NCBI GenBank assembly: GCA_023140255.1
Contig: JAGLLX010000010.1
Coordinates: 19,774 to 83,773 of the forward strand
Reading direction: 5' to 3'
Origin: Minisyncoccota bacterium
GTDB lineage: Bacteria; Patescibacteriota; Minisyncoccia; Phycocordibacterales; UBA12079
Length of the DNA stretch: 64,000 nucleotides
Shown here: positions 1 through 64,000 of the stretch, piece after piece
Layout: every line of letters starts with the position of its first letter
Position numbering within the stretch: the stretch's first letter is position 1
Notes under the pieces: model-generated
Told to the model about the DNA's origin: nothing
The model's input: the letters and a program-made list of their open reading frames with translations, nothing else
The model's database searches: none
Made by a program: the position numbers and the translations under genes

Positions 1-1
1 A

Positions 2-238
2 ATTGGTCCAAATTATGGACAATTAAAAGATATTGATGAAAGACTAGAGGCTCATACTCAAAATCTAGGAGAATTAAAGGAACTAAGAAGTCAACTTCAA
101 TATTCTAGCGACCAAACTTTACTTGATGAACAAATTCAAGTAATGGAAGAAATCCAAACTGAATTAGAAGATGCAGTTGGAGAAGAACAAAGAGGGTTCT
201 CTCTATTCGGTTGGTTAAATAAACTGTTTAGAAAATAA
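2..238 (+). CDS. hypothetical protein, C-terminal fragment (5' end outside window)
   Basis: Open frame from the window edge to TAA at 236-238, coiled-coil-like sequence ending ...GFSLFGWLNKLFRK. A hairpin plus T-run follows at 262-290. Confidence 0.4.
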   Translation: MGPNYGQLKDIDERLEAHTQNLGELKELRSQLQYSSDQTLLDEQIQVMEEIQTELEDAVGEEQRGFSLFGWLNKLFRK

Positions 239-261
239 AAACAATTAAATTTCTAAATTTA

Positions 262-290
262 AAAAACACTGTTTCAACAGTGTTTTTTAT
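262..290 (+). terminator. rho-independent terminator
   Basis: aacactg-tttcaa-cagtgtt stem-loop followed by TTTTT. Confidence 0.6.
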
Positions 291-622
291 TTATCAACAT
301 AATCCCTCTTTAAACTTTTATTATTTACTTTTTAGTATATAAAACATTATATTTAATAGACTATAAACTAAATTATTATGGCAAAAAGAAAAACTGACTT
401 AAATAAGAAAAGTAATTTTCAAAAAACTTAAAAACTCACATAAATTTATATGAGTTTTTGTTTATTCCCCTGTATTTTACACTCTATCATTCTATAAAAT
501 GATAGAATAGAATATATTAAAAAGTTATCCTTTTTTTTAATTTGCTATTTAATATTATGAATGTACTATAGATAACAGGTAGTTTTTTGTAAAAAATTAA
601 AAGTAAACAAGGAGGTTTAAAA

Positions 623-925
623 ATGGCGTCAGAAGATATCCCTTCTCAAAAAAAAGTTAAATCTGTTTTTAAACAATTAACGAGAACAACTGCTTGGGAA
701 AGTATCTGCAGAGCAACAGATAAACAAGGTTTATATCTTTGGATAATTAGATTAAAACAAAAAGAAGGTTTTGTTACATATTCATATCTACGACGAGGCA
801 ATTTCCCTGAAGGAAGATCATTAGACACTGTAATTCATATTTCTATTTTTGATGCCCAAGGAGATATTAAAGAAAAGCGTTTAGTAGCAAAACTCAAACA
901 AGGAAAATGGAAAATTACTCCTTAA
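623..925 (+). CDS. hypothetical small protein (100 aa)
   Basis: Strong SD: aaacaaggaggtttaaaa then ATG. Flanked by related repeats at about 480-510 and 973-1000. Confidence 0.55.
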   Translation: MASEDIPSQKKVKSVFKQLTRTTAWESICRATDKQGLYLWIIRLKQKEGFVTYSYLRRGNFPEGRSLDTVIHISIFDAQGDIKEKRLVAKLKQGKWKITP

Positions 926-1145
926 AAAGTCCGTTCAATAGAAAACTGTTTCTACTTGAGCGGTTTTCTTTTTTTATTCTATAGAATGATAGAATGTAAA
1001 ATACCAAAAAAAAATTTACATTTACATCCAAAGAGATTCTCTTTGGATGATTAGTTGAGTTAACTGACAATATTTCACTTGTTGGTTGAGTAAGCAAAGA
1101 AAAACCATTACTATTACGAAGTTTAACTGCTCCATACTTAGACAT
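915..1145 (-). CDS. hypothetical small protein (76 aa), uncertain
   Basis: Very strong SD on the minus strand (aaaaaagggggattaa then ATG at 1145). The ORF contains an internal perfect hairpin (1029-1050) and runs through a repeat copy, so it may be shorter or non-coding. Confidence 0.3.
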   Translation of the reverse strand: MSKYGAVKLRNSNGFSLLTQPTSEILSVNSTNHPKRISLDVNVNFFLVFYILSFYRIKKENRSSRNSFLLNGLFKE

Positions 1146-1340
1146 TTAATCCCCCTTTTTTCTCTTTTTATTATTTTGTTATTTATTTTTTAGAAAATAC
1201 AATTGATTTTCTTACTTTCTACTTTATACCATACTATAGCTAACTGTATATGTAAAGGGTTTTTAAATGACTTTTTAAAATTAAATTTATGATATAATCT
1301 TTACTATTAGAATTAATATTAAAATAATTTAAAAACTTTT

Positions 1341-2249
1341 ATGAAAAATACAATTATTACACTTATAATCATTATTGTTCTTGGTTTTGGAGGGTATTTA
1401 ATTTTTAAAAACTCAGGTTCAGACTCAAGTACAACTCAATACCAAAATATAGACTTAATACAAGATACAGATCAAGCCACAACAACTCCTACAACAAAAG
1501 AAAATAAAGAGATGACTGTTATAGGGAAATCTGTTGAGGGACGAGATATTACAGCCTACCATTATGGTGAAGGAGACACTGAAATTCTATTTATTGGAGG
1601 AACACACGGAGGATATGGTTGGGCTACTTCCCTTTTAGCTTACGAAACAATTGATTCTCTAAAACTAGACTCAAGTATAGACCCCGCTAAAATAAAGGTA
1701 ACTGTTATTCCTAGTCTAAACCCAGATGGGTTAAATAAAATTGTTGGAACTTCAGAACGATTTGAATTAGCAGACGCTCCTGAAAAAAGTGTAGACACAA
1801 CTGAAGGCCGTTTCAACGCAAATGAAGTTGATTTGAATAGAAACTTTGATTGTAATTGGAAAACTACTAGTAAATGGCAAAACAAAACTGTTAGTGGTGG
1901 AACTGAAGCCTTTTCTGAACCAGAAGCTCAAGCTATTAAAAATTATGTAGAAGAAAATAAACCAGCAGCTGTTATTGTTTGGTATAGTGCTGCTGGAGGA
2001 GTTTTTGCTTCAAGTTGTTATAATGGTGTCTCAGAAGAAACAAGTACTCTTACAAGTATTTATGCTGACGCATCAGGTTACCCAAAATATGAAAAATTTG
2101 ATTATTATGCAATAACTGGAGATATGGTTAATTGGTTAGCTAAAAAAGATATTCCAGCCATCAGTGTTCTTCTTAGCACTCATAATGATATTGATTGGGA
2201 TAAAAATGAAGCTGGAATTAAGGCTGTTATAAAACATTACATCAAATAA
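1341..2249 (+). CDS. membrane-anchored M14-like peptidase domain protein (paralog A, likely inactive)
   Basis: N-terminal TM helix. Carries the DLNRNFD substrate-binding motif typical of the M14 / gamma-D-Glu-meso-DAP peptidase family. Has HGGYGW in place of the HxxE zinc site and VWYS where paralog B has FWHS. Confidence 0.6.
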   Translation: MKNTIITLIIIIVLGFGGYLIFKNSGSDSSTTQYQNIDLIQDTDQATTTPTTKENKEMTVIGKSVEGRDITAYHYGEGDTEILFIGGTHGGYGWATSLLAYETIDSLKLDSSIDPAKIKVTVIPSLNPDGLNKIVGTSERFELADAPEKSVDTTEGRFNANEVDLNRNFDCNWKTTSKWQNKTVSGGTEAFSEPEAQAIKNYVEENKPAAVIVWYSAAGGVFASSCYNGVSEETSTLTSIYADASGYPKYEKFDYYAITGDMVNWLAKKDIPAISVLLSTHNDIDWDKNEAGIKAVIKHYIK

Positions 2250-3118
2250 TGAATCAACTTTTTACTAAACGAAGAATTGGAGCAATTACTCTATTTACCT
2301 TATTTTGTATAGGCTTATTTACTTTTTATATTTTCTTGAAGACTAATGTAGAAGAAATTCCCTTAGATAATTCTCCAAAATATGAAATAGTTGGATCATC
2401 AGTAGAGGGACGAAAAATTGAAGCTTACACATTTGGAAATGGAGAAACTCAGCTTCTTTTTGTTGGAGGAATACATGGAGGCTATGAATGGAATTCTGTT
2501 TTACTTGCACACAAGGTTATAGATTATCTTAAAATCAATTCTGAAATAATTCCCGAAAATATAAATGTAACAATAATCCCCTCTGCTAACCCAGATGGAA
2601 TATTTAAAATAACCCAAAAAGAAGGATTATTTACAGCAATGGATATGCCTGAAAGTGAAGATACGGTTCAGGGTCGTTTTAATGCAAACGAAGTTGATTT
2701 GAATAGAAATTTTGATTGTAAATGGCAACCTGAAAGTACTTGGCGAAACAAAGTGGTTAGTGCCGGAACTTCCCCGTTCTCTGAACCGGAAGCTCAAGCT
2801 ATCCGAGATTTTGTTTTAGAAAATAATCCTCAAGCTGTTATCTTCTGGCACAGCCAAGCCAATACTGTTTATGCATCAGAATGTGAAAATGGAGTTCTCC
2901 CTGAAACTCTTGATATTATGAATGCTTATGCAAAAGCTTCTGGCTATAAGTCTGTGGATTCATTTGATGCTTACGAAGTAACTGGCGATGCAGAAGGTTG
3001 GCTAGCTTCAATTAATATTCCTGCTATTACAGTAGAACTTAAGACTCATGAATCAATTGATTGGACACAAAATTTAGCAGGTATCAATGCCCTTTTTGAA
3101 TATTATAACTCAAACTAA
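2249..3118 (+). CDS. membrane-anchored M14-like peptidase domain protein (paralog B)
   Basis: Tandem paralog of the previous gene with a TAATG stop/start overlap. Has IHGGYEW, DLNRNFD and FWHS, so the predicted zinc ligands are present. Confidence 0.6.
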   Translation: MNQLFTKRRIGAITLFTLFCIGLFTFYIFLKTNVEEIPLDNSPKYEIVGSSVEGRKIEAYTFGNGETQLLFVGGIHGGYEWNSVLLAHKVIDYLKINSEIIPENINVTIIPSANPDGIFKITQKEGLFTAMDMPESEDTVQGRFNANEVDLNRNFDCKWQPESTWRNKVVSAGTSPFSEPEAQAIRDFVLENNPQAVIFWHSQANTVYASECENGVLPETLDIMNAYAKASGYKSVDSFDAYEVTGDAEGWLASINIPAITVELKTHESIDWTQNLAGINALFEYYNSN

Positions 3119-3254
3119 AATTTTATTTAGCTAAAAACCGTCCACAGAAAACCGTTTCTGTTTGAACGGTTTTCTTATTCTTTTAAAAATATGTTATCAT
3201 AGAAATTCCTTATTTTTAAAAAATAAAATTACTATTAATTTAACTAATTAAATT

Positions 3255-4397
3255 ATGCAAAAAAAATTTACACCCTTATTATTCCTAATGTCTTTAGGCG
3301 CTGGAGGCTTGGCTATCTCAGGCTTTTCATTTTTAAACTATACAATAAACCATGGTGAGGGTCTTGTTTATATAACTCAAATGTTGAATTTAAATTCAAC
3401 ATTTTTAGAACTTTTATTTTATAGAATGGCTGAAATAATAATGGTAGTGTTTACTCTTATCCATTTTTACTTAACTATCTATTTATTAAGAATCTATATT
3501 CCGTGGCTGAAAAGTGAAGAACATAAAATTATTAAAAACAACCCTTTAGAAAACTCTTCATTAGTTACTCCTTTTATCTCATTAATAATGACTATGAATG
3601 TATTTTTAGCGGTTATAAGATACTTTATTCCTGCGGCTGCTGAAAATTTACAAGTATTTATGTTTTCAGGTTTTATTGTTTGGTTATTATTATGGCTAGC
3701 TCTTATGAAAATAGAAATTTCTCTTCTTAAAATTTCATTTTCAAAAAGTTTTGATATCAGTAAAATTAATTTTGGATGGCTCCTGCACCCTTTTGCTTTA
3801 AGCATGTTAACTGTTACGGGTATGGGAATAGCAGCTTTGGCACAAGATTATGTTCTTGCAAGTACAGCTATGTTCCTATCACTTATCTCTGGAACTATGG
3901 GATTATTTTTACTAACAGTAAAATTAATTACATTATTTAAAAGCCACATTACAGCTCCTGGTCTTCCTGAAAAGCAATTTTTACCTAGTTTTTTGATTAT
4001 TGTTCCTAATATTACCCTTTTTGCTATTAGTTTTTTTAGATTTGGTCATTATTTAGAAAATAAAATGCATTTTGAAATGGGTTCTTATTTTATAATAGTA
4101 ATACTTATAAGCTTTGCTTTTGAAATATGGTATATGGCATTTGGAATTACTTTACTTAAAGACTACTTTAAGAAAGAAATGAGAGAAGAATTCCATATTT
4201 CTCAATGGGGATTCATTTGTCCTTTTGTAGCTTTTTCTGTTCTAGCTACTTTTGTACATAATTTATTTATCCCTTCTATCTATTTTAGTATACTAATAAT
4301 ATTAGTAATGCTATTTACATCAATTTTATTTTTCTATCTTTTAAATCGTCATTTAAAATGTGTTAAAAATAAAAAAATTAAATTTGAATGTGTATAA
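3255..4397 (+). CDS. polytopic integral membrane protein (about 10 TM), function unknown
   Basis: Highly hydrophobic 380 aa protein. No motif recognised with confidence. Confidence 0.55.
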   Translation: MQKKFTPLLFLMSLGAGGLAISGFSFLNYTINHGEGLVYITQMLNLNSTFLELLFYRMAEIIMVVFTLIHFYLTIYLLRIYIPWLKSEEHKIIKNNPLENSSLVTPFISLIMTMNVFLAVIRYFIPAAAENLQVFMFSGFIVWLLLWLALMKIEISLLKISFSKSFDISKINFGWLLHPFALSMLTVTGMGIAALAQDYVLASTAMFLSLISGTMGLFLLTVKLITLFKSHITAPGLPEKQFLPSFLIIVPNITLFAISFFRFGHYLENKMHFEMGSYFIIVILISFAFEIWYMAFGITLLKDYFKKEMREEFHISQWGFICPFVAFSVLATFVHNLFIPSIYFSILIILVMLFTSILFFYLLNRHLKCVKNKKIKFECV

Positions 4398-4439
4398 TAA
4401 ATTAGAATTTAAAGACAATTAAAGTTATAATTAAAAACA

Positions 4440-4877
4440 ATGGAATTAACCGAAAATAAAAAAACTCCTCTTAAAAAAGCGGTGTTTAAAACAATTCAAT
4501 CATTTAAAATCTCTCTTCCTATTATCATAGGGGTTCTTCTTTTAGTTAATTTAATAAATGTTCACGCAAAAGATTATTACATGAAATTATTTACTGGAAA
4601 TTTAATGTGGGATTCCCTGATTGGAACCTTAGCAGGAAGTATTTCCTTAGGGATTCCTTTAACCAGTTACGTTATCGGAGGAGAATTATTAAAAGAAGGA
4701 ATCTCTTTAATCGCTATTACTGCTTTTATTTTAAGTTGGACTACTGTTGGAATAGCTATGTTGCCTTTAGAAATAAAATTTATGGGAAAACGCTTTGCTT
4801 TTGTCAGAAATTCAGTTAATTTTGTTTTTGCAATTATTATTTCTATTTTGGTTATTTTAACTCTTTCTATTTTATAA
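4440..4877 (+). CDS. predicted permease, subunit 1 of a split two-gene permease
   Basis: Hydrophobic 145 aa protein. Its stop overlaps the start of the next hydrophobic ORF (ATGA at 4877), resembling split DUF318-type permeases (family assignment tentative). Confidence 0.45.
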   Translation: MELTENKKTPLKKAVFKTIQSFKISLPIIIGVLLLVNLINVHAKDYYMKLFTGNLMWDSLIGTLAGSISLGIPLTSYVIGGELLKEGISLIAITAFILSWTTVGIAMLPLEIKFMGKRFAFVRNSVNFVFAIIISILVILTLSIL

Positions 4878-5389
4878 TGAATAAATTACTCGCAAAAAAT
4901 AAACAAAAAGGTGTAACTAAATTTCTAATGGCTGTTTTTGTAATTTATTTAGGAGCTGCTTTATATGATTTCTCTATTGTGAAAGAAGCCTTTTTTGACT
5001 TTTTAGCAATGTTCATACAAATGATACCAATATTAGCTTTTGTTTTTGTACTAATGGCTATAGTCAATTTTTACTTTACTCCAGAAAGAATAAAAAAACA
5101 TTTAGGAGAAAGCTCGGGAATTAAAGGGTGGATTTATACAATGCTCTCAGGAATTATTATCTCTGGTCACGCCTACATCTTTTTCCCATTACTTAAAGAT
5201 TTAAAAGATCATGGAATGAAAGACTCTTTGTTAGCTGTATTTTTATATAGTAAAAATATAAAGATTCCATTTTTACCAGTAATGGTTTATTATTTTGGAC
5301 TAAGCTTTACTATCGTATTAACTATTTATACTGCTATATTCTCAATTTTAAACGGGTTTGTCGTAGAATGGTTAGTAAAACGAAAATAA
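4877..5389 (+). CDS. predicted permease, subunit 2
   Basis: Hydrophobic 170 aa protein translationally coupled to 4440-4877. Confidence 0.45.
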   Translation: MNKLLAKNKQKGVTKFLMAVFVIYLGAALYDFSIVKEAFFDFLAMFIQMIPILAFVFVLMAIVNFYFTPERIKKHLGESSGIKGWIYTMLSGIIISGHAYIFFPLLKDLKDHGMKDSLLAVFLYSKNIKIPFLPVMVYYFGLSFTIVLTIYTAIFSILNGFVVEWLVKRK

Positions 5390-5446
5390 GAATTCTCTTG
5401 CTTATCAACCTAAAATCATATATAATCTGCTCTATAAAAAAATATT

Positions 5447-5605
5447 ATGTCACAAGATAGATTAATTAAATTAGCTTGTCAGGATTGTAAAAGAATCAAT
5501 TATTGGTCAAGTAAAAATAAGAAGTTAGTTGTTGATAAAATTGAACTCAACAAATATTGTAAATGGTGTAGAAAACACACTGTTCATAAAGAAACTAAAA
5601 AGTAA
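5447..5605 (+). CDS. rpmG: 50S ribosomal protein L33
   Basis: 52 aa translation [52 protein letters not shown] with the Cys4 L33 signature. Not in the ORF track because it is shorter than 60 aa. Confidence 0.85.
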
Positions 5606-5623
5606 ACTTATTTTTTAAGGAGG

Positions 5624-5652
5624 CGATGAGTTTTTACTCATCGTCTTTTTTT
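5624..5652 (+). terminator. rho-independent terminator after rpmG
   Basis: cgatgagt-tttt-actcatcg followed by TCTTTTTTT. Confidence 0.65.
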
Positions 5653-5697
5653 ATAGAATAATTTAGAAAAATTTGATAAAATAGGTTCAGTCAATAA

Positions 5698-5771
5698 GGG
5701 TCCATAGTTTAGTTGGTAAAACAACGGTCTCCAAAACCGTCAACCGAGGTTCGAGTCCTCGTGGACCCGCA
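5698..5771 (+). tRNA. tRNA-Trp (anticodon CCA)
   Basis: Full cloverleaf: acceptor GGGTCCA/TGGACCC, D arm GTTT..AAAC, anticodon stem ACGGT/ACCGT with loop CTCCAAA, T arm CGAGG-TTCGAGT-CCTCG. No encoded CCA. Confidence 0.9.
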
Positions 5772-5940
5772 ATAATGAAAATCATCCAATTTCATATTGA
5801 GTGATTTTTATTATCTATGATTCTAATAGGACTCGAACGGTGATAGGAAAAGGACTAAATTCCTTTTCCGAGCCGCGACCAGCAGTACTTAGTAAAATTA
5901 GAGTGAACTTTGTGAACAAATAATTTTACTTAGTAACTGT

Positions 5941-5964
5941 GGGTCGAGTCCTCGTGGACCCGCA
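5941..5964 (+). repeat. direct copy of the tRNA-Trp 3' end (23/24 nt identical to 5748-5771)
   Basis: GGGTCGAGTCCTCGTGGACCCGCA versus GGTTCGAGTCCTCGTGGACCCGCA, 193 bp downstream. A hairpin terminator follows. Confidence 0.8.
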
Positions 5965-5977
5965 AAAAGACATTTAA

Positions 5978-6001
5978 CCCCAAATGATAATTTGGGGTTT
6001 T
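5978..6001 (+). terminator. rho-independent terminator
   Basis: ccccaaat-gata-atttgggg followed by TTT. Confidence 0.6.
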
Positions 6002-6037
6002 AGTATTTTATAATCTTTATTTAATCTTAAGTTTTAA

Positions 6038-6079
6038 ATATTATATGCTGGTATTCTGCAGAATACCAGCATATAATAT
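6038..6079. promoter_or_regulatory. perfect 42-bp palindrome overlapping a -10-like TATAAT, 15 bp upstream of the ArsR-family gene
   Basis: AATATTATATGCTGGTATTCTGCAGAATACCAGCATATAATATT. Verified base by base as its own reverse complement. Candidate operator. Confidence 0.6.
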
Positions 6080-6093
6080 GATATAATTTAAAC

Positions 6094-6381
6094 ATGTATA
6101 AATATAAAAATAAAAAAACATATAGACAATTAGAAAGATTAGTCAAAGGATTTGCTAATCATAGAAGAATACAAGTAATGGAATTATTAAAAAAGAAACC
6201 TGAATTATCAGTTATAGAAATAGCAGAAGAATTAAGTGTTAATGTTAAAACAATATCTGATCATATAAAAAAATTAGCCATGTCAGGGTTAATTTTAAAA
6301 AGGAATGAATTACAATCAGTCAGGCACAAACTAACAAAAAACGGGGAACAAATTCTTAAGTTCTTGAGAACTTTAACATAA
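6094..6381 (+). CDS. ArsR/SmtB-family winged-helix transcriptional regulator
   Basis: HRRIQVMELLKKKPELSVIEIAEELSVNVKTISDHIKKLAMSGLI matches the ArsR HTH region. Confidence 0.7.
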   Translation: MYKYKNKKTYRQLERLVKGFANHRRIQVMELLKKKPELSVIEIAEELSVNVKTISDHIKKLAMSGLILKRNELQSVRHKLTKNGEQILKFLRTLT

Positions 6382-6468
6382 ATATTTAAACCCTTTACTT
6401 TACATTAATATTATTATATGATATTTCTAGTTGTTATTTTTGATAAAAATATATAAAGGAGGTAGAAA

Positions 6469-6903
6469 ATGAAAAAAAGAAGGGAAATAGAAGTACTGCA
6501 AAAAGGACGTTCTTTCAAAGTGGAAGGGAGTTTTAAATTTGCTGTGCAAATTCCAGACAACGCTATTGGGTGTAGTGGCTCTCGTTGCTCAAATTGTGAC
6601 AATAAAGAAGTATATTGTCATCAAATATGTAAAGAATGTGGACTACCTTTTGTTGGTCCTTTTGGCCTTCCCCAACTACCTATTTGGGAAAGCATGAGCT
6701 TCAGCAAAAGGAAAGCTCTTGTACTAAAAATCTTTAAGCACAAGAAGAATAGAGGCCGAATGGAATATATAGGAATTAGATTTATTCCAATGACCCCTCG
6801 GGAACTACTACGAATAGAAACTCTGGACGAAAAAGGAGCCGAATCATTCCTTTGTGTCCATGGAGTATCTCCTGGGAACATGAAGAACATTCTTCATGCT
6901 TAA
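6469..6903 (+). CDS. hypothetical Cys-rich protein (144 aa)
   Basis: Strong SD (aaaggaggtagaaa then ATG). N-terminal cysteine cluster CSGSRCSNCDNKEVYCHQICKECG. Possibly co-transcribed with the ArsR-like gene. Confidence 0.55.
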   Translation: MKKRREIEVLQKGRSFKVEGSFKFAVQIPDNAIGCSGSRCSNCDNKEVYCHQICKECGLPFVGPFGLPQLPIWESMSFSKRKALVLKIFKHKKNRGRMEYIGIRFIPMTPRELLRIETLDEKGAESFLCVHGVSPGNMKNILHA

Positions 6904-6906
6904 GTG

Positions 6907-6940
6907 ACCACAACAAAGATCATCTGTTGTGGTCTTTGTT
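6907..6940. terminator. bidirectional hairpin terminator between convergent genes
   Basis: accacaaca-aagatcatc-tgttgtggt. Confidence 0.55.
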
Positions 6941-6947
6941 ACCTCTA

Positions 6948-8567
6948 CTAAATAAATAATTTAACTAAACGAATGTCCTCCCAAGAAATATTATTTGGAA
7001 GGGCTTTTTTAATTGGACTTAATTTATCTCCGCCAACTTTTTTCCAAACCTTAAGTATTTCATCAAAATTTAATAAATCATCTTTTATATATTCAAAACT
7101 AACTCGTTTCTTCCCTTTCTCTTCAGCTAATTTTTCTAAATGACCAACTATTGTAGAAATAGTTAAATTTCGTTCTCTAGCAATATCCTCTATCATCATT
7201 TCTTTAATAATCATTTCTTTAGTAATATCAAAAGTTGAAATTTTTTCTTCTACATAATTTTCGACAACTGAGGCATCAACAAAATCTTTTTGAACTTCTT
7301 TTATATTTCCTTCTGCTTTTAAACGGAAAACAGCTCTTTCAGATTCTTTTTTTAATTCTAAATCAAAATCTAAAATCTCATCGTTCACTTGCAACGCAGT
7401 ATTATTTATTCCCTTTAAATATAATCCATTAAGTGATCTAACTCGAGAAAGAGCTACATAGCCCATTCCTGCTACAAAAGACTTAGAAAGATCAATTTCA
7501 GCTAAATCAAGACTCATTCCTTGGCTTTTATGAATAGTAATCGCCCATGCTAAACGCAAAGGAACTTGAATAATTTTGGCTTTTTGCTTTCCTTCTTCAT
7601 CAATATGCCAAAACTCATCTTCTACCAAAATTTCTTTACCTCTATAAGTTTTTACGACTGGCTGTCCATTACTAAAATCAATAATTGTTCCAAGAGTCCC
7701 ATTTACATAGCCTTTTTCAAAATTATTTTTTATGAACATCACCACAGCTCCTTTTTTTAAATGTAATTCTTCTTGAGCCAAACAACTTTTTTTTAAAGAA
7801 TCTACTAATCTTTTAGTTCCTGTGTCTTTCATTTTATAAATAACAGCAGGAGCTTTAATTTTATTTAGTTCTTGCAGATTCAAAGAATCAACATCTCTAT
7901 TATGTGTATATAGTTTTGTGGGTGTAAATTTAAATTCAGAATATTTTTGTCTTCCTTTTAATACTTCCCAAGTATTTTCGTCCACCCGACTATCTCTTAT
8001 TTCATTTAAAATTTTCAATAAGGAATCATTTTCTTCTTGTCTATATTGTTCTTCTAAATAACAAATATTTAAATCCATATTTGTCCAAATATTTGATTTA
8101 TAAGCAAAATTCATTTCTCCGTCAGCTTTGTTTATAGGAGGTAATTGGAAAAAATCTCCACACAAAATAATCTGCATTCCTCCAAAAGGGTAATCATTGT
8201 GTTTAAACGCCCTACAAATAATATCAATCGCATCTAACTGAAAAGAATGGAGCATTGAAATCTCATCAATAATCAAAACTTGAGTATATTTAAACCTTCT
8301 CTTCAAATACTTTTTTTCTAATAAAGAATCTATATCTAAAGCTGATAATTTATCTTTAATTCCTAAACCAGACCAAGAATGAATAGTCACGCCATTCATA
8401 TGAGTAGCCGCAATTCCAGTAGAAGCCGTTACCCCCACCGGCACGGATTTTTCTTTGAGAAAATTAATATATTGATTAAGTAAATAAGTTTTCCCTGATC
8501 CAGCAGGACCTGTTAAAAAAACATTTTTACCCATTTTTAAAATTTCCAAAGCTTCAGACTGCAACAT
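6948..8567 (-). CDS. PIF1/RecD-like ATP-dependent DNA helicase with a C-terminal extension
   Basis: Walker A GPAGSGKTY, Walker B LIIDE and the QLPP motif of PIF1-type helicases. Confidence 0.65.
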   Translation of the reverse strand: MLQSEALEILKMGKNVFLTGPAGSGKTYLLNQYINFLKEKSVPVGVTASTGIAATHMNGVTIHSWSGLGIKDKLSALDIDSLLEKKYLKRRFKYTQVLIIDEISMLHSFQLDAIDIICRAFKHNDYPFGGMQIILCGDFFQLPPINKADGEMNFAYKSNIWTNMDLNICYLEEQYRQEENDSLLKILNEIRDSRVDENTWEVLKGRQKYSEFKFTPTKLYTHNRDVDSLNLQELNKIKAPAVIYKMKDTGTKRLVDSLKKSCLAQEELHLKKGAVVMFIKNNFEKGYVNGTLGTIIDFSNGQPVVKTYRGKEILVEDEFWHIDEEGKQKAKIIQVPLRLAWAITIHKSQGMSLDLAEIDLSKSFVAGMGYVALSRVRSLNGLYLKGINNTALQVNDEILDFDLELKKESERAVFRLKAEGNIKEVQKDFVDASVVENYVEEKISTFDITKEMIIKEMMIEDIARERNLTISTIVGHLEKLAEEKGKKRVSFEYIKDDLLNFDEILKVWKKVGGDKLSPIKKALPNNISWEDIRLVKLFI

Positions 8568-8727
8568 AATGAAAACATTATAGCATAAATAGATATTATG
8601 GATTATAATTAAAGAATATTAAATAATTAATTAATTTTATATATGAAGCGAGCATATAATTACGGCATTCGGATTATATAAAAATAAATATTAACATAAT
8701 CATTTTTATAAATCCTCATTTGAAATT

Positions 8728-9777
8728 ATGAAAGAAAAAATAGCAATTATTTCAGTACTAGTTAATTTATTTCTAGCAATTGGAAAAACAATAATAGGTC
8801 TTATCATTGGTTCAGCCTCAGTTCTTGCAGAAGGAATTCACTCAGGAATGGACGTTTTTTCATCAGCAATAAGTTACGTTGGAATTAAAACTGCAAAGAA
8901 ACCTGTTGATGAAAAACACCCCTATGGTTATTATAAATTTGAAGTTTTATCTGGTTTAGTTATAACAGGCTTTTTATTTATAGCAGGACTGTGGATGATT
9001 TATGAATCATACCAAAGCTTTATTGATCCAGAAATTTTATCAATGAGTTATATGGCAATAGCTATAATGCTTGCTTCAATAATATTGAATGAAATTATGG
9101 CTCGTCTTAAAATTCATTATGGTAAGAAAGAAAACTCATTAAGCCTTCTTTCTGACGGAGTACATGACAAAGTTGATGTTTATGCTTCAATTGCAGTTTT
9201 GATAGGAATTGTTTTAATGCCTTATTGGATTTATGTTGATTCAATATTAGCATTTTTAATAGGACTTTATATTATTAAAGAATCTTTTGAATTAGGAAAA
9301 GAAGCTGTTGATTCCCTCCTTGATGTTTCTGCTGGAAAAGAAATTGAAGACGAAATTAAAGCTATTGCTAAAAAATTAAATACAGAAATAAGTTCTCTGA
9401 AAACACAGCAACGAGGATCAGCAGTGACTGCTAATTTTGAAATAAACCTTCCTAATAATTTAAACTTAGAAGAAGCCACGAAAAAATCAAACGCTCTGAG
9501 AGAAAAACTTATAGAAAAGATAAGGAGTTTAGAATATGTAGTCATTCAAATTACTAGTCATGAAGTAGAAACTGGCTACTTCAAATCAGGTCTTATGGAA
9601 GATGTTAACTGGAAAAGAAAAAGTCGGTTTGAAGGAATAATCCCACAAGCCGAAGGGAAAGGTCCAGAGGGTTATTGTGCCTGCCCTAAATGTAGTTATA
9701 AAATAGCCCATGAAAAAGGAACTCCTTGTGCTGAATTAAAATGCCCAACTTGTGGAGTAACTTTAGAACGAGAATAG
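8728..9777 (+). CDS. cation diffusion facilitator (CDF) family divalent-metal efflux transporter with a C-terminal zinc-ribbon-like tail
   Basis: TM region with the HxxxD-type CDF signature (GIHSGMDVFSS ... DGVHDKVD). C-terminus CACPKCSYK...CPTCG. Confidence 0.75.
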   Translation: MKEKIAIISVLVNLFLAIGKTIIGLIIGSASVLAEGIHSGMDVFSSAISYVGIKTAKKPVDEKHPYGYYKFEVLSGLVITGFLFIAGLWMIYESYQSFIDPEILSMSYMAIAIMLASIILNEIMARLKIHYGKKENSLSLLSDGVHDKVDVYASIAVLIGIVLMPYWIYVDSILAFLIGLYIIKESFELGKEAVDSLLDVSAGKEIEDEIKAIAKKLNTEISSLKTQQRGSAVTANFEINLPNNLNLEEATKKSNALREKLIEKIRSLEYVVIQITSHEVETGYFKSGLMEDVNWKRKSRFEGIIPQAEGKGPEGYCACPKCSYKIAHEKGTPCAELKCPTCGVTLERE

Positions 9778-9805
9778 AAACACTAAGTCATTTAAACATA
9801 AAAAC

Positions 9806-9840
9806 AAACGGATTTTGGCAAAGCCAAAATCCGTTTTAAT
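9806..9840 (+). terminator. rho-independent terminator
   Basis: aaacggattttggc-aaa-gccaaaatccgttt followed by T's. Confidence 0.65.
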
Positions 9841-9854
9841 TCTTAAATCCTAAA

Positions 9855-9874
9855 CCTGCCTGCCGGCAGGCAGG
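9855..9874. repeat. GC-rich palindromic repeat, copy A (CCTGCCTGCCGGCAGGCAGG)
   Basis: Perfect 20-bp GC palindrome in an AT-rich intergenic region between convergent genes. Related copies at 45871-45892 and 63458-63497. Confidence 0.6.
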
Positions 9875-9888
9875 CCTTAAATCTTTTT

Positions 9889-11625
9889 TTACATTTCCTC
9901 TATTGTTTCAATTCCGAGTAAAGTTAAACCATTTTTTAATACTTGAGCTGTTCCTTCTGAAAGAGCTAGTCGAATAGCCTTTTCTTCTTCTGAAGCTTTT
10001 ATCACGGGACAATTTGCATAAAAAGTATTAAATCTTTGAGCTAATTCATAAAGATAATTACACATAGTATACGGAGCAACCTCCACACCTGATTGATATG
10101 TTTTCTGAGGATAACGAGTTAACCATTTCAATAAACTCAATTCCCACTCATTCATTTCCAAATCACTTGGAAGTCGGATTTCCAAGGATTTTGATTTTCT
10201 TAAAATAGCTTGAGCTCGGACATAAGCATACAAAATATAAGGTCCTGAATATCCTTCAAAATCAACAAATTTTTCAGGATCATAATTTACATCCTTATTA
10301 AAATCATGAGAAAGAATTAAGAATTTCAATCCAGCCAAAGCTACCACCCTAGAAATTTCTTCTTTTTTTTCTGTATCATAATCTTTTAATTCTGCAATTT
10401 TAGTTCTAGCTACTTTTAAAGATTCTTCTAAAATATCTGTCCCTTTAATATTTTTACCTGAACGTGAACTTGTTTTCTTTCCGTTCATCAATAACCATCC
10501 AAAAGAAGTGTGAAAATATTTATCTTTAAATTTCTCATCTAAAGTTTCTAAAATTTTTATGACTGCTTTAAAGTGATCTACTTGTTCTACCCCTGTTAAA
10601 GTTAAATTTAAAAACAAATCTGGATAATCTTCAAATTTTTGATAGCCTAAAGCAATATCTTTAGCTAAATAAGTTGGATTATCTTCGCTAGTTTTCATAA
10701 CCCAAGTTACTAAGCCATCTTTTTCTCCTTCATAAATAATTGCTCCTTGAGATTCTACAAAAATCTTTTTTGAATTTTCTTCAACTATTTTTTTAGCACT
10801 TTCATATACCTGAGATTCTGGATATTGTTTGTCGTAAGCTACTCCTAAATCAGCAAAAATAGCTTTTTGATGTTCTAAACTCATCTTTTTTATTCTTTCA
10901 TATAATTCAGTCGCTTCTGTTTTATTTTTTTGATAAATATCAATATTTATCTTCCTGATAGCCTTTTCATTTTCATCAAAAGCCTGTGTAGCATACACAT
11001 AAGCTTCTGTAATAAATTCCATTTTTTTATGTTTATCCCAAGATTCAAAATCTTCAAGTAATCCTTTTTGTTGAACACCCCAAGTAGTCTTAGCTGTATG
11101 CATTCCTATATCTCCATAATAATTTGTTTTAACTACTTCATAACCTAAGTTTTCAAATAATTTACAAACACTCAAACCTGAAATTGTTCCTTTTATATGC
11201 CCAACAGTGAAAGCTTTATGTGTATTTGGCTGACCAAACTCAAGCATTATTTTTTTATCTTCAGCTAATTCAAAAGTCCCATAATCTTCTTTCTGTTCTA
11301 AAATATTTTCTAATTCAGAAATATAATAATCATTTTTTATTTTGAAGTTTATAAATCCTGGGGCAATAGCTTCAACTTTTTCTAGTAAATCTGGTAGGTT
11401 GATTTTTTTAGCAATATTTTGAGCAATTTCTAAAGGGTTTTCTTTTAAAACTCCAGCCAAAGCCATAGCTACATTAGTAGCATAATCTCCGTGAGATTCT
11501 TCTGCAGGATGTTCTATTACAAAATTAACCTTATTTTCAATAATTTTAGATACTTCTTGATGTAATAATTCTTTTATTGGATCAATTGAAACCTTTTCTT
11601 TTTTTAGTATTTCTTGTATTTTCAT
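9889..11625 (-). CDS. argS: arginine--tRNA ligase
   Basis: N-terminal HGDYATNVAMALA motif of the ArgRS N domain. Class I HIGH-like PNTHKAFTVGHIKG. DALR-type C-terminus ending in M. Confidence 0.75.
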   Translation of the reverse strand: MKIQEILKKEKVSIDPIKELLHQEVSKIIENKVNFVIEHPAEESHGDYATNVAMALAGVLKENPLEIAQNIAKKINLPDLLEKVEAIAPGFINFKIKNDYYISELENILEQKEDYGTFELAEDKKIMLEFGQPNTHKAFTVGHIKGTISGLSVCKLFENLGYEVVKTNYYGDIGMHTAKTTWGVQQKGLLEDFESWDKHKKMEFITEAYVYATQAFDENEKAIRKINIDIYQKNKTEATELYERIKKMSLEHQKAIFADLGVAYDKQYPESQVYESAKKIVEENSKKIFVESQGAIIYEGEKDGLVTWVMKTSEDNPTYLAKDIALGYQKFEDYPDLFLNLTLTGVEQVDHFKAVIKILETLDEKFKDKYFHTSFGWLLMNGKKTSSRSGKNIKGTDILEESLKVARTKIAELKDYDTEKKEEISRVVALAGLKFLILSHDFNKDVNYDPEKFVDFEGYSGPYILYAYVRAQAILRKSKSLEIRLPSDLEMNEWELSLLKWLTRYPQKTYQSGVEVAPYTMCNYLYELAQRFNTFYANCPVIKASEEEKAIRLALSEGTAQVLKNGLTLLGIETIEEM

Positions 11626-11653
11626 TAATATTATAATAACATAAAATTATAAT

Positions 11654-11947
11654 ATGGATAAATTATTTCAAAGGAAAATAGAAGACTTCAAATGTCAAAA
11701 TTGTGGTGCAGAAGTTAAAGGGGATGGTTACACCAATCACTGCCCTAATTGTTTATGGAGCAAACATGTTGATATAAACCCAGGAGACAGAGCCTCTAAT
11801 TGCAAAAGATTGATGGAACCAATTGAAATAGAAAAAAAAGCTGATGAAATTATAATTACCCATAAATGTTTAGAATGCGGACACATAAAGAAAAATAAAA
11901 GCACTCCTAATGATAACTATGATAAAATTTTAGAGATAATTAATTAA
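11654..11947 (+). CDS. RNHCP zinc-ribbon domain protein
   Basis: CQNCGAEVKGDGYTNHCPNCLWSKHVD matches the RNHCP motif. Confidence 0.6.
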   Translation: MDKLFQRKIEDFKCQNCGAEVKGDGYTNHCPNCLWSKHVDINPGDRASNCKRLMEPIEIEKKADEIIITHKCLECGHIKKNKSTPNDNYDKILEIIN

Positions 11948-11950
11948 AAA

Positions 11951-11978
11951 GCACGGCTCAGTTGAGCCGTGCTTTGTG
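11951..11978. terminator. bidirectional hairpin terminator
   Basis: aaagcacggctca-gt-tgagccgtgcttt. Confidence 0.6.
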
Positions 11979-11983
11979 TTTAT

Positions 11984-13774
11984 TTAATTTCTATTATGTT
12001 TTTTTCTCTCAGTCTCAGTTAAATATTTTTTTCGTAAACGAATATCTGTTGGAGTAACTTCTAAGTATTCATCATCTTTCATTAAACCAATAGCTTTTTC
12101 AAGAGAAATATCTAAAGGAGGAGAAACTTTTGTAGCATCATCTGAACCAGAAGCTCTCATATTAGTTAATTGTTTTCCTTTAGTTGGGTTAACAATCATC
12201 TCTTCCCCACTAGCTACATTTCCAATTATCATTCCTTCATAAACTTCTGTATTTGTTTCTATATATAGAACACCTCGTTCTTGTAAATTAGCCAAAGAAA
12301 AACCTAAAGCTTTACCTCCAGCCATTGAAGTCATTGAACCTAATTTAGTTTTAACCACTTCTCCAGCATAAGCTCTAAATTCTAAAAACAATGAAGTCAA
12401 AACCCCCTCTCCTTTAGTATCAACAATAAATTCATTTCTATACCCCAAAAGACCTCTAGTAGGAATTTCGAAAACCATTTTAGTTTCCCCATTCTTATTT
12501 TTCATATCATTTAAAATTCCTTTTCTCTCTCCCATTTTTTTCATAACTGTCCCAGAGGAATCATCAGGTACAATAATAGTTGTTTCTTCAAACGGCTCAA
12601 CTTTTTTTCCATCCACTTCTTTTATAATTACTTCTGGCTGAGAAACTGTTAATTCAAATCCTTCTCTTCTCATATTTTCAATTAACACAGCAAGGTGCAA
12701 TTCTCCTCTTCCATATATTTTATATCTTCCATCTACTCCACTAAAATCTACTTTCAAACCAACATTAACTTCTAATTCTTTTTCTAATCTTTCTTTAATT
12801 TGTCTAGAAGTTAATAATTTTCCAACCTTTCCTGCAAAAGGAGAATTATTTACAAACATAAATAAAGAAATTGTTGGCTCATCTATTGTAATTTCTGAAA
12901 GAGTTTCTGTCTCTTCACTATCTACCAAAGTATGACTAATGAAAATATCAGGGATTCCAGCAATCATAACAATATCTCCTGCTACTGCTTCTTTAGTTTC
13001 TTTTCTAGTTAATCCTTCAAAAGTAAATAATTTAGTTATCTTTCCGTTAAAAGATTCTCCTTTAGAATTTTTTATGAAAATCTGTTGTCCATCTTTCAAA
13101 GTTCCTTCGTAAATACGACAAACACCCATTCTTCCTAAGAAATTATTATAATCAAGGTTAAAGACCTGCGCCTTTAAAGGATTATTATTTAAAGATTCAT
13201 CTGAAGCTAAAGGAACTTTTTCCAAAATTAAATCTAACAACGGAGTTAAATCTTTCATCTCATCCTCCATTTTTAATTTTGCTAAACCTTCTCTTCCCAC
13301 AGTATAAATAGTTTCAAAATTTAATTGTTCATCACTTGCTTCTAAATCTAGAAATAATTCGTAAACATCTTCCTTTACTCTTTTTACATCTGAAGCTGGT
13401 TTATCTATTTTATTTATAACTAAAATTGGTTTTAAATTTAATTCTAAAGACTTCTTTAATACAAATTTAGTTTGAGGCATTGGTCCTTCTACAGCATCAA
13501 CAACTAAAAGAACTGAGTCAACAGATCTTAAAACTCGTTCTACTTCTGAACCAAAATCAGCATGACCAGGAGTATCCAAAATATTAATTTTAGTATCTTT
13601 ATATAAGACAGAGGTATTTTTTGAATAAATAGTAATTCCTCTTTCTTTTTCTATATCATTAGAGTCCATAGAAACTCCTTCAGCCACCATATTAGTTTGA
13701 GATAATAAGGCATCTGTTAAAGCTGTTTTTCCATGGTCTACATGGGCTATGATTGCTATGTTTCGTATATCCAT
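11984..13774 (-). CDS. typA: translational GTPase TypA/BipA
   Basis: IRNIAIIAHVDHGKTALTDALL G1 motif and EF-G-like domain order. Confidence 0.9.
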   Translation of the reverse strand: MDIRNIAIIAHVDHGKTALTDALLSQTNMVAEGVSMDSNDIEKERGITIYSKNTSVLYKDTKINILDTPGHADFGSEVERVLRSVDSVLLVVDAVEGPMPQTKFVLKKSLELNLKPILVINKIDKPASDVKRVKEDVYELFLDLEASDEQLNFETIYTVGREGLAKLKMEDEMKDLTPLLDLILEKVPLASDESLNNNPLKAQVFNLDYNNFLGRMGVCRIYEGTLKDGQQIFIKNSKGESFNGKITKLFTFEGLTRKETKEAVAGDIVMIAGIPDIFISHTLVDSEETETLSEITIDEPTISLFMFVNNSPFAGKVGKLLTSRQIKERLEKELEVNVGLKVDFSGVDGRYKIYGRGELHLAVLIENMRREGFELTVSQPEVIIKEVDGKKVEPFEETTIIVPDDSSGTVMKKMGERKGILNDMKNKNGETKMVFEIPTRGLLGYRNEFIVDTKGEGVLTSLFLEFRAYAGEVVKTKLGSMTSMAGGKALGFSLANLQERGVLYIETNTEVYEGMIIGNVASGEEMIVNPTKGKQLTNMRASGSDDATKVSPPLDISLEKAIGLMKDDEYLEVTPTDIRLRKKYLTETERKKHNRN

Positions 13775-13872
13775 ATTTTTTTAATTTAACTCAGATATTC
13801 TACCTTTTTTCAGGATTTAAACAAGTCTAATAACTCCTTTCGCTATATATCAAATAAAAGCTCTTATTTTGA

Positions 13873-13901
13873 TTGACATGAGTAATCGGAAATGTTACTA
13901 T
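13873..13901 (+). promoter_or_regulatory. sigma70-like promoter of cspA (TTGACA, 17 nt spacer, TACTAT) giving a roughly 140-nt 5' UTR
   Basis: Consensus -35 hexamer and a near-consensus -10 hexamer with 17-nt spacing. Long leaders are typical of cold-shock genes. Confidence 0.5.
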
Positions 13902-14040
13902 AACAGGAATCAAATCGTAGCTGTAAGAGATTCAAAGTCGAGTTTTATCATACACTATTTTGTATTTGACGAAATTACTTTAAGTTATATCTCATAATTT
14001 AAAGTGACTTATTAGCAACATAGTTTCTCTTATAGAAGAT

Positions 14041-14241
14041 ATGCAAAAAGGAAAAATCGCTCGTTTAACAGATCGTGGATTTGGATTCATTTCTCAAGAC
14101 GGTGAAGAAAAAGACCTTTTCTTTCACTCAAATGAGTTAAAAGAAGTTCAATTTAACGACCTTAGAGAAGGAGATGAGTTAACTTTTGAAGTAGCTGAAG
14201 GTCCTAAAGGGCTTAACGCTGTGAACATTAGTAAAGCTTAA
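14041..14241 (+). CDS. cspA: cold-shock protein (CspA family)
   Basis: KGKIARLTDRGFGFISQDGEEKDLFFH carries the RNP1/RNP2 motifs. Confidence 0.85.
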   Translation: MQKGKIARLTDRGFGFISQDGEEKDLFFHSNELKEVQFNDLREGDELTFEVAEGPKGLNAVNISKA

Positions 14242-14255
14242 ATCCGATTAAATAA

Positions 14256-14282
14256 AAAACACCGCTTCGGCGGTGTTTTTTA
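14256..14282 (+). terminator. rho-independent terminator
   Basis: aaacaccgc-ttcg-gcggtgttt followed by TTTT. Confidence 0.7.
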
Positions 14283-14344
14283 TATATCTCTATGTTATAA
14301 TTTTAACAGAATTAACAATACTAATTTATCTTTTAATTATAATT

Positions 14345-15985
14345 ATGAAAAAATTACTAAAAAATAAAAAAATACTTTTTAGTGCGATAGGAGTAATATT
14401 AATAATTGTTTTAAGTGTTTATTTTTTCACAAAAGATCAAAAAGAAGAATATAATTTCAGCTTAGCTGAAAGAACTGACTTAGTTCAAGAAATTAGCGCC
14501 ACAGGAAGAATTAAAGCAGTTGACGATATAGACTTAGCATTTGAAAAAAGTGGGCGTATAAATAATATTTATATAGAAGTTGGAGATAAAGTTTATAAAG
14601 GGCAAATATTAGCTGAACTAGAAAAAGCAGAAATTTTTGCTGAATTATCTCAAGCCAGAGCTGGGGTGGCTAGTGCCGAAGCAAAACTTATTCAACTTGA
14701 AGCTTTATTAGAAAAAGAAAAAAATACTTTAGAAACTCTTCAAATAGGAACTCGTGAAGAGGAAATTTTAATATATGAATCAAAGGTAGAAAACGCAGAA
14801 GTTGTTTACGAAGCTTCTATTCAAAATCTTATAGATAAAATTGGAGACTCTTATACAAAATCAGATGATGCAATTAGAAATAAGATAGATCCCCTATTTA
14901 GTAGTCCTAGAGGAACAAGTCCTCAAATAATTTTTGCGGTAAATGATTCTCAATTAGAAAACAATATTGAATGGGCTCGTTTTTTAATTGAACAGAAATT
15001 GAATTTTTGGAGTACTAGTCTACAAAATATTAATGAAAACTTACCCGAAGAAAAATTAGACGAAAGCAAAGACAACTTAAACCAAATAAAACTTTTCCTA
15101 GAAGACATGGCTCTGGCTATTAACGGACTTTCTGTTAATTCAGAATTTTCTCAAACTATAATAGACAGTTACAAAACTGATATTTACACAGCTAGAACTA
15201 ATATTAATACTGCTATTACCAACCTGTCTACAGCTATAGAAAAACTTAATACAGCTAACACTTCCCTTTTAATTAGCCAAAACGAATTAGCTCTTAAAAA
15301 ATCAGGTAGTACTTTTGAAGAAATAAGTTCTCAGAAAGCCATAATTGAACAAGCCGAAGCTAATATTATTTCTCAAAAAGCAGAAATAGATTTGAAAGAA
15401 TCCGCTGTCCAAGCTTCTCTAGCAAAATTATCTAAAAATACTTTAAGATCTCCTATTAACGGAATAATCACTAACCAAAAAACCCAAGTAGGAGTAATTA
15501 CTTCTCCTGGAGAAATTATTATATCTGTTATTTCTGAAAATGACTTAGAGATTGAAACAAATATAGTAGAAGCAGATATTGCTTATCTAAAAATTGGAAA
15601 TAAAGCTAAACTTTCTTTAGATGCTTATGGAGAAGATGTTATTTTTGATGCAGTGGTAATTAAAATAGATCCTGCCGCGAACCTAATAGAAGGAGTGGCT
15701 AATTATAAAACGACTCTAGGATTTACTGAAACATATGAAAAAATAAAAGCAGGAATGACTGCTGATTTGGATATAATCACAATGGAATTAAAAAATGTAA
15801 TAGCTATTCCCTATCGAGCAATTATTTTTAAAAGTGGAACTGAAAAATTAGTAAGAGTATTAAAAGACAATAATCAAATAGATGAAGTGTCTGTTAAAAT
15901 TGGAATTGTTGGAAACGGGTCTTTGGTTGAAATCATTTCAGGAATAAACGAAGGAGACAAAGTTGTTACTTCTATAAAAAAGTAA
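14345..15985 (+). CDS. efflux transporter periplasmic adaptor subunit (HlyD/MacA family)
   Basis: N-terminal TM anchor, long coiled coil and a C-terminal beta-barrel region. The start is trimmed to the MKKLLKNKK methionine because the longer ORF-track start would overlap the cspA terminator. Confidence 0.7.
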   Translation: MKKLLKNKKILFSAIGVILIIVLSVYFFTKDQKEEYNFSLAERTDLVQEISATGRIKAVDDIDLAFEKSGRINNIYIEVGDKVYKGQILAELEKAEIFAELSQARAGVASAEAKLIQLEALLEKEKNTLETLQIGTREEEILIYESKVENAEVVYEASIQNLIDKIGDSYTKSDDAIRNKIDPLFSSPRGTSPQIIFAVNDSQLENNIEWARFLIEQKLNFWSTSLQNINENLPEEKLDESKDNLNQIKLFLEDMALAINGLSVNSEFSQTIIDSYKTDIYTARTNINTAITNLSTAIEKLNTANTSLLISQNELALKKSGSTFEEISSQKAIIEQAEANIISQKAEIDLKESAVQASLAKLSKNTLRSPINGIITNQKTQVGVITSPGEIIISVISENDLEIETNIVEADIAYLKIGNKAKLSLDAYGEDVIFDAVVIKIDPAANLIEGVANYKTTLGFTETYEKIKAGMTADLDIITMELKNVIAIPYRAIIFKSGTEKLVRVLKDNNQIDEVSVKIGIVGNGSLVEIISGINEGDKVVTSIKK

Positions 15986-16063
15986 TAACTCATTAAAACA
16001 TTAAAACAAAAAAATTTGCAAAGCAAATCTTTTCTAATAACCTAAATATCTAATAACTAAACC

Positions 16064-16777
16064 ATGAACTTAATTGAAATAAAAAATTTAAAAAGAACTT
16101 TTGGAGAAGAGATTAAAACCTATGCTTTAAAAAATGCAACTTTTACAGTCAAACAAGGAGAATTTATCGCTATTATGGGTTCTTCTGGTTCAGGGAAATC
16201 TACTCTAATGCATATTTTAGGACTTTTAGACAGAGCAACTAAAGGTGATTTTTTATTTGAAGAAAGAGATGTTTCAAAATTAGACGATGATGAACTAGCT
16301 ACTTTAAGAAATGAAGAAATTGGATTTGTTTTTCAATCTTTTAATTTATTACCAAGAACCACTGTTTTGGATAATGTTACTCTCCCTTTAATTTATTCTC
16401 AAAAAAGAGTTTCTACCTTAAGTCGAGCTAAAGAAGTTTTAGAAAGTGTAGGCCTAAGCCATAGACTTAATCATTATACAAATCAAATTTCAGGCGGAGA
16501 AAAACAAAGAGTAGCTGTCGCCCGAGCTTTAGTAAATAGACCTTCTATTATTTTTGCGGACGAACCTACAGGAAATCTAGATTCAAAATCAGGAGCTCAA
16601 ATTATGAAAATATTACAAAAATTAAATGATGAAGGAAAAACTGTTATATTAGTAACTCACGAAACTTATACAGCTGAATGTGCAAAAAGAATTTTAACAA
16701 TGAAAGATGGAGAAATAGTAAGTGATGAAATAACAAAAAATCAAAGAAGAGTACATACTGAAGACTTAATTAAATAA
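16064..16777 (+). CDS. ABC transporter ATP-binding protein (MacB/LolD-like)
   Basis: Walker A GSSGSGKST, ABC signature LSGGEKQR and Walker B IIFADEPT. Confidence 0.85.
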   Translation: MNLIEIKNLKRTFGEEIKTYALKNATFTVKQGEFIAIMGSSGSGKSTLMHILGLLDRATKGDFLFEERDVSKLDDDELATLRNEEIGFVFQSFNLLPRTTVLDNVTLPLIYSQKRVSTLSRAKEVLESVGLSHRLNHYTNQISGGEKQRVAVARALVNRPSIIFADEPTGNLDSKSGAQIMKILQKLNDEGKTVILVTHETYTAECAKRILTMKDGEIVSDEITKNQRRVHTEDLIK

Positions 16778-16815
16778 TGTGATATTCAGTGGCTAATTTT
16801 TGATAACCATTCGTT

Positions 16816-18066
16816 ATGATTAAGACTTTAAAGCAATCAGTTAAAATAGCTACCAGTTCCCTTTTGAGTAATAAAATTCAAAGCCTTTTAACTATGCTAG
16901 GAATTATTATTGGAGTAGCTTCAGTTATAGTTATTATGTCTATCGGGTCTGGGGCTCAATCTTTAATTCTGTCAGAAATTCAAAACTTAGGAACAAACTT
17001 AATTGCCATTATTCCTGGTCACGGAGATGAAGAAGACGCTTTCTCTATGCTAAGCGGTTTTGCTGTTACTACTTTAACTTACGATGATGCTCTAGCCTTA
17101 AGAGAAAATAAAAATATTCCAAACATAATGGCTGTAGCTGCATATAGTAAAGGGTTTGGAACAGCTGAATGGAAATCAAAAACTTATAGTACTTCTTTAA
17201 CAGGAACTACAGCTAGCCATCTTGAAGTAATGGGTGGAGATGTAAAAGAAGGTCGTTTCTTTAACTCTGAAGAAGAAAAAAGATTTTCTAGAATAGCTGT
17301 TTTAGGATCCGATGTTAAGGACGAACTCTTAGGTCAATCAGATGCAATTGGTCAAAAAATTAAAATCAATGATTATATTTTTGATGTTATAGGAGTGATG
17401 GAAGAAAGAGGAGTTGTCGTTATGGAAGATTATGATGACCAAATTTTTATTCCCATAAAAACAGTTCAAAGAATGATGGGGGTTGATTATGTTGGGTTTA
17501 TTAGGTCCAAAGTTTACTCGGAAGAAAATATTTCTCAAACGGAAGAAAATATTAAAATAATATTAAGAGAAGAACACAGTATTAAAGACCAAAGTGGCAA
17601 GAATGATGACTTTATGGTTAAAAATACAGCTCAAGCTCTTGATATGATTACTGAAATTACCAATTCATTAAGATACTTCTTAGCTATTATGGCAGGTCTC
17701 TCTTTGATTGTTGGAGGAATTGGAATCATGAATATTATGTTTATTTCAGTTACAGAAAGAACAAGAGAAGTCGGACTGAGGAAAGCCCTAGGGGCAAAAA
17801 ATAGTAATGTTCTAGGACAATTTTTAGTAGAAGCTATCTTCATTACTCTTATTGGTGGAATTAGTGGAATAATATTAGGAGTTATAATTTCATCTTTTAT
17901 TGCAATTGGAGCTCATCTTTTAGGCTATGAATGGAATCTTATAATTTCTTTAGGTTCTGTTATTTTAGCTTTAGTTGTTTCTGCTGGAGTTGGATTATTT
18001 TTCGGATTTTATCCAGCTTATAAAGCAAGTAAACTTGACCCAATAACAGCCTTACGATATGAATAA
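16816..18066 (+). CDS. ABC transporter permease (FtsX/MacB family)
   Basis: N-terminal TM helix, large periplasmic domain and a C-terminal 3-TM FtsX domain. Confidence 0.8.
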   Translation: MIKTLKQSVKIATSSLLSNKIQSLLTMLGIIIGVASVIVIMSIGSGAQSLILSEIQNLGTNLIAIIPGHGDEEDAFSMLSGFAVTTLTYDDALALRENKNIPNIMAVAAYSKGFGTAEWKSKTYSTSLTGTTASHLEVMGGDVKEGRFFNSEEEKRFSRIAVLGSDVKDELLGQSDAIGQKIKINDYIFDVIGVMEERGVVVMEDYDDQIFIPIKTVQRMMGVDYVGFIRSKVYSEENISQTEENIKIILREEHSIKDQSGKNDDFMVKNTAQALDMITEITNSLRYFLAIMAGLSLIVGGIGIMNIMFISVTERTREVGLRKALGAKNSNVLGQFLVEAIFITLIGGISGIILGVIISSFIAIGAHLLGYEWNLIISLGSVILALVVSAGVGLFFGFYPAYKASKLDPITALRYE

Positions 18067-18083
18067 AACCTTTAACTAATATT

Positions 18084-19388
18084 ATGAAATCTTTTTTTGC
18101 AACAATTAAATCATCTTTTAAATTAGCCTTTATTTCTTTCAGTGCTAATAAATTACGAACCTCTTTAGCTGTTCTAGGAGTAACTATTGGTATCTCTAGT
18201 ATTATTGTAGTTTTTTCAGCAGGAGAAGGAATTAAAGGAATTGTTTTAAACCAAGTTGAATCATTTGGATCTGATACCATACAGGTTGAAATTAAAGTTC
18301 CCACTAGTAAAAAGGGTTTAGCTAGTGAAGCCCAAAGCGCAGCTGCGCTTATGCAAGGAGCTCAAGTAACAACTCTAAGTTTAGATGATTTAGAAGATGT
18401 TAAAAAATTACCTAATATTATTGATGCTTATGGTGTTTACATGGGACAAGAAACTGTGTCTTACTATAATGAAATTTATAATACTTACACATGGTCAACT
18501 AATAGTTCTTTTATAAATATAGACTCAACAGAATTAGCTTATGGAAGATTTTTTACAAAAGCAGAAAATAATTCTTTAGCCACAGTAGCTATTTTAGGTT
18601 CTAAAATTAAAGAAAAATTATTTGGTGACAATGACCCTATTGGAAAAACAATTAAAATACACAATGTTAGATTTAAAATAATAGGAGTGGTGGAAGAAAG
18701 AGGAGCTTTGATGTCTTTTGATTTTGATGACTTTATTTATGTCCCAATTAAAACCATGCATAAAAAAGTTTTAGGAATAGACTTCTTACATAATATTATT
18801 ATACAAATTGAAGATACTTCTCTTATAGAAGAAACCCTTGAAGAAACTAGAATTGTTTTAAGAAACAATCATGATATCAGTCCCCCCGAAGAAGATTTTG
18901 AAGGTTGGATGGATACAGGAACAGATGATTTCAGAGTTATGGCAATGACTGAAATTTTAGAAATGTTTGATACAATGTCTGCTGTTTTAACTTGGTTGAT
19001 GCTTGTAATTGTAGCCATTTCATTAGTAGTTGGTGGAATCAGTGTTATGAATGTCATGTATGTAATTGTAAACGAAAGAACATCTGAAATAGGTCTAAGA
19101 AAAGCTGTTGGAGCAAACTATAAAGATATCATGCTTCAATTCTTAACAGAATCAATTTTAATAACTTTCACAGGAGGAATTGTAGGAAGCATTTTAGGTT
19201 CTGTTATTTCTTTAGTAATTGCTATTGGAGCGAATTCTTCAGGAATTGATTGGAATTTTGTTTTACCTTTTAAAGCTTTTCTAATAGCAGGATTATTTTC
19301 TTTGATTTTTGGAATTTTATTTGGAACTACCCCAGCTCGAAAAGCTGCTCAAATGAATCCCATTCAAGCACTGATTCACGAAAATTAA
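18084..19388 (+). CDS. ABC transporter permease (FtsX/MacB family), second copy
   Basis: Same architecture as 16816-18066. Confidence 0.8.
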   Translation: MKSFFATIKSSFKLAFISFSANKLRTSLAVLGVTIGISSIIVVFSAGEGIKGIVLNQVESFGSDTIQVEIKVPTSKKGLASEAQSAAALMQGAQVTTLSLDDLEDVKKLPNIIDAYGVYMGQETVSYYNEIYNTYTWSTNSSFINIDSTELAYGRFFTKAENNSLATVAILGSKIKEKLFGDNDPIGKTIKIHNVRFKIIGVVEERGALMSFDFDDFIYVPIKTMHKKVLGIDFLHNIIIQIEDTSLIEETLEETRIVLRNNHDISPPEEDFEGWMDTGTDDFRVMAMTEILEMFDTMSAVLTWLMLVIVAISLVVGGISVMNVMYVIVNERTSEIGLRKAVGANYKDIMLQFLTESILITFTGGIVGSILGSVISLVIAIGANSSGIDWNFVLPFKAFLIAGLFSLIFGILFGTTPARKAAQMNPIQALIHEN

Positions 19389-19458
19389 ATTTTTATTTAT
19401 CCACTAAATAAAAAAAGAAAAAGAATATTTTTGATATAATTATTAATGAAAAAATAAA

Positions 19459-20748
19459 ATGTTTTCTTATTCTTTAAAAAATAAATTGATATTTACTATT
19501 GTTGGTATAGTTTCTGTTTTAGGGTTAATTGCTACCTATACGGTTTTTTCATATTCTAAAAATATCTTATACGAAAACGAAAAAGAATCTCTCCTTTTAA
19601 TAGCAACTGAACAAGCTCAACAAGTTTCAATACTATTAAAACAATCTACTGATTTATCTGAAATCATTTCTCAACAAGAATTTATTTTAGATTATCTAAA
19701 TGATTCTGAAAAAGAATTTCAAGATTTAAAAATTCTGGAGAAACTTAAAACATACAATATAAATAATATTTATTCCTCTATTTATTTAATGGACTTAAAA
19801 GGAACTACGTTAGTTTCCACTGCTGAATCATTTGTATCAAAAAATTATTCATTTAGAGAATATTTTAAAGGAGCTCTTCAAGGAGAAAATTTTACTGATA
19901 TTTCTGTTGGAGCAACTTCAAAAGAATTAGGTTATTATTTTTCTACTCCTGTTAGGAATACAAAGTCTAAGATTATAGGAGTCTTAGTTTTAAAAATGAA
20001 ACCAGAAGTTATAGATAATTTAATTATTAATCCTTATATTGAAAGTAACCGTAATAAATTAGATCTATTAGCTGTAATAGACAATCATAGTGTAATTTTC
20101 CATTCAAATCATGAAAATCAATTATTCAAAAGTATCGCTGATCTTAACCCTTTAGTTTTATCAGAAATATCTGAGCAACAAAGATTTGCTGATTACAAAA
20201 TAAGTCCTTTAAACTATAGTATTACGTTAGAAGAAATTAAAGAAGCTGAAAAATTTTTATCAACAAAAATCTTTAATAAAATATCAAAAGAAAATTTCTT
20301 ATTAAATATCGTTAAGATACAAGGTTATCCCTTTTGTATGGTAGTTATAGAAAATGAAAATAAATTAATTACCTCAGCTCTAGATATTTCCTATAACTTA
20401 GGAATTTTTGTATTACTTTCTGTTATCTTAGCATCGTTTTTTGTTAATTTTATAGTAAGAAACCTTACAAAACCTTTAATTGAATTAAATAGTGTAGTTA
20501 AAAAAGCAAGTGATGGAGACTTAGGACAAAGAGTTTTAATTAGTTCAAAAGATGATATCGGAATTTTAGGAAATAACTTTAATAAATTAATAGAAAAATT
20601 ACAAAAAAACTTAAAAGAAGTTGAGGCAAAAGTTTCCCTAAGAACTAAACAATTAGAAAAAACAAACCAAGCCATGACAGGAAGAGAACTAAAAATGATT
20701 GAATTAAAAAAAGAAATGAATGAATTAAAAAATAAAGAGAAATTATAA
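19459..20748 (+). CDS. membrane sensor-like protein: periplasmic Cache-like domain + HAMP + short coiled coil, no output domain
   Basis: Two TM segments flank an extracytoplasmic domain. HAMP region LIELNSVVKKASDGDLGQRVLISSKDDIGILGNNFNKLIEKL. Ends after a coiled coil with no kinase or methyl-accepting domain. Confidence 0.6.
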   Translation: MFSYSLKNKLIFTIVGIVSVLGLIATYTVFSYSKNILYENEKESLLLIATEQAQQVSILLKQSTDLSEIISQQEFILDYLNDSEKEFQDLKILEKLKTYNINNIYSSIYLMDLKGTTLVSTAESFVSKNYSFREYFKGALQGENFTDISVGATSKELGYYFSTPVRNTKSKIIGVLVLKMKPEVIDNLIINPYIESNRNKLDLLAVIDNHSVIFHSNHENQLFKSIADLNPLVLSEISEQQRFADYKISPLNYSITLEEIKEAEKFLSTKIFNKISKENFLLNIVKIQGYPFCMVVIENENKLITSALDISYNLGIFVLLSVILASFFVNFIVRNLTKPLIELNSVVKKASDGDLGQRVLISSKDDIGILGNNFNKLIEKLQKNLKEVEAKVSLRTKQLEKTNQAMTGRELKMIELKKEMNELKNKEKL

Positions 20749-20768
20749 ATTAAGACCAAAAAATAATT

Positions 20769-21188
20769 ATGTTATTAAATTGGAAAAAAGAATATAGTGT
20801 AAATGTTAAAGAAATAGATGCACAACATAAAAAACTTATTGAAATGATAAACGAGCTTTATGAAATTATAAATAATAAAAACGAAAATCTACAAAAAGAG
20901 TTTACTAGAGTAGTAGGTGAACTAGAAGAGTATAAAAATTATCATTTTTCTACTGAAGAAAAATATTTTCATCAATTTAATTATGAAAATACAGAGGACC
21001 ATATAGCAAAACATATTGCATTTGGGAAAAAAATAGAAGAATTTAAAGAACATTTATCTAACCCTAATGAAAATTATCCGCAAATTTGCTTTGATTTATT
21101 AGATTATTTGGAAGATTGGTTTTTTGCACACCTAATAGGTGATGATAAAAAATATACTAAAACATTTAATGAAAATGGACTTTTTTAA
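20769..21188 (+). CDS. hemerythrin-like metal-binding protein
   Basis: W..EYSVNVKEIDAQHKKLIEMINEL ... HF..EE..F ... H...FG ... DWFFAHL matches the hemerythrin HHE His pattern. Confidence 0.7.
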   Translation: MLLNWKKEYSVNVKEIDAQHKKLIEMINELYEIINNKNENLQKEFTRVVGELEEYKNYHFSTEEKYFHQFNYENTEDHIAKHIAFGKKIEEFKEHLSNPNENYPQICFDLLDYLEDWFFAHLIGDDKKYTKTFNENGLF

Positions 21189-21191
21189 AAA

Positions 21192-21353
21192 ATGAATCCT
21201 GTTAGATGTTTAGAGAAAATAATAAATTTATTTAAATATAAAAACGGGACCAAAAACATTATTAGTTTAATTTAAAATTATTTACTTTTTGTAAATTATG
21301 AGGGACTTGTCCCGTTAGAGATAATTTACTAGAGGTAAATTATCTCTAACGGG
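21192..21353 (+). promoter_or_regulatory. leader element copy 1: mini-ORF plus inverted repeat abutting the kinase start codon
   Basis: Mini-ORF 21192-21275 (27 aa, MNPVRCLEKIINLFKYKNGTKNIISLI). Then hairpin ATTATTTAC-TTTTT-GTAAATTAT. Then perfect inverted repeat CCCGTTAGAGATAATTTAC-tagag-GTAAATTATCTCTAACGGG ending immediately before the kinase ATG at 21354. Confidence 0.6.
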
Positions 21354-23615
21354 ATGAAAATAAAAACAAAAATAATTTTACCAATAATTTTAGTGGCTGT
21401 AATTGTATTATCAACAGCAACTTTTTATTCATATTTTTTTAATGTCAATACTTTAAATACATCAATTGGGGAACACCTAAATACAACTGTGTCTTCAAGG
21501 TCTCATCATATTGATACTTTTATAGAAGAATTAATAGGAAAAATAAAAATAGCAGCCACGCAAGAAAACTTGACCAACGAAAAACTAGAAAAAATAAAAA
21601 ATTCTAACAGAGAATTTTCAGAAGTGTTCTTGGTAAATCTTGATAAAAAAATAATTAAATCTTCAAGACAAGAGTCTATAGGCTTAGATTGTTCTATTAA
21701 TGATTATCTTGTTAATAAAAAAGATAATGTTTATATGAGAGATGCTTATATTTCTAAAATAAACGAAGAACCATCCATTGCTATTGCTATTTCTCACAAC
21801 AAAGACATATTAATCATTAGGATTAATTTGGAAATTTTAAATGATGTGACTACAAACAAAACAGGATTAGGAAATACTGGTGAAGTATATTTAATTAATA
21901 GTGCTGGGTATACCATTACTCCCCTACAATTTAGTGAAGACACTTTTTTGAAAACAAAAATAGAATCTAAAAATGCTAAGAGTTGTTTAGACACACTAAA
22001 AAACGAAACTGAACATACTGAATATAGAGGAGGGTCTGCAATATATACAAATTATAAAAAAATTGAAGTTATGGGCTCTTACCATCCCTTAAGTATAATG
22101 AACTGGTGTATCTTAGCTGAAATTGATAAATCAGAAGCATTAGCTCCAACAAAAAACTTATTAAAATTCTCTATTATAAGAATTTTGATTATCTTATTTA
22201 TATTTTTTATACTTACTTATTTGATAGCCAGAACTATTAGCAAGCCAATTATTATATTAAGCCAAGGGACAAAAATAATTAAGAACGGTAACTTAGACCA
22301 CAAGGTTGGAACCAATTCAAAAGATGAAATTGGAAGTTTATCAAGAGATTTTGATGAAATGACCGTTGCAATTAAAAAATCACAAATAGAAATTGACAAA
22401 AAAGTTAAAGAGCAGACAAGGGAAATAATAGAAAAACAAAAAGATATTGAAAATCAACAAGAAGCTATCCTAAATGTACTAGAAGATGTAGAAAATGAAA
22501 AAAAGAAAACAGAAATTGAACGAGATAAAATAGACGCTATTCTTCATAGTATTGGTGATGGAGTTTTTGTAGTTGATAAAGATAAAAAAATTACTATTTT
22601 TAATAATATTGCTGAACAAATATCAGGATTTAACAAAGAAGATGTGTTAGGAAAAAACTATCTAGATATTTTGAAATTTATTCATGAAAAAGACAGAACT
22701 CCTAATAATGATTTTATTGAAAAAGCTTTTTCTTTAGGGAAAATTCAAATGATGAAGAACCATACTTTACTTATTAAAAAAGATAAAAGTGAAGTTCCTG
22801 TAGCCGACAGTTCTGCTCCAATAAAAGATAGTGCTGGAAATATAATTGGATGTATCGTTGTTTTCAGAGACGCGACAGCTGAAAGAAAAGCTGAACAAAT
22901 AAAATCAGATTTCGTGTCTATCGCCTCTCACCAACTAAGAACTCCTTTAACGGGAATTCAGTGGGTAACAGAAAGACTGTTAAAACATTCAACTGCTTTG
23001 CCAGAAAAAGAGCAGCAATATATTAAAGATATTAACCTTTCTTCCAAAAGACTATCCACCCTTGTAGACAGTCTATTAAATGTTTCTAGAATTGAAGGAG
23101 GAAAAATAACTATAAAGCCTGAAAAAATAGAGTTGATTGATTTTATTAAAAGCTATCTAACAGAGACTAATCCTTTAACAGAAGCAAAAAATATTAGTTT
23201 AAAATTTAATACACACCCAGAAAATTTAGAAATATTGACTGATCGTTCAGGTATAAGAAATATTGTTCAGTCCTTAGTCTCCAATGCGATTGAATACACA
23301 CCTGAAAATGGAAATATAGAAGTTTCTGTTGAGGACAATGTAGAAAAAGATTCTTTCTTGTTTAAAATAAAAGATACAGGGATAGGAATTCCTTCGAAAA
23401 ACCAAGCCACTATTTTTGATAAATTTACTCGAGGAGAAAATGCCCAGCAAGTTAAAACTGATGGAACAGGATTCGGATTATACATTACAAAACAAACAGT
23501 TGATTTATTAGGCGGAAAAATAAGATTTGAATCTATTGAAAACGAAGGAACAACTTTCTTTGTAACCTTACCTAAAATATCCAAAGCTAAAGAAGGCGGA
23601 AAAAGTTTTGTATAA
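21354..23615 (+). CDS. sensor histidine kinase (Cache-like extracytoplasmic domain, HAMP, PAS, HisKA, HATPase_c)
   Basis: H-box SHQLRTPLTGI. N/G1/G2 boxes in NAIEYTPENGNIEV ... DTGIGIP ... GTGFGLYI. Confidence 0.85.
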   Translation: MKIKTKIILPIILVAVIVLSTATFYSYFFNVNTLNTSIGEHLNTTVSSRSHHIDTFIEELIGKIKIAATQENLTNEKLEKIKNSNREFSEVFLVNLDKKIIKSSRQESIGLDCSINDYLVNKKDNVYMRDAYISKINEEPSIAIAISHNKDILIIRINLEILNDVTTNKTGLGNTGEVYLINSAGYTITPLQFSEDTFLKTKIESKNAKSCLDTLKNETEHTEYRGGSAIYTNYKKIEVMGSYHPLSIMNWCILAEIDKSEALAPTKNLLKFSIIRILIILFIFFILTYLIARTISKPIIILSQGTKIIKNGNLDHKVGTNSKDEIGSLSRDFDEMTVAIKKSQIEIDKKVKEQTREIIEKQKDIENQQEAILNVLEDVENEKKKTEIERDKIDAILHSIGDGVFVVDKDKKITIFNNIAEQISGFNKEDVLGKNYLDILKFIHEKDRTPNNDFIEKAFSLGKIQMMKNHTLLIKKDKSEVPVADSSAPIKDSAGNIIGCIVVFRDATAERKAEQIKSDFVSIASHQLRTPLTGIQWVTERLLKHSTALPEKEQQYIKDINLSSKRLSTLVDSLLNVSRIEGGKITIKPEKIELIDFIKSYLTETNPLTEAKNISLKFNTHPENLEILTDRSGIRNIVQSLVSNAIEYTPENGNIEVSVEDNVEKDSFLFKIKDTGIGIPSKNQATIFDKFTRGENAQQVKTDGTGFGLYITKQTVDLLGGKIRFESIENEGTTFFVTLPKISKAKEGGKSFV

Positions 23616-23669
23616 TAAAAAGAATAAATTTGATATAATATTAACAATTATTAATTAAAGAAAAATAAC

Positions 23670-24083
23670 ATGGCAGATATAAAAATAGTATTAGTGGAAG
23701 ATGATGAAATCTTATCTAAAGTAATTAAAGAAGAGCTAGAAGAAGCTGATTTTAAAGTTTATTTAGCTACTGACGGAGAAAAAGGCCTTGAATTGGCTCA
23801 GGAGAAAAAACCTGATTTAGTTTTATTAGATTTAATGCTTCCAAAAATGCACGGATTTGAGGTTTTAGAAAATCTTAAGAAATCACCTGAAACTGAAGAC
23901 ACTCCAGTTATAATTTTAACTATGTTAGGATCTGATGATGATATTAAAAAAGGACTTAAATTAGGAGCAAGTGATTATATTGTTAAATCACAACATGCTG
24001 TAGGAGAAATAATAGACGAAGTAAAGAAGTTCTTTGCAAATGAAAGCCACCCAGAACAAAATAAAATAAAAGAAAAAAAATAA
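23670..24083 (+). CDS. response regulator, receiver domain only (CheY-like)
   Basis: VEDDE ... DLVLLDLMLPKMHGFEVL ... KLGASDYIVK, no output domain. Confidence 0.8.
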   Translation: MADIKIVLVEDDEILSKVIKEELEEADFKVYLATDGEKGLELAQEKKPDLVLLDLMLPKMHGFEVLENLKKSPETEDTPVIILTMLGSDDDIKKGLKLGASDYIVKSQHAVGEIIDEVKKFFANESHPEQNKIKEKK

Positions 24084-24116
24084 GTTAAATTTTTTTTCTT
24101 TTATATTTTACTTTTT

Positions 24117-26567
24117 ATGATGTTTTTTAAAAAAATTATAATAATATCTATATTTTTTTTATTAAGTTTTTTTCCTATTGTCAAAATATTTGCTGATACA
24201 ACAACTTATAATTTTTCAGGAGTGAATACAGGGAACGATGGAATAAACGAAAATCCAATTGTCATAGAACACGATTCTGATATTTTTCCATGGACAACCT
24301 TGGCTGAACAAAATGATTCAGCTAATCCCACTGACGTTGAATATGTGAATATATCTACAGATAATACATCTCAATGGGCAACTGACGACCCTGGGAGAAA
24401 GGATGAAATGGCAATAACTTATAAATTTTTTATTCAAGAAACTATAAGTGATATTTCTAATATTCAGATAAAATGGAACGGAAATACAGACGGGACTTCC
24501 TCCAGTAATCATTCTGTTTGGTTAAGAAAAGACGGCCTAGATGAATTCGGAGGAATAAATACTTGGGTGCAACTAGGGACTTCTCTCTCTATTCCTCAAG
24601 ATATTGATACTGATTTAATTAGAAATTTAACTACTGATTTTGCTACTTATATTAATGCTTCTACAGGACAATTTGAATTTGTTATTACAACAGATAGAGA
24701 ATCAGAAGATATGCGGACAAATTATATTGAAATTATTACTACTTATACTGTAATCCCTCCAGCTGACACAACTCCTCCATCAGCAATTTTAGATTTAAGT
24801 TCTTCAAACGCAACAACTAATTCAATTGATTTATCTTGGACAGCCGTTGGAGATGACAACTTAACGGGATTAGCCTCAAGTTATGATATTAGATATGCAA
24901 TTTCTCCAATTACAGAATCAAATTGGTCTTCTGCTACTCAAGTTTCTGGAGAACCTTCTCCTTCTATAGGAGGGTCTTCTGAATTAATGACTGTTTCGGG
25001 ACTTAACTCTAATACTACATATTATTTCGCAATTAAGACTTCTGATGAGGTTCCTAATGAATCAATAATTTCCAACGTTCCATCAGAAACAACAAACACA
25101 ATTCCACCTATTCCTGACACTACCCCACCATCTGATATTTCAGACTTAGCAAGTTTTGGAGCAACAACTAGTTCAATTGAATTAAATTGGACAGCCGTTG
25201 GAGATGACAACTTAACGGGATTAGCCTCAAGTTATGATATTAGATATGCAATTTCTCCAATTACAGAATCAAATTGGTCTTCTGCTACTCAAGTTTCTGG
25301 AGAACCTTCTCCTTCTATAGGAGGGTCTTCTGAATTAATGACTGTTTCGGGACTAAACCCAGATACTCTTTATCACTTTGCAATTAAAAGTTCTGACGAA
25401 GTCCCCAACGAATCAGAGATTTCAAATGCAACCAGTCTTAGCACAGATGACACTCCTCTAGTTTCAGATACTACCCCACCATCTGATATCTCTGACCTAA
25501 GCCCTTCAAACGCAACAACTAATTCAATTGATTTATCTTGGACAGCCGTTGGAGATGACAACTTAACGGGATTAGCCTCAAGTTATGATGTCAGATATTC
25601 AACAACTGCTGTTACAGAATCTAGTTGGTCTTCTGCTACCTTAGCTATTGGGGAGCCCAATCCATCTTCCCCAGGAAGTTCTGAATCTTTTAGTATTACA
25701 AATATTCCTTCTGAGACTACATATTATTTTGCCATTAAAACTTCCGATGAATCAAATAATCAATCAACAATTTCGAATATTCCTTCTTTAAGTACTTTAG
25801 CAGAATCCAGTGTATCTATTCCTACAAATGTATCAGGAGGAGTCTCCGCAACTAGTGTAATTTTTTCCGGACTAGCTTATCCTAATAGTAAAATTATAGT
25901 AAGGTTCAAAGACTCAGTTAACCCTCTTTATAATAATGTTCCTCTTTCAACTTATTCAATTTCTAGTTCTGGAGAATTTTATGTAAGCTACGCAGCTTTA
26001 CTAAGTGGAGCATATTTTTTCACTCTACAAGCACAAGATAAAGACAACCAAAAAACAGATGTTCTTTCTTTCAATGTAGATTTTCGTACAGATAAAAAGT
26101 TAATGGTAGAAGATATTTTCTTTAGTCCAACTATAAGTTTTAATCAAGATTTATTACGTTTAAGTGATGCTTTAGAAATTCATGGATATTCATCCCCAAA
26201 TTCCAAAATAAAATTAGAAATAGATGATATAATATTAAATGAAACTATTTCTGATAAAATTGGTTATTATTCATTTGAATTCAGCCCCGGAGATTTTACC
26301 TTAGGAGTTCATTACGCTAGAGTTAGCCAAAACAAAGATGATAGAGAAAGCAATTACACTTCTCCACGAAGTTTTAAAGTAACTTCTTTAACATACCCTC
26401 GAGCAGATTTTAATAGAGATAATTCCGTTGATGTTACTGATTGGAGTGTTTTCTTATACCGCTGGGGAGATATGGAAAATAATTTACGAAATGAAATTGA
26501 CTTAGACTCTAATGGGATAATTGACATTGGTGACTTTAGTATATTTTTAAAAGCAATTAAATTATAA
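24117..26567 (+). CDS. secreted protein with three tandem Fn3-like repeats and a C-terminal dockerin-like module
   Basis: Signal/TM at the N-terminus. Three roughly 117-aa repeats (TTPPSDISDL...WTAVGDDNLTGLASSYDIRY...YYFAIK). C-terminal DFNRDNSVDVTDWSVF...DLDSNGIIDIGDFSIF matches the duplicated calcium-binding dockerin repeat pattern. Confidence 0.65.
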   Translation: MMFFKKIIIISIFFLLSFFPIVKIFADTTTYNFSGVNTGNDGINENPIVIEHDSDIFPWTTLAEQNDSANPTDVEYVNISTDNTSQWATDDPGRKDEMAITYKFFIQETISDISNIQIKWNGNTDGTSSSNHSVWLRKDGLDEFGGINTWVQLGTSLSIPQDIDTDLIRNLTTDFATYINASTGQFEFVITTDRESEDMRTNYIEIITTYTVIPPADTTPPSAILDLSSSNATTNSIDLSWTAVGDDNLTGLASSYDIRYAISPITESNWSSATQVSGEPSPSIGGSSELMTVSGLNSNTTYYFAIKTSDEVPNESIISNVPSETTNTIPPIPDTTPPSDISDLASFGATTSSIELNWTAVGDDNLTGLASSYDIRYAISPITESNWSSATQVSGEPSPSIGGSSELMTVSGLNPDTLYHFAIKSSDEVPNESEISNATSLSTDDTPLVSDTTPPSDISDLSPSNATTNSIDLSWTAVGDDNLTGLASSYDVRYSTTAVTESSWSSATLAIGEPNPSSPGSSESFSITNIPSETTYYFAIKTSDESNNQSTISNIPSLSTLAESSVSIPTNVSGGVSATSVIFSGLAYPNSKIIVRFKDSVNPLYNNVPLSTYSISSSGEFYVSYAALLSGAYFFTLQAQDKDNQKTDVLSFNVDFRTDKKLMVEDIFFSPTISFNQDLLRLSDALEIHGYSSPNSKIKLEIDDIILNETISDKIGYYSFEFSPGDFTLGVHYARVSQNKDDRESNYTSPRSFKVTSLTYPRADFNRDNSVDVTDWSVFLYRWGDMENNLRNEIDLDSNGIIDIGDFSIFLKAIKL
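24765..25818 (+). repeat. intragenic tandem DNA repeat, about 351 bp x 3
   Basis: Units start at about 24765, 25116 and 25467. About 165 bp is identical between units 1 and 2 (24837-25001 versus 25189-25353). Unit 3 is more diverged. Confidence 0.8.
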
Positions 26568-26631
26568 TTTAAACATTAACTTAACATCATTTTTATTACA
26601 AATTAATTAATAACAAATCTTCTATATTATT

Positions 26632-28362
26632 ATGAAAAAAATATTTTTCTCCATCATATTTGCCACAGTCTTGCTTGTTTCTGCAAACATAACAGAAGCA
26701 GCTACTTTATATCTCTTGCCTGAATATAAAAACATTGATATTGGACAAGAATTTTTTGTAGATGTTAAAGTTAATTCTGAAAACGACTTCATCAATGCCG
26801 TTCAATCAACTATTTCTTTTCCTTCTAACATTATTGAAATAGTGGATGTAAGTAAACACAATTCTGTTTTTAATTTTTGGATAGATGAACCTGATGTAGA
26901 AGAAAATAAAATAATCTTCATAGGAGGGACTGCTAAAGGAGTTTCGGGAGACTCTTTGCAAGTACTCCGTATATTGTGTAAATCTATTGGTGCTGGAACA
27001 GCTAGTATAGACATATCGGAATCAGTCATAACTGCTAATGATGGAAAAGGAACTAATATTTTATCTACTATAGAAAAAACAGATATTGAAGTCGGTACAG
27101 CAACAATTACATCTAATAATTCTGTAAAAACAAAACCAGAAGAAATTCCTATAATTATCCCTCAAGAAATACAAAGAGAAGCTGTTTTTGCCTCTGACGC
27201 TCCTGAAAAACCAATTGTGAGTGTTCCTTTATATCCTGACCAAGAACTTTGGTATAACCACCAAGGAGAAACTATTGTTTTATGGGAGGTGCCTGATGAT
27301 ATTACTAAAGTAGCAGTTTCCTTAAATTCTAACCCTAATTCAGAACTCAATACTTCAGAAGATGGACTATTCACAGGGAAGACTTTTGGAGTATTAGATG
27401 AAGGAATTTACTTTGCACATGTTCAGTTTAAAAACAACAAAGGCTGGGGAGAAATTACTCATTATAAAATATCTCTAGATACCAGTTCACCGATAGCTTT
27501 TGAAGCAAATATTAGTTCTTTTGCCTCTACTGATCCTATTCCTGAAATAAGTTTTATTAATCAAGACACTTTGTCTGGGTTTTCTCATGCATTAATATTC
27601 ATAGACGGAGAAAAAGTATTAAAAACAGAAGAATCTAAAATATTACTCCCTGCTCAAAAACCAGGTTCACATCTTTTGGTAGTACAAATTTTTGATAAAG
27701 CAGGAAATAGTATAGAAGATGATTTAAATTTTGAAATAATTCCATTGAAAATTCCTAGTGTGAGTTTCTTTACTGACAAAATTTCTCAAGGAGAAAATAT
27801 TTTTGTTTCAGGAACTTCCATTTCTAATTCCTTTGTTGATATTAAAATACAAAGAGAAGATATAATAGAATTTTTAGGGTCTACAGAAGTAGATAATACA
27901 GGGAAATGGAGTTTAGTGATTGATAAATTACTAGCCAAAGGAAATTATACTTTCAGTGTTTCTGCACGAAATCAACAAGGAGCCATTAGTTTTAATAGTG
28001 AAATTACTGAAATTAGAGTAACAGCTCCAACTATTTTATCTATTGGTTTAATTGACTTAGGATGGTTTGATATTTTTATTATAATTATTCTACTTCTAGT
28101 AATAGGCGGAAGTATAGGAACTTGGTATTATTTCTCTCAAAAAGAAATGGAGGAGGCTTATAAAATTATAGATAACAGAGATGTAAAAAAAATGAGTAAA
28201 TTACTAAATGATGATATAATTTTAATAGAGAAAGAAGTTAAAAGTGAAAAGAAAATACCAGCTAAAACCAAATCCTCAATAAAATCTAAGATAACTAAAA
28301 TAAAGACAAATATTAAAAAGATGGATAAGTATTTAGGTATTGAAATTAGTAAATCAAAATAA
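26632..28362 (+). CDS. membrane-anchored cell-surface protein with an N-terminal cohesin-like domain
   Basis: Signal peptide. ATLYLLPEYKNIDIGQEFFVDVKVNSENDFINAVQSTISFPSNIIEIVDV... resembles the cohesin domain pattern seen in CPR 'cohesin domain protein' annotations. Beta-rich repeats follow, then a C-terminal TM helix (IFIIIILLLVIGGSIG) and a K-rich tail. Confidence 0.6.
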   Translation: MKKIFFSIIFATVLLVSANITEAATLYLLPEYKNIDIGQEFFVDVKVNSENDFINAVQSTISFPSNIIEIVDVSKHNSVFNFWIDEPDVEENKIIFIGGTAKGVSGDSLQVLRILCKSIGAGTASIDISESVITANDGKGTNILSTIEKTDIEVGTATITSNNSVKTKPEEIPIIIPQEIQREAVFASDAPEKPIVSVPLYPDQELWYNHQGETIVLWEVPDDITKVAVSLNSNPNSELNTSEDGLFTGKTFGVLDEGIYFAHVQFKNNKGWGEITHYKISLDTSSPIAFEANISSFASTDPIPEISFINQDTLSGFSHALIFIDGEKVLKTEESKILLPAQKPGSHLLVVQIFDKAGNSIEDDLNFEIIPLKIPSVSFFTDKISQGENIFVSGTSISNSFVDIKIQREDIIEFLGSTEVDNTGKWSLVIDKLLAKGNYTFSVSARNQQGAISFNSEITEIRVTAPTILSIGLIDLGWFDIFIIIILLLVIGGSIGTWYYFSQKEMEEAYKIIDNRDVKKMSKLLNDDIILIEKEVKSEKKIPAKTKSSIKSKITKIKTNIKKMDKYLGIEISKSK

Positions 28363-28395
28363 AAAAATTAATAATTTAAAAAAATATTACATACC

Positions 28396-28770
28396 ATGGA
28401 AAAATCAGTATTAATTATAGAAGATGAAAAAATTTTATCTAATACGATAAAAGATGAATTAGAAGATGAAGGGTTAGTTGTGTTACAAGCTTTTGATGGA
28501 GAAGAAGGTTTAAAAATGACAAAAGAAGTTAAGCCTGACATTATTTTATTAGATATAATAATGCCTAAACTTGATGGAATAGAAACCTTAAAAGCAATAA
28601 AAGCTGATTCAACAATAAAAAATATCCCCGTCGTTATCTTAACAGTTCATGGTGATTTAGAAAAAATAACTAATACTATTGCGCTGGGAGCAAAAGCATA
28701 TTTTATTAAAGACCAACAAAGTCCTTCTGAAATAAGCGCCGCTATTAAAAATATTTTACATATTTCTTAA
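28396..28770 (+). CDS. response regulator, receiver domain only
   Basis: IEDEK ... DIILLDIIMPKLDGIETL ... LGAKAYFIK. Confidence 0.8.
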   Translation: MEKSVLIIEDEKILSNTIKDELEDEGLVVLQAFDGEEGLKMTKEVKPDIILLDIIMPKLDGIETLKAIKADSTIKNIPVVILTVHGDLEKITNTIALGAKAYFIKDQQSPSEISAAIKNILHIS

Positions 28771-28782
28771 TATCTAAAAATT

Positions 28783-28816
28783 AAAAGAGCGACGAGCTTT
28801 AGCTCGTCGCTCTTTT
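28783..28816. terminator. bidirectional hairpin terminator
   Basis: aaaagagcgacgagc-ttta-gctcgtcgctctttt. Confidence 0.7.
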
Positions 28817-28836
28817 AATTTAAAATCTTATTGTTG

Positions 28837-29664
28837 CTACTGTTGATTTAAAAAACCTTTTGCTTTCTTTAATTGGTCTTTAATCATACTGTCTAAAGGT
28901 TTAAATCCGTTCGCAGGTTTAGGTTTCTCTAAAAGATCACAGCTATCATCCCATTCTTCTTCCCAAGGTTGTAGACACGCTTCTTTAGCTTCACACCAAA
29001 GATAACCTGCTGATCCAATACAACCATGTTCATCTTTGTCTCCTCCAACTCTTTGTTCTTCACGAACTTCTTTTATATCCTCTCTTACATTTGCAACATC
29101 TTCTCTTCTGTCTTTATTTAATTCAGCTAATTCTTCTTTAGCTTCTTCGTCTCCGTCTTTAATTTTTTGAATTAAACCAGCTCTTTCCTCGTTAAATTCT
29201 TGTATTTTTTGCTTTCGTTCTTCTATCTTAGCCTTTTGTTCAGTTAATCTTTCCTGAAGCTTTTCTGCAACTTCTGATTTTTTAGCCTCTGCTTTTTCTA
29301 CAAATGATTCTGCTTTTGCAATCATTCGTTCAGCTTTTGCCTGAGCCTCTTCTGTATCAGCACTCTGGGCAAAAGCTTCAGCTAACTCCATTCTTCTATC
29401 AGCAAAAGCTAAGGCCTTTTCTACTCTTTTTTCTGGATTAAAAGTAAAAGTCATAGAAAAACTTTCTTTTACCCCTATCCACCATAAACCTATATTTGAA
29501 GGAACTTTAACCTCTTCTAATTCTTCTTCTAATATTAATTCTGGTACAGGCATACCTTCATCATAAACTACAGGATCAACTGGCATTTCATCTTCAGCTT
29601 GAACTGTTATAGCCCCTAAAAAAGCCATAGAAAAAATCATTGTGTATAATAATATTTTTTTCAT
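28837..29664 (-). CDS. secreted coiled-coil protein with a C-terminal Cys-containing domain
   Basis: Signal peptide, long E/K/A-rich coiled coil, C-terminal HGCIGSAGYLWCEAKEACLQPWEEEWDDSCD. Preceded by leader element copy 2. Confidence 0.6.
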   Translation of the reverse strand: MKKILLYTMIFSMAFLGAITVQAEDEMPVDPVVYDEGMPVPELILEEELEEVKVPSNIGLWWIGVKESFSMTFTFNPEKRVEKALAFADRRMELAEAFAQSADTEEAQAKAERMIAKAESFVEKAEAKKSEVAEKLQERLTEQKAKIEERKQKIQEFNEERAGLIQKIKDGDEEAKEELAELNKDRREDVANVREDIKEVREEQRVGGDKDEHGCIGSAGYLWCEAKEACLQPWEEEWDDSCDLLEKPKPANGFKPLDSMIKDQLKKAKGFLNQQ

Positions 29665-29764
29665 CCCGTTAGAGATAATCTGCTTTTGACAGATAATCTT
29701 AAGTTAACTAATAATTTTTTATTCCCGTTTTATTTATTCTTTCTAAATCTCTAACGGGATTCAT
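29665..29764 (-). promoter_or_regulatory. leader element copy 2 (minus strand): mini-ORF MNPVRDLERINKTGIKNY (29708-29764) plus the inverted-repeat arm abutting the gene ATG
   Basis: Minus-strand reading: ATGAATCCCGTTAGAGAT ... ATTATCTCTAACGGG then ATG (gene start at 29664). The upstream arm is the first six codons of the mini-ORF. Confidence 0.6.
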
Positions 29765-29849
29765 CTTTTTGTTATCCAATCATCTTTAATGATTGATTAT
29801 AAATTAATAACTATATACATATTATTTTACACCATTTTATTAAAAAACT

Positions 29850-29882
29850 AAACAGGTCAAATATGACCCGTTTAGTTTTTAC
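29850..29882. terminator. hairpin terminator
   Basis: aaactaaacaggtc-aaatat-gacccgtttagttt. Confidence 0.55.
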
Positions 29883-29908
29883 TATTTTTTGCTTTTTTAT
29901 ACTATTTT

Positions 29909-30133
29909 CTATTGCTCATCTACATCATCATAAGAATCTAGGTCATCTTCATCATTGCCTTCTTCTTTTTCTTTTGCTTTTTCTTCAGTATCATTTAAAT
30001 CTTCTTCTACAAGACCCTCTTCTACTGAGTCATCAACAACATCTTCTTCTAAAGAATCTTCTGAGATTGCTCCTCCGTTGATGATGTCATCATCTGTAGG
30101 AACAACTTCACTATTATTTAATTCATTATCCAT
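29909..30133 (-). CDS. hypothetical highly acidic small protein (74 aa, D/E-rich)
   Basis: Terminator downstream. The plus-strand ORFs over the same DNA are low-complexity mirrors. Confidence 0.4.
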   Translation of the reverse strand: MDNELNNSEVVPTDDDIINGGAISEDSLEEDVVDDSVEEGLVEEDLNDTEEKAKEKEEGNDEDDLDSYDDVDEQ

Positions 30134-30289
30134 AATTTTATTTTATTTTATTTAAAATTAAGCTACTTAATAATTTACATTGATTATTTTATAATCTATC
30201 TTTTGAAATTTCAAGATTTATCTGTGGATAATCATAACAAATTAAAAACTTCGTTCAGACCAAAAATCTGAACGAAGCTAATATTTTTT

Positions 30290-30781
30290 TCACTTTTTTA
30301 AAAAAAGCATCGCTGATCCTACAAATAACAGCAATAACCCTCCAAACTGTACCCAACTAAAAGGAAACGCTGGAAAAACTGTAGGAAACATTTTTCCACA
30401 AATCCACGAAAAAATATAAACTAGAGAATTTCCTACCCCTACTACAGCAAAAGGGATAGCAGGGTTAGATACTGCTTTTTCTCCAACAGTACTCATAGCT
30501 TGCACTAGCAAAATATTTGAAGGTCCTCCAATAACAAGTCCTAAGCAAAAAATAAAAAGGCAAGCTTTAAAAGGGGTTACATACCTAATTAATGGAATTG
30601 ATGAAATACTAGCCATAACTAACATGGACAAAAAACACCCCAAAAACCAAAAAATAAAATAGGAATCAGGTGTTAGTCCTTGTCTTTCAAGAACAGGCAT
30701 ACAAATCAACATCAATATCAACCCTAAAAGTGAAACTCCTGTCTTTAATTGCCAAGACCAATTTATTGCGAAAGATAACAT
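30290..30781 (-). CDS. small polytopic membrane protein co-transcribed with tgt; candidate queuosine-precursor transporter (speculative)
   Basis: Five to six TM helices, 163 aa, an 89-bp gap after tgt on the same strand, and a hairpin terminator at 30243-30275. The function is inferred from context only. Confidence 0.45.
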   Translation of the reverse strand: MLSFAINWSWQLKTGVSLLGLILMLICMPVLERQGLTPDSYFIFWFLGCFLSMLVMASISSIPLIRYVTPFKACLFIFCLGLVIGGPSNILLVQAMSTVGEKAVSNPAIPFAVVGVGNSLVYIFSWICGKMFPTVFPAFPFSWVQFGGLLLLFVGSAMLFLKK

Positions 30782-30870
30782 TTTCTCCTCCTTTTTTATA
30801 AACTTTAAATAATTAAAAAATAAACATCTAAAATAGATAATACCTTAAATTAACTTATAAATAAAGATCA

Positions 30871-32082
30871 TCACTTTTTACTATATCCCTTTAAAAACTC
30901 TTCTTTAAATTCAAAAAAATTATCATCCAAAATTGACTGACGAATTTTTTCAACCAAGTTTACAATAAAATATAAATTATGAATTGAAGCTAAAGTTCCT
31001 GCTAGCATTTCTTTTGATCTAAATAAATGTGATAAATAAGCTTTCGTATAATTCTGACAAACATAACAATCACAACTTTCATCTATTTTTGAAAGATCAA
31101 TTTTATACTTAGCATTTAAAATATTTATTTTTCCACTCTTAGTATATAAAGTTCCATTTCTAGCAATCCGAGTAGGAGCAACACAGTCAAATAAATCTAC
31201 CCCATTTTGGATTCCTCCAAAAAGATCTTCTGGTTCCCCTATTCCTAATAAATGCCGAGGTTTTTCTTCCGGTAAAATTGTATTTACCCAAGCTACTGCA
31301 GTGTTCATATCTTCTTTATCAAAAGACCCTCCTATCCCAAACCCATCAAAATCCATCTGTGAAATTACCTTAGCTGATTCTTTTCTTAAGTCCTCAAATC
31401 GCCCTCCCTGAACTATCCCAAATAAAGCTTGTTGCTTTTGTGTAGTCTCTGAAATTCCTAGTTTTTTGTGCTGATTTAAGCTTCTTTCAGCCCAACGATG
31501 AGTTCTATCCATAGCCTCCTTCTGATAGCCAAAATTGGCTTGTGGAGAGGTGCACTCATCAAAAGCAAAGATTATATCAGCCCCTATATTATGCTGTATT
31601 TCGATTGATTTTTCAGGTGTAAAGCGATGTTTAGATCCATCTAAAACAGACCGAAAATCAACCCCATCTTCATCAATTTTTACCAATTTCCCTGACTTAG
31701 CTGTTGGAGAGCTAAGAGTTTCGTTTTCTTCAGTTTTTTGAGCTATTTTGGTAACAGAAGTCCCCCAAGCATCCCCTAATGAAAAAACTTGAAAACCTCC
31801 CGAATCAGTCATTGTGGGTCCTTTCCAATTCATAAATTTAGCAAAACCACCTGCTTTTTTAATTAATTCATCTCCGGGTTGTAAATATAAGTGATAAGTA
31901 TTAGCCAAAACAACTTGAGAACCTATCTCTTTTATTTGTTCAGGTGTCAAAGCTTTTACAGTTGCCTTAGTTCCTACATTTACAAAAGCAGGGGTATTAA
32001 TATTCCCTGAAGGAGTTTTCAAAACACCAACTCTAGCTAATTCATTTTTTAATTTTTTTTCTATTTTAAATTCCATATTCAA
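30871..32082 (-). CDS. tgt: queuine tRNA-ribosyltransferase
   Basis: VLANTYHLYLQPG, DSGGFQV, zinc site CDCYVCQNYTKAYLSHLF. Confidence 0.9.
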   Translation of the reverse strand: MNMEFKIEKKLKNELARVGVLKTPSGNINTPAFVNVGTKATVKALTPEQIKEIGSQVVLANTYHLYLQPGDELIKKAGGFAKFMNWKGPTMTDSGGFQVFSLGDAWGTSVTKIAQKTEENETLSSPTAKSGKLVKIDEDGVDFRSVLDGSKHRFTPEKSIEIQHNIGADIIFAFDECTSPQANFGYQKEAMDRTHRWAERSLNQHKKLGISETTQKQQALFGIVQGGRFEDLRKESAKVISQMDFDGFGIGGSFDKEDMNTAVAWVNTILPEEKPRHLLGIGEPEDLFGGIQNGVDLFDCVAPTRIARNGTLYTKSGKINILNAKYKIDLSKIDESCDCYVCQNYTKAYLSHLFRSKEMLAGTLASIHNLYFIVNLVEKIRQSILDDNFFEFKEEFLKGYSKK

Positions 32083-32257
32083 TTTATTTTTACTTATTGA
32101 AACTAATGATATATCATTTAATATTTTTTATAAAGCCAGTTTTATTAAATTACTTTTTTTTAATAAATATCAATAAAAAAGGAGCGCTCATCCAAAAGAT
32201 GACCGCTCTGTTTATAAAAATTAAATTAAGACAACCCCAATTCTTTTTTAGGAAATA

Positions 32258-32452
32258 TTATACACGAACAACTTTAACCTTTTTCTTTTTCTTACTATTT
32301 GAGGTTTCCCTTAGCCCTATCTTTAAAGCCTCTTTCTCGTTATTAAACGAAAAAGCTCGTTCTTGTTTATGCCCCCAAAACCAAAGACCTAATATTTTTA
32401 CCAACCATTGTGTCCCTTTTTTTAAGGTTCTACAAACAATATATTTTTCCAT
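32258..32452 (-). CDS. hypothetical small basic protein (64 aa)
   Basis: SD aagagg 6 nt upstream of the ATG. Strong terminator at about 32181-32213 on the same strand (gagcggtcatc-ttttg-gatgagcgctc then T-run). Confidence 0.4.
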   Translation of the reverse strand: MEKYIVCRTLKKGTQWLVKILGLWFWGHKQERAFSFNNEKEALKIGLRETSNSKKKKKVKVVRV

Positions 32453-32542
32453 AATAGCACCTCTTTTTTAGAAAAATTATAAAAAGATAATAATAAACAA
32501 TCTAATTATTATTTTATATGTATTTTCTAAAATAACAAGCAT

Positions 32543-33544
32543 TTATAAACTGAAATCACTTAAAGAATACAATTCTTCATCATTTTCATCTTCAGATTGT
32601 GTAGCTGTAAAAGTATTGTCATTCTCACTTAACATTTCTTCTCTTTCATTTTTAATAAAATCAGGATTGTTTTTTTCAAAATTATTTAAAATTATATTTG
32701 CATCATTTTCGACAGCTATTTCATTTTTTAGAATACCAACTATTTTTTTAATATCATCATTAGTAAAGAAATCAATAACTAATTTTCCTCCTGTCTTTTT
32801 CTTTTCTATTTGAACCCTAGTTCCTAATGACTCTGCCAAAGTTTCTTCAAACTCCATTAATTCTGGATCAATAGCAAAATCTTTTTTTCTAACTTTATCA
32901 TAAGCAATTCTTCTCGCTATTTTTTCAGAGTCTCTAACTGACATCTTTTTATAAATGATCTCTTTATATAATGTCATTTGTTCTTGAGGACGATCTTTTA
33001 GCATTAAAATTGGTCTTGTATGCCCTTCAAGAATTTGTCCACTAGCAACAGCTTCCATAATTTCCTCAGGTAAAGCTAAAAGTCTCATTGTATTAGTTAC
33101 ATATTCACGACTTTTTCCCACCTTCTTTCCAATATCAATATGTTTTAAACTGAATTCTTCAATCAACCTCTCAAATGCTTTCGCTCTATCAATAGGGTTT
33201 AAATCTTCTCTTTGTAAATTTTCAATGATAGCTAACTCTAATCTCAAAGCATCGTCTCCTTCATCATCATGAATAATCACAGGGACCTGTGCTAAACCTG
33301 CTAATTTAGAAGCTCTTAATCTTCTTTCTCCAGCAATTAATTCATAAACAGTAGTTAATCCCCCATCCTCCTTTTGTTCTTCTCTACGAGTAACTACTAA
33401 AGGTTGCAATACACCGTATTGCCTAATTGATTCTGATAAAGAATTTAATTTTAGATGATCAAATTCTCGTCTTGGTTGAAAAGGGTTAGGGTTTATTTTT
33501 TCTACTTCTATCCAGTAAATGGAACTATCTTTTTGGTATGACAT
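32543..33544 (-). CDS. parB: ParB/Spo0J-family partition protein with an acidic C-terminal tail
   Basis: LQPLVVTRRE...YELIAGERRLRASKLAGLAQVPVII matches the ParB box region. Confidence 0.8.
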   Translation of the reverse strand: MSYQKDSSIYWIEVEKINPNPFQPRREFDHLKLNSLSESIRQYGVLQPLVVTRREEQKEDGGLTTVYELIAGERRLRASKLAGLAQVPVIIHDDEGDDALRLELAIIENLQREDLNPIDRAKAFERLIEEFSLKHIDIGKKVGKSREYVTNTMRLLALPEEIMEAVASGQILEGHTRPILMLKDRPQEQMTLYKEIIYKKMSVRDSEKIARRIAYDKVRKKDFAIDPELMEFEETLAESLGTRVQIEKKKTGGKLVIDFFTNDDIKKIVGILKNEIAVENDANIILNNFEKNNPDFIKNEREEMLSENDNTFTATQSEDENDEELYSLSDFSL

Positions 33545-33656
33545 GTTTAGTTATTAAATTATATATTATGTCTTTTATTTTAACATAAAAATTAAATTAT
33601 TGAAAAAAAAGGTTAATTACTCTATAATACTAAAATAGATTTAATTAATTGTGCCT

Positions 33657-33740
33657 GCCGGAGTGGCGGAATTGGTAGACGCGCACGACTCAAAATCGTG
33701 TAGGGCAACCTGTGAGAGTTCGATTCTCTCCTCCGGCACA
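33657..33740 (+). tRNA. tRNA-Leu (anticodon CAA), type II
   Basis: Acceptor GCCGGAG/CTCCGGC, anticodon stem CACGA/TCGTG with loop CTCAAAA, long variable arm, T arm GAGAG-TTCGATT-CTCTC. Confidence 0.85.
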
Positions 33741-33919
33741 TAAAACAAAGAACCCAAAGCATTTAGCTTTGGGTAATTTTGTTTTAGTGTTGAGGAGTAA
33801 ATCGAAACGAACGAAGTATATTTTCCGTAATGAAGTGAAGGAAAATACGAGTGAGCGGGGTCGCGAGTTCTTAACGAAGACGAGTCTGCAAGGCGAAGTC
33901 TGAGTTTAGAACTGGAGAC

Positions 33920-33944
33920 CGATTCTCTCCTCCGGCACATAAAA
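33920..33944 (+). repeat. direct copy of the tRNA-Leu 3' end plus trailer (25/25 nt identical to 33721-33745)
   Basis: CGATTCTCTCCTCCGGCACATAAAA repeated 199 bp downstream. Confidence 0.8.
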
Positions 33945-33949
33945 TAATA

Positions 33950-34430
33950 CTTATCCAAAAAAGCTTGACAAATATTTTAGATATGTTATTTTTATGTACA
34001 GTTGTATCTTTTGTGGAAGTAAAGAATTTGTTGGGCTGTCTGACAAATATCTTAATTTCACATCCAAAAAGGAGAAAGGCTATGAAAAAGCTCTGGAAAT
34101 CAACAGCAAACCCGCCCGGGTCAACAAGCAAATCTTTTAAAATAATTTTTGATTCCGCCGCCCCCGGTCACGGACCCGATACCGCCACCCAAAAACGAGA
34201 ATGACGGCGATAATCCGGTCCAGCACCGATCCTTCCTCCAACGATGGAGTCGATACGGATCGGTGCTTGCAGTAAAAGGTTTTGGTGGAGTCCTAATATT
34301 AAGAGGATGTGGAAGCCAGAGTCTTGGGAGAAACGAGTATTCACCCTCTCCCAAAAATGAATGTATGTCGTAGTAGCCGACCAAAAAAAGTTACTATCCG
34401 GTGACATTAATCTGTCACCCAACCCCTCAG
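33950..34430. other. GC-rich anomalous segment, probably a non-coding structured element, unassigned
   Basis: Locally very GC-rich tracts (for example GATTCCGCCGCCCCCGGTCACGGACCCGATACCGCCACCC) in a roughly 30% GC genome. Overlapping ORFs in all six frames with nonsense translations. Internal 10-bp stems such as gcaccgatcc...ggatcggtgc. Ends at a GC-rich terminator. Confidence 0.3.
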
Positions 34431-34466
34431 GGGCGCCCAATCATAATTGGGGCGCCCCTTTTTTAT
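34431..34466 (+). terminator. GC-rich rho-independent terminator
   Basis: aggggcgcccaat-cat-aattggggcgcccc followed by TTTTTT. Confidence 0.7.
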
Positions 34467-34631
34467 ATTTAAAATGTCGGCTACCATATAGCCAGCATTC
34501 AATATTTTGGGGTTTTACTATTCCAGTTAACTGGAATAGTAAAGACCAAAATACTAAACTTCTCACAGAAATAAACAAAATTTAAATTTGTTCATACTAA
34601 AAACTAATTACTATAAACTAACTTACTGAAG

Positions 34632-34706
34632 TGAGCCACCTGTCAGATTCGAACTGACGACCTACGGTTTACAAAACCGTTGCTCTACCAACTGAGCTAA
34701 GGTGGC
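34632..34706 (-). tRNA. tRNA-Thr (anticodon TGT)
   Basis: Minus strand: GCCACCT-TA-GCTC-AGTTGGTAGA-GC-A-ACGGT-TTTGTAA-ACCGT-AGGTC-GTCAG-TTCGAAT-CTGAC-AGGTGGC-T. Confidence 0.85.
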
Positions 34707-34882
34707 TTGATGTTTAATTATGTTATCATATTTTCAATAAATCTAAAACCGTTGCTCCGCCTATTTCCTATCTCGCTATCGCTCGATAACGGAAATTTTT
34801 TCTTTTAGAAAAATCGGATGAAAAACAAGTAGGTTTGTTTTTCCTTCAACTGCCCGTCCAAGACGGGTCAGCCTTGGGCTGA

Positions 34883-34922
34883 AGCTAAGATGGCTTGGTG
34901 TTTAATTATATTATCATATTTT
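34883..34922 (-). repeat. direct copy of the tRNA-Thr 5' end plus about 26 nt of its upstream (promoter-side) sequence (about 36/40 identical to 34695-34734)
   Basis: AGCTAAGATGGCTTGGTGTTTAATTATATTATCATATTTT versus AGCTAAGGTGGCTTGATGTTTAATTATGTTATCATATTTT, 188 bp away. Confidence 0.75.
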
Positions 34923-34937
34923 TCTAGAAATTCAATA

Positions 34938-35324
34938 CTAAAATCTTAGTTCATCTCTATCCTCTAAAGCCTTATTTTTATGTTCTTCTATATTTTTTAA
35001 ATAATCTGAATTAGGTGCCGCAATTTTTTGTTTATATAATTTATCAATCTGATTATTAGTTCTTTTAATTATTTTATTTTTAAGTAAAATAACTTTTCTT
35101 TTAATTTTAAATAAAAATTCTGTTCCCTCCAATAGCAATAAAATCAAAAGTTTTTTTAAATATTTTCTCAATAAAAGAAATAATTTTTCAAAAAAATCAT
35201 CGCTTCTTTGCATAAATCCAGAACTTACAAAATTCATCCAAAATTTTAATCTAGACCCTTTGAAAATAAGCATCAAACAAACAAGAATCCCTGATATTAA
35301 TATACTTACTATTAAATAAATCAT
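34938..35324 (-). CDS. hypothetical small membrane protein
   Basis: N-terminal TM helix followed by a K-rich region. Lies upstream of tsf on the same strand. Confidence 0.4.
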   Translation of the reverse strand: MIYLIVSILISGILVCLMLIFKGSRLKFWMNFVSSGFMQRSDDFFEKLFLLLRKYLKKLLILLLLEGTEFLFKIKRKVILLKNKIIKRTNNQIDKLYKQKIAAPNSDYLKNIEEHKNKALEDRDELRF

Positions 35325-35352
35325 ATGATCTTTTTATAGTTTTTGGGCTTAA

Positions 35353-35934
35353 TTAAATTGAAAAACGTACAAAATTTCCAATTTCAATTTTTTCCCCAAA
35401 TTTTTGAGTTCCTTCTTGGATTAAAGTAGCAATTGTTTTACTAGGATCTTTAATGAACTCTTGTTCTAGTAAAATTTTACTTTTAAAATGAGCGTCTAAT
35501 TTTCCTTCTAAAATCTTTGCTTGCATTTCTTCTGGCTTATCAGCAACTTCTGTTTGAAAAACTTCAATAGCTTTTGCTCTAGCTTCTTCTGAAATCTCTT
35601 CTTTTTTCAAGAATAAAGGAGCTGTAGCCGTAATTTGCATAGCAATATCATAAGCTAAAGCTTGAAAATCTTCATTTTTAGCTACAAAATCTGTCTCACA
35701 TAATAATTCTATCATTGAACCAGCAGAACCGCCAGTATGAATATAAGATTTCACAATTCCTGAACCAAGATTTCTACCTGATTTCTTTTCTGCTATTTGT
35801 TTAGATTGTTTACTAAGTAAAATAACTGCTTTTTCCATATCACCACCTGCTTCTTCCAAAGCTTTCTTACACTGCATAACAGAAATACCTGTTTTATCTC
35901 TTAATTCCTTTACTTGTTCTGTTGTTATTTGCAT
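35353..35934 (-). CDS. tsf: elongation factor Ts (short form)
   Basis: MQITTEQVKELRDKTGISVMQCKKALEEAGGDMEKAV matches the UBA-like N-terminus of EF-Ts. Confidence 0.9.
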   Translation of the reverse strand: MQITTEQVKELRDKTGISVMQCKKALEEAGGDMEKAVILLSKQSKQIAEKKSGRNLGSGIVKSYIHTGGSAGSMIELLCETDFVAKNEDFQALAYDIAMQITATAPLFLKKEEISEEARAKAIEVFQTEVADKPEEMQAKILEGKLDAHFKSKILLEQEFIKDPSKTIATLIQEGTQKFGEKIEIGNFVRFSI

Positions 35935-35992
35935 ATTAATTTATAGTTAATAAAAGAAAAATCGCTCTACGATTTTTCTTTATTTTAATGTT

Positions 35993-36724
35993 TTAATTTT
36001 CTAGTGTTTTAATGTCTTTAGCTTTACATACAGAAGCTATTTCTCCTGCGAAAAATTCAATACTTTCCTTGGATGAATCATTAGCTAAAATAGGATAATC
36101 TATATCTCTAATATTGCAATCTGAATTAGCCAAAGCAATAACAGGAATATTTTTCAGAATAGCTTCTTTAACAGCGATTGCTTCATGTTTTGGATCTATA
36201 ACAAACAAAGCTGCGGGTAATGTTTTCATATTAGAAATTCCTAAGAACTTTCTTTCTAATTTTGCAATCTGTTTATCAATTTGCAATCTTTCTTTTTTAG
36301 TATATTTTACTAATTCTCCCTTCTCTCTTTCATCAGTTAATTTTAAAAGTAATTCAACTCTTTTCTTAGTCATATCAAAATTAGTCAAAGCTCCTCCTAC
36401 CCAACGATTATAAACAACTGGCATTCCTACTCCTTCAGCAATTGTTTGTAATATATTTTTTGACTCACTTTTAGAACCAACAAAAAGAATTTGAGCTCCT
36501 GCTTTTTCAAATAAAGATTTAACAAATTCTTTTGTCTCTTCTAAAGAAGAATATGTTTTTTCTAAATCAAAAATTTCAACACCGTTTTTAGCACCAAAAA
36601 TAAAAGGCTTCACAGAAGGATGTCTTTTTGTCCGAGTATATGCATAATGAGCCCCTACTTCAAACATTTTTTCTATTTGAGCTATATCTTTTATTTCATT
36701 AGTTTTTTCAGTTTTCATACCCAA
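35993..36724 (-). CDS. rpsB: 30S ribosomal protein S2
   Basis: FEVGAHYAYTRTKRHPSVKPFIFGAKNGVEIFDL. Confidence 0.9.
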   Translation of the reverse strand: MGMKTEKTNEIKDIAQIEKMFEVGAHYAYTRTKRHPSVKPFIFGAKNGVEIFDLEKTYSSLEETKEFVKSLFEKAGAQILFVGSKSESKNILQTIAEGVGMPVVYNRWVGGALTNFDMTKKRVELLLKLTDEREKGELVKYTKKERLQIDKQIAKLERKFLGISNMKTLPAALFVIDPKHEAIAVKEAILKNIPVIALANSDCNIRDIDYPILANDSSKESIEFFAGEIASVCKAKDIKTLEN

Positions 36725-36769
36725 GAGTTTAGCAAATTACAGTTATTTTGTAAACCTAAATATAATAAA

Positions 36770-37666
36770 TTAAGCTTTATTTATTAAATCACCCAACTCC
36801 CCATCTTCAATGACCTTATTTATATCCCTAATTTCAACCCCAGAACGATGATCCTTAATCATTTGGTAGGGATGAAATACATAGGAACGTATTTGATTTC
36901 CCCATTCTATACTTGTAATTTTGCTTATTTTTGAGATATCTTCTTTTTCTAATTGTTCTTCTTTTAATTTTTTATAAAGCTTAGCTTCTAAAATACTCAT
37001 AGCTTTTTCTTTATTGGCATTCTGAGTTCTTTCTGAATCTATACGCACAGAAATATCTGATGAAATATGTACCAATCTAACAGCAGTGTCTCTTTTATTT
37101 ACATTTTGTCCTCCTGGACCACTAGATCTTGAAAATTCTACCTTCAAGTCATCATCCTCTATTTTTACTTCTCCAATTTTCTTAAATTTAGGAATTACTT
37201 CCACCATTGAAAAAGAAGTATGTCTTTTTTGGTTAGCATTAAAGGGAGATAACCTGACTAAACGATGCACACCCGATTCGTTTTTTAGTTCTCCATAAGC
37301 CCCATTCCCTTTCACTTCAAAAGTAATATTTCTAAAACCACCATGTTCATTTTCATTCTTGTGTAATAAAAAAATTTTCCAACCTTGGTTTTCAGCAAAT
37401 TTATAATACATTTTATATAGAATCTTAGAAAAATCTTCTGCATCTAAACCACCAGCACCAGAAAAAATAGTTATGATAGCATTTCCTATATCATATTTAT
37501 CTTTTCCTTCAATTTCAGCTTTTTTCTCTTGAATCTGTTGAAGGACTGACTGAGCCCGTTCTTTATCTTGCCAAAAATCCCCCTTCAACATTTCTTTTTC
37601 TAGAATTTCTAATTCTTTTTTTAGATCTTTCTCTTTTTCCATAAACCTTATTATAGCAAAAACCAA
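36770..37666 (-). CDS. prfB: peptide chain release factor 2, no programmed frameshift
   Basis: SPF tripeptide (RLSPFNANQKRHTSF) and the GGQ motif (SGPGGQNVNK). The true start may be the MEKEKDLKK methionine. The upstream sequence is a tRNA, so there is no frameshift leader. Confidence 0.85.
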   Translation of the reverse strand: MVFAIIRFMEKEKDLKKELEILEKEMLKGDFWQDKERAQSVLQQIQEKKAEIEGKDKYDIGNAIITIFSGAGGLDAEDFSKILYKMYYKFAENQGWKIFLLHKNENEHGGFRNITFEVKGNGAYGELKNESGVHRLVRLSPFNANQKRHTSFSMVEVIPKFKKIGEVKIEDDDLKVEFSRSSGPGGQNVNKRDTAVRLVHISSDISVRIDSERTQNANKEKAMSILEAKLYKKLKEEQLEKEDISKISKITSIEWGNQIRSYVFHPYQMIKDHRSGVEIRDINKVIEDGELGDLINKA

Positions 37667-37697
37667 AGCAATTGGCTTTGGTTTTTTAAAATATTTG

Positions 37698-37773
37698 TGT
37701 GCGAATGGTAGGACTCGAACCTACGACCTCGTCATTATCAGTGACGCGCTCTAACCACCTGAGCTACACTCGC
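37698..37773 (-). tRNA. tRNA-Ile (anticodon GAT)
   Basis: Minus strand: GCGAGTG-TA-GCTC-AGGTGGTTAGA-GC-G-CGTCA-CTGATAA-TGACG-AGGTC-GTAGG-TTCGAGT-CCTAC-CATTCGC-A. Confidence 0.85.
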
Positions 37774-37837
37774 ATTAAAACCTGCTTGTATATCCCACCG
37801 ATTATATACTATTTTTTAAAAAAATTCTAGACACTTT

Positions 37838-38065
37838 CTATCCTATAAACTCAAATCTTTCTATCTCTTTCCCTTCAATATTTTTAGTTCCGATAAAATC
37901 TTCAAACGGTCTAGCCCAAATAGCATCAGAGCCAAATTCTTCTGAATCATAGAGAGCTTTGTAAATAACTAACTTCTCTAAAGATTCACTATGATTAGCA
38001 ACCCCAATTACTTCATATTCTCCTCCCTTAAAATGTCTATATTTTCCTAATTTTAAATCTTCCAT
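37838..38065 (-). CDS. DUF1653-like small protein
   Basis: GKYRHFKGGEYEVIGVANHSE...LVIYKALY resembles the DUF1653 core. Its stop overlaps the thrS start. Confidence 0.45.
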   Translation of the reverse strand: MEDLKLGKYRHFKGGEYEVIGVANHSESLEKLVIYKALYDSEEFGSDAIWARPFEDFIGTKNIEGKEIERFEFIG

Positions 38066-39834
38066 TATTTTTTATTTTCTTTATTAAATTTATCAAATAA
38101 TTCTTCTAGAGAAATTTGAACTGAGTCTTCCCCATCCCTAGATTCTAAGGTCATTTTATTATTTTTAATATCATCATCTCCAACAATTACAAAGTAGGGA
38201 ACTCTCTCGTTTTTTGCTTCCCTAACTTTTTTACCAAAATTATTATCTGATCTATCTATCTCAACTCTAAAATCTTCTTTCCTCAATTCTTCAAAAATAT
38301 TCTGAGCATATTCATTATGTTCATCAGCTACTGGAATAATTTTCACCTGAGTAGGCGCAAGCCAAAATGGAAAATTTCCTCCGTAATGTTCAATAAGGAT
38401 TGCGACAAATCTTTCCAGTGAACCTAATAAAGCTCTATGAATCATAATCGGCCGTTCCTTCCCCTCTTTACCTTGATAAGTCATATCAAATTTTTCAGGC
38501 AAATTAAAATCAAGTTGAATTGTAGTTAATTGCCATTCTCTTCCAATTGAATCCTTAACTTTCAAATCAATAGCTGGTCCATAGAATTTAGCTCCTCCTT
38601 CTTCCACTTCATTAGGAATATTAAATTCTTTAATTATTTCTGTAATTACTTTTTCAGATGAACTCCAAATTTCATCAGTTCCTAAATATTTATCTAATTT
38701 TGGATCTCTGGTAGCAATATATGCTTTTATAGATTCTTTTTTAAATCCAAAAATTTCTAGAATATCTATTGTAAATTGTAATACTTCTCTATATTCATCA
38801 ACAAATTGATCTTGCCTACAAATAATATGAGCATCGTCTTGAGTAAAACCTCTTACTCTAAGCATTCCTGCTAATTCTCCAGATTTTTCATATCTATAAA
38901 CAGCACCTAGTTCGTTCCAACGAAATGGGAAATCTCGCCAAGACCTTGGTCTAAATTTATATATTTCAACATGAAAAGGGCAATTCATTGGTTTAATATA
39001 ATATTGTTCACCATCAACATCCATAGGTGAATACATCATTTCTTTAAAATTCTTTAAATGACCTGATGTTTCCCATAATTCAGATCTTCCAATATGAGGT
39101 GTATAAACTGCGTCATAACCTCGTTGTCTATGAAATTTCCGCCAAAAAGACTCTATTACTTCTCTTGTTTTAGATAATTTAGGATGCCATAAAATTAAAC
39201 CTGCTCCAACTTTTTGACTAATACTAAAATAATCTAATTCTTTTCCTAATTTTCTATGATCTCGTTTCTTAGCTTCTTCCATCATTTTTTCATATTCCTT
39301 TAATTCTTCAGGGTTTTCAAAAGCTACCCCATAAATTCTTTGAAGCATTTTATTTTTTTCATCACCCTTCCAGTAAGCTCCAGCAATTGTAGTTAATTTA
39401 AATGCTTTAGGATTAATTTTTCCAGTAGATTCCAAATGAAAACCACTGCACATATTAATAAAATCTCCTTGTTGATAAAAAGAAATTTCTGTTTCTCCTT
39501 TTTCCTTTAATTCTTTAGCTAACTCAAGAGTATAAGTATATTTTTTATCTTTTAAAAGATTAATCCCTTCTTCAATAGGTAAAACTTTTTTCTCAATAGG
39601 TAAATCTTTATTGATAATTTTTATCATTTCCCTATTAATTGTTTTTAAATCTTTATCTGTAATTTGTGATTCTGCATCAAAATCATGATAAAAACCATTT
39701 TCAATAACTGGTCCAACTGCAGGGATAGCACCATGCAGTTGTTCTAAAGCTTGCATTAAAATATGCGCTAAAGTATGGCGCATTTGCTCTAAATTTTCAT
39801 TTTGTTTTTCTTCCATCAATTTATTATATAACAC
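38065..39834 (-). CDS. thrS: threonine--tRNA ligase (lacks the N-terminal TGS extension)
   Basis: Class II motifs including HRALLGSLERFVAILIEHYGGNFPFWLAP, and a C-terminal anticodon-binding domain. Confidence 0.9.
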   Translation of the reverse strand: MLYNKLMEEKQNENLEQMRHTLAHILMQALEQLHGAIPAVGPVIENGFYHDFDAESQITDKDLKTINREMIKIINKDLPIEKKVLPIEEGINLLKDKKYTYTLELAKELKEKGETEISFYQQGDFINMCSGFHLESTGKINPKAFKLTTIAGAYWKGDEKNKMLQRIYGVAFENPEELKEYEKMMEEAKKRDHRKLGKELDYFSISQKVGAGLILWHPKLSKTREVIESFWRKFHRQRGYDAVYTPHIGRSELWETSGHLKNFKEMMYSPMDVDGEQYYIKPMNCPFHVEIYKFRPRSWRDFPFRWNELGAVYRYEKSGELAGMLRVRGFTQDDAHIICRQDQFVDEYREVLQFTIDILEIFGFKKESIKAYIATRDPKLDKYLGTDEIWSSSEKVITEIIKEFNIPNEVEEGGAKFYGPAIDLKVKDSIGREWQLTTIQLDFNLPEKFDMTYQGKEGKERPIMIHRALLGSLERFVAILIEHYGGNFPFWLAPTQVKIIPVADEHNEYAQNIFEELRKEDFRVEIDRSDNNFGKKVREAKNERVPYFVIVGDDDIKNNKMTLESRDGEDSVQISLEELFDKFNKENKK

Positions 39835-39929
39835 AAAACAAAAAAAACAACTAACTCTGTTACTCTCAAAAAGGGCGAGGCTACAGCCTCGCTCTCTTAA
39901 ATCATAAACCTTATCTCTTAAATCTTTTT

Positions 39930-42218
39930 CTAAATTTCACAAAGACCGGCTACACAAGCCAACTCTTTTGAACCTTCTGTTTCATCTTCTTGCTCATAAG
40001 TAACGATCTTTGAAAAATCTACTCCTTTAAATCTCTTTAACATTTCTTCATAAGTTTTTAAATCTGTTTCTTTGAAAGGAGCTAATTGATAAACAAAATC
40101 ATTTCTTGGCAAGAAAGATAAACCTCCAACAATATCCCAATTACGGTAAACCCATTCAGCGACTTCTATCCACTCACTATCACTAACAGAAACGGTTACT
40201 GAAGGGTTGTGTTCTGTGTAGTAGACTTTAACCATTTCCCAATGTTTTAATTGGTCCATAGCAGTCAAATCATTCTTAAATACTTTTACGTCTGAAGGAG
40301 CCTTAACTGGAAATTCAAATACATAAGTAGTAGCATTTTCCTTTGATTGACCATTTTCAGGCTGATAAGGAACCCCTTGATCTTTCAACATTTTAAATAA
40401 TGAATCTGTAGATGAAATTCTAACTCTCCTAATATAATATTTTGAATGTCTTGGGTGCATTCCTGAAGCACAATCCACTAATTGTGACACTGTTCCTGAA
40501 GGTTTAACACAAGTAGTACTGGTAGCAGGATTAATTCCGAATCTCTTTGAGTATTTTTGATTTGCACTAATTACTCTATTTTTTATTTTGTCTAAAACTT
40601 TTGGATCTTGTACTGTTTGGCAATCCCAATGTCCTGTTATAGAAACACCTAAGAGTCTTTCATCTTCACAATTCTTTTGCCAATCTTTAGATAAATAACC
40701 AAAATGAGTTAAAGTTGCTTGATAAGTTCCTAATAATGTTGCTATTTCTGCCTTTTCTAACAATGTTTTTTCAGTATCTTCAGAACGAGCTACTAACTCA
40801 CTTAAATTACAAAATTGTTTTGATCTAAGATTAATTTCCCCACAAGGATTCACTCCAAAATCTTCCATATGATCTTTAAAAATTTCTCTTCTTCTTTCTG
40901 GTAATTGTTGCTCTAGAGAACTTCTATTAAAAATACCTCTTTCTCCAGCTCCACTTTTCATTAAAGCTACCCACTCATCCATGAACTCAGCTGCGCTTGG
41001 TTTTTCATTATAAGCAGTAGAGTTATTAGCCATTGTTCGTTGATTATTGTTTAAATAAAATTGTCCACTTTTAGCAAACCTCATTTCATTATCATCTAAA
41101 TCAGAAAGAGAAATTAAAGCAGTTCTTCTTACTCCCCCAGCAACAACTACTTCTCCAATTTTACAAACAATATCGTGTACGTCTAAATTACTTAATCTCT
41201 TACCATGCATTTTTAGAACTCTTTCTCTAGTAAAATCAATTAAGTTTTTCAAAGGATCTGGTCCTGAACTTTTTCCTCCCATTGTTACTAATTTTGAGCC
41301 TTCTGGTCTTAACTGAGAAAAATCAAATCGTACATCTTCACCATCAAACCAAGCCTTTAAACCATGTACAAAAGCATCTGCCCATCCTTCTTTAGAATCA
41401 GCAATTACATAAGTCTTTCTCATTTTTAATTTACCGTTATGAATCTTAATTTGTGGAAGTTTTTGTACGTTATAACTTTCAGCACTAAAACCTACTCCAC
41501 AACCACACATTGATAAATACATAATTTCTCCAAAGTCTTGTAATTTTGACGGAGCAATATAAGAGCAATTATAAGCTGTTGCATTACATCTACGAGCAGC
41601 TTTTCCAGCACTCCAAAATAACCTCATGGAAGGCATTGATTTTTGATTTAAAATAAATTCTCTTACTTTTTTATATTCAGCTGGTTTTAATTTATTTCCT
41701 AAGTTCTCTTTCATAAAGTCCATATATCTATCAACAGTTTCTATCCAAGTTTCTCTTCTTCCTTCTCCTTCTATCCACTTTGAATAAGAACGATAATAAA
41801 TAAATTCAGCTAAAGGATTCTTAAAATATTTTTTACCTTCTTCAACTAAATTTTTTACTTTTTCTGGAACCTTTACTCCTAAATCTCTTAACTTAGCCCT
41901 TTCTTGCCTGTATAGAATATATCCTTTTGATGTCTTAACATAATCATTTTGAATTAATTCAGATTCAACTGAGTCTTGAACACCCTCTACATTAGGAATA
42001 AAATTTTTATATCTTTTAGAAATTTTTACCAAATCTAAATAAACTTTGTTTGCAAGTAATTCAGCTTCTCTTTCTGAACCTTCGTCTGAAGCTAACATTG
42101 CTTTGTAAACAGCGTTTACAATCTTATCTAAATTAAAATCTATTACTGAACCATCTCTTTTTTGAATTTTTTTCACCAAATTAAGTTTTTTTGCTCCCTT
42201 TTTTATTGTTTTTGACAT
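39930..42218 (-). CDS. nrdJ: ribonucleotide reductase, class II (adenosylcobalamin-dependent) with an N-terminal ATP-cone
   Basis: ATP-cone (VIKRDGSVIDFNLDKI), active-site NPCGEI, C-terminal cysteine pair. No nrdB-like gene adjacent. Confidence 0.65.
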   Translation of the reverse strand: MSKTIKKGAKKLNLVKKIQKRDGSVIDFNLDKIVNAVYKAMLASDEGSEREAELLANKVYLDLVKISKRYKNFIPNVEGVQDSVESELIQNDYVKTSKGYILYRQERAKLRDLGVKVPEKVKNLVEEGKKYFKNPLAEFIYYRSYSKWIEGEGRRETWIETVDRYMDFMKENLGNKLKPAEYKKVREFILNQKSMPSMRLFWSAGKAARRCNATAYNCSYIAPSKLQDFGEIMYLSMCGCGVGFSAESYNVQKLPQIKIHNGKLKMRKTYVIADSKEGWADAFVHGLKAWFDGEDVRFDFSQLRPEGSKLVTMGGKSSGPDPLKNLIDFTRERVLKMHGKRLSNLDVHDIVCKIGEVVVAGGVRRTALISLSDLDDNEMRFAKSGQFYLNNNQRTMANNSTAYNEKPSAAEFMDEWVALMKSGAGERGIFNRSSLEQQLPERRREIFKDHMEDFGVNPCGEINLRSKQFCNLSELVARSEDTEKTLLEKAEIATLLGTYQATLTHFGYLSKDWQKNCEDERLLGVSITGHWDCQTVQDPKVLDKIKNRVISANQKYSKRFGINPATSTTCVKPSGTVSQLVDCASGMHPRHSKYYIRRVRISSTDSLFKMLKDQGVPYQPENGQSKENATTYVFEFPVKAPSDVKVFKNDLTAMDQLKHWEMVKVYYTEHNPSVTVSVSDSEWIEVAEWVYRNWDIVGGLSFLPRNDFVYQLAPFKETDLKTYEEMLKRFKGVDFSKIVTYEQEDETEGSKELACVAGLCEI

Positions 42219-42444
42219 ATTCTTTACAGTTTTTACTAAAATTTAATAATTTTTAATTTCTTTCCCTATTTTACATTAAGATAACCAAAAATAGCTGTGG
42301 ATAAACCAAGACGATACATCTAACTAAAAAAGTAAAGTTTTATACCAAAAAACACCTTATTCTTGCCACTTTTTAGTATTTTTTATATAAAAACAAGCTT
42401 TTATTAATAAATAAAAGCTTGTTTTTAAATCTTATCTTGAATTT

Positions 42445-43110
42445 TTAGAAATCAGAAACCATCTTCCAATATTTATAAAATACCTTATTTATTTTCTTTA
42501 TTTTTACTGAAATATTAGGTTTACTTATTTCTGAATATTTATTAAAATAATAATTCCAAATTTCTTCTTTACCAGGATTTTTAAGTAAGAATTTTACATG
42601 TTTCCAATGAAAATCTTGTAAAAAAATTAATATTGTTGGATTTTCTTTTTCTTTATAATTATCCAAAACCCATTGTAAATTATTTGCCATAATTCTTTCG
42701 CGTAAATATATCTGTACCCACCAAACCCAATTTTTCTTTACACAAGGATAAGTGTATCTCCATACGTCTAACAACTCTCCAGTAAGTTCATTGGGAGCAT
42801 CCACTGAATACACTAAAATCTGATGATTTTTTTTCCATAAACTTGCTATATTCTTCCACATTATAGTATCTGATTTAACCCAAGGAGAAATCTTTAAGAT
42901 ATGCTTTGGAAATTCCTTAATTCTGTCATTTACCATTTTTTGAGGCTTTTTTAAAGCATCGTAATTATTAAAAGATAAATTAGGTGTTTTGTTATTATTT
43001 GGATATTCCAAAATTATGATATCTGGTTTATGTTTTAAAACAGCATTAGCTTGACGCAAATCAAGAGCATCTATTTCTTTACAATTAAATTGAATATATC
43101 TTGGTTTCAT
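42445..43110 (-). CDS. hypothetical Trp-rich protein (221 aa)
   Basis: ORF with a terminator hairpin at about 42380-42440. No recognised motif. Confidence 0.5.
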   Translation of the reverse strand: MKPRYIQFNCKEIDALDLRQANAVLKHKPDIIILEYPNNNKTPNLSFNNYDALKKPQKMVNDRIKEFPKHILKISPWVKSDTIMWKNIASLWKKNHQILVYSVDAPNELTGELLDVWRYTYPCVKKNWVWWVQIYLRERIMANNLQWVLDNYKEKENPTILIFLQDFHWKHVKFLLKNPGKEEIWNYYFNKYSEISKPNISVKIKKINKVFYKYWKMVSDF

Positions 43111-43125
43111 AAAAATTTATATTAA

Positions 43126-43212
43126 TGCGGAAGAGACAGGATTCGAACCTGCGGTGCCGTAAGGCACACACGCTTTCCAAGCGAGCACTTTAAACCACTC
43201 AGTCACTCTTCC
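43126..43212 (-). tRNA. tRNA-Ser (anticodon GGA), type II
   Basis: Minus strand: GGAAGAG-TG-ACT-GAGTGGTTTAA-AGT-G-CTCGC-TTGGAAA-GCGTG, long variable arm, GCAGG-TTCGAAT-CCTGT-CTCTTCC-G. One T-T mismatch in the anticodon stem. Confidence 0.75.
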
Positions 43213-43257
43213 AATTTTAACGGCTATAATATCATAGCCGTTAAATTTTAACCCTTT

Positions 43258-43641
43258 TTATCGCCTCCCTGCTTCTAGAATAGGAAGTCCTGCTTCTGTT
43301 GGAACATAAATTACTTGCATCTCATTTGTTTGCAAACCATTTATCCAAAGATATCTCAAATATTCTTCGTTCCCTTCTAAAGAACCAGCTACAATATCAT
43401 TAGCTTCAGCTACACCCTTAGCTCTTTCAACTTCTGCTTCTGCTTCTAAAATTGCAGATTCTTTTTTAGCTCTTGCTTCTTCCACGGCAATTTGACGAGA
43501 CCACTCAGCCTCTTTAAATAAAGCCTTTCCGTTTAATTCTTTTGTCCATACCTTATATTGGGGAACTGCCCAAAGCAAAAGTAAAACAAAGACAACAATA
43601 GCCCCAATCCCAAATATAGATAAATTTTTTGTATTATGCAT
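43258..43641 (-). CDS. small membrane protein with an SPFH/band-7-like C-terminal region
   Basis: N-terminal TM helix. QIAVEEARAKKESAILEAEAEVERAKGVAEANDI resembles the HflC/stomatin tail. Confidence 0.4.
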   Translation of the reverse strand: MHNTKNLSIFGIGAIVVFVLLLLWAVPQYKVWTKELNGKALFKEAEWSRQIAVEEARAKKESAILEAEAEVERAKGVAEANDIVAGSLEGNEEYLRYLWINGLQTNEMQVIYVPTEAGLPILEAGRR

Positions 43642-43674
43642 AATATTTTTTATTAATTAATAAATAAATTCAAC

Positions 43675-44331
43675 TTAAAGTATTCTTTGTTCATAAATAT
43701 CTTTTTCATTATCATAAACAACTATTGTGTTTTTTCCAAATTCATTCTTAGCTTTATACATTGCTCTGTCCGCTCTTTCAACTAAATTAATAATATCCTT
43801 TTCATTTTCTATACAAGTATCTATAATATTTGTAACACCAAAACTTGCACTTAATTTTTGGCTTTTTATATTTAATAAATTAATTTTTTTCCTTATTTTT
43901 TCAGCAATTTTAACAGCTTTCTCTGAATCAACTCCTACTAATCCAATTATAAACTCATCTCCTCCCCATCTAGAGATAACATCAAACTTTCTTACGGAAG
44001 ATTTGAATACTTCTGCCATCATTATCAGAGCTTTATCTCCATAGCTATGACCATAATTATCATTAATAACCTTTAAGTCATCAACATCAATAAAAATTAA
44101 TGAAAAAGCTTCTATAGTAATTTTCCTTTTATCTATTTTGTTTCTTCTTTTACAACCTTCATCAATAATCTTACTTATTTCTAACATAAAACCATGCCTA
44201 TTATAAAGCAAAGTCAAATAATCTCTTTGATATAAAGAGGAAATTTCTTTTATTGTTTGATCCTTTTTTAAAATTATTTTTTTAAGATCTTTAATTTTTT
44301 CTTCTAATTTTTTTGATGTATTATTTTCCAT
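43675..44331 (-). CDS. GGDEF-domain diguanylate cyclase (standalone)
   Basis: RWGGDEFIIGL active-site motif and LIFIDVDDLKVINDNYGH. Confidence 0.8.
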   Translation of the reverse strand: MENNTSKKLEEKIKDLKKIILKKDQTIKEISSLYQRDYLTLLYNRHGFMLEISKIIDEGCKRRNKIDKRKITIEAFSLIFIDVDDLKVINDNYGHSYGDKALIMMAEVFKSSVRKFDVISRWGGDEFIIGLVGVDSEKAVKIAEKIRKKINLLNIKSQKLSASFGVTNIIDTCIENEKDIINLVERADRAMYKAKNEFGKNTIVVYDNEKDIYEQRIL

Positions 44332-44342
44332 TTTAAATTTAT

Positions 44343-45239
44343 CTATCTTCTCCCTAATAAAGCGTCTATTCTTTCTTCTGTAGGAGGATGGGTCATAAAC
44401 ATTTTAGATAATAATCCTGTCTTTCTTCTTTTTTTATATGGATTAGAAATAAACATATGAGCAGTAGCTCGAGAAGCTTTTTTCATAGAAATTCCACTAG
44501 AAGAAATCTTTTCTAAAGCACTCGCTAATCCAGAAGGATTATGAGTTAAAGCCGCTCCCGAAGCATCAGCCAAAAATTCTCTTTTTCTTGAAATAGCTAA
44601 TTGAATAATCATTGCTATAAATGGAGAAAAAATTGCTAAAATTACCCCAATAAGCATCATCACACCTCCTGCCTGATTATCATTATCTCTACCTCCTAAA
44701 CTTCTAAAAAATAAAGACCTCAAAAAGAAATCTGATAATAAAGACACAAAACCAACCAAAACTACAACAATTGTTGCAATCAAAATATCATTATTCTGAA
44801 TATGAGAAAGTTCATGAGCAAGCACTCCTTCTAGTTCTCTTTGGTCTAAGACATTTAATAACCCTTGCGTTACTGCTACAGCTGAATTTTTAGCATTTCT
44901 ACCTGTCGCAAAAGCATTAAGAGAAGCATCATTCATTATATAAATTTTAGGAATTGGTAAATAAGCTTGCCGAGACAATCTTTCAACAGTATCAAAAAGA
45001 TTTCTGTTCTCTTCTCTTTTTATTTGCTTAGCTCCAGACATTTTTAAAACAATTTTATCTGAAAACCAATATGAAAAAATGTTCATTAAAAGAGAAAAAC
45101 CAACTGCAAAATATAAAATATTTCGGCTATCCATTAATTCAGAAAAAAACCATCCAACACCAATTACAACGACTAAAAATAGTGACATCAGCAGATATGT
45201 TTTTCTAATATTTTTTGATTTTTGAGCTTGGATATTCAT
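44343..45239 (-). CDS. htpX: M48-family zinc metalloprotease HtpX-like
   Basis: HELSHIQNND (HExxH) and TM helices. The start is trimmed to the MNIQAQ methionine because the longer ORF-track N-terminus reads through the adjacent tRNA-Leu gene. Confidence 0.8.
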   Translation of the reverse strand: MNIQAQKSKNIRKTYLLMSLFLVVVIGVGWFFSELMDSRNILYFAVGFSLLMNIFSYWFSDKIVLKMSGAKQIKREENRNLFDTVERLSRQAYLPIPKIYIMNDASLNAFATGRNAKNSAVAVTQGLLNVLDQRELEGVLAHELSHIQNNDILIATIVVVLVGFVSLLSDFFLRSLFFRSLGGRDNDNQAGGVMMLIGVILAIFSPFIAMIIQLAISRKREFLADASGAALTHNPSGLASALEKISSSGISMKKASRATAHMFISNPYKKRRKTGLLSKMFMTHPPTEERIDALLGRR

Positions 45240-45241
45240 TG

Positions 45242-45323
45242 TGCCGAGGGGGAGACTTGAACTCCCACGGATTGCTCCACTAGTTCCTAAGACTAGCGCG
45301 TCTACCAATTTCGCCACCTCGGC
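45242..45323 (-). tRNA. tRNA-Leu (anticodon TAG), type II
   Basis: Minus strand: GCCGAGG-TG-GCG-AAATTGGTAGA-CGC-G-CTAGT-CTTAGGA-ACTAG, long variable arm, GGGAG-TTCAAGT-CTCCC-CCTCGGC-A. Confidence 0.85.
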
Positions 45324-45479
45324 ATGCACAATATGTATGTATTATCTATTATGGAATTCTACCAAAAAACTTGTTAAAATACTACTTTCTAATAAAAACT
45401 TGCTTTTTAAAGGGTTTTTTTGTATTCTAAATTTAGATATCTTTTAATTTTAATATAATGTAGAGAAAAGGAGTTAAAA

Positions 45480-45689
45480 ATGGAAACCACAAAAGTTAGA
45501 TTCGTAGGTGGAGCACTGATTATAAACTCAAACGAAGGAGAAGCAGACCTTGCTTATGTGCGAGAAAAAGCAAGAATCAAAATTGCAGCAAGAGAAATTC
45601 CCAAATTCAATGCCAGTCCTCCAGTCCCAGAAACTGACGCAGCTTATATTAAACCTGCTGAAGTTCAAGGTCCACCCAGTGGAATTTAA
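45480..45689 (+). CDS. hypothetical small protein (69 aa)
   Basis: SD aaaaggagttaaaa then ATG. Terminator at about 45705-45740 (ctcccgaca-ttttt-gtcgggag then T-run). Confidence 0.45.
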   Translation: METTKVRFVGGALIINSNEGEADLAYVREKARIKIAAREIPKFNASPPVPETDAAYIKPAEVQGPPSGI

Positions 45690-45858
45690 TTAATTTTTTT
45701 CGCTCTTCATCCCCCTCCCGACATTTTTGTCGGGAGATTTTTTATAAAAAATTTGATTTTGATAAAAATGAAATACAATTTATTTATTATGATATTATTG
45801 ATAATATCATAATAAGAAATAACAGCTTAAAATAAAATTAAATATCAAATCTAGTTAC

Positions 45859-45900
45859 TATTCCAATTAACCTGCCTTTGCCGGCAGGCAGGCTGGAATA
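45859..45900. repeat. GC-rich palindromic repeat, copy B
   Basis: TATTCCAATTAACCTGCCTTTGCCGGCAGGCAGGCTGGAATA. The core is copy A with TT inserted. Sits between convergent genes. Confidence 0.6.
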
Positions 45901-45949
45901 ATAACTCTAAAATTTTTAATTCCAAAAAATCTTACGAAACTTTTTTTGT

Positions 45950-47011
45950 TTAAACTCCCTCTCCTTTTAATTCTTCAATTAGTTTTTTAGCTTTACTAGA
46001 TAATTTATTAGGTAATTTTATATTTATGGTTATAAGTAAATTTCCTCTTCTTCTTTCAGAAATAGGAACACCTTTATCTTTTACTCTTAAAATTTCTCCA
46101 TGGCTCACTCCTTTTGGTATCTTAACCTTTATTTTTCCATCTAATGTTTCTACACTGTATTCAGACCCTAACAAAGCATCTGTTAATTTAACTCCTAAAT
46201 CCATAATTAAATCACTCCCTTGTTTTTTAAAAACAGAATGAGCTTTAACATAAACCTTAATATATAAATCTCCAGGATTTCCGTCTACAATGGCTTCACC
46301 AGCTCCCGTTAAACGAATCATTTCTCCATTATTTATTCCAGCTGGAATTTTTATTTCAAATTCTTCTCGTTTCTTTAAAATACCTACCCCTCGACATTCT
46401 TTACATTTTTCTTTAGGAATTTTACCCTTACCATTACATTTTTCACAAGCTCTTACTGTTGAAAAGGATCCTAGAAAAGATTGTTTTGTCTCGTGTATTT
46501 TCCCATTTCCTGCACAAGCTGAGCAAGTTTCCATAGCAGAACTTTTTTTTGCTCCTGTTCCAGAACAAAAAGAACAAGTAGAATTTTTAGTCAAAACTAT
46601 TTTTCTTTCAACTCCAAAAATTGCTTCAGCAAATGAAATTTCAATATCAACAGAAATGTCAGAACCCCTTTTTACTCTATTTCTAGCTCCTCCAAAAATA
46701 TCTCCAAATATATCCCCTAAATCAAATTCAAAGCCTTGTCCTCCTTGCCCCTGACCAAAGCCACCAAAACCGCCAAAACCTCCTTGAGAACCCCCGTTCC
46801 CTCCAAATGCTTGTCCATAGGTGTCATATTCTGCTCTTTTTTTGTCATCAGACAAAACAGCATAGGCTTCACTAGCTTCTTTAAATTTAGCCTCGTCACC
46901 ATTAGCCTTATCAGGATGATATTTATGAGCCAATTTATGAAAAGCTTTTTTTACTTCAGTTTTAGAAGCCTTTTTTTCTATCCCTAAAATTTTATAATAA
47001 TCTTTTGACAT
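45950..47011 (-). CDS. dnaJ: molecular chaperone DnaJ
   Basis: J domain (DYYKILGIEKKASKTEVKKAFHKLAHKYHPDK), G/F-rich region, four CxxCxGxG repeats. Confidence 0.9.
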   Translation of the reverse strand: MSKDYYKILGIEKKASKTEVKKAFHKLAHKYHPDKANGDEAKFKEASEAYAVLSDDKKRAEYDTYGQAFGGNGGSQGGFGGFGGFGQGQGGQGFEFDLGDIFGDIFGGARNRVKRGSDISVDIEISFAEAIFGVERKIVLTKNSTCSFCSGTGAKKSSAMETCSACAGNGKIHETKQSFLGSFSTVRACEKCNGKGKIPKEKCKECRGVGILKKREEFEIKIPAGINNGEMIRLTGAGEAIVDGNPGDLYIKVYVKAHSVFKKQGSDLIMDLGVKLTDALLGSEYSVETLDGKIKVKIPKGVSHGEILRVKDKGVPISERRRGNLLITINIKLPNKLSSKAKKLIEELKGEGV

Positions 47012-47025
47012 TATTTTAATTAATT

Positions 47026-48978
47026 TTACTCAGTTTTTGGAGCATCTCCATTTTCCTTATCTCCTTCAGAATTTTCATCTGTAGATTCATATTCAGCATC
47101 ACGAACATTTCCCTCTTTATTATCTTCGGAGGTGCTTTCTCCTTCAGCAGGAGCTTGTTTCGCTTGTTCTTCTTGCATTTTTTTCATCACCTCTTCTCCA
47201 ATTTTTTGCATTGAAGTTGAAAGTTCATCTGTTGCTTTTTTAATTGCATCAATATCAGAACCATCTTTTACTTTCTTTAATTCTTCCACCTTAACATTTA
47301 CATCATTTTTAATCTCTTCTGAAACTTTCTCTTCATTTTCTTTTATTGATTTTTCTGCTGTATGAATAAATTGTTCTGCTGTATTTTTTATTTCTATTTC
47401 TTCTTTTTTCTTTTTATCTTCATCAGCATGTAATTCAGCATCTTTTTTCATTTTTTCAACATCTTCATCTGTTAAACCAGAAGAAGCTTCAATTTTAACT
47501 GACTGTTCCTTTCCGCTAGCTTTATCAATAGCTTTTACATTTAAAATTCCATTAGCATCAATATCAAAAGAAACTTCTACTTGTGGGATACCTCTAGGAG
47601 CAGGAGTAATTCCTTCTAAAATAAATCTCCCCAAGCTTTTATTATCAATTGCTAAAGATCTTTCTCCTTGAGTAATATGAATTTCTACAGACGGTTGATT
47701 ATCTACTGCTGTAGAAAAAATTTGAGATTTTGAAGTTGGAATAGTTGTATTCTTTTCAATTAATTTTGTAGCCACTCCTCCCATTGTTTCTATTCCTAAA
47801 GACAAAGGAATAACATCTAACAAAAGAACATCCTTAACATCTCCTTGTAAAATACCTGCTTGGATAGCGGCTCCATCAGCTACAACCTCATCAGGGTTAA
47901 TAGACTGATTTGGTTCTTTATTAAATAATTTTTTTACAGCATCTTTAATTGCTGGCATTCTAGTTTGCCCTCCTACTAAGATAACTTCGTCTATATCAGA
48001 AATTTCAAAAGGTGAAGCTTCAACAGCTCGCTTTGTAATTTCAATTGATTTTTGAATATATTCATCGGCTAATTCCTCTAACTTAGCTCTAGTCATTTTT
48101 AAAAGAAGATGTTTCGGTCCGTCTTCTCCAGAAGTAATAAACGGAATATTGATTTCTGTATCTTGAGCAGTAGAAAGTTCTAATTTAGCTTTTTCAGCTG
48201 ATTCATCTAATCTTTGTAATGCTAAAGTATCTCCACTAATATCAATACCTGAGTCTTTCTTAAATTCAGCAATAATCCATTGAATAACTTTTTGATCAAT
48301 ATCCCTTCCTCCCATATGAGAATCTCCATCAGTTGATTTAACTTCAACAGTATCGTTAGATACCTCTAAAACAGAAACATCAAATGTTCCTCCGCCAAAA
48401 TCAAAAACTACAATTTGTTGATCATTATTTTTATTAAAACCATAAGATAAAGCTGCTGCTGTTGGTTCGTTTATAATTCTTTTTACCTCTAATCCAGCAA
48501 TTTTACCTGCATCTTTAGTAGCTTGCCTTTGTGAATCATTAAAATATGCAGGAACAGTAATAACTGCTTCTGTAATAGATTCCCCTATTTTAGCTTCTGC
48601 GTCAGCTTTTAATTTTGAGATAATCATAGCTGAAATTTCTTCAGGTCTATAATTTTTATCGCCCATTTTTATTTCAACCCCTCCTGTAGCAGATTTTGAA
48701 ATTTCAAAAGGAGCAGTCTCTTTATCTTTATCTAATTCTTTATCTTCAAATTTATGACCAACAAACCTTTTAATTCCAGAAACTGTATTTTGAGGATTTG
48801 TTACTGCTTGTCTTCTAGCTAATTGCCCTACCAACCTTTCTCCTGTTTTAGAGATAGCCACTACAGAAGGAGTCGTTCTTGACCCTTCAGCATTTTCTAA
48901 AATTTTTGCTTCTCCTCCTTCAATTATTGCCATTGCGGAGTTAGTTGTTCCTAAATCAATTCCTAAAATTTTTGACAT
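47026..48978 (-). CDS. dnaK: molecular chaperone DnaK (Hsp70)
   Basis: [15 protein letters not shown] and DLGGGTFD signatures. Confidence 0.95.
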
Positions 48979-49004
48979 AATATTTATTTAATTAATTTCT
49001 AATT

Positions 49005-49664
49005 TTATTGACCTACTTTAACCCTAGCTTCTCTTATTACTTTGTTATTAAGGATATACCCTTTCTGAACTACTTCTACTATTATATTCTCAGATTTTTT
49101 TTCGTCAACTTTTACTTCCTCAACCGCTATATGAAATTCTGGATTAAACTCTTCTTTCAATGGATCTATCTGTTTTACTCCATTTGCTTCTAATACTGAA
49201 AATAACTGCGAATAAATGTGCTTAACTCCCTGAGACCATTCTTTTAGATTTTTATCTAATTCATCTATATTTTTTAAAGCCATCTCAAAAGAATCTAGAA
49301 CAGGAATTATCTGTAAAATTAAATCAGTATTGGAATATTTTAATAATTCAACTCTTTGTTCCTCAAATTCTTTCCTAGCATTTACTAAATCAGCTTTAGC
49401 TCTTTGCCAACCATCTAAATATTCTTGTTTTTCTGCTATCGCTAATTTTAGTTTTTCTCTTAATTTATTAGTATCTTTATCTCCAAAAGAACTATTTATT
49501 TCTTCTTCACTATCAATAATAAAATCTTCACCATCTTCATTTGTAAATAGTTCTTTCTTCCCGTCTCCTCGACGGGTCACCGATGAGGCGACTTCTTCTG
49601 TTTCTATAACAAAATCATCTTCTATATTATTTATATCTTTTTTTTCTTCGTTATTTTTTGACAT
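49005..49664 (-). CDS. grpE: nucleotide exchange factor GrpE
   Basis: GWQRAKADLVNARKEFEEQ ... ILQIIPVLDSFEMAL. Confidence 0.85.
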   Translation of the reverse strand: MSKNNEEKKDINNIEDDFVIETEEVASSVTRRGDGKKELFTNEDGEDFIIDSEEEINSSFGDKDTNKLREKLKLAIAEKQEYLDGWQRAKADLVNARKEFEEQRVELLKYSNTDLILQIIPVLDSFEMALKNIDELDKNLKEWSQGVKHIYSQLFSVLEANGVKQIDPLKEEFNPEFHIAVEEVKVDEKKSENIIVEVVQKGYILNNKVIREARVKVGQ

Positions 49665-49726
49665 AATATCTAAAGGGCAGGGCGAAGCCCCGCCCTTTAT
49701 AATTAATTAAGAAAAAATTAAATTAA

Positions 49727-50137
49727 TTATCGTTTATTCCATTGTGGAGCTCTTCTCGCTTTCTTCAAACCAAATTTCTTTCTCTCTTTCATTCTAGGAT
49801 CTCTTCTCAAAAATCCTTCTTTTTTAAGATCTTTTTTAAATTCTTCGTCTATCTTTAATAAAATTCTAGCAATTCCATGTCTTACAGCCTCAGCTTGTGC
49901 ATGAATTCCTCCCCCTTTAACCAATATAGAAACAGAAAACTTAGCATCTAATTTAACAGTATTAAAAGCATCTTTTACGATAGCCTGCAATTCTTCTGTA
50001 GGAAAATAATCAGATAACTTAGCATCGTTAACAATATAAGAACTTTTCCCAGCCTCAGTTAATCTTACTCGAGCAGTAGCTGTTTTTCTTCTTCCTATCG
50101 CTTCAATATATTTTTTTGATTTTGTTTTTGTAGCCAT
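49727..50137 (-). CDS. rpsI: 30S ribosomal protein S9
   Basis: C-terminal KKFGLKKARRAPQWNKR. Confidence 0.9.
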   Translation of the reverse strand: MATKTKSKKYIEAIGRRKTATARVRLTEAGKSSYIVNDAKLSDYFPTEELQAIVKDAFNTVKLDAKFSVSILVKGGGIHAQAEAVRHGIARILLKIDEEFKKDLKKEGFLRRDPRMKERKKFGLKKARRAPQWNKR

Positions 50138-50148
50138 TTATCTAATCT

Positions 50149-50493
50149 CTATTCATTAATTATTAAATTTTTCATTATTAACGGACGAAGTTTATTTCCT
50201 GGAAGCATTCCGTAAACGGCTTTTCTTAAAACTTCAGTATAACCTTTGTCAGCAATAACTTTTTCCATATTTTCAACCTTTCTTCCTCCTGGAAAACCTG
50301 AATATCTTTGATATTCTTTTTGCTTCATTTTCTTTTTAGCAATATCTAATTTTGAAGCGTTGCTTACATTTACTTTTACGTCAACTACTTGATTTTTAGT
50401 AAAATCAGGTTTATTTTTCCCCATTAACAAAATTGCTATTTTAGTAGCTAATCTTCCTAACTTTTCTCCTGTTGCATCTAAATTATATTCCAT
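50149..50493 (-). CDS. rplM: 50S ribosomal protein L13 (short form)
   Basis: DATGEKLGRLATKIAILLMGKNKPDF ... YSGFPGG. Confidence 0.8.
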   Translation of the reverse strand: MEYNLDATGEKLGRLATKIAILLMGKNKPDFTKNQVVDVKVNVSNASKLDIAKKKMKQKEYQRYSGFPGGRKVENMEKVIADKGYTEVLRKAVYGMLPGNKLRPLIMKNLIINE

Positions 50494-50503
50494 AATAATA
50501 TTA

Positions 50504-50860
50504 TTAAACTAATTCTATCTGAGCCATAGAGCTTCCATCTCCCTGTCTAGGAGTTAATTTTGTAATACGAGTATAACCTCCACTTCTTTCTTTATATTTT
50601 GTTGCTAACTCTGTAGTTAATTTTTTAACTATATCTAAATTTTCACTTCCTAATCTAGCTCTCAATAATCTTTTTGTAAAAATAGAATCTTTTTTCCCTC
50701 TTGTAATTAATTTTTCTACATAGGGTCTTAATTCTTTAGCTTTAGCTTCTGTTGTTTTTATACTTTTCTTATCTAAAAGAGACACAGCTAAAGACGCTAA
50801 CAAAGCTTTTCTTTGTTTCCTTACTCTCCCAAATTTTCTATTAGTATTATGATGTCTCAT
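50504..50860 (-). CDS. rplQ: 50S ribosomal protein L17
   Basis: MRHHNTNRKFGRVRKQRKALLASLAVSLL. Confidence 0.9.
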   Translation of the reverse strand: MRHHNTNRKFGRVRKQRKALLASLAVSLLDKKSIKTTEAKAKELRPYVEKLITRGKKDSIFTKRLLRARLGSENLDIVKKLTTELATKYKERSGGYTRITKLTPRQGDGSSMAQIELV

Positions 50861-50872
50861 GATAATTAAATT

Positions 50873-51847
50873 TTATTTTTGTTTTAACATAATTCCGAAA
50901 TTACTCAAAGCTCTCTTCACTTCTTGAATTCCTTTTGCTCCTAACCCCTCTAAAGCTAACAAGTCATCTTCTGTTTTCTTAATTAACCCACCAACTGTTC
51001 TAATACTTGCTTCTGACAAAGCATTAGATGTTCTTAGTGATAGATTTAAAGAATCAACTCTTGTCTTTAAGAAATCAGTATCCATTTCTTCTTTAGTTTC
51101 CTTATCGTCTTTAGTAACTTGCTGTTTTTCTTCTTCTGAAATTTCAATATTTTCTTCTTCAAAGCCAACAATAGCAGATAATTGTTTAATCATTATTTCA
51201 ATAGATTTTTCTAAAGCTTCCTGAGGTAGAATTGTTCCATCTGTTTCTATAAAAATAGATAGTCGGTTAAAGTCTGTTTTATCTCCTACTCTCATATTTT
51301 CAACTTCATAACTTACTCGTCTAATAGGAGTAAAAGAAGCATCTAAAATAATCATTCCTATATTTGTTCTTTCTTCGGCCTGATCTTCCTTACTAATATA
51401 TCCCAAACCTTTCTTCACTGTGATCTTCATATCCAAAGAACTTTTAGCACTAGTTAAAGTAGCTATTTCTAATTCAGGATTCATTATTTCTACCTGTCCG
51501 TTTTTATCAATATCCTTAGCAATAACTGTTTTTACTCCACCAACTTTTAAAGTTAAAATTTGCGGTTCATCTGTTAATAACTTAATTCTTAATTTTTTAA
51601 TATTCAATAAAATTCTAATTACATCCTCTTTAATTCCATCAATTGTAGAAAATTCATGTTCTACACCTTCTATTTCAACAGAAGTAACAGATGTTCCAGG
51701 CAAAGAAGATAAAATTATTCTTCTTAAAGAATTTCCTAAAGTATGCCCATACCCAGGATATAAGCCATCAATTTGATAAAAACCTTTAAAACCCTCATCT
51801 TTGATGATTTTAGGCTTTGATGGTAATAAGATATTGTATTCAGACAT
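50873..51847 (-). CDS. rpoA: DNA-directed RNA polymerase subunit alpha
   Basis: GYGHTLGNSLRRILLSSLPG and a C-terminal alphaCTD. Confidence 0.9.
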   Translation of the reverse strand: MSEYNILLPSKPKIIKDEGFKGFYQIDGLYPGYGHTLGNSLRRIILSSLPGTSVTSVEIEGVEHEFSTIDGIKEDVIRILLNIKKLRIKLLTDEPQILTLKVGGVKTVIAKDIDKNGQVEIMNPELEIATLTSAKSSLDMKITVKKGLGYISKEDQAEERTNIGMIILDASFTPIRRVSYEVENMRVGDKTDFNRLSIFIETDGTILPQEALEKSIEIMIKQLSAIVGFEEENIEISEEEKQQVTKDDKETKEEMDTDFLKTRVDSLNLSLRTSNALSEASIRTVGGLIKKTEDDLLALEGLGAKGIQEVKRALSNFGIMLKQK

Positions 51848-51930
51848 AATAATTTAGCTTTTAATTATTAATTATTAAAAAATTATAATAATAGTTCATT
51901 ATAATACATCATTTTAGGCATTTTTACAAA

Positions 51931-52542
51931 TTAACGCCCATAAAATTCTAAAATAATTTTAAAATCAAATATTTCTTGACTTTCTAATTTAGGTTCACCG
52001 ATAACTTTCCCTTCTTTTTTCTTAATGTCAAAACTTAACCAATTAACTGAAGTTGTATTTTTTATTTTATCCTGCAAATCAGTAAAAACAGCTTTTTCTT
52101 GACTTCCTTTTCTAATCTCTATTTTATCACCTACTTTAGTTTTATATGAAGCAACAGATAACTTTTTTCCATTTACAACAATATGCCCATGAGAAACTAA
52201 TTGTCTCGCCATAGCTCTAGTAGGAGCTAATCCTAATCGATATATAACATTATCTAATCTTGATTCTAGTCTATTATATAAAAAATCAGCAGGACTTTTA
52301 GCTTTTTGAGCCATAGCTTCTTTAACATATCTAGATAATTGTTTTTCTCTAATACCATAAGAAAAACGTAATTTTTGTTTTTCAATCAACTGTAAACCAT
52401 ACTGAGAAGGCATCTTCTTTCTTTTTTGTGTTCTATTTCCACTTTTTCTTGCTTCAGATAAAGCGTATTTTTGAGTTTGTGTCTTTTCAAAAAGACTCGC
52501 CCCCAACCTTCTACATAATTTATATTTTGTTTTTATAATCAT
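51931..52542 (-). CDS. rpsD: 30S ribosomal protein S4
   Basis: YKLCRRLG ... S4 RNA-binding domain (RLDNVIYRLGLAPTRAMARQLVSHGHIVVNGKK). Confidence 0.9.
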   Translation of the reverse strand: MIIKTKYKLCRRLGASLFEKTQTQKYALSEARKSGNRTQKRKKMPSQYGLQLIEKQKLRFSYGIREKQLSRYVKEAMAQKAKSPADFLYNRLESRLDNVIYRLGLAPTRAMARQLVSHGHIVVNGKKLSVASYKTKVGDKIEIRKGSQEKAVFTDLQDKIKNTTSVNWLSFDIKKKEGKVIGEPKLESQEIFDFKIILEFYGR

Positions 52543-52567
52543 AAAATTAGTTTTTCTTTTTTAACTT

Positions 52568-53011
52568 TTATACTCTTCTTGGTTTTTTTGGTCTTGGCCC
52601 ATTATGTGGAATGGGAGTCTTATCTTTAATTGAATCAATATGGATTCCTTTTGAAATAAAACCTCTAATAGAAGATTCTCGTCCTGCGCCAACTCCTTTA
52701 ACAATAATATCAACTGTCTTCACTCCCATAGATTTAGCCATTTCTCCAATTAATTCTCCAATTTTAGCAGCTGCAAAAGGAGTTCCTTTTTTAGCACCTT
52801 TAAAACCTAAAGCTCCACTTGAAGAAGTGCAAATTAAATTACCAGTTAAATCTGTCAAAGAAACAATCGTATTATTATAAGTAGATCTAATATGTAAAAT
52901 CCCTGAGTCTAATTTTCTTTTAGCTCCTTTATTTAAAAAACGTGATTTTAAAGCATTCTTTTTTGAATCACCTATTTTCCCTGTCTTTTTTATAATTCTT
53001 TTTTTTCCCAT
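52568..53011 (-). CDS. rpsK: 30S ribosomal protein S11
   Basis: ILHIRSTYNNTIVSLTDLTGN ... PIPHNGPRPKKPRRV. Confidence 0.9.
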   Translation of the reverse strand: MGKKRIIKKTGKIGDSKKNALKSRFLNKGAKRKLDSGILHIRSTYNNTIVSLTDLTGNLICTSSSGALGFKGAKKGTPFAAAKIGELIGEMAKSMGVKTVDIIVKGVGAGRESSIRGFISKGIHIDSIKDKTPIPHNGPRPKKPRRV

Positions 53012-53025
53012 AAAAATTTTATTTA

Positions 53026-53400
53026 TTATTTCTTTTCTTTATTTCTACCAGAACCCATTGTTTTCTTTTTCCCTCTTAATGTTCTAGCATTAGTTCTAGT
53101 TCTTTGACCTCGACAAGGTAAATTTTTAGTATGTCTAGAACCTCTGTATGACTTAATATCAATTAATCTTTTGATATTTCCACTTATCTCTCTTTTTAAA
53201 TTTCCTTCTAATTTATGTCCTTCTACAATATCTCTAATCTTTTTTTCTTCATCAGTACTTAAATCTTTTGATTTTTTTCCATAATCAACTTTAGCATCAT
53301 CTAAAATTTTATGAGCAAGGGATCTACCCACACCGTATAAAACAGTTAGTCCTATTTCTAATCTTTTTTCATCGGGGATTGTAATTCCTGAAATTCTCAT
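53026..53400 (-). CDS. rpsM: 30S ribosomal protein S13
   Basis: MRISGITIPDEKRLEIGLTVLYGVGRSLA. Confidence 0.9.
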   Translation of the reverse strand: MRISGITIPDEKRLEIGLTVLYGVGRSLAHKILDDAKVDYGKKSKDLSTDEEKKIRDIVEGHKLEGNLKREISGNIKRLIDIKSYRGSRHTKNLPCRGQRTRTNARTLRGKKKTMGSGRNKEKK

Positions 53401-53435
53401 ATAATTTATATACTATATTATGTTTTTTAATTAAT

Positions 53436-53549
53436 TTATCTTTGTCGTTGTTTATGTCTTGGGTTTTCACAAATAACACAAACCCGCCCTTTTCTTCGAA
53501 CGACCTTACATTTCACACATTGTTTTTTAACTGATGATTTTATTTTCAT
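53436..53549 (-). CDS. rpmJ: 50S ribosomal protein L36
   Basis: 37 aa [37 protein letters not shown]. Not in the ORF track because it is shorter than 60 aa. Confidence 0.85.
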
Positions 53550-53592
53550 ACTTTTAATATTCTAAACAAGTTAAACTTATTTATATCTAAGA

Positions 53593-53823
53593 TTATTTTA
53601 ATCTTTGGACGATTCTTCCTCTACCTCCATAAGAATCCACCTTGATTTTTACTTTATCTCCTACTAACACTTTAATTCTGTGAATTCTCATTTTACCAGA
53701 CAAATAAACTAATTGAACTTCTATTTCTCCAGTATCTTTATTCTCAACTTCCGCATTAAAAAGAGTGTTGGGCAGAGCCTCAATAATAATCCCTTCTACA
53801 AATTGTTCTTCTTTATTTTCCAT
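53593..53823 (-). CDS. infA: translation initiation factor IF-1
   Basis: S1-like fold, EGIIIEALPNTLFNAEVENKDTGEIEVQLVYLSGKMR. Confidence 0.9.
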   Translation of the reverse strand: MENKEEQFVEGIIIEALPNTLFNAEVENKDTGEIEVQLVYLSGKMRIHRIKVLVGDKVKIKVDSYGGRGRIVQRLK

Positions 53824-53908
53824 TATTTAAACAACGAAGGTTATTCTAACAAAAACCTTCTTTTTTTTCAAGTATTTTTATACAAAAATCTTTTTAATAA
53901 AAATTAAG

Positions 53909-55159
53909 CTAATCTGAGACGATTTCTATCTTCCCTGTACTTCTAGGAAAAGAATTTTTCCAGAAAGGTTTGATAACAATGTCTGCAGAATCAATACTTG
54001 GATATCTAGACAATATTTCATTTGTACTCTCTTTTGATTTCCCTACAAAGTCATTTTTTAAAGCTTCTTCGTCAAAAATCCACTCAAAATTACATTCTCC
54101 TTTTAGAGAAAAAACAAATCTATTTTCAACCCATGGTTCTACATCAGCTTTGTTTTTTATTTCAAAATTTAAATTCTCTAAATTAGAAATCACTAAATCA
54201 GCTCCATCATAGTCATCTATAATATTTTCAGCCACATATTTACTTAAATTATTTTTGTTAAAAATAATTGCATAAACATTAGCCTTTACTTCTACACCAA
54301 CATTATCTCCCATATCTTTAGTTCCCAAAAACTTAGTTTCTGAAAAAATACCATCTTCATACAAAACGAAACCTTCTGGAATTTGAGTTTTGATCTCTTC
54401 TGTTAATTCATTAACCAATTTACCCCCTAATTGAATCTTAACATTCTCAACATCAGTCTCAGAAGCAATTTTCTTTACTCCTTTATAACCACCACTCATA
54501 ACAGTCGTTGAACGAGCATAAAATTTATCAAACCTATCTGTCCCTTCAAAACCAGGGACAACAAAATCTTTTAATTCAATGTTGAATTTTTCTCCCGGCT
54601 GATCAGCATAAACAGTCACTTCTATACTTCCAGGAATAATTTTTCCTGTAGAGTCTTTTTCTTGTCCAGGAACAACTATTGAATTTTGAATTCTAAAAAT
54701 TAGACCTTCTGGAGTTTCAAAACGAGTATTTTTAATTAATCTTTGATTTTCAGAACTATAATTATTAAAAATAATTATTTCACCACTCGCTTTCTCTTCT
54801 ACACTCTCTTCTCCTGTTGCATTTATTGATTCTGTAACTGTCTTATCTAACATTATGATATCAAAAGGAATTCCCCCTGTTTCATTACTAGAAACAGCTA
54901 TAAAACTGGCATCAGTCCTTTTTGTAAGTTGTCTAGAAACAACGTTTATTACAACACTGGAAGAAACCAAGAAAACAAACCCAGAAAACGCAATTATTCC
55001 TATAATGATTAAAACAAGTATCTTTTTCCCAAAAGACATCTTCTTTTTTTCTATTTTTATATTAGTTATTGGATTTCGGCCTCTGCCTTTTCCATTAGGC
55101 ACAGGGATATCATGTATTGTTTTTTTAGGAGGCGTCACATCTTGTAATTTTTTATTCAT
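53909..55159 (-). CDS. hypothetical membrane-anchored extracytoplasmic protein (416 aa)
   Basis: Basic N-terminus and a single TM helix (ILVLIIIGIIAFSGFVFLV). No recognised domain. Confidence 0.5.
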   Translation of the reverse strand: MNKKLQDVTPPKKTIHDIPVPNGKGRGRNPITNIKIEKKKMSFGKKILVLIIIGIIAFSGFVFLVSSSVVINVVSRQLTKRTDASFIAVSSNETGGIPFDIIMLDKTVTESINATGEESVEEKASGEIIIFNNYSSENQRLIKNTRFETPEGLIFRIQNSIVVPGQEKDSTGKIIPGSIEVTVYADQPGEKFNIELKDFVVPGFEGTDRFDKFYARSTTVMSGGYKGVKKIASETDVENVKIQLGGKLVNELTEEIKTQIPEGFVLYEDGIFSETKFLGTKDMGDNVGVEVKANVYAIIFNKNNLSKYVAENIIDDYDGADLVISNLENLNFEIKNKADVEPWVENRFVFSLKGECNFEWIFDEEALKNDFVGKSKESTNEILSRYPSIDSADIVIKPFWKNSFPRSTGKIEIVSD

Positions 55160-55237
55160 ATTAATTAAGATTTGTTAAAGATTAAGGTTTTTTCTTTTTA
55201 TTCTCACATTTTACCATAAAAAACAAAAAGTATATAT

Positions 55238-57082
55238 CTATTTTTCTAATATAGCCTTGATTCTTCGCACTCCAGCACTAGAACTTTCTTCTTTGATAAT
55301 TTTTAATTTACCTAATTCTCCTGTATTTTTAACATGAGGACCTGAACAAAGCTCTTGAGAAAAATCTCCAATTTTATAAACTTTTACAATATCACCATAT
55401 TTATCAGTAAAAATCCCTGAAGCTCCTTGATTTTTAGCTTCTTCTATTGGCATTTCGTTACATTCAACAGAAATATTTTGTTTAATCACTTCATTAACTA
55501 TCTTTTCAACTTCAGTTTTCTGCTCATCAGTTAATTTTTCATCCCAAGAAAAATCAAATCTTAATCTATCCGCTGTAATATTTGAACCTTTTTGAATTAC
55601 ATTTTGACTTAAAACTTTTTGCAAAGCAGCTAAAAGTAAATGAGCGGCTGTATGTAAATGAGTAGTTTCCTCAGAATCATCAGCTAAACCAGATTTAAAT
55701 TTTCCAACAGAAGCTGTTCGTGAAAGTTCCTGATGCTCTTTCATCTTTTCTTCAAATTCTTTTTTCTTTTCTTTATAAAAAGAACTAAACATTCCGTCTT
55801 CATCAACTAAAAATCCTCTATTTTTTATTTCTTCAATTATCATCTCAAAAGGGAAACCATAAGTTTGGAAAAGGTTGAAAAAATCTTTTCCACTAATATC
55901 AAGTAATTTTGTTTTTTCTAATGGAATATTTGAAATTAAACGATTCAATTCACGAAGCCCTTTCTCCAAAGTTTTAGAAAACTGAATCTCTTCTTTATCT
56001 AATTGTTCTAAAACAAAATCCAAGTTCCTTTCTAACTCTAGGTAAATATCTTTATAAACATCAACCACCTCCTTAGCAACTTCTTTTAACCACAATTCTT
56101 GACTAATTTCTAACTGCTTTCCATAACGAATAGCTCGACGAAGTAACCTTCTTACAATATAACCTTGATCAGTATTTGAAGGAGTAAGCCCTCTATCGTC
56201 TCCTATAATAAGAACAGAAGCTTTAATGTGGTCAGCAATTACTCGCATTGCTTTAGTTACGTCTTCTGATTCTCCATACTTCTTCCCAGACAACTCTTCT
56301 ATTTTAGAGATTACATTTGTCCAAAGTTCTGTCTTATAATTATCATCTAATCCTTGCATTACTGCTGTCACTCTTTCAAGTCCAAAACCAGTATCTACAT
56401 TCTGTGAGGCTAACTTTTCAAAAACACCCTCTTCATTTTTATTAAATTCCATAAAAACATTATTCCAAACTTCCACCCACAAATCATTATCATCATTAAA
56501 TGACTGAGGAATTTTATCAATATCCCCTACCCAATAAAAAATTTCTGAATCAGGGCCACAAGGTCCTGTCTCTCCTGCAGGCCCCCACCAATTAGCATCC
56601 TTGTCTAATTTAGCGATTCTATCTTCTGGAATCCCCTCTTTTACAAAAATTTCTTTCCAAATATCATAAGCTTCTTGATCAAAGGAAGCTACCTCATCTC
56701 CTTTAAAAACAGACACAGCAAATCTCTTTGGGTCTAAAGCTAACCAATCATGAGAAGTTAAAAATTCCCAACTCCATTCTAAAGATTCTTTTTTAAAATA
56801 ATCACCTAATGACCAATTCCCCATCATCTCAAAAAAAGTATGATGAGTTGTATCACCCACTTCTTCAATATCAGTTGTTCTAATACATTTTTGAGCATCT
56901 ACTAAACGAGTTCCTTTTGGATGTTTTTCCCCCATTAAGTAAGGAATAAGCGGGTGCATACCTGCAGTTGTAAACAATACCGTTGGATCATTTTCAGGAA
57001 TAATAGACGCACTAGAAATAATTGAGTGTTTTTTTGTTTCAAAAAATTCTAAATATTTTTGTCTAAGTTCTTTCGCTAACAT
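55238..57082 (-). CDS. alaS: alanine--tRNA ligase, truncated form (catalytic + editing domains, no C-terminal region)
   Basis: HHTFFEMMGNWSLGDYFKKE and the WGPAGETGPCGPDSEIF class II core. 614 aa against about 870 in typical AlaRS. Confidence 0.85.
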   Translation of the reverse strand: MLAKELRQKYLEFFETKKHSIISSASIIPENDPTVLFTTAGMHPLIPYLMGEKHPKGTRLVDAQKCIRTTDIEEVGDTTHHTFFEMMGNWSLGDYFKKESLEWSWEFLTSHDWLALDPKRFAVSVFKGDEVASFDQEAYDIWKEIFVKEGIPEDRIAKLDKDANWWGPAGETGPCGPDSEIFYWVGDIDKIPQSFNDDNDLWVEVWNNVFMEFNKNEEGVFEKLASQNVDTGFGLERVTAVMQGLDDNYKTELWTNVISKIEELSGKKYGESEDVTKAMRVIADHIKASVLIIGDDRGLTPSNTDQGYIVRRLLRRAIRYGKQLEISQELWLKEVAKEVVDVYKDIYLELERNLDFVLEQLDKEEIQFSKTLEKGLRELNRLISNIPLEKTKLLDISGKDFFNLFQTYGFPFEMIIEEIKNRGFLVDEDGMFSSFYKEKKKEFEEKMKEHQELSRTASVGKFKSGLADDSEETTHLHTAAHLLLAALQKVLSQNVIQKGSNITADRLRFDFSWDEKLTDEQKTEVEKIVNEVIKQNISVECNEMPIEEAKNQGASGIFTDKYGDIVKVYKIGDFSQELCSGPHVKNTGELGKLKIIKEESSSAGVRRIKAILEK

Positions 57083-57120
57083 AATAATTTTAATTAAAAA
57101 ATAATAAATAACTAATTATA

Positions 57121-57142
57121 GGGTTGCAGAAGCAACCCTTAT
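57121..57142 (-). terminator. hairpin terminator downstream of the UDG gene
   Basis: agggttgc-agaa-gcaaccct. Confidence 0.5.
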
Positions 57143-57226
57143 GGCAATAGCGATTTTCTCAATTAAATTAATATTCATTAATATGAGTATACATTAAGGA
57201 TTAGAAAAAATATAGTTAATTTATTT

Positions 57227-57817
57227 TTACTTATTTTCTAAAATCTTAAAATCTTTTTTAAGATCATCACGACTAAATGAGTTATATAATGCCACGGCGG
57301 GATGAAGTAAAGGAACAATTTTTATTGCCCCATAAGAAGTTTTAACCTCAAAAGATTTTCCTCTCATTTTTCCAATAGTTTCAATTTCTAAATCTAAATT
57401 AAATTTTTTCATTATATATTCTGCAGAATACCTACCCAAAGTTGCAATAATTTTAGGTTGAATAATTTCTATTTGCCTATCTAAAAAAGGCCCATAAATT
57501 TCAATTTCTTCTTCAGACGGGTCTCGATTAGCAGTTGGTCTGTCTTTAACTATGTTTGTAATATAAATATCTTCCCTTTTTAAATTAATTGAACTTAAAA
57601 GTTCATCTAAAACCCTCCCTGAAGCTCCACAAAAAGGCTGTCCTGTTTGAGCTTCATTTTTTCCAGGAGCTTCTCCCACAAACATAATTTTTGCATTATG
57701 ATCCCCTGCTCCAATGACAGGAAAAACTTTGTTTTTAATTCTTTCTGTATACAAAGGAGATTTTTTAAGATTTAAAATTTCATCCTTTATTTGTTTCATT
57801 TGTTCTGTTTTATTCAT
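57227..57817 (-). CDS. uracil-DNA glycosylase, family 4
   Basis: GEAPGKNEAQTGQPFCGASGRVLDELL motif. Preceded by leader element copy 3. Confidence 0.8.
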   Translation of the reverse strand: MNKTEQMKQIKDEILNLKKSPLYTERIKNKVFPVIGAGDHNAKIMFVGEAPGKNEAQTGQPFCGASGRVLDELLSSINLKREDIYITNIVKDRPTANRDPSEEEIEIYGPFLDRQIEIIQPKIIATLGRYSAEYIMKKFNLDLEIETIGKMRGKSFEVKTSYGAIKIVPLLHPAVALYNSFSRDDLKKDFKILENK

Positions 57818-57901
57818 CCCGTTAGAGATAATTTACAAAAAGTAAATAATCTTAATTTAATTGATAATTTTTAACCCCGCCAAATCTCTAACGAGATTCA
57901 T
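57818..57901 (-). promoter_or_regulatory. leader element copy 3 (minus strand): mini-ORF MNLVRDLAGLKIIN (57857-57901) plus hairpin plus the arm abutting the UDG ATG
   Basis: Minus-strand reading: ATGAATCTCGTTAGAGAT ... ATTATTTAC-TTTTT-GTAAATTATCTCTAACGGG then ATG (57817). Confidence 0.6.
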
Positions 57902-57905
57902 AATT

Positions 57906-58604
57906 TTAATTTTCTGGAACTATTTGTGAAATATGTTCTAAAATCATTTTAACTGAAGGAGAACGGTCATTTAGATAAGAACGACATTTATTAATTTCTG
58001 AAAAAATACTTTCTATATCATAATCTGAAAATTTTATTTTTGAATCATTTTTATATACTTCATATAAAACCCTTTCCAAATTATTTAAAAATTGAATTGC
58101 TCCAACTTTATCTGCTTTGTCCTTTGTTGTTTTAGGTAAAAATTCTTTAACTAAATCAAATCTTTGTGAAAGATTTGATTTCAAAAAATTTTCTACTATA
58201 TCTCCATAATTTAAATTATTATTTTCAAATTTAATTATTTGAAGACGAGACTTAAGAGTGGCAAGAAGATTTTCAGAAGATTGAATTATTAAAAATATAT
58301 AAACATTCTCTGTTGGTTCTTCAAACATTTTTAATAATGAATTCTGAGCTTCATTGGTAATAAAATTTGTTTGAATAATTATAATTTGTTTATCCCCTGT
58401 AATAGATTTTTTGGATTGAAAATCTTTTATAATCTTTCCATCGTCAATTCCAAAAGTAACAAAATCCCTCAAGTATAAATCAGGATTAGAGGAAACCTGA
58501 AAATTTAATTCTTTTTCTAAAAAAAATAAAAGATCTTGTAAAATTAAATCCTTTTCTCCTTCCAAAAGATAAGCATGATGTAAATTATTTTTATTTAAAA
58601 ACAT
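57906..58604 (-). CDS. holB: DNA polymerase III delta-prime-like subunit (degenerate ATPase)
   Basis: HAYLLEG ... LLKMFEEPTENVYIFLI ... LATLKSRLQ arrangement of clamp-loader delta-prime. Walker A degenerate. Confidence 0.55.
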   Translation of the reverse strand: MFLNKNNLHHAYLLEGEKDLILQDLLFFLEKELNFQVSSNPDLYLRDFVTFGIDDGKIIKDFQSKKSITGDKQIIIIQTNFITNEAQNSLLKMFEEPTENVYIFLIIQSSENLLATLKSRLQIIKFENNNLNYGDIVENFLKSNLSQRFDLVKEFLPKTTKDKADKVGAIQFLNNLERVLYEVYKNDSKIKFSDYDIESIFSEINKCRSYLNDRSPSVKMILEHISQIVPEN

Positions 58605-58685
58605 GATAAATTAATCAAAAGTTAGGAAAATTCTCTGGAAATTTTTTAACTTTAACTTTATAGACTTTATGAACTTTTGACTTCA

Positions 58686-59702
58686 TTAGTACTTCTTTAA
58701 AATAACACTCTTTCTATACACATCTAAATGCTTCAAAGCTATTCCGGTTCCTTTTGATACACAATAAAAAGAATCTTTTGCTAAATAAGCTTTTACTCCT
58801 GTTCTTCTATGGACTAATTCTGGTAAATTTCTTAATAACGAAGACCCACCTGTCATAATTATACCTCCTTGGACAATATCAGCTGATAATTCTGGAGGAG
58901 TTTCTTGAAAAACAGTCTTAATTGCTTTAATAATTTCTCTTAATTCTTTACTTAAAGCTTTAGCAACTTCATTTGTTTTTACTTCAATAGTTCTTGGTAA
59001 TCCAGAAATGAAATCCCTTCCTCTTATATCCATTGATAATTCTTCTTCAAGAGGTAAAGCTGAACCAATTTTTATTTTTATTTCTTCTGCTGTCTTATCT
59101 CCTATTGATAAATTATATTTTCTTTTAACAAAATCAATAATAGCATTATTTATTTTATCTCCTGCACACTTAACAGAAGTAGAGGCTACAATTCCCCCTA
59201 AAGAAATAACAGCTACATCAATTGTTCCTCCGCCGATATCAACAATCATATGTCCCCCTGCTTCCTCAATAGCTACCCCAGCTCCAATGGCTGCCAAGAT
59301 AGGTTCTTTAACTACAAAAGCTTTTTTAGCACCAGCTTTTATAGTTGCTTCAACTACCGCCCGCCTTTCTGTTGATGTAATTCCTGCTGGAACAGAAATA
59401 ATCACTTCTGGCTTAAAGAAATTCCATTTACCCAAAGCTTTATTAATATAATAACGAAGCATCACTTCAGTAACTTTATAATCTGCAATTACTCCGTCTT
59501 TCATAGGTCTATAAGTAATAACACTTTCCGGAGTTCTCCCTATCATTTTTTTTGCATTAATTCCAACTGCTAAAATTCTGTTATCAATTTCTGATACAGA
59601 CACAACAGAGGGTTCATTTAAAACAACCCCTTTTTTCGGATCAAATATTAAGGTATTAGCTGTTCCTAAATCTATTCCTAATTTTTTTGTAAAAAATGAC
59701 AT
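58686..59702 (-). CDS. mreB: rod shape-determining protein MreB
   Basis: LGIDLGTANTLIF ... actin-fold motifs (DIGGGT). Confidence 0.9.
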   Translation of the reverse strand: MSFFTKKLGIDLGTANTLIFDPKKGVVLNEPSVVSVSEIDNRILAVGINAKKMIGRTPESVITYRPMKDGVIADYKVTEVMLRYYINKALGKWNFFKPEVIISVPAGITSTERRAVVEATIKAGAKKAFVVKEPILAAIGAGVAIEEAGGHMIVDIGGGTIDVAVISLGGIVASTSVKCAGDKINNAIIDFVKRKYNLSIGDKTAEEIKIKIGSALPLEEELSMDIRGRDFISGLPRTIEVKTNEVAKALSKELREIIKAIKTVFQETPPELSADIVQGGIIMTGGSSLLRNLPELVHRRTGVKAYLAKDSFYCVSKGTGIALKHLDVYRKSVILKKY

Positions 59703-59707
59703 AATAT

Positions 59708-61018
59708 TTATTCTTTTACTCTTTTAATGTCTGCTCCTATTTTGAATAATCTTTTTTCTATTGACCCATACCCCCTATCAATATAATAAACATTAGTTAT
59801 AATAGATTCTTTTTCTGCTACTAAGGCTGCGATTACAAAAGCAAAACCTGTTCTAATATCTGGGCCTTCTAGCTCACAACCTTTTAGCTGTTTAGGTCCT
59901 TTAATAGTAGCTCTGTGTGAATCCCACATTTTTATATCTGCTCCCATCTTAACTAAATCACTCGTATAATTCAATCTACCTTCAAAAATAGTTTCAAAAA
60001 CTAAAGATTCACCTTGGGATTGAGTAAGAAATACTACTGTTGGAGATTGTAAATCTGTTGGAAATCCTGGATATTCGTGAGTTTTTATACTAAAAGACTT
60101 GTAGTTCTTTAAATTTTTATTATTTACTTTTAAATAATCTTTTCCAACTTCTATATCTACTCCAGAATCTTTCAACATCTCAATGACTATCTCTAAATGA
60201 CTAGGATTACAATTAGAAATTTCTAAGTCAGAAGCACACAAGGCTCCTAAAATTAAAAACGAGCCTGCTTCCAAACGATCAGGAATGGTTTCATAAACTT
60301 TGTCATTTGCTTCCAACAAAGAACCTCCTTCTATTTCTAAAACAGGGGTTCCTACTCCTTTTATCTTAGCACCACAATCATTTAACCACTCTATCAAAGA
60401 TATTATTTCCGGTTCAATCGCAACATTTTTTAAAATAGTTTTTCCTTCCGCCAAAATTCCTGCCATAATAAAAGTCTCAGTTGCAGTTACACTAGGAATT
60501 TTAAAAAATATCTTTGTTCCTTTTAATTTCCCGTCTTTTGTTTTTATAAAATATTTTCCGTCATTATGTTTAACTTTAGCTCCCATTTTCTCAAAACCTT
60601 CCAAAAATAGATCTATTGGTCGTGCTCCGATAACACAACCTCCTGGATGAGGAAAAATTAATTCTCCAAAACGAGCTAAAATTGGACCAGTAAAAATAAT
60701 AGAAGCTCTCATTCTTTTAGAAGCTTCTTCTTCAATTTCAACACTATTTATTTTTGTTGTATTAATAAAATATTCCCCATCTAATTGTTTTATCATTTCT
60801 ACTCCTAGTCCTTTAAAAATCTCATCTAAACGATTCAAATCTTCAATCAAAGGAACATTTTTAATCTTAAAACCATCTTTGAACAAAACGCTTGAAGCCA
60901 TTACAGGCAAAACAGCATTTTTAGCACCATTAACCCTTATCTTCCCAGATAAAGACTTTTTATTCCCTAATCCTTGTATTATAAATTTATCTCTTTTCAT
61001 CATGACTGAATTAATCAT
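59708..61018 (-). CDS. murA: UDP-N-acetylglucosamine 1-carboxyvinyltransferase
   Basis: KIRVNGAKNAVLPVMAS and the EPSP-synthase-like fold motifs. Confidence 0.9.
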   Translation of the reverse strand: MINSVMMKRDKFIIQGLGNKKSLSGKIRVNGAKNAVLPVMASSVLFKDGFKIKNVPLIEDLNRLDEIFKGLGVEMIKQLDGEYFINTTKINSVEIEEEASKRMRASIIFTGPILARFGELIFPHPGGCVIGARPIDLFLEGFEKMGAKVKHNDGKYFIKTKDGKLKGTKIFFKIPSVTATETFIMAGILAEGKTILKNVAIEPEIISLIEWLNDCGAKIKGVGTPVLEIEGGSLLEANDKVYETIPDRLEAGSFLILGALCASDLEISNCNPSHLEIVIEMLKDSGVDIEVGKDYLKVNNKNLKNYKSFSIKTHEYPGFPTDLQSPTVVFLTQSQGESLVFETIFEGRLNYTSDLVKMGADIKMWDSHRATIKGPKQLKGCELEGPDIRTGFAFVIAALVAEKESIITNVYYIDRGYGSIEKRLFKIGADIKRVKE

Positions 61019-61076
61019 ACGATTTTTTAAAGAAATTTACAATTGATTTTAATTTAAGTAATGGTAGAATTAAAAA

Positions 61077-61721
61077 ATGCAAAAATATAAAAAAGACAAC
61101 AAACAATTATTGTTTATGGGAGTATTAATATTAATTTTAGGAGCTTTACTTTATTCAAATTATAATAAGAAACAAAACGGGTTCTTACAAATAAATAGCT
61201 TGGATGAAACTTTGGTTATTTATATAGATAACAACGAAGAAACTTCAAAAAATGATATTAACCCTGAATTCAAAATTAAAAAAGGAATTCATAGTGTAAT
61301 TGTTTATAAAGAAGGACATTGGCCTTGGACTAAAGAAGTGGAAATTTTAGGCGAAGAAACTCTTGAAATAAACCCTTTCTTTATTTCACAAAACACCAGT
61401 GGTTTTATAATAGAAAAAGCAGATTCTGAATATTGGAACATTTTAGCTATGTTCAGAAAAAATCTTATTTCCGAAGAAGCTTTGAATACAATCTCTTCTA
61501 TAGAAATAAAAGACCAAATAACAGCTATTGATTTTTACAAAAACAGAGAAGATGTTGTTTTAATGGCATTAACTGATGGTATTTATGCTTTGGGGGTTGA
61601 TTACAAAACTGAACAAAATTTACAACCAATTTATAAAGGTAAAAGCCCTAGTTTTGTTAAAAAAGACGATAATAATATTTATATTTTAGATAACAATAAT
61701 TTAATGGAAGTTTCTTATTAA
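61077..61721 (+). CDS. hypothetical membrane-anchored protein
   Basis: N-terminal TM helix. Terminator at 61745-61780. Confidence 0.5.
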   Translation: MQKYKKDNKQLLFMGVLILILGALLYSNYNKKQNGFLQINSLDETLVIYIDNNEETSKNDINPEFKIKKGIHSVIVYKEGHWPWTKEVEILGEETLEINPFFISQNTSGFIIEKADSEYWNILAMFRKNLISEEALNTISSIEIKDQITAIDFYKNREDVVLMALTDGIYALGVDYKTEQNLQPIYKGKSPSFVKKDDNNIYILDNNNLMEVSY

Positions 61722-61866
61722 TAAACAACATTTAGTATTAGATAATTGAGAAAATAGTCGCTAAGCGACTATTTTTTATATTTATTATTTCCTTTTTATC
61801 AACAACATATTAATAAAATGATTAATACTCTAGTATTTTAATGAATATATAGTATATAATTAAATT

Positions 61867-62625
61867 ATGAATATTCTGACAGCAATTCCTATTTATAGAA
61901 ACAAATTTCAAGAACCTGTTTTGTTCTTTACTCAAGAAAATTTTTCTGTAGGTTCTATTATTTTAGCTCCTTATCCACAAACAAAAGGTTCTAAAGAAAA
62001 ACCTGTTTTAATTATAGAAGTAAGTGATTCAAAAAATAAAAAACAGTTTTTAAGAAAAACCAGTATTCAAATAAACAAAAGTACTAATCCTTATGAATTA
62101 CCTTTTCTTTCTGACAAAATTATAAAAGATATAGAACTTAAAACATCTAAAATTAATAAAACTTTGAACTTTTCTTTAGACAAAATTTTTACAAAAGCTA
62201 TTAAAAAAGAGTTAAATAAGACTATAGAAAATTCAGATAAAAGCATCATTGAAAACTATGTTAATAAAATTACTCCTGATTTTATTAGCCAAAAATTAAA
62301 AACATTTCTTCCTAAGAAAAAAGAAACTAAAATCTATACTAGAGGAATCCAAAGTATTGAAAATCTTTTATCTTCCACAAGTACAACAAAGAAAAATTCA
62401 CTTCATTCAGAAAAACATTATTTAATTGCAGAAATACGAGAATATTTTGGAGAAACAAACAAAAAAGGAAAAGGTTCCTTTAGTTTCTATTTAGGATTTT
62501 TTAAAAGAATTCCTGAAAATATTATTTATCAATACTGGTCAGAAGTAAAAGAAAGTCGTAAATCAACCAAAGATCAACAAAAAATCTTTTGGTGGAAAAT
62601 CGGTCAATATTTAAAGAAAAAATAA
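61867..62625 (+). CDS. hypothetical Lys-rich protein
   Basis: ORF with a terminator (aaatggctcatc-taga-tgagccattt) at about 62625-62650. Confidence 0.5.
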   Translation: MNILTAIPIYRNKFQEPVLFFTQENFSVGSIILAPYPQTKGSKEKPVLIIEVSDSKNKKQFLRKTSIQINKSTNPYELPFLSDKIIKDIELKTSKINKTLNFSLDKIFTKAIKKELNKTIENSDKSIIENYVNKITPDFISQKLKTFLPKKKETKIYTRGIQSIENLLSSTSTTKKNSLHSEKHYLIAEIREYFGETNKKGKGSFSFYLGFFKRIPENIIYQYWSEVKESRKSTKDQQKIFWWKIGQYLKKK

Positions 62626-62859
62626 ATGGCTCATCTAGATGAGCCATTTAGTATGGTTTGAAATATAGCTAAATATTGAGCCTACCAATACCAACAAACA
62701 AGTAGCAGAAATATTGTTTAATATCCTTTCTTCTTAATTTTACCTAAAACTTTCTTTATTACTGCAGTTAACTACGATAATTCAAGTTAACTTATACCTA
62801 AATTTCTTATTTCATTATTTTTAGCACTCTCTCTTGAAACACAAACAATATCTTGTTTT

Positions 62860-62879
62860 TAGTTCAATCGATTGAACTA
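62860..62879. promoter_or_regulatory. 20-bp perfect palindrome TAGTTCAATCGATTGAACTA, copy 1 (within the 29-bp direct repeat 62851-62879)
   Basis: Verified as self-reverse-complementary. Located just past the 3' end of the YerC/TrpR-like gene. Confidence 0.6.
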
Positions 62880-62891
62880 ATTTAAGTTTAT

Positions 62892-63299
62892 TTAGTATTT
62901 GTTTAAAAAGTTCCATCTTCCTTTTCCCACAATAGGAGGCATCCCACATTTTAAAACTTTATCTAATCCTTCCCAAAAAGTAACTCTGTTCTTTTTTTGC
63001 TTTATTATTTCTATAATATCTTTATATTTTTCTAAATCAATATCTATAGCAATTCTTTTCACGGTGGCAGGACTTACCTTTAATGCTTTAGAAATTTTAT
63101 ACCAACTTATATTCTCTTGAAGCATAAAAATAATAGCTAATCTTTTTGCTAAAACTATTTTTTCAGAATCCCCTAATAAATCATTTACAAAATTTTTAGT
63201 AGAATTATTTGATTCTAATCTAGTAATAGTATCAATTAATCCAAAATTAATTTGATCAAGAACATTCTTTTTTAATTTTTCTTTTGAAACACGAGCCAT
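62892..63299 (-). CDS. YerC/YecD (Trp-repressor-like) family DNA-binding protein
   Basis: KISKALKVSPATVKRIAID helix-turn-helix and the overall YerC-like length and pattern. Confidence 0.5.
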   Translation of the reverse strand: MARVSKEKLKKNVLDQINFGLIDTITRLESNNSTKNFVNDLLGDSEKIVLAKRLAIIFMLQENISWYKISKALKVSPATVKRIAIDIDLEKYKDIIEIIKQKKNRVTFWEGLDKVLKCGMPPIVGKGRWNFLNKY

Positions 63300-63331
63300 A
63301 AGTGTTTTTTATTAATAAAAAATTATCTATT

Positions 63332-63351
63332 TAGTTCAATCGATTGAACTA
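63332..63351. promoter_or_regulatory. 20-bp palindrome TAGTTCAATCGATTGAACTA, copy 2 (about 35 bp upstream of the gene start)
   Basis: Identical to copy 1. Confidence 0.6.
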
Positions 63352-63395
63352 TTATTATTTTAATTTATGAGATTAGACTTACTATCTCTTGTTTT

Positions 63396-63415
63396 TAGTT
63401 CAATCGATTGAACTA
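63396..63415. promoter_or_regulatory. 20-bp palindrome TAGTTCAATCGATTGAACTA, copy 3 (within the 29-bp direct repeat 63387-63415)
   Basis: TCTTGTTTTTAGTTCAATCGATTGAACTA shared with copy 1. Confidence 0.6.
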
Positions 63416-63457
63416 TTTTAATCATTTTGAACAATTAAAATTTAAATATCGTTCTTT

Positions 63458-63497
63458 ACTCCAATCGACCTACCTTTGCAGGCAGACAGATTGGAGT
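63458..63497. repeat. GC-rich palindromic repeat, copy C (diverged)
   Basis: ACTCCAATCGACCTACCTTTGCAGGCAGACAGATTGGAGT shares the CCTnCCTTTGC(C)GGCAGnCAG core and the flanking CCAAT/ATTGG stem with copy B. Confidence 0.45.
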
Positions 63498-63563
63498 ATT
63501 TTTAACTAATTTATTTTATTTTTTAACGCAACTGAAAAAAATGTTAGGAAATACAAATTAAGT

Positions 63564-64000
63564 TTAGTTGTTTATTTTTTGAATTCGACGAGAATGCCTT
63601 ATTTCTTCAGAAAATGGTGTTTCTAGCCATAACTTAATAGCATCTGTTGCATCCCTATCTGAAATGAATTTAGCTCCTAAAGACAGTATATTTGCGTCAT
63701 TATGTTCTTTAGATAATCTTATAATTTCTAGGTTAGAAGAGTTATAAACAACAGCTCTTACGTTATCAAAACGATTTGCTACCATAGCTTCCCCTTGTCC
63801 AGAAGCACCAAGAATAATTGCTTTATATTCTTCTGAATTTTGAGAAATTTCAAAAGCAACTGGCTTTACAAAATCAGGGTAATCATCTTCTGAATGATAT
63901 TCAAAAGCTCCTTTGTCTTCTATTTCATAATCTAAATCTTTTAAGAATAATTTGATTACTTCTTTTAACTCAAAACCAGCATGGTCTGAAGCTATTAATA
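63564..64000 (-). CDS. rpiB: ribose-5-phosphate isomerase B (RpiB/LacAB family), 5' end outside window
   Basis: The frame continues upstream of the annotated Met to the window edge, reading ...IASDHAGFELKEVIK...ILGASGQGEAMVANRFDNVRAVV...RHSRRIQKI. Confidence 0.8.
   Translation of the reverse strand, partial: LIASDHAGFELKEVIKLFLKDLDYEIEDKGAFEYHSEDDYPDFVKPVAFEISQNSEEYKAIILGASGQGEAMVANRFDNVRAVVYNSSNLEIIRLSKEHNDANILSLGAKFISDRDATDAIKLWLETPFSEEIRHSRRIQKINN

Follow-up and report, generated by a model that had tools for sequence, protein, structure and literature searches.

A probable non-autonomous mobile element inserted at the start codon of a uracil-DNA glycosylase gene in a Minisyncoccota genome

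In the 64-kb window analyzed here, by which we mean the whole stretch of Minisyncoccota DNA under study (64,000 nucleotides), the gene encoding uracil-DNA glycosylase (UDG) is directly preceded by a short repeat that recurs in front of a secreted-protein gene and a histidine kinase gene. A preliminary description had read this repeat as a portable cis-module, composed of a mini-ORF, a hairpin fused to CTCTAACGGG and then the ATG, and the locus raises the question of whether such an element is a regulatory leader or a piece of DNA that arrived by insertion. All the described parts are present, on the minus strand, and the repeat is not a product of chance: the 19-mer GTAAATTATCTCTAACGGG has three exact matches and one match with two mismatches in the window and none in 100 shuffled sequences, and the 5' part of the element, ATGAATCCCGTTAGAGAT, is likewise repeated. 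The downstream genes have no common function, in agreement with the initial observation that UDG is unrelated to the other two targets.

The repeat before UDG is a real element that spans positions 57813-57901 of the minus strand, including its flanking duplications (Table 1). It follows the holB gene, whose stop codon lies 4 nt (AATT) before the old UDG start codon, and precedes an intact gene for a family-4-type uracil-DNA glycosylase. Read on the minus strand, the locus runs TAA, AATT, ATGAAT, CTCGTTAGAGAT, TTGGCGGGGTTAAAAATTATCAATTAAATTAAG, ATTATTTAC, TTTTT, GTAAATT, ATCTCTAACGGG and ATGAATAAAACAGAAC, with the CTCTAACGGG end falling at 57818, directly before the UDG ATG. The mini-ORF opens with ATGAAT-CTCGTTAGAGAT, which matches the 3' end (ATCTCTAACGGG-ATGAAT) in inverted, complementary form, so that the element is bounded by 13-nt terminal inverted repeats, and ATGAAT is present as a direct repeat on either side, the 4-bp duplication being TGAA; the preliminary description mentions neither feature. 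Together, the inverted ends and the target duplication indicate that the element arrived by insertion. An empty allele of the UDG junction would read AAAATTATGAATAAAACAGAAC, and the identical insertion is found in contigs from two other samples that encode an identical UDG protein. The interior hairpin is best explained as a degenerate version of the 5' arm lying inside the element (compare GATTATTTAC with GATAATTTAC, from the perfect palindrome of positions 21310-21354), and nested or duplicated arms are frequent in other copies (L030, L066, L101).

Table 1. Coordinates in the 64-kb window of the element before UDG, its neighboring genes and its sister copies
Feature	Positions	Strand	Remarks
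holB gene (DNA polymerase III delta', PF13177), upstream of UDG	57906..58604	-	stop TAA 57908-57906
Old UDG start codon ATG (57901-57899), overlapping left target duplication TGAA (57900-57897)	57897..57901	-	now start of the mini-ORF
5' terminal inverted repeat T-CTCGTTAGAGAT	57884..57896	-	one mismatch to the family consensus Y-CCCGTTAGAGAT
Mini-ORF MNLVRDLAGLKIIN plus stop (57859-57857), 14 codons	57857..57901	-	old ATG read through the 5' arm into the interior
Interior hairpin ATTATTTAC-TTTTT-GTAAATTAT	57828..57850	-	3' half continues into the 3' arm
3' terminal inverted repeat ATCTCTAACGGG-A	57817..57829	-	last base is the A of the present UDG ATG
Right target duplication TGAA	57813..57816	-	flanking direct repeat
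Uracil-DNA glycosylase gene, 196 aa, PF03167	57227..57817	-	full length, intact; ATG 57817-57815
Sister copy before 275-aa secreted-protein gene	29660..29764	-	
Sister copy: old ATG	29762..29764	-	
Sister copy: left target duplication TGAA	29760..29763	-	
Sister copy: 5' arm	29747..29759	-	
Sister copy: 3' arm	29664..29676	-	
Sister copy: right target duplication	29660..29663	-	
Composite sister copy before sensor histidine kinase gene	21192..21358	+	
Composite copy: flanking TGAA	21193..21196 and 21355..21358	+	
Composite copy: degenerate outer 5' arm	21197..21209	+	followed by interior
Composite copy: short perfect palindromic element	21310..21354	+	

The window thus holds three copies of the element, before three unrelated genes. 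The copy at 21.3 kb is composite and ends in a perfect 20+20-nt palindrome directly before the ATG of the histidine kinase gene. Weaker arm matches at 4763/4921, 60036/60189 and 33282 lie inside genes and were set aside as chance. Other repeats were also noted. The 275-aa secreted-protein gene is flanked by palindromes of 17 and 21 nt (window positions 29843-29880 and 28778-28821); the first of these is 94% complementary and the second perfect, and part of 29843-29880 scored as terminator-like. The longest inverted repeat of the window (63307-63440, 45-nt arms, 78% complementary) contains TAGTTCAATCGATTGAACTA twice and is unrelated to the UDG element. Directly left of the 5' arm, copies lacking the left duplication carry the sequence GGGAC(Y)TGT, both in the window (21302-21310) and elsewhere (L119:749-757, L030, L010, L089, L110, L056, L113). 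This sequence resembles a truncated 3' arm tail (GGG-A) followed by CTTG and then T, which would be the junction of two tandem or nested elements, and it can pair by G-U wobble with the right-hand AUGA.

The preliminary description had proposed checking whether UDG orthologs carry the leader, and we compared the locus across relatives. The murA-mreB-holB-UDG-alaS neighborhood is conserved in four of them, with UDG proteins 82-87% identical, and none of the four syntenic loci has the element upstream of UDG. Similarly, no copy was detected at 80 further UDG loci from metagenomes, with up to two mismatches allowed per arm. The empty sites of L129 and L123 begin with ATGAATAAAACAGAAC and ATGAATAAAAAAG, respectively, which is the window sequence minus the element and one TGAA. 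The reverse case is found at the murA start, which is filled by a variant copy in L119 and empty in the window (61000-61040, minus strand). The absence of the element at UDG orthologs, together with its presence at unrelated genes, at promoters and within coding sequences, favors a mobile element over regulation; this is the outcome that the preliminary description had itself named as pointing to mobile-element behavior.

Two of the relatives have other sequences at this position. The closest UDG relative (87% identical) has a different inverted-repeat element of about 140 nt directly before the UDG ATG (L118:3855-4003). Its ends, ACCCTGTTAAATAA ... TTATTTAACAGGGT, are alike in their CCC...GGG style, with different arms and no clear duplication, and the same locus has an extra PD-(D/E)XK gene between holB and UDG. 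Another relative has about 140 nt of GC-rich, apparently structured sequence separating these two genes (L120:3760-3900), with no Rfam match at the gathering score.

To delineate the family, we scanned one genome per species (GTDB representatives) with the pattern CGTTAGAGAT-N40-70-ATCTCTAACGRG, obtaining at least 114 loci; the arm pair of the family can also be written YCCCGTTAGAGAT ... ATCTCTAACGGGR. Because this pattern required exact arms, arm identity across copies is partly built in. Among the matches listed, interiors are unrelated, either AT-rich or with two GC-rich hairpins, and measure 40-72 nt, for a total element length of 62-94 nt; the only ORFs are by-products of the junctions, and there is no transposase gene. 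Host GC content ranges from 28 to 61% among these matches, and the host labels are mostly Patescibacteria (Paceibacteria, Saccharibacteria, Nomura-, Terry- and Kaiserbacteria, and others). The remaining labels among the matches listed are Omnitrophota, Planctomycetota, Elusimicrobiota, Nitrospiria, Gammaproteobacteria and, once, Methanosarcinales; bin labels can be wrong, and Omnitrophota is the one host outside Patescibacteria that was confirmed. Several copies per genome occur elsewhere, as in L046, with three within 8 kb. Sisters of the same subfamily as the window copies, about 90% alike, precede genes encoding a SpoU methyltransferase (L047), RelA/SpoT (L090) and an MBL hydrolase (L105) in other Paceibacteria. 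Arm variants also exist: the copy at the murA start in L119 has the arms TCCTTTAAAGAT/ATCTTTAACGGG, with compensatory arm changes (L119:700-800).

Alignment of the junctions of 113 copies among the matches listed revealed a consistent boundary. The base outside the arm is Y on the left in 96% of copies and R on the right in 97%, the two pairing with each other, and the next four bases form a direct repeat, T-N-N-A, that is 81-87% identical per position, as against 18-28% in other registers. The sequence of this duplication varies from copy to copy, with TGAA, TAAA and TTGA the commonest and TTAA rare, and the outermost flanks show a weak preference of about 70% for R on the left and Y on the right. 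The position of the termini and the 4-bp length of the duplication are fixed by copies ending in C...G at start codons (L016, L028, L035, L054, L107), where the left junction reads ATGAAC and the right one GTGAA, the start codon having changed from ATG to GTG, so that its first base derives from the element. The simplest reading of these alignments is an element of the form Y-CCCGTTAGAGAT...ATCTCTAACGGG-R, with 13-nt ends and a TNNA target duplication, which would insert into the loosely palindromic target RTNNAY.

Copies are also found inside genes. Each arm can be read without interruption in two of its three frames, as PVRD...ISNG or PLE...SLTG, and contains a stop codon in the third. In some cases the downstream protein takes its start codon or N-terminus from the copy, as in MKISNG-M... 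(RNase R, LeuRS), ...KKSLTGFKP (IleRS) and ...ISNGVDW (RodA), and others lie in frame within genes (L036, L021, L040, L069). In L021, from a bin labeled Planctomycetota, the copy lies just after codon 2 of MiaA (L021:5508-5573), and in L036 it is in frame inside an Omnitrophota spermidine-synthase-like membrane protein (L036:4672-4737). Three homologs of the latter protein carry the insertion, open and in frame, with a drifting interior (PVRD-MTPKVSGRPAFGGA-ISNG, RTPKAAERPANGGA and RSPLGDRFLSFSF), and an 80%-identical homolog on a 191-kb Omnitrophota contig lacks exactly this 24-aa segment. The homologs with and without the segment demonstrate a true insertion, translated rather than removed from the RNA, outside Patescibacteria. 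Intron-like removal from RNA was considered and rejected for the coding copies, which are in frame and stay free of stop codons while the interior drifts. One subfamily has an in-frame ATG exactly 18 nt before the gene ATG (TTATGRAA-ATCTCTAACGGG-ATG, giving MKISNG-M...; L010, L056, L089, L110, L093, L016, L067, L068, L079, L091, L096, L114), at which gene callers may add residues to the N-terminus or the true start may come from the element.

The distribution of copies with respect to genes is far from random. Exact abutment to the start codon of a long ORF was found for 40 of 106 copies among the matches listed (41 in a recount, about 38%), involving about 35 unrelated target genes that include aminoacyl-tRNA synthetases, RNase R, ribosomal proteins, MurI and RelA/SpoT. 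A further signal is the promoter: 18 of 104 copies among the matches listed (about 17%) abut a -35 hexamer with a good -10, as in TTGACA-16-TATAAT, compared with 2.6% of control RTNNAY sites. At start codons and -35 boxes alike, the duplication ensures that the side nearer the gene retains an intact signal. Shine-Dalgarno-like motifs are rare in the window, where they precede 2 of 53 genes, and ATGAA(A/T) opens 17 of the 53. A TATAAT-like box lies 5-15 nt before the ATG in many genes, and this spacing suggests mRNAs with a very short leader or none. Since so many genes begin with ATGAA(A/T) and Shine-Dalgarno sites are nearly absent, start codons are abundant matches to the preferred target; they are also among the few sites where insertion is survivable, and target preference together with purifying selection explains much of the bias.

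These two factors may nevertheless not suffice for the whole of the placement bias. The interior faces the same way relative to the gene in 6 of 6 copies of the window subfamily, each of them at an A|TGAA site, and in about 12 of 12 copies of the AACGG...TTATGRAA subfamily, in both cases among the matches listed. Constant orientation points to selection on expression after insertion and, taken together with the strongly non-random placement, it indicates that such selection, that is, some function, may shape which insertions survive.

As RNA, the UDG copy is predicted to fold with a 14-bp closing stem in which the first two bases of the UDG AUG, A and U, take part (ΔG -24.9 kcal/mol, z -4.8, equaled by 0 of 200 shuffles), and the 29.7-kb copy has the same fold (z -5.2). 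In an alignment of five subfamily copies, the long stem is paired in all and never varies, and this invariance means that it carries no information on selection for structure. The inner hairpin is paired in five of five aligned copies, with two compensatory double changes, both in the copy at 29 kb. Where the left duplicate is retained, start-codon copies all encode M(N/D/R)PVRD. Its first residue comes from the old ATG and the others from one or two bases of the target followed by the 5' arm, after which come 6-33 unrelated codons. The mini-ORF is an insertion footprint, a by-product of start-codon duplication, and not a conserved leader peptide. Searches against Rfam 15 returned no match at the gathering score in the whole window, and two copies searched at E-values up to 10 gave only chance-level matches, such as RAGATH-6 (21 bits against a threshold of 170). 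Furthermore, neither a promoter inside the UDG copy pointing at UDG nor a terminator was found.

Together, these results lead us to conclude, with a probability of roughly 85%, that the element before UDG is a MITE, a non-autonomous transposable element about 80 nt long, that inserted at the start codon of the gene. Weighing against this conclusion are the strongly non-random placement of the copies, the compensatory changes in the inner hairpin of the 29-kb copy, an arm identity partly imposed by the scan pattern, and the failure to find a parent element. The family shows inverted ends, a variable target duplication, small size without a transposase, dispersed copies and both filled and empty sites. 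Insertion would have occurred into A|TGAA|T at the UDG start, with TGAA duplicated through a staggered cut and repair. As the last base of the element is an A, the right junction rebuilds an intact ATGAAT... UDG frame, and the left duplicate of the start codon now opens the 14-codon frame into the element that was described as a mini-ORF. The hairpin that had been described as fused to CTCTAACGGG would be formed by the extended 3' terminal repeat and, as its partner, a decayed 5' repeat lying inside the element.

Movement would depend on a DDE-type transposase acting in trans. No autonomous parent was detected in the 8-kb flanks of the at least 114 loci (about 1 Mb), in the window or in viral contigs, and no distant arm pairs were found in the loci of the genome scan or in those of the UDG relatives. 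Similarly, no transposase is recurrent among 644 flanking ORFs, the recurrent families being housekeeping ones (aminoacyl-tRNA synthetases, RodA, RNase R), so that mobilization in trans is what we infer. Single arms in viral contigs are at chance level, and two apparent pairs, of 4035 and 1089 nt, proved to be homologous phage portal/terminase regions.

The principal alternative is a dedicated cis-regulatory RNA leader, in which the stem would hide the start codon, translation of the peptide or pairing of the 5' arm with CGGGG would open it, and copies would have been recruited to different genes for their co-regulation. Several of the observations above are what such a leader would predict: a stem that takes in the AU of the AUG, with a fold much more stable than those of shuffled sequences, a constant orientation to the gene within subfamilies, and a genome in which start structure should matter because Shine-Dalgarno motifs are so rare. 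An alternative 7-bp helix, between the 5' arm and the internal CGGGG/AACGGG, is moreover 94% paired in the five aligned subfamily copies. Nevertheless, we consider this explanation improbable, given that the element is missing from all of the about 84 orthologous UDG loci, that target duplication and inverted ends speak for arrival by insertion, and that the same arms occur at promoters and in frame within proteins. The peptide is shared only in its arm-encoded part, MxPVRD, the stem is invariant and hence without covariation, no Rfam family matches, and the genes downstream lack a common function. The proposal of a portable cis-module consequently divides in two. Portability is borne out, more strongly than first proposed, by the inverted ends, the target duplication, the unrelated genes and the many genomes involved, but on the evidence from the peptide, from Rfam, from the search for promoters and terminators and from orthologs, a dedicated leader or cis-regulatory module is not supported as the element's reason to exist.

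Three genes of the window have a perfect dyad of 12-20 bp immediately before them, as would also be expected of a DNA operator, a palindromic transcription-factor site defining a regulon. Such an operator is very improbable for a family whose arms lie 40-72 bp apart around unrelated spacers, whose 4-bp flanking duplications vary by copy, and which is absent at orthologs and found within coding regions and in several phyla. The size of the imperfect hairpin (60-90 nt), its conserved ends and its variable center recall a site-specific recombination site, such as an integron attC or a RAYT-mobilized REPIN, and the arms contain GTTAGAG and CTCTAAC, which resemble the attC core. The attC core consensus is GTTRRRY / RYYYAAC; in attC sites, which lie in cassette arrays beside an integrase, the inverse core RYYYAAC comes first (5') and GTTRRRY last (3'). 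In the element this order is reversed, with GTTAGAG 5' and CTCTAAC 3'. No integrase family is recurrent among flanking ORFs of at least 150 aa, no cassette-like arrays occur in the flanks, and variable 4-bp target duplications are unexpected for attC or for IS200/RAYT-type movement. Arm order and the target duplications led us to reject attC and REPIN/RAYT alike, and this explanation is very improbable.

On the reading of the element as an inserted MITE, the insertion probably affects UDG translation. In the mRNA, the arms would pair and cover the new UDG start codon. Ribosomes that finish holB probably restart at the old ATG, 4 nt beyond its stop codon. Since Shine-Dalgarno sites are nearly absent and unstructured starts are relied upon, pairing of the two arms is expected to mask the new AUG. 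A ribosome that reads the mini-ORF through the 5' arm would unzip the stem and end at the stop codon at 57857, and might re-initiate about 40 nt downstream. Coupling of UDG translation to the upstream gene by such re-initiation is a tentative proposal, to which we assign somewhat less than even odds; otherwise the insertion may be neutral or mildly harmful and do no more than lower UDG expression.

A broader interpretation, which we regard as doubtful, is that of an undescribed, multi-phylum palindromic mobile family built to live on expression signals, with copies possibly co-opted as translation modules. In this view, the target duplication joined to the terminal base restores both kinds of signal, start codons as A or G + TGNN and -35 boxes as G + TTGAC, the arms are open in two of three frames, and the arm-arm stem would tie the downstream gene to uORF translation, or interiors would donate the start (MKISNG-). 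If this were true, UDG output would be tied to the translation of an upstream replication gene.

Whatever its effect on UDG, the common module before three unrelated genes has the properties of selfish DNA and reveals a streamlined genome that tolerates insertions. Patescibacteria are usually described as poor in mobile elements, and the family reported here is widespread among them and found also in other uncultivated phyla. It appears to be undescribed: a full-text search of the literature for the arm sequences returned only unrelated primers and genes, keyword searches on MITEs in Patescibacteria or at start codons found no description of this element, and Rfam has no such family. The exact placement of copies on start codons and -35 boxes, in a genome where Shine-Dalgarno sites are nearly absent, provides a natural test of translation start. 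Copies can also generate annotation artefacts, in the form of spurious short ORFs (MNPVRD...) and false N-terminal extensions (MKISNG...).

Among known systems, the Correia elements (CREE) of Neisseria, ERIC, RUP and MITEAba12 are alike in being small and devoid of ORFs, with inverted ends, a short target duplication and dispersed copies, as well as in co-transcription with neighbors, the potential for a long RNA stem and presence/absence between relatives. The likeness is one of description; the ends of the UDG element differ, and its family duplicates TNNA (4 bp), in contrast to the TA of Correia elements. Unlike these elements, many copies of the UDG element lie exactly on a start codon or -35 hexamer, the signal being rebuilt by the duplication, and the family occurs in several phyla rather than in one genus. 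Rickettsia palindromic elements (RPE) are likewise palindromic selfish DNA that is found in frame in genes and translated, again a likeness of kind, but the UDG copy lies in front of a rebuilt start codon and not inside a gene, and the hosts are free-living or episymbiotic uncultivated lineages, not Rickettsia. The ends of the UDG element, (Y)CCCG...CGGG(R), and its 4-bp duplication also recall the CC(C)...(G)GG ends and 4-5-bp duplication of the IS1380 family and the piggyBac superfamily, and the piggyBac end, CCCTAGAAAGATA, loosely resembles CCCGTTAGAGAT, which offers a lead; the target duplication is nonetheless TNNA, with TTAA rare, and no transposase was found linked to the UDG-element ends. 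Finally, in erm-type leader-peptide and uORF sequestors, as at the UDG locus, a short uORF overlaps the stem strand that hides a downstream start, and its translation would open the stem; here, in contrast, no stalling or sensing feature was identified, conservation at orthologs is absent, and the uORF is a duplicated start whose peptide is not conserved.
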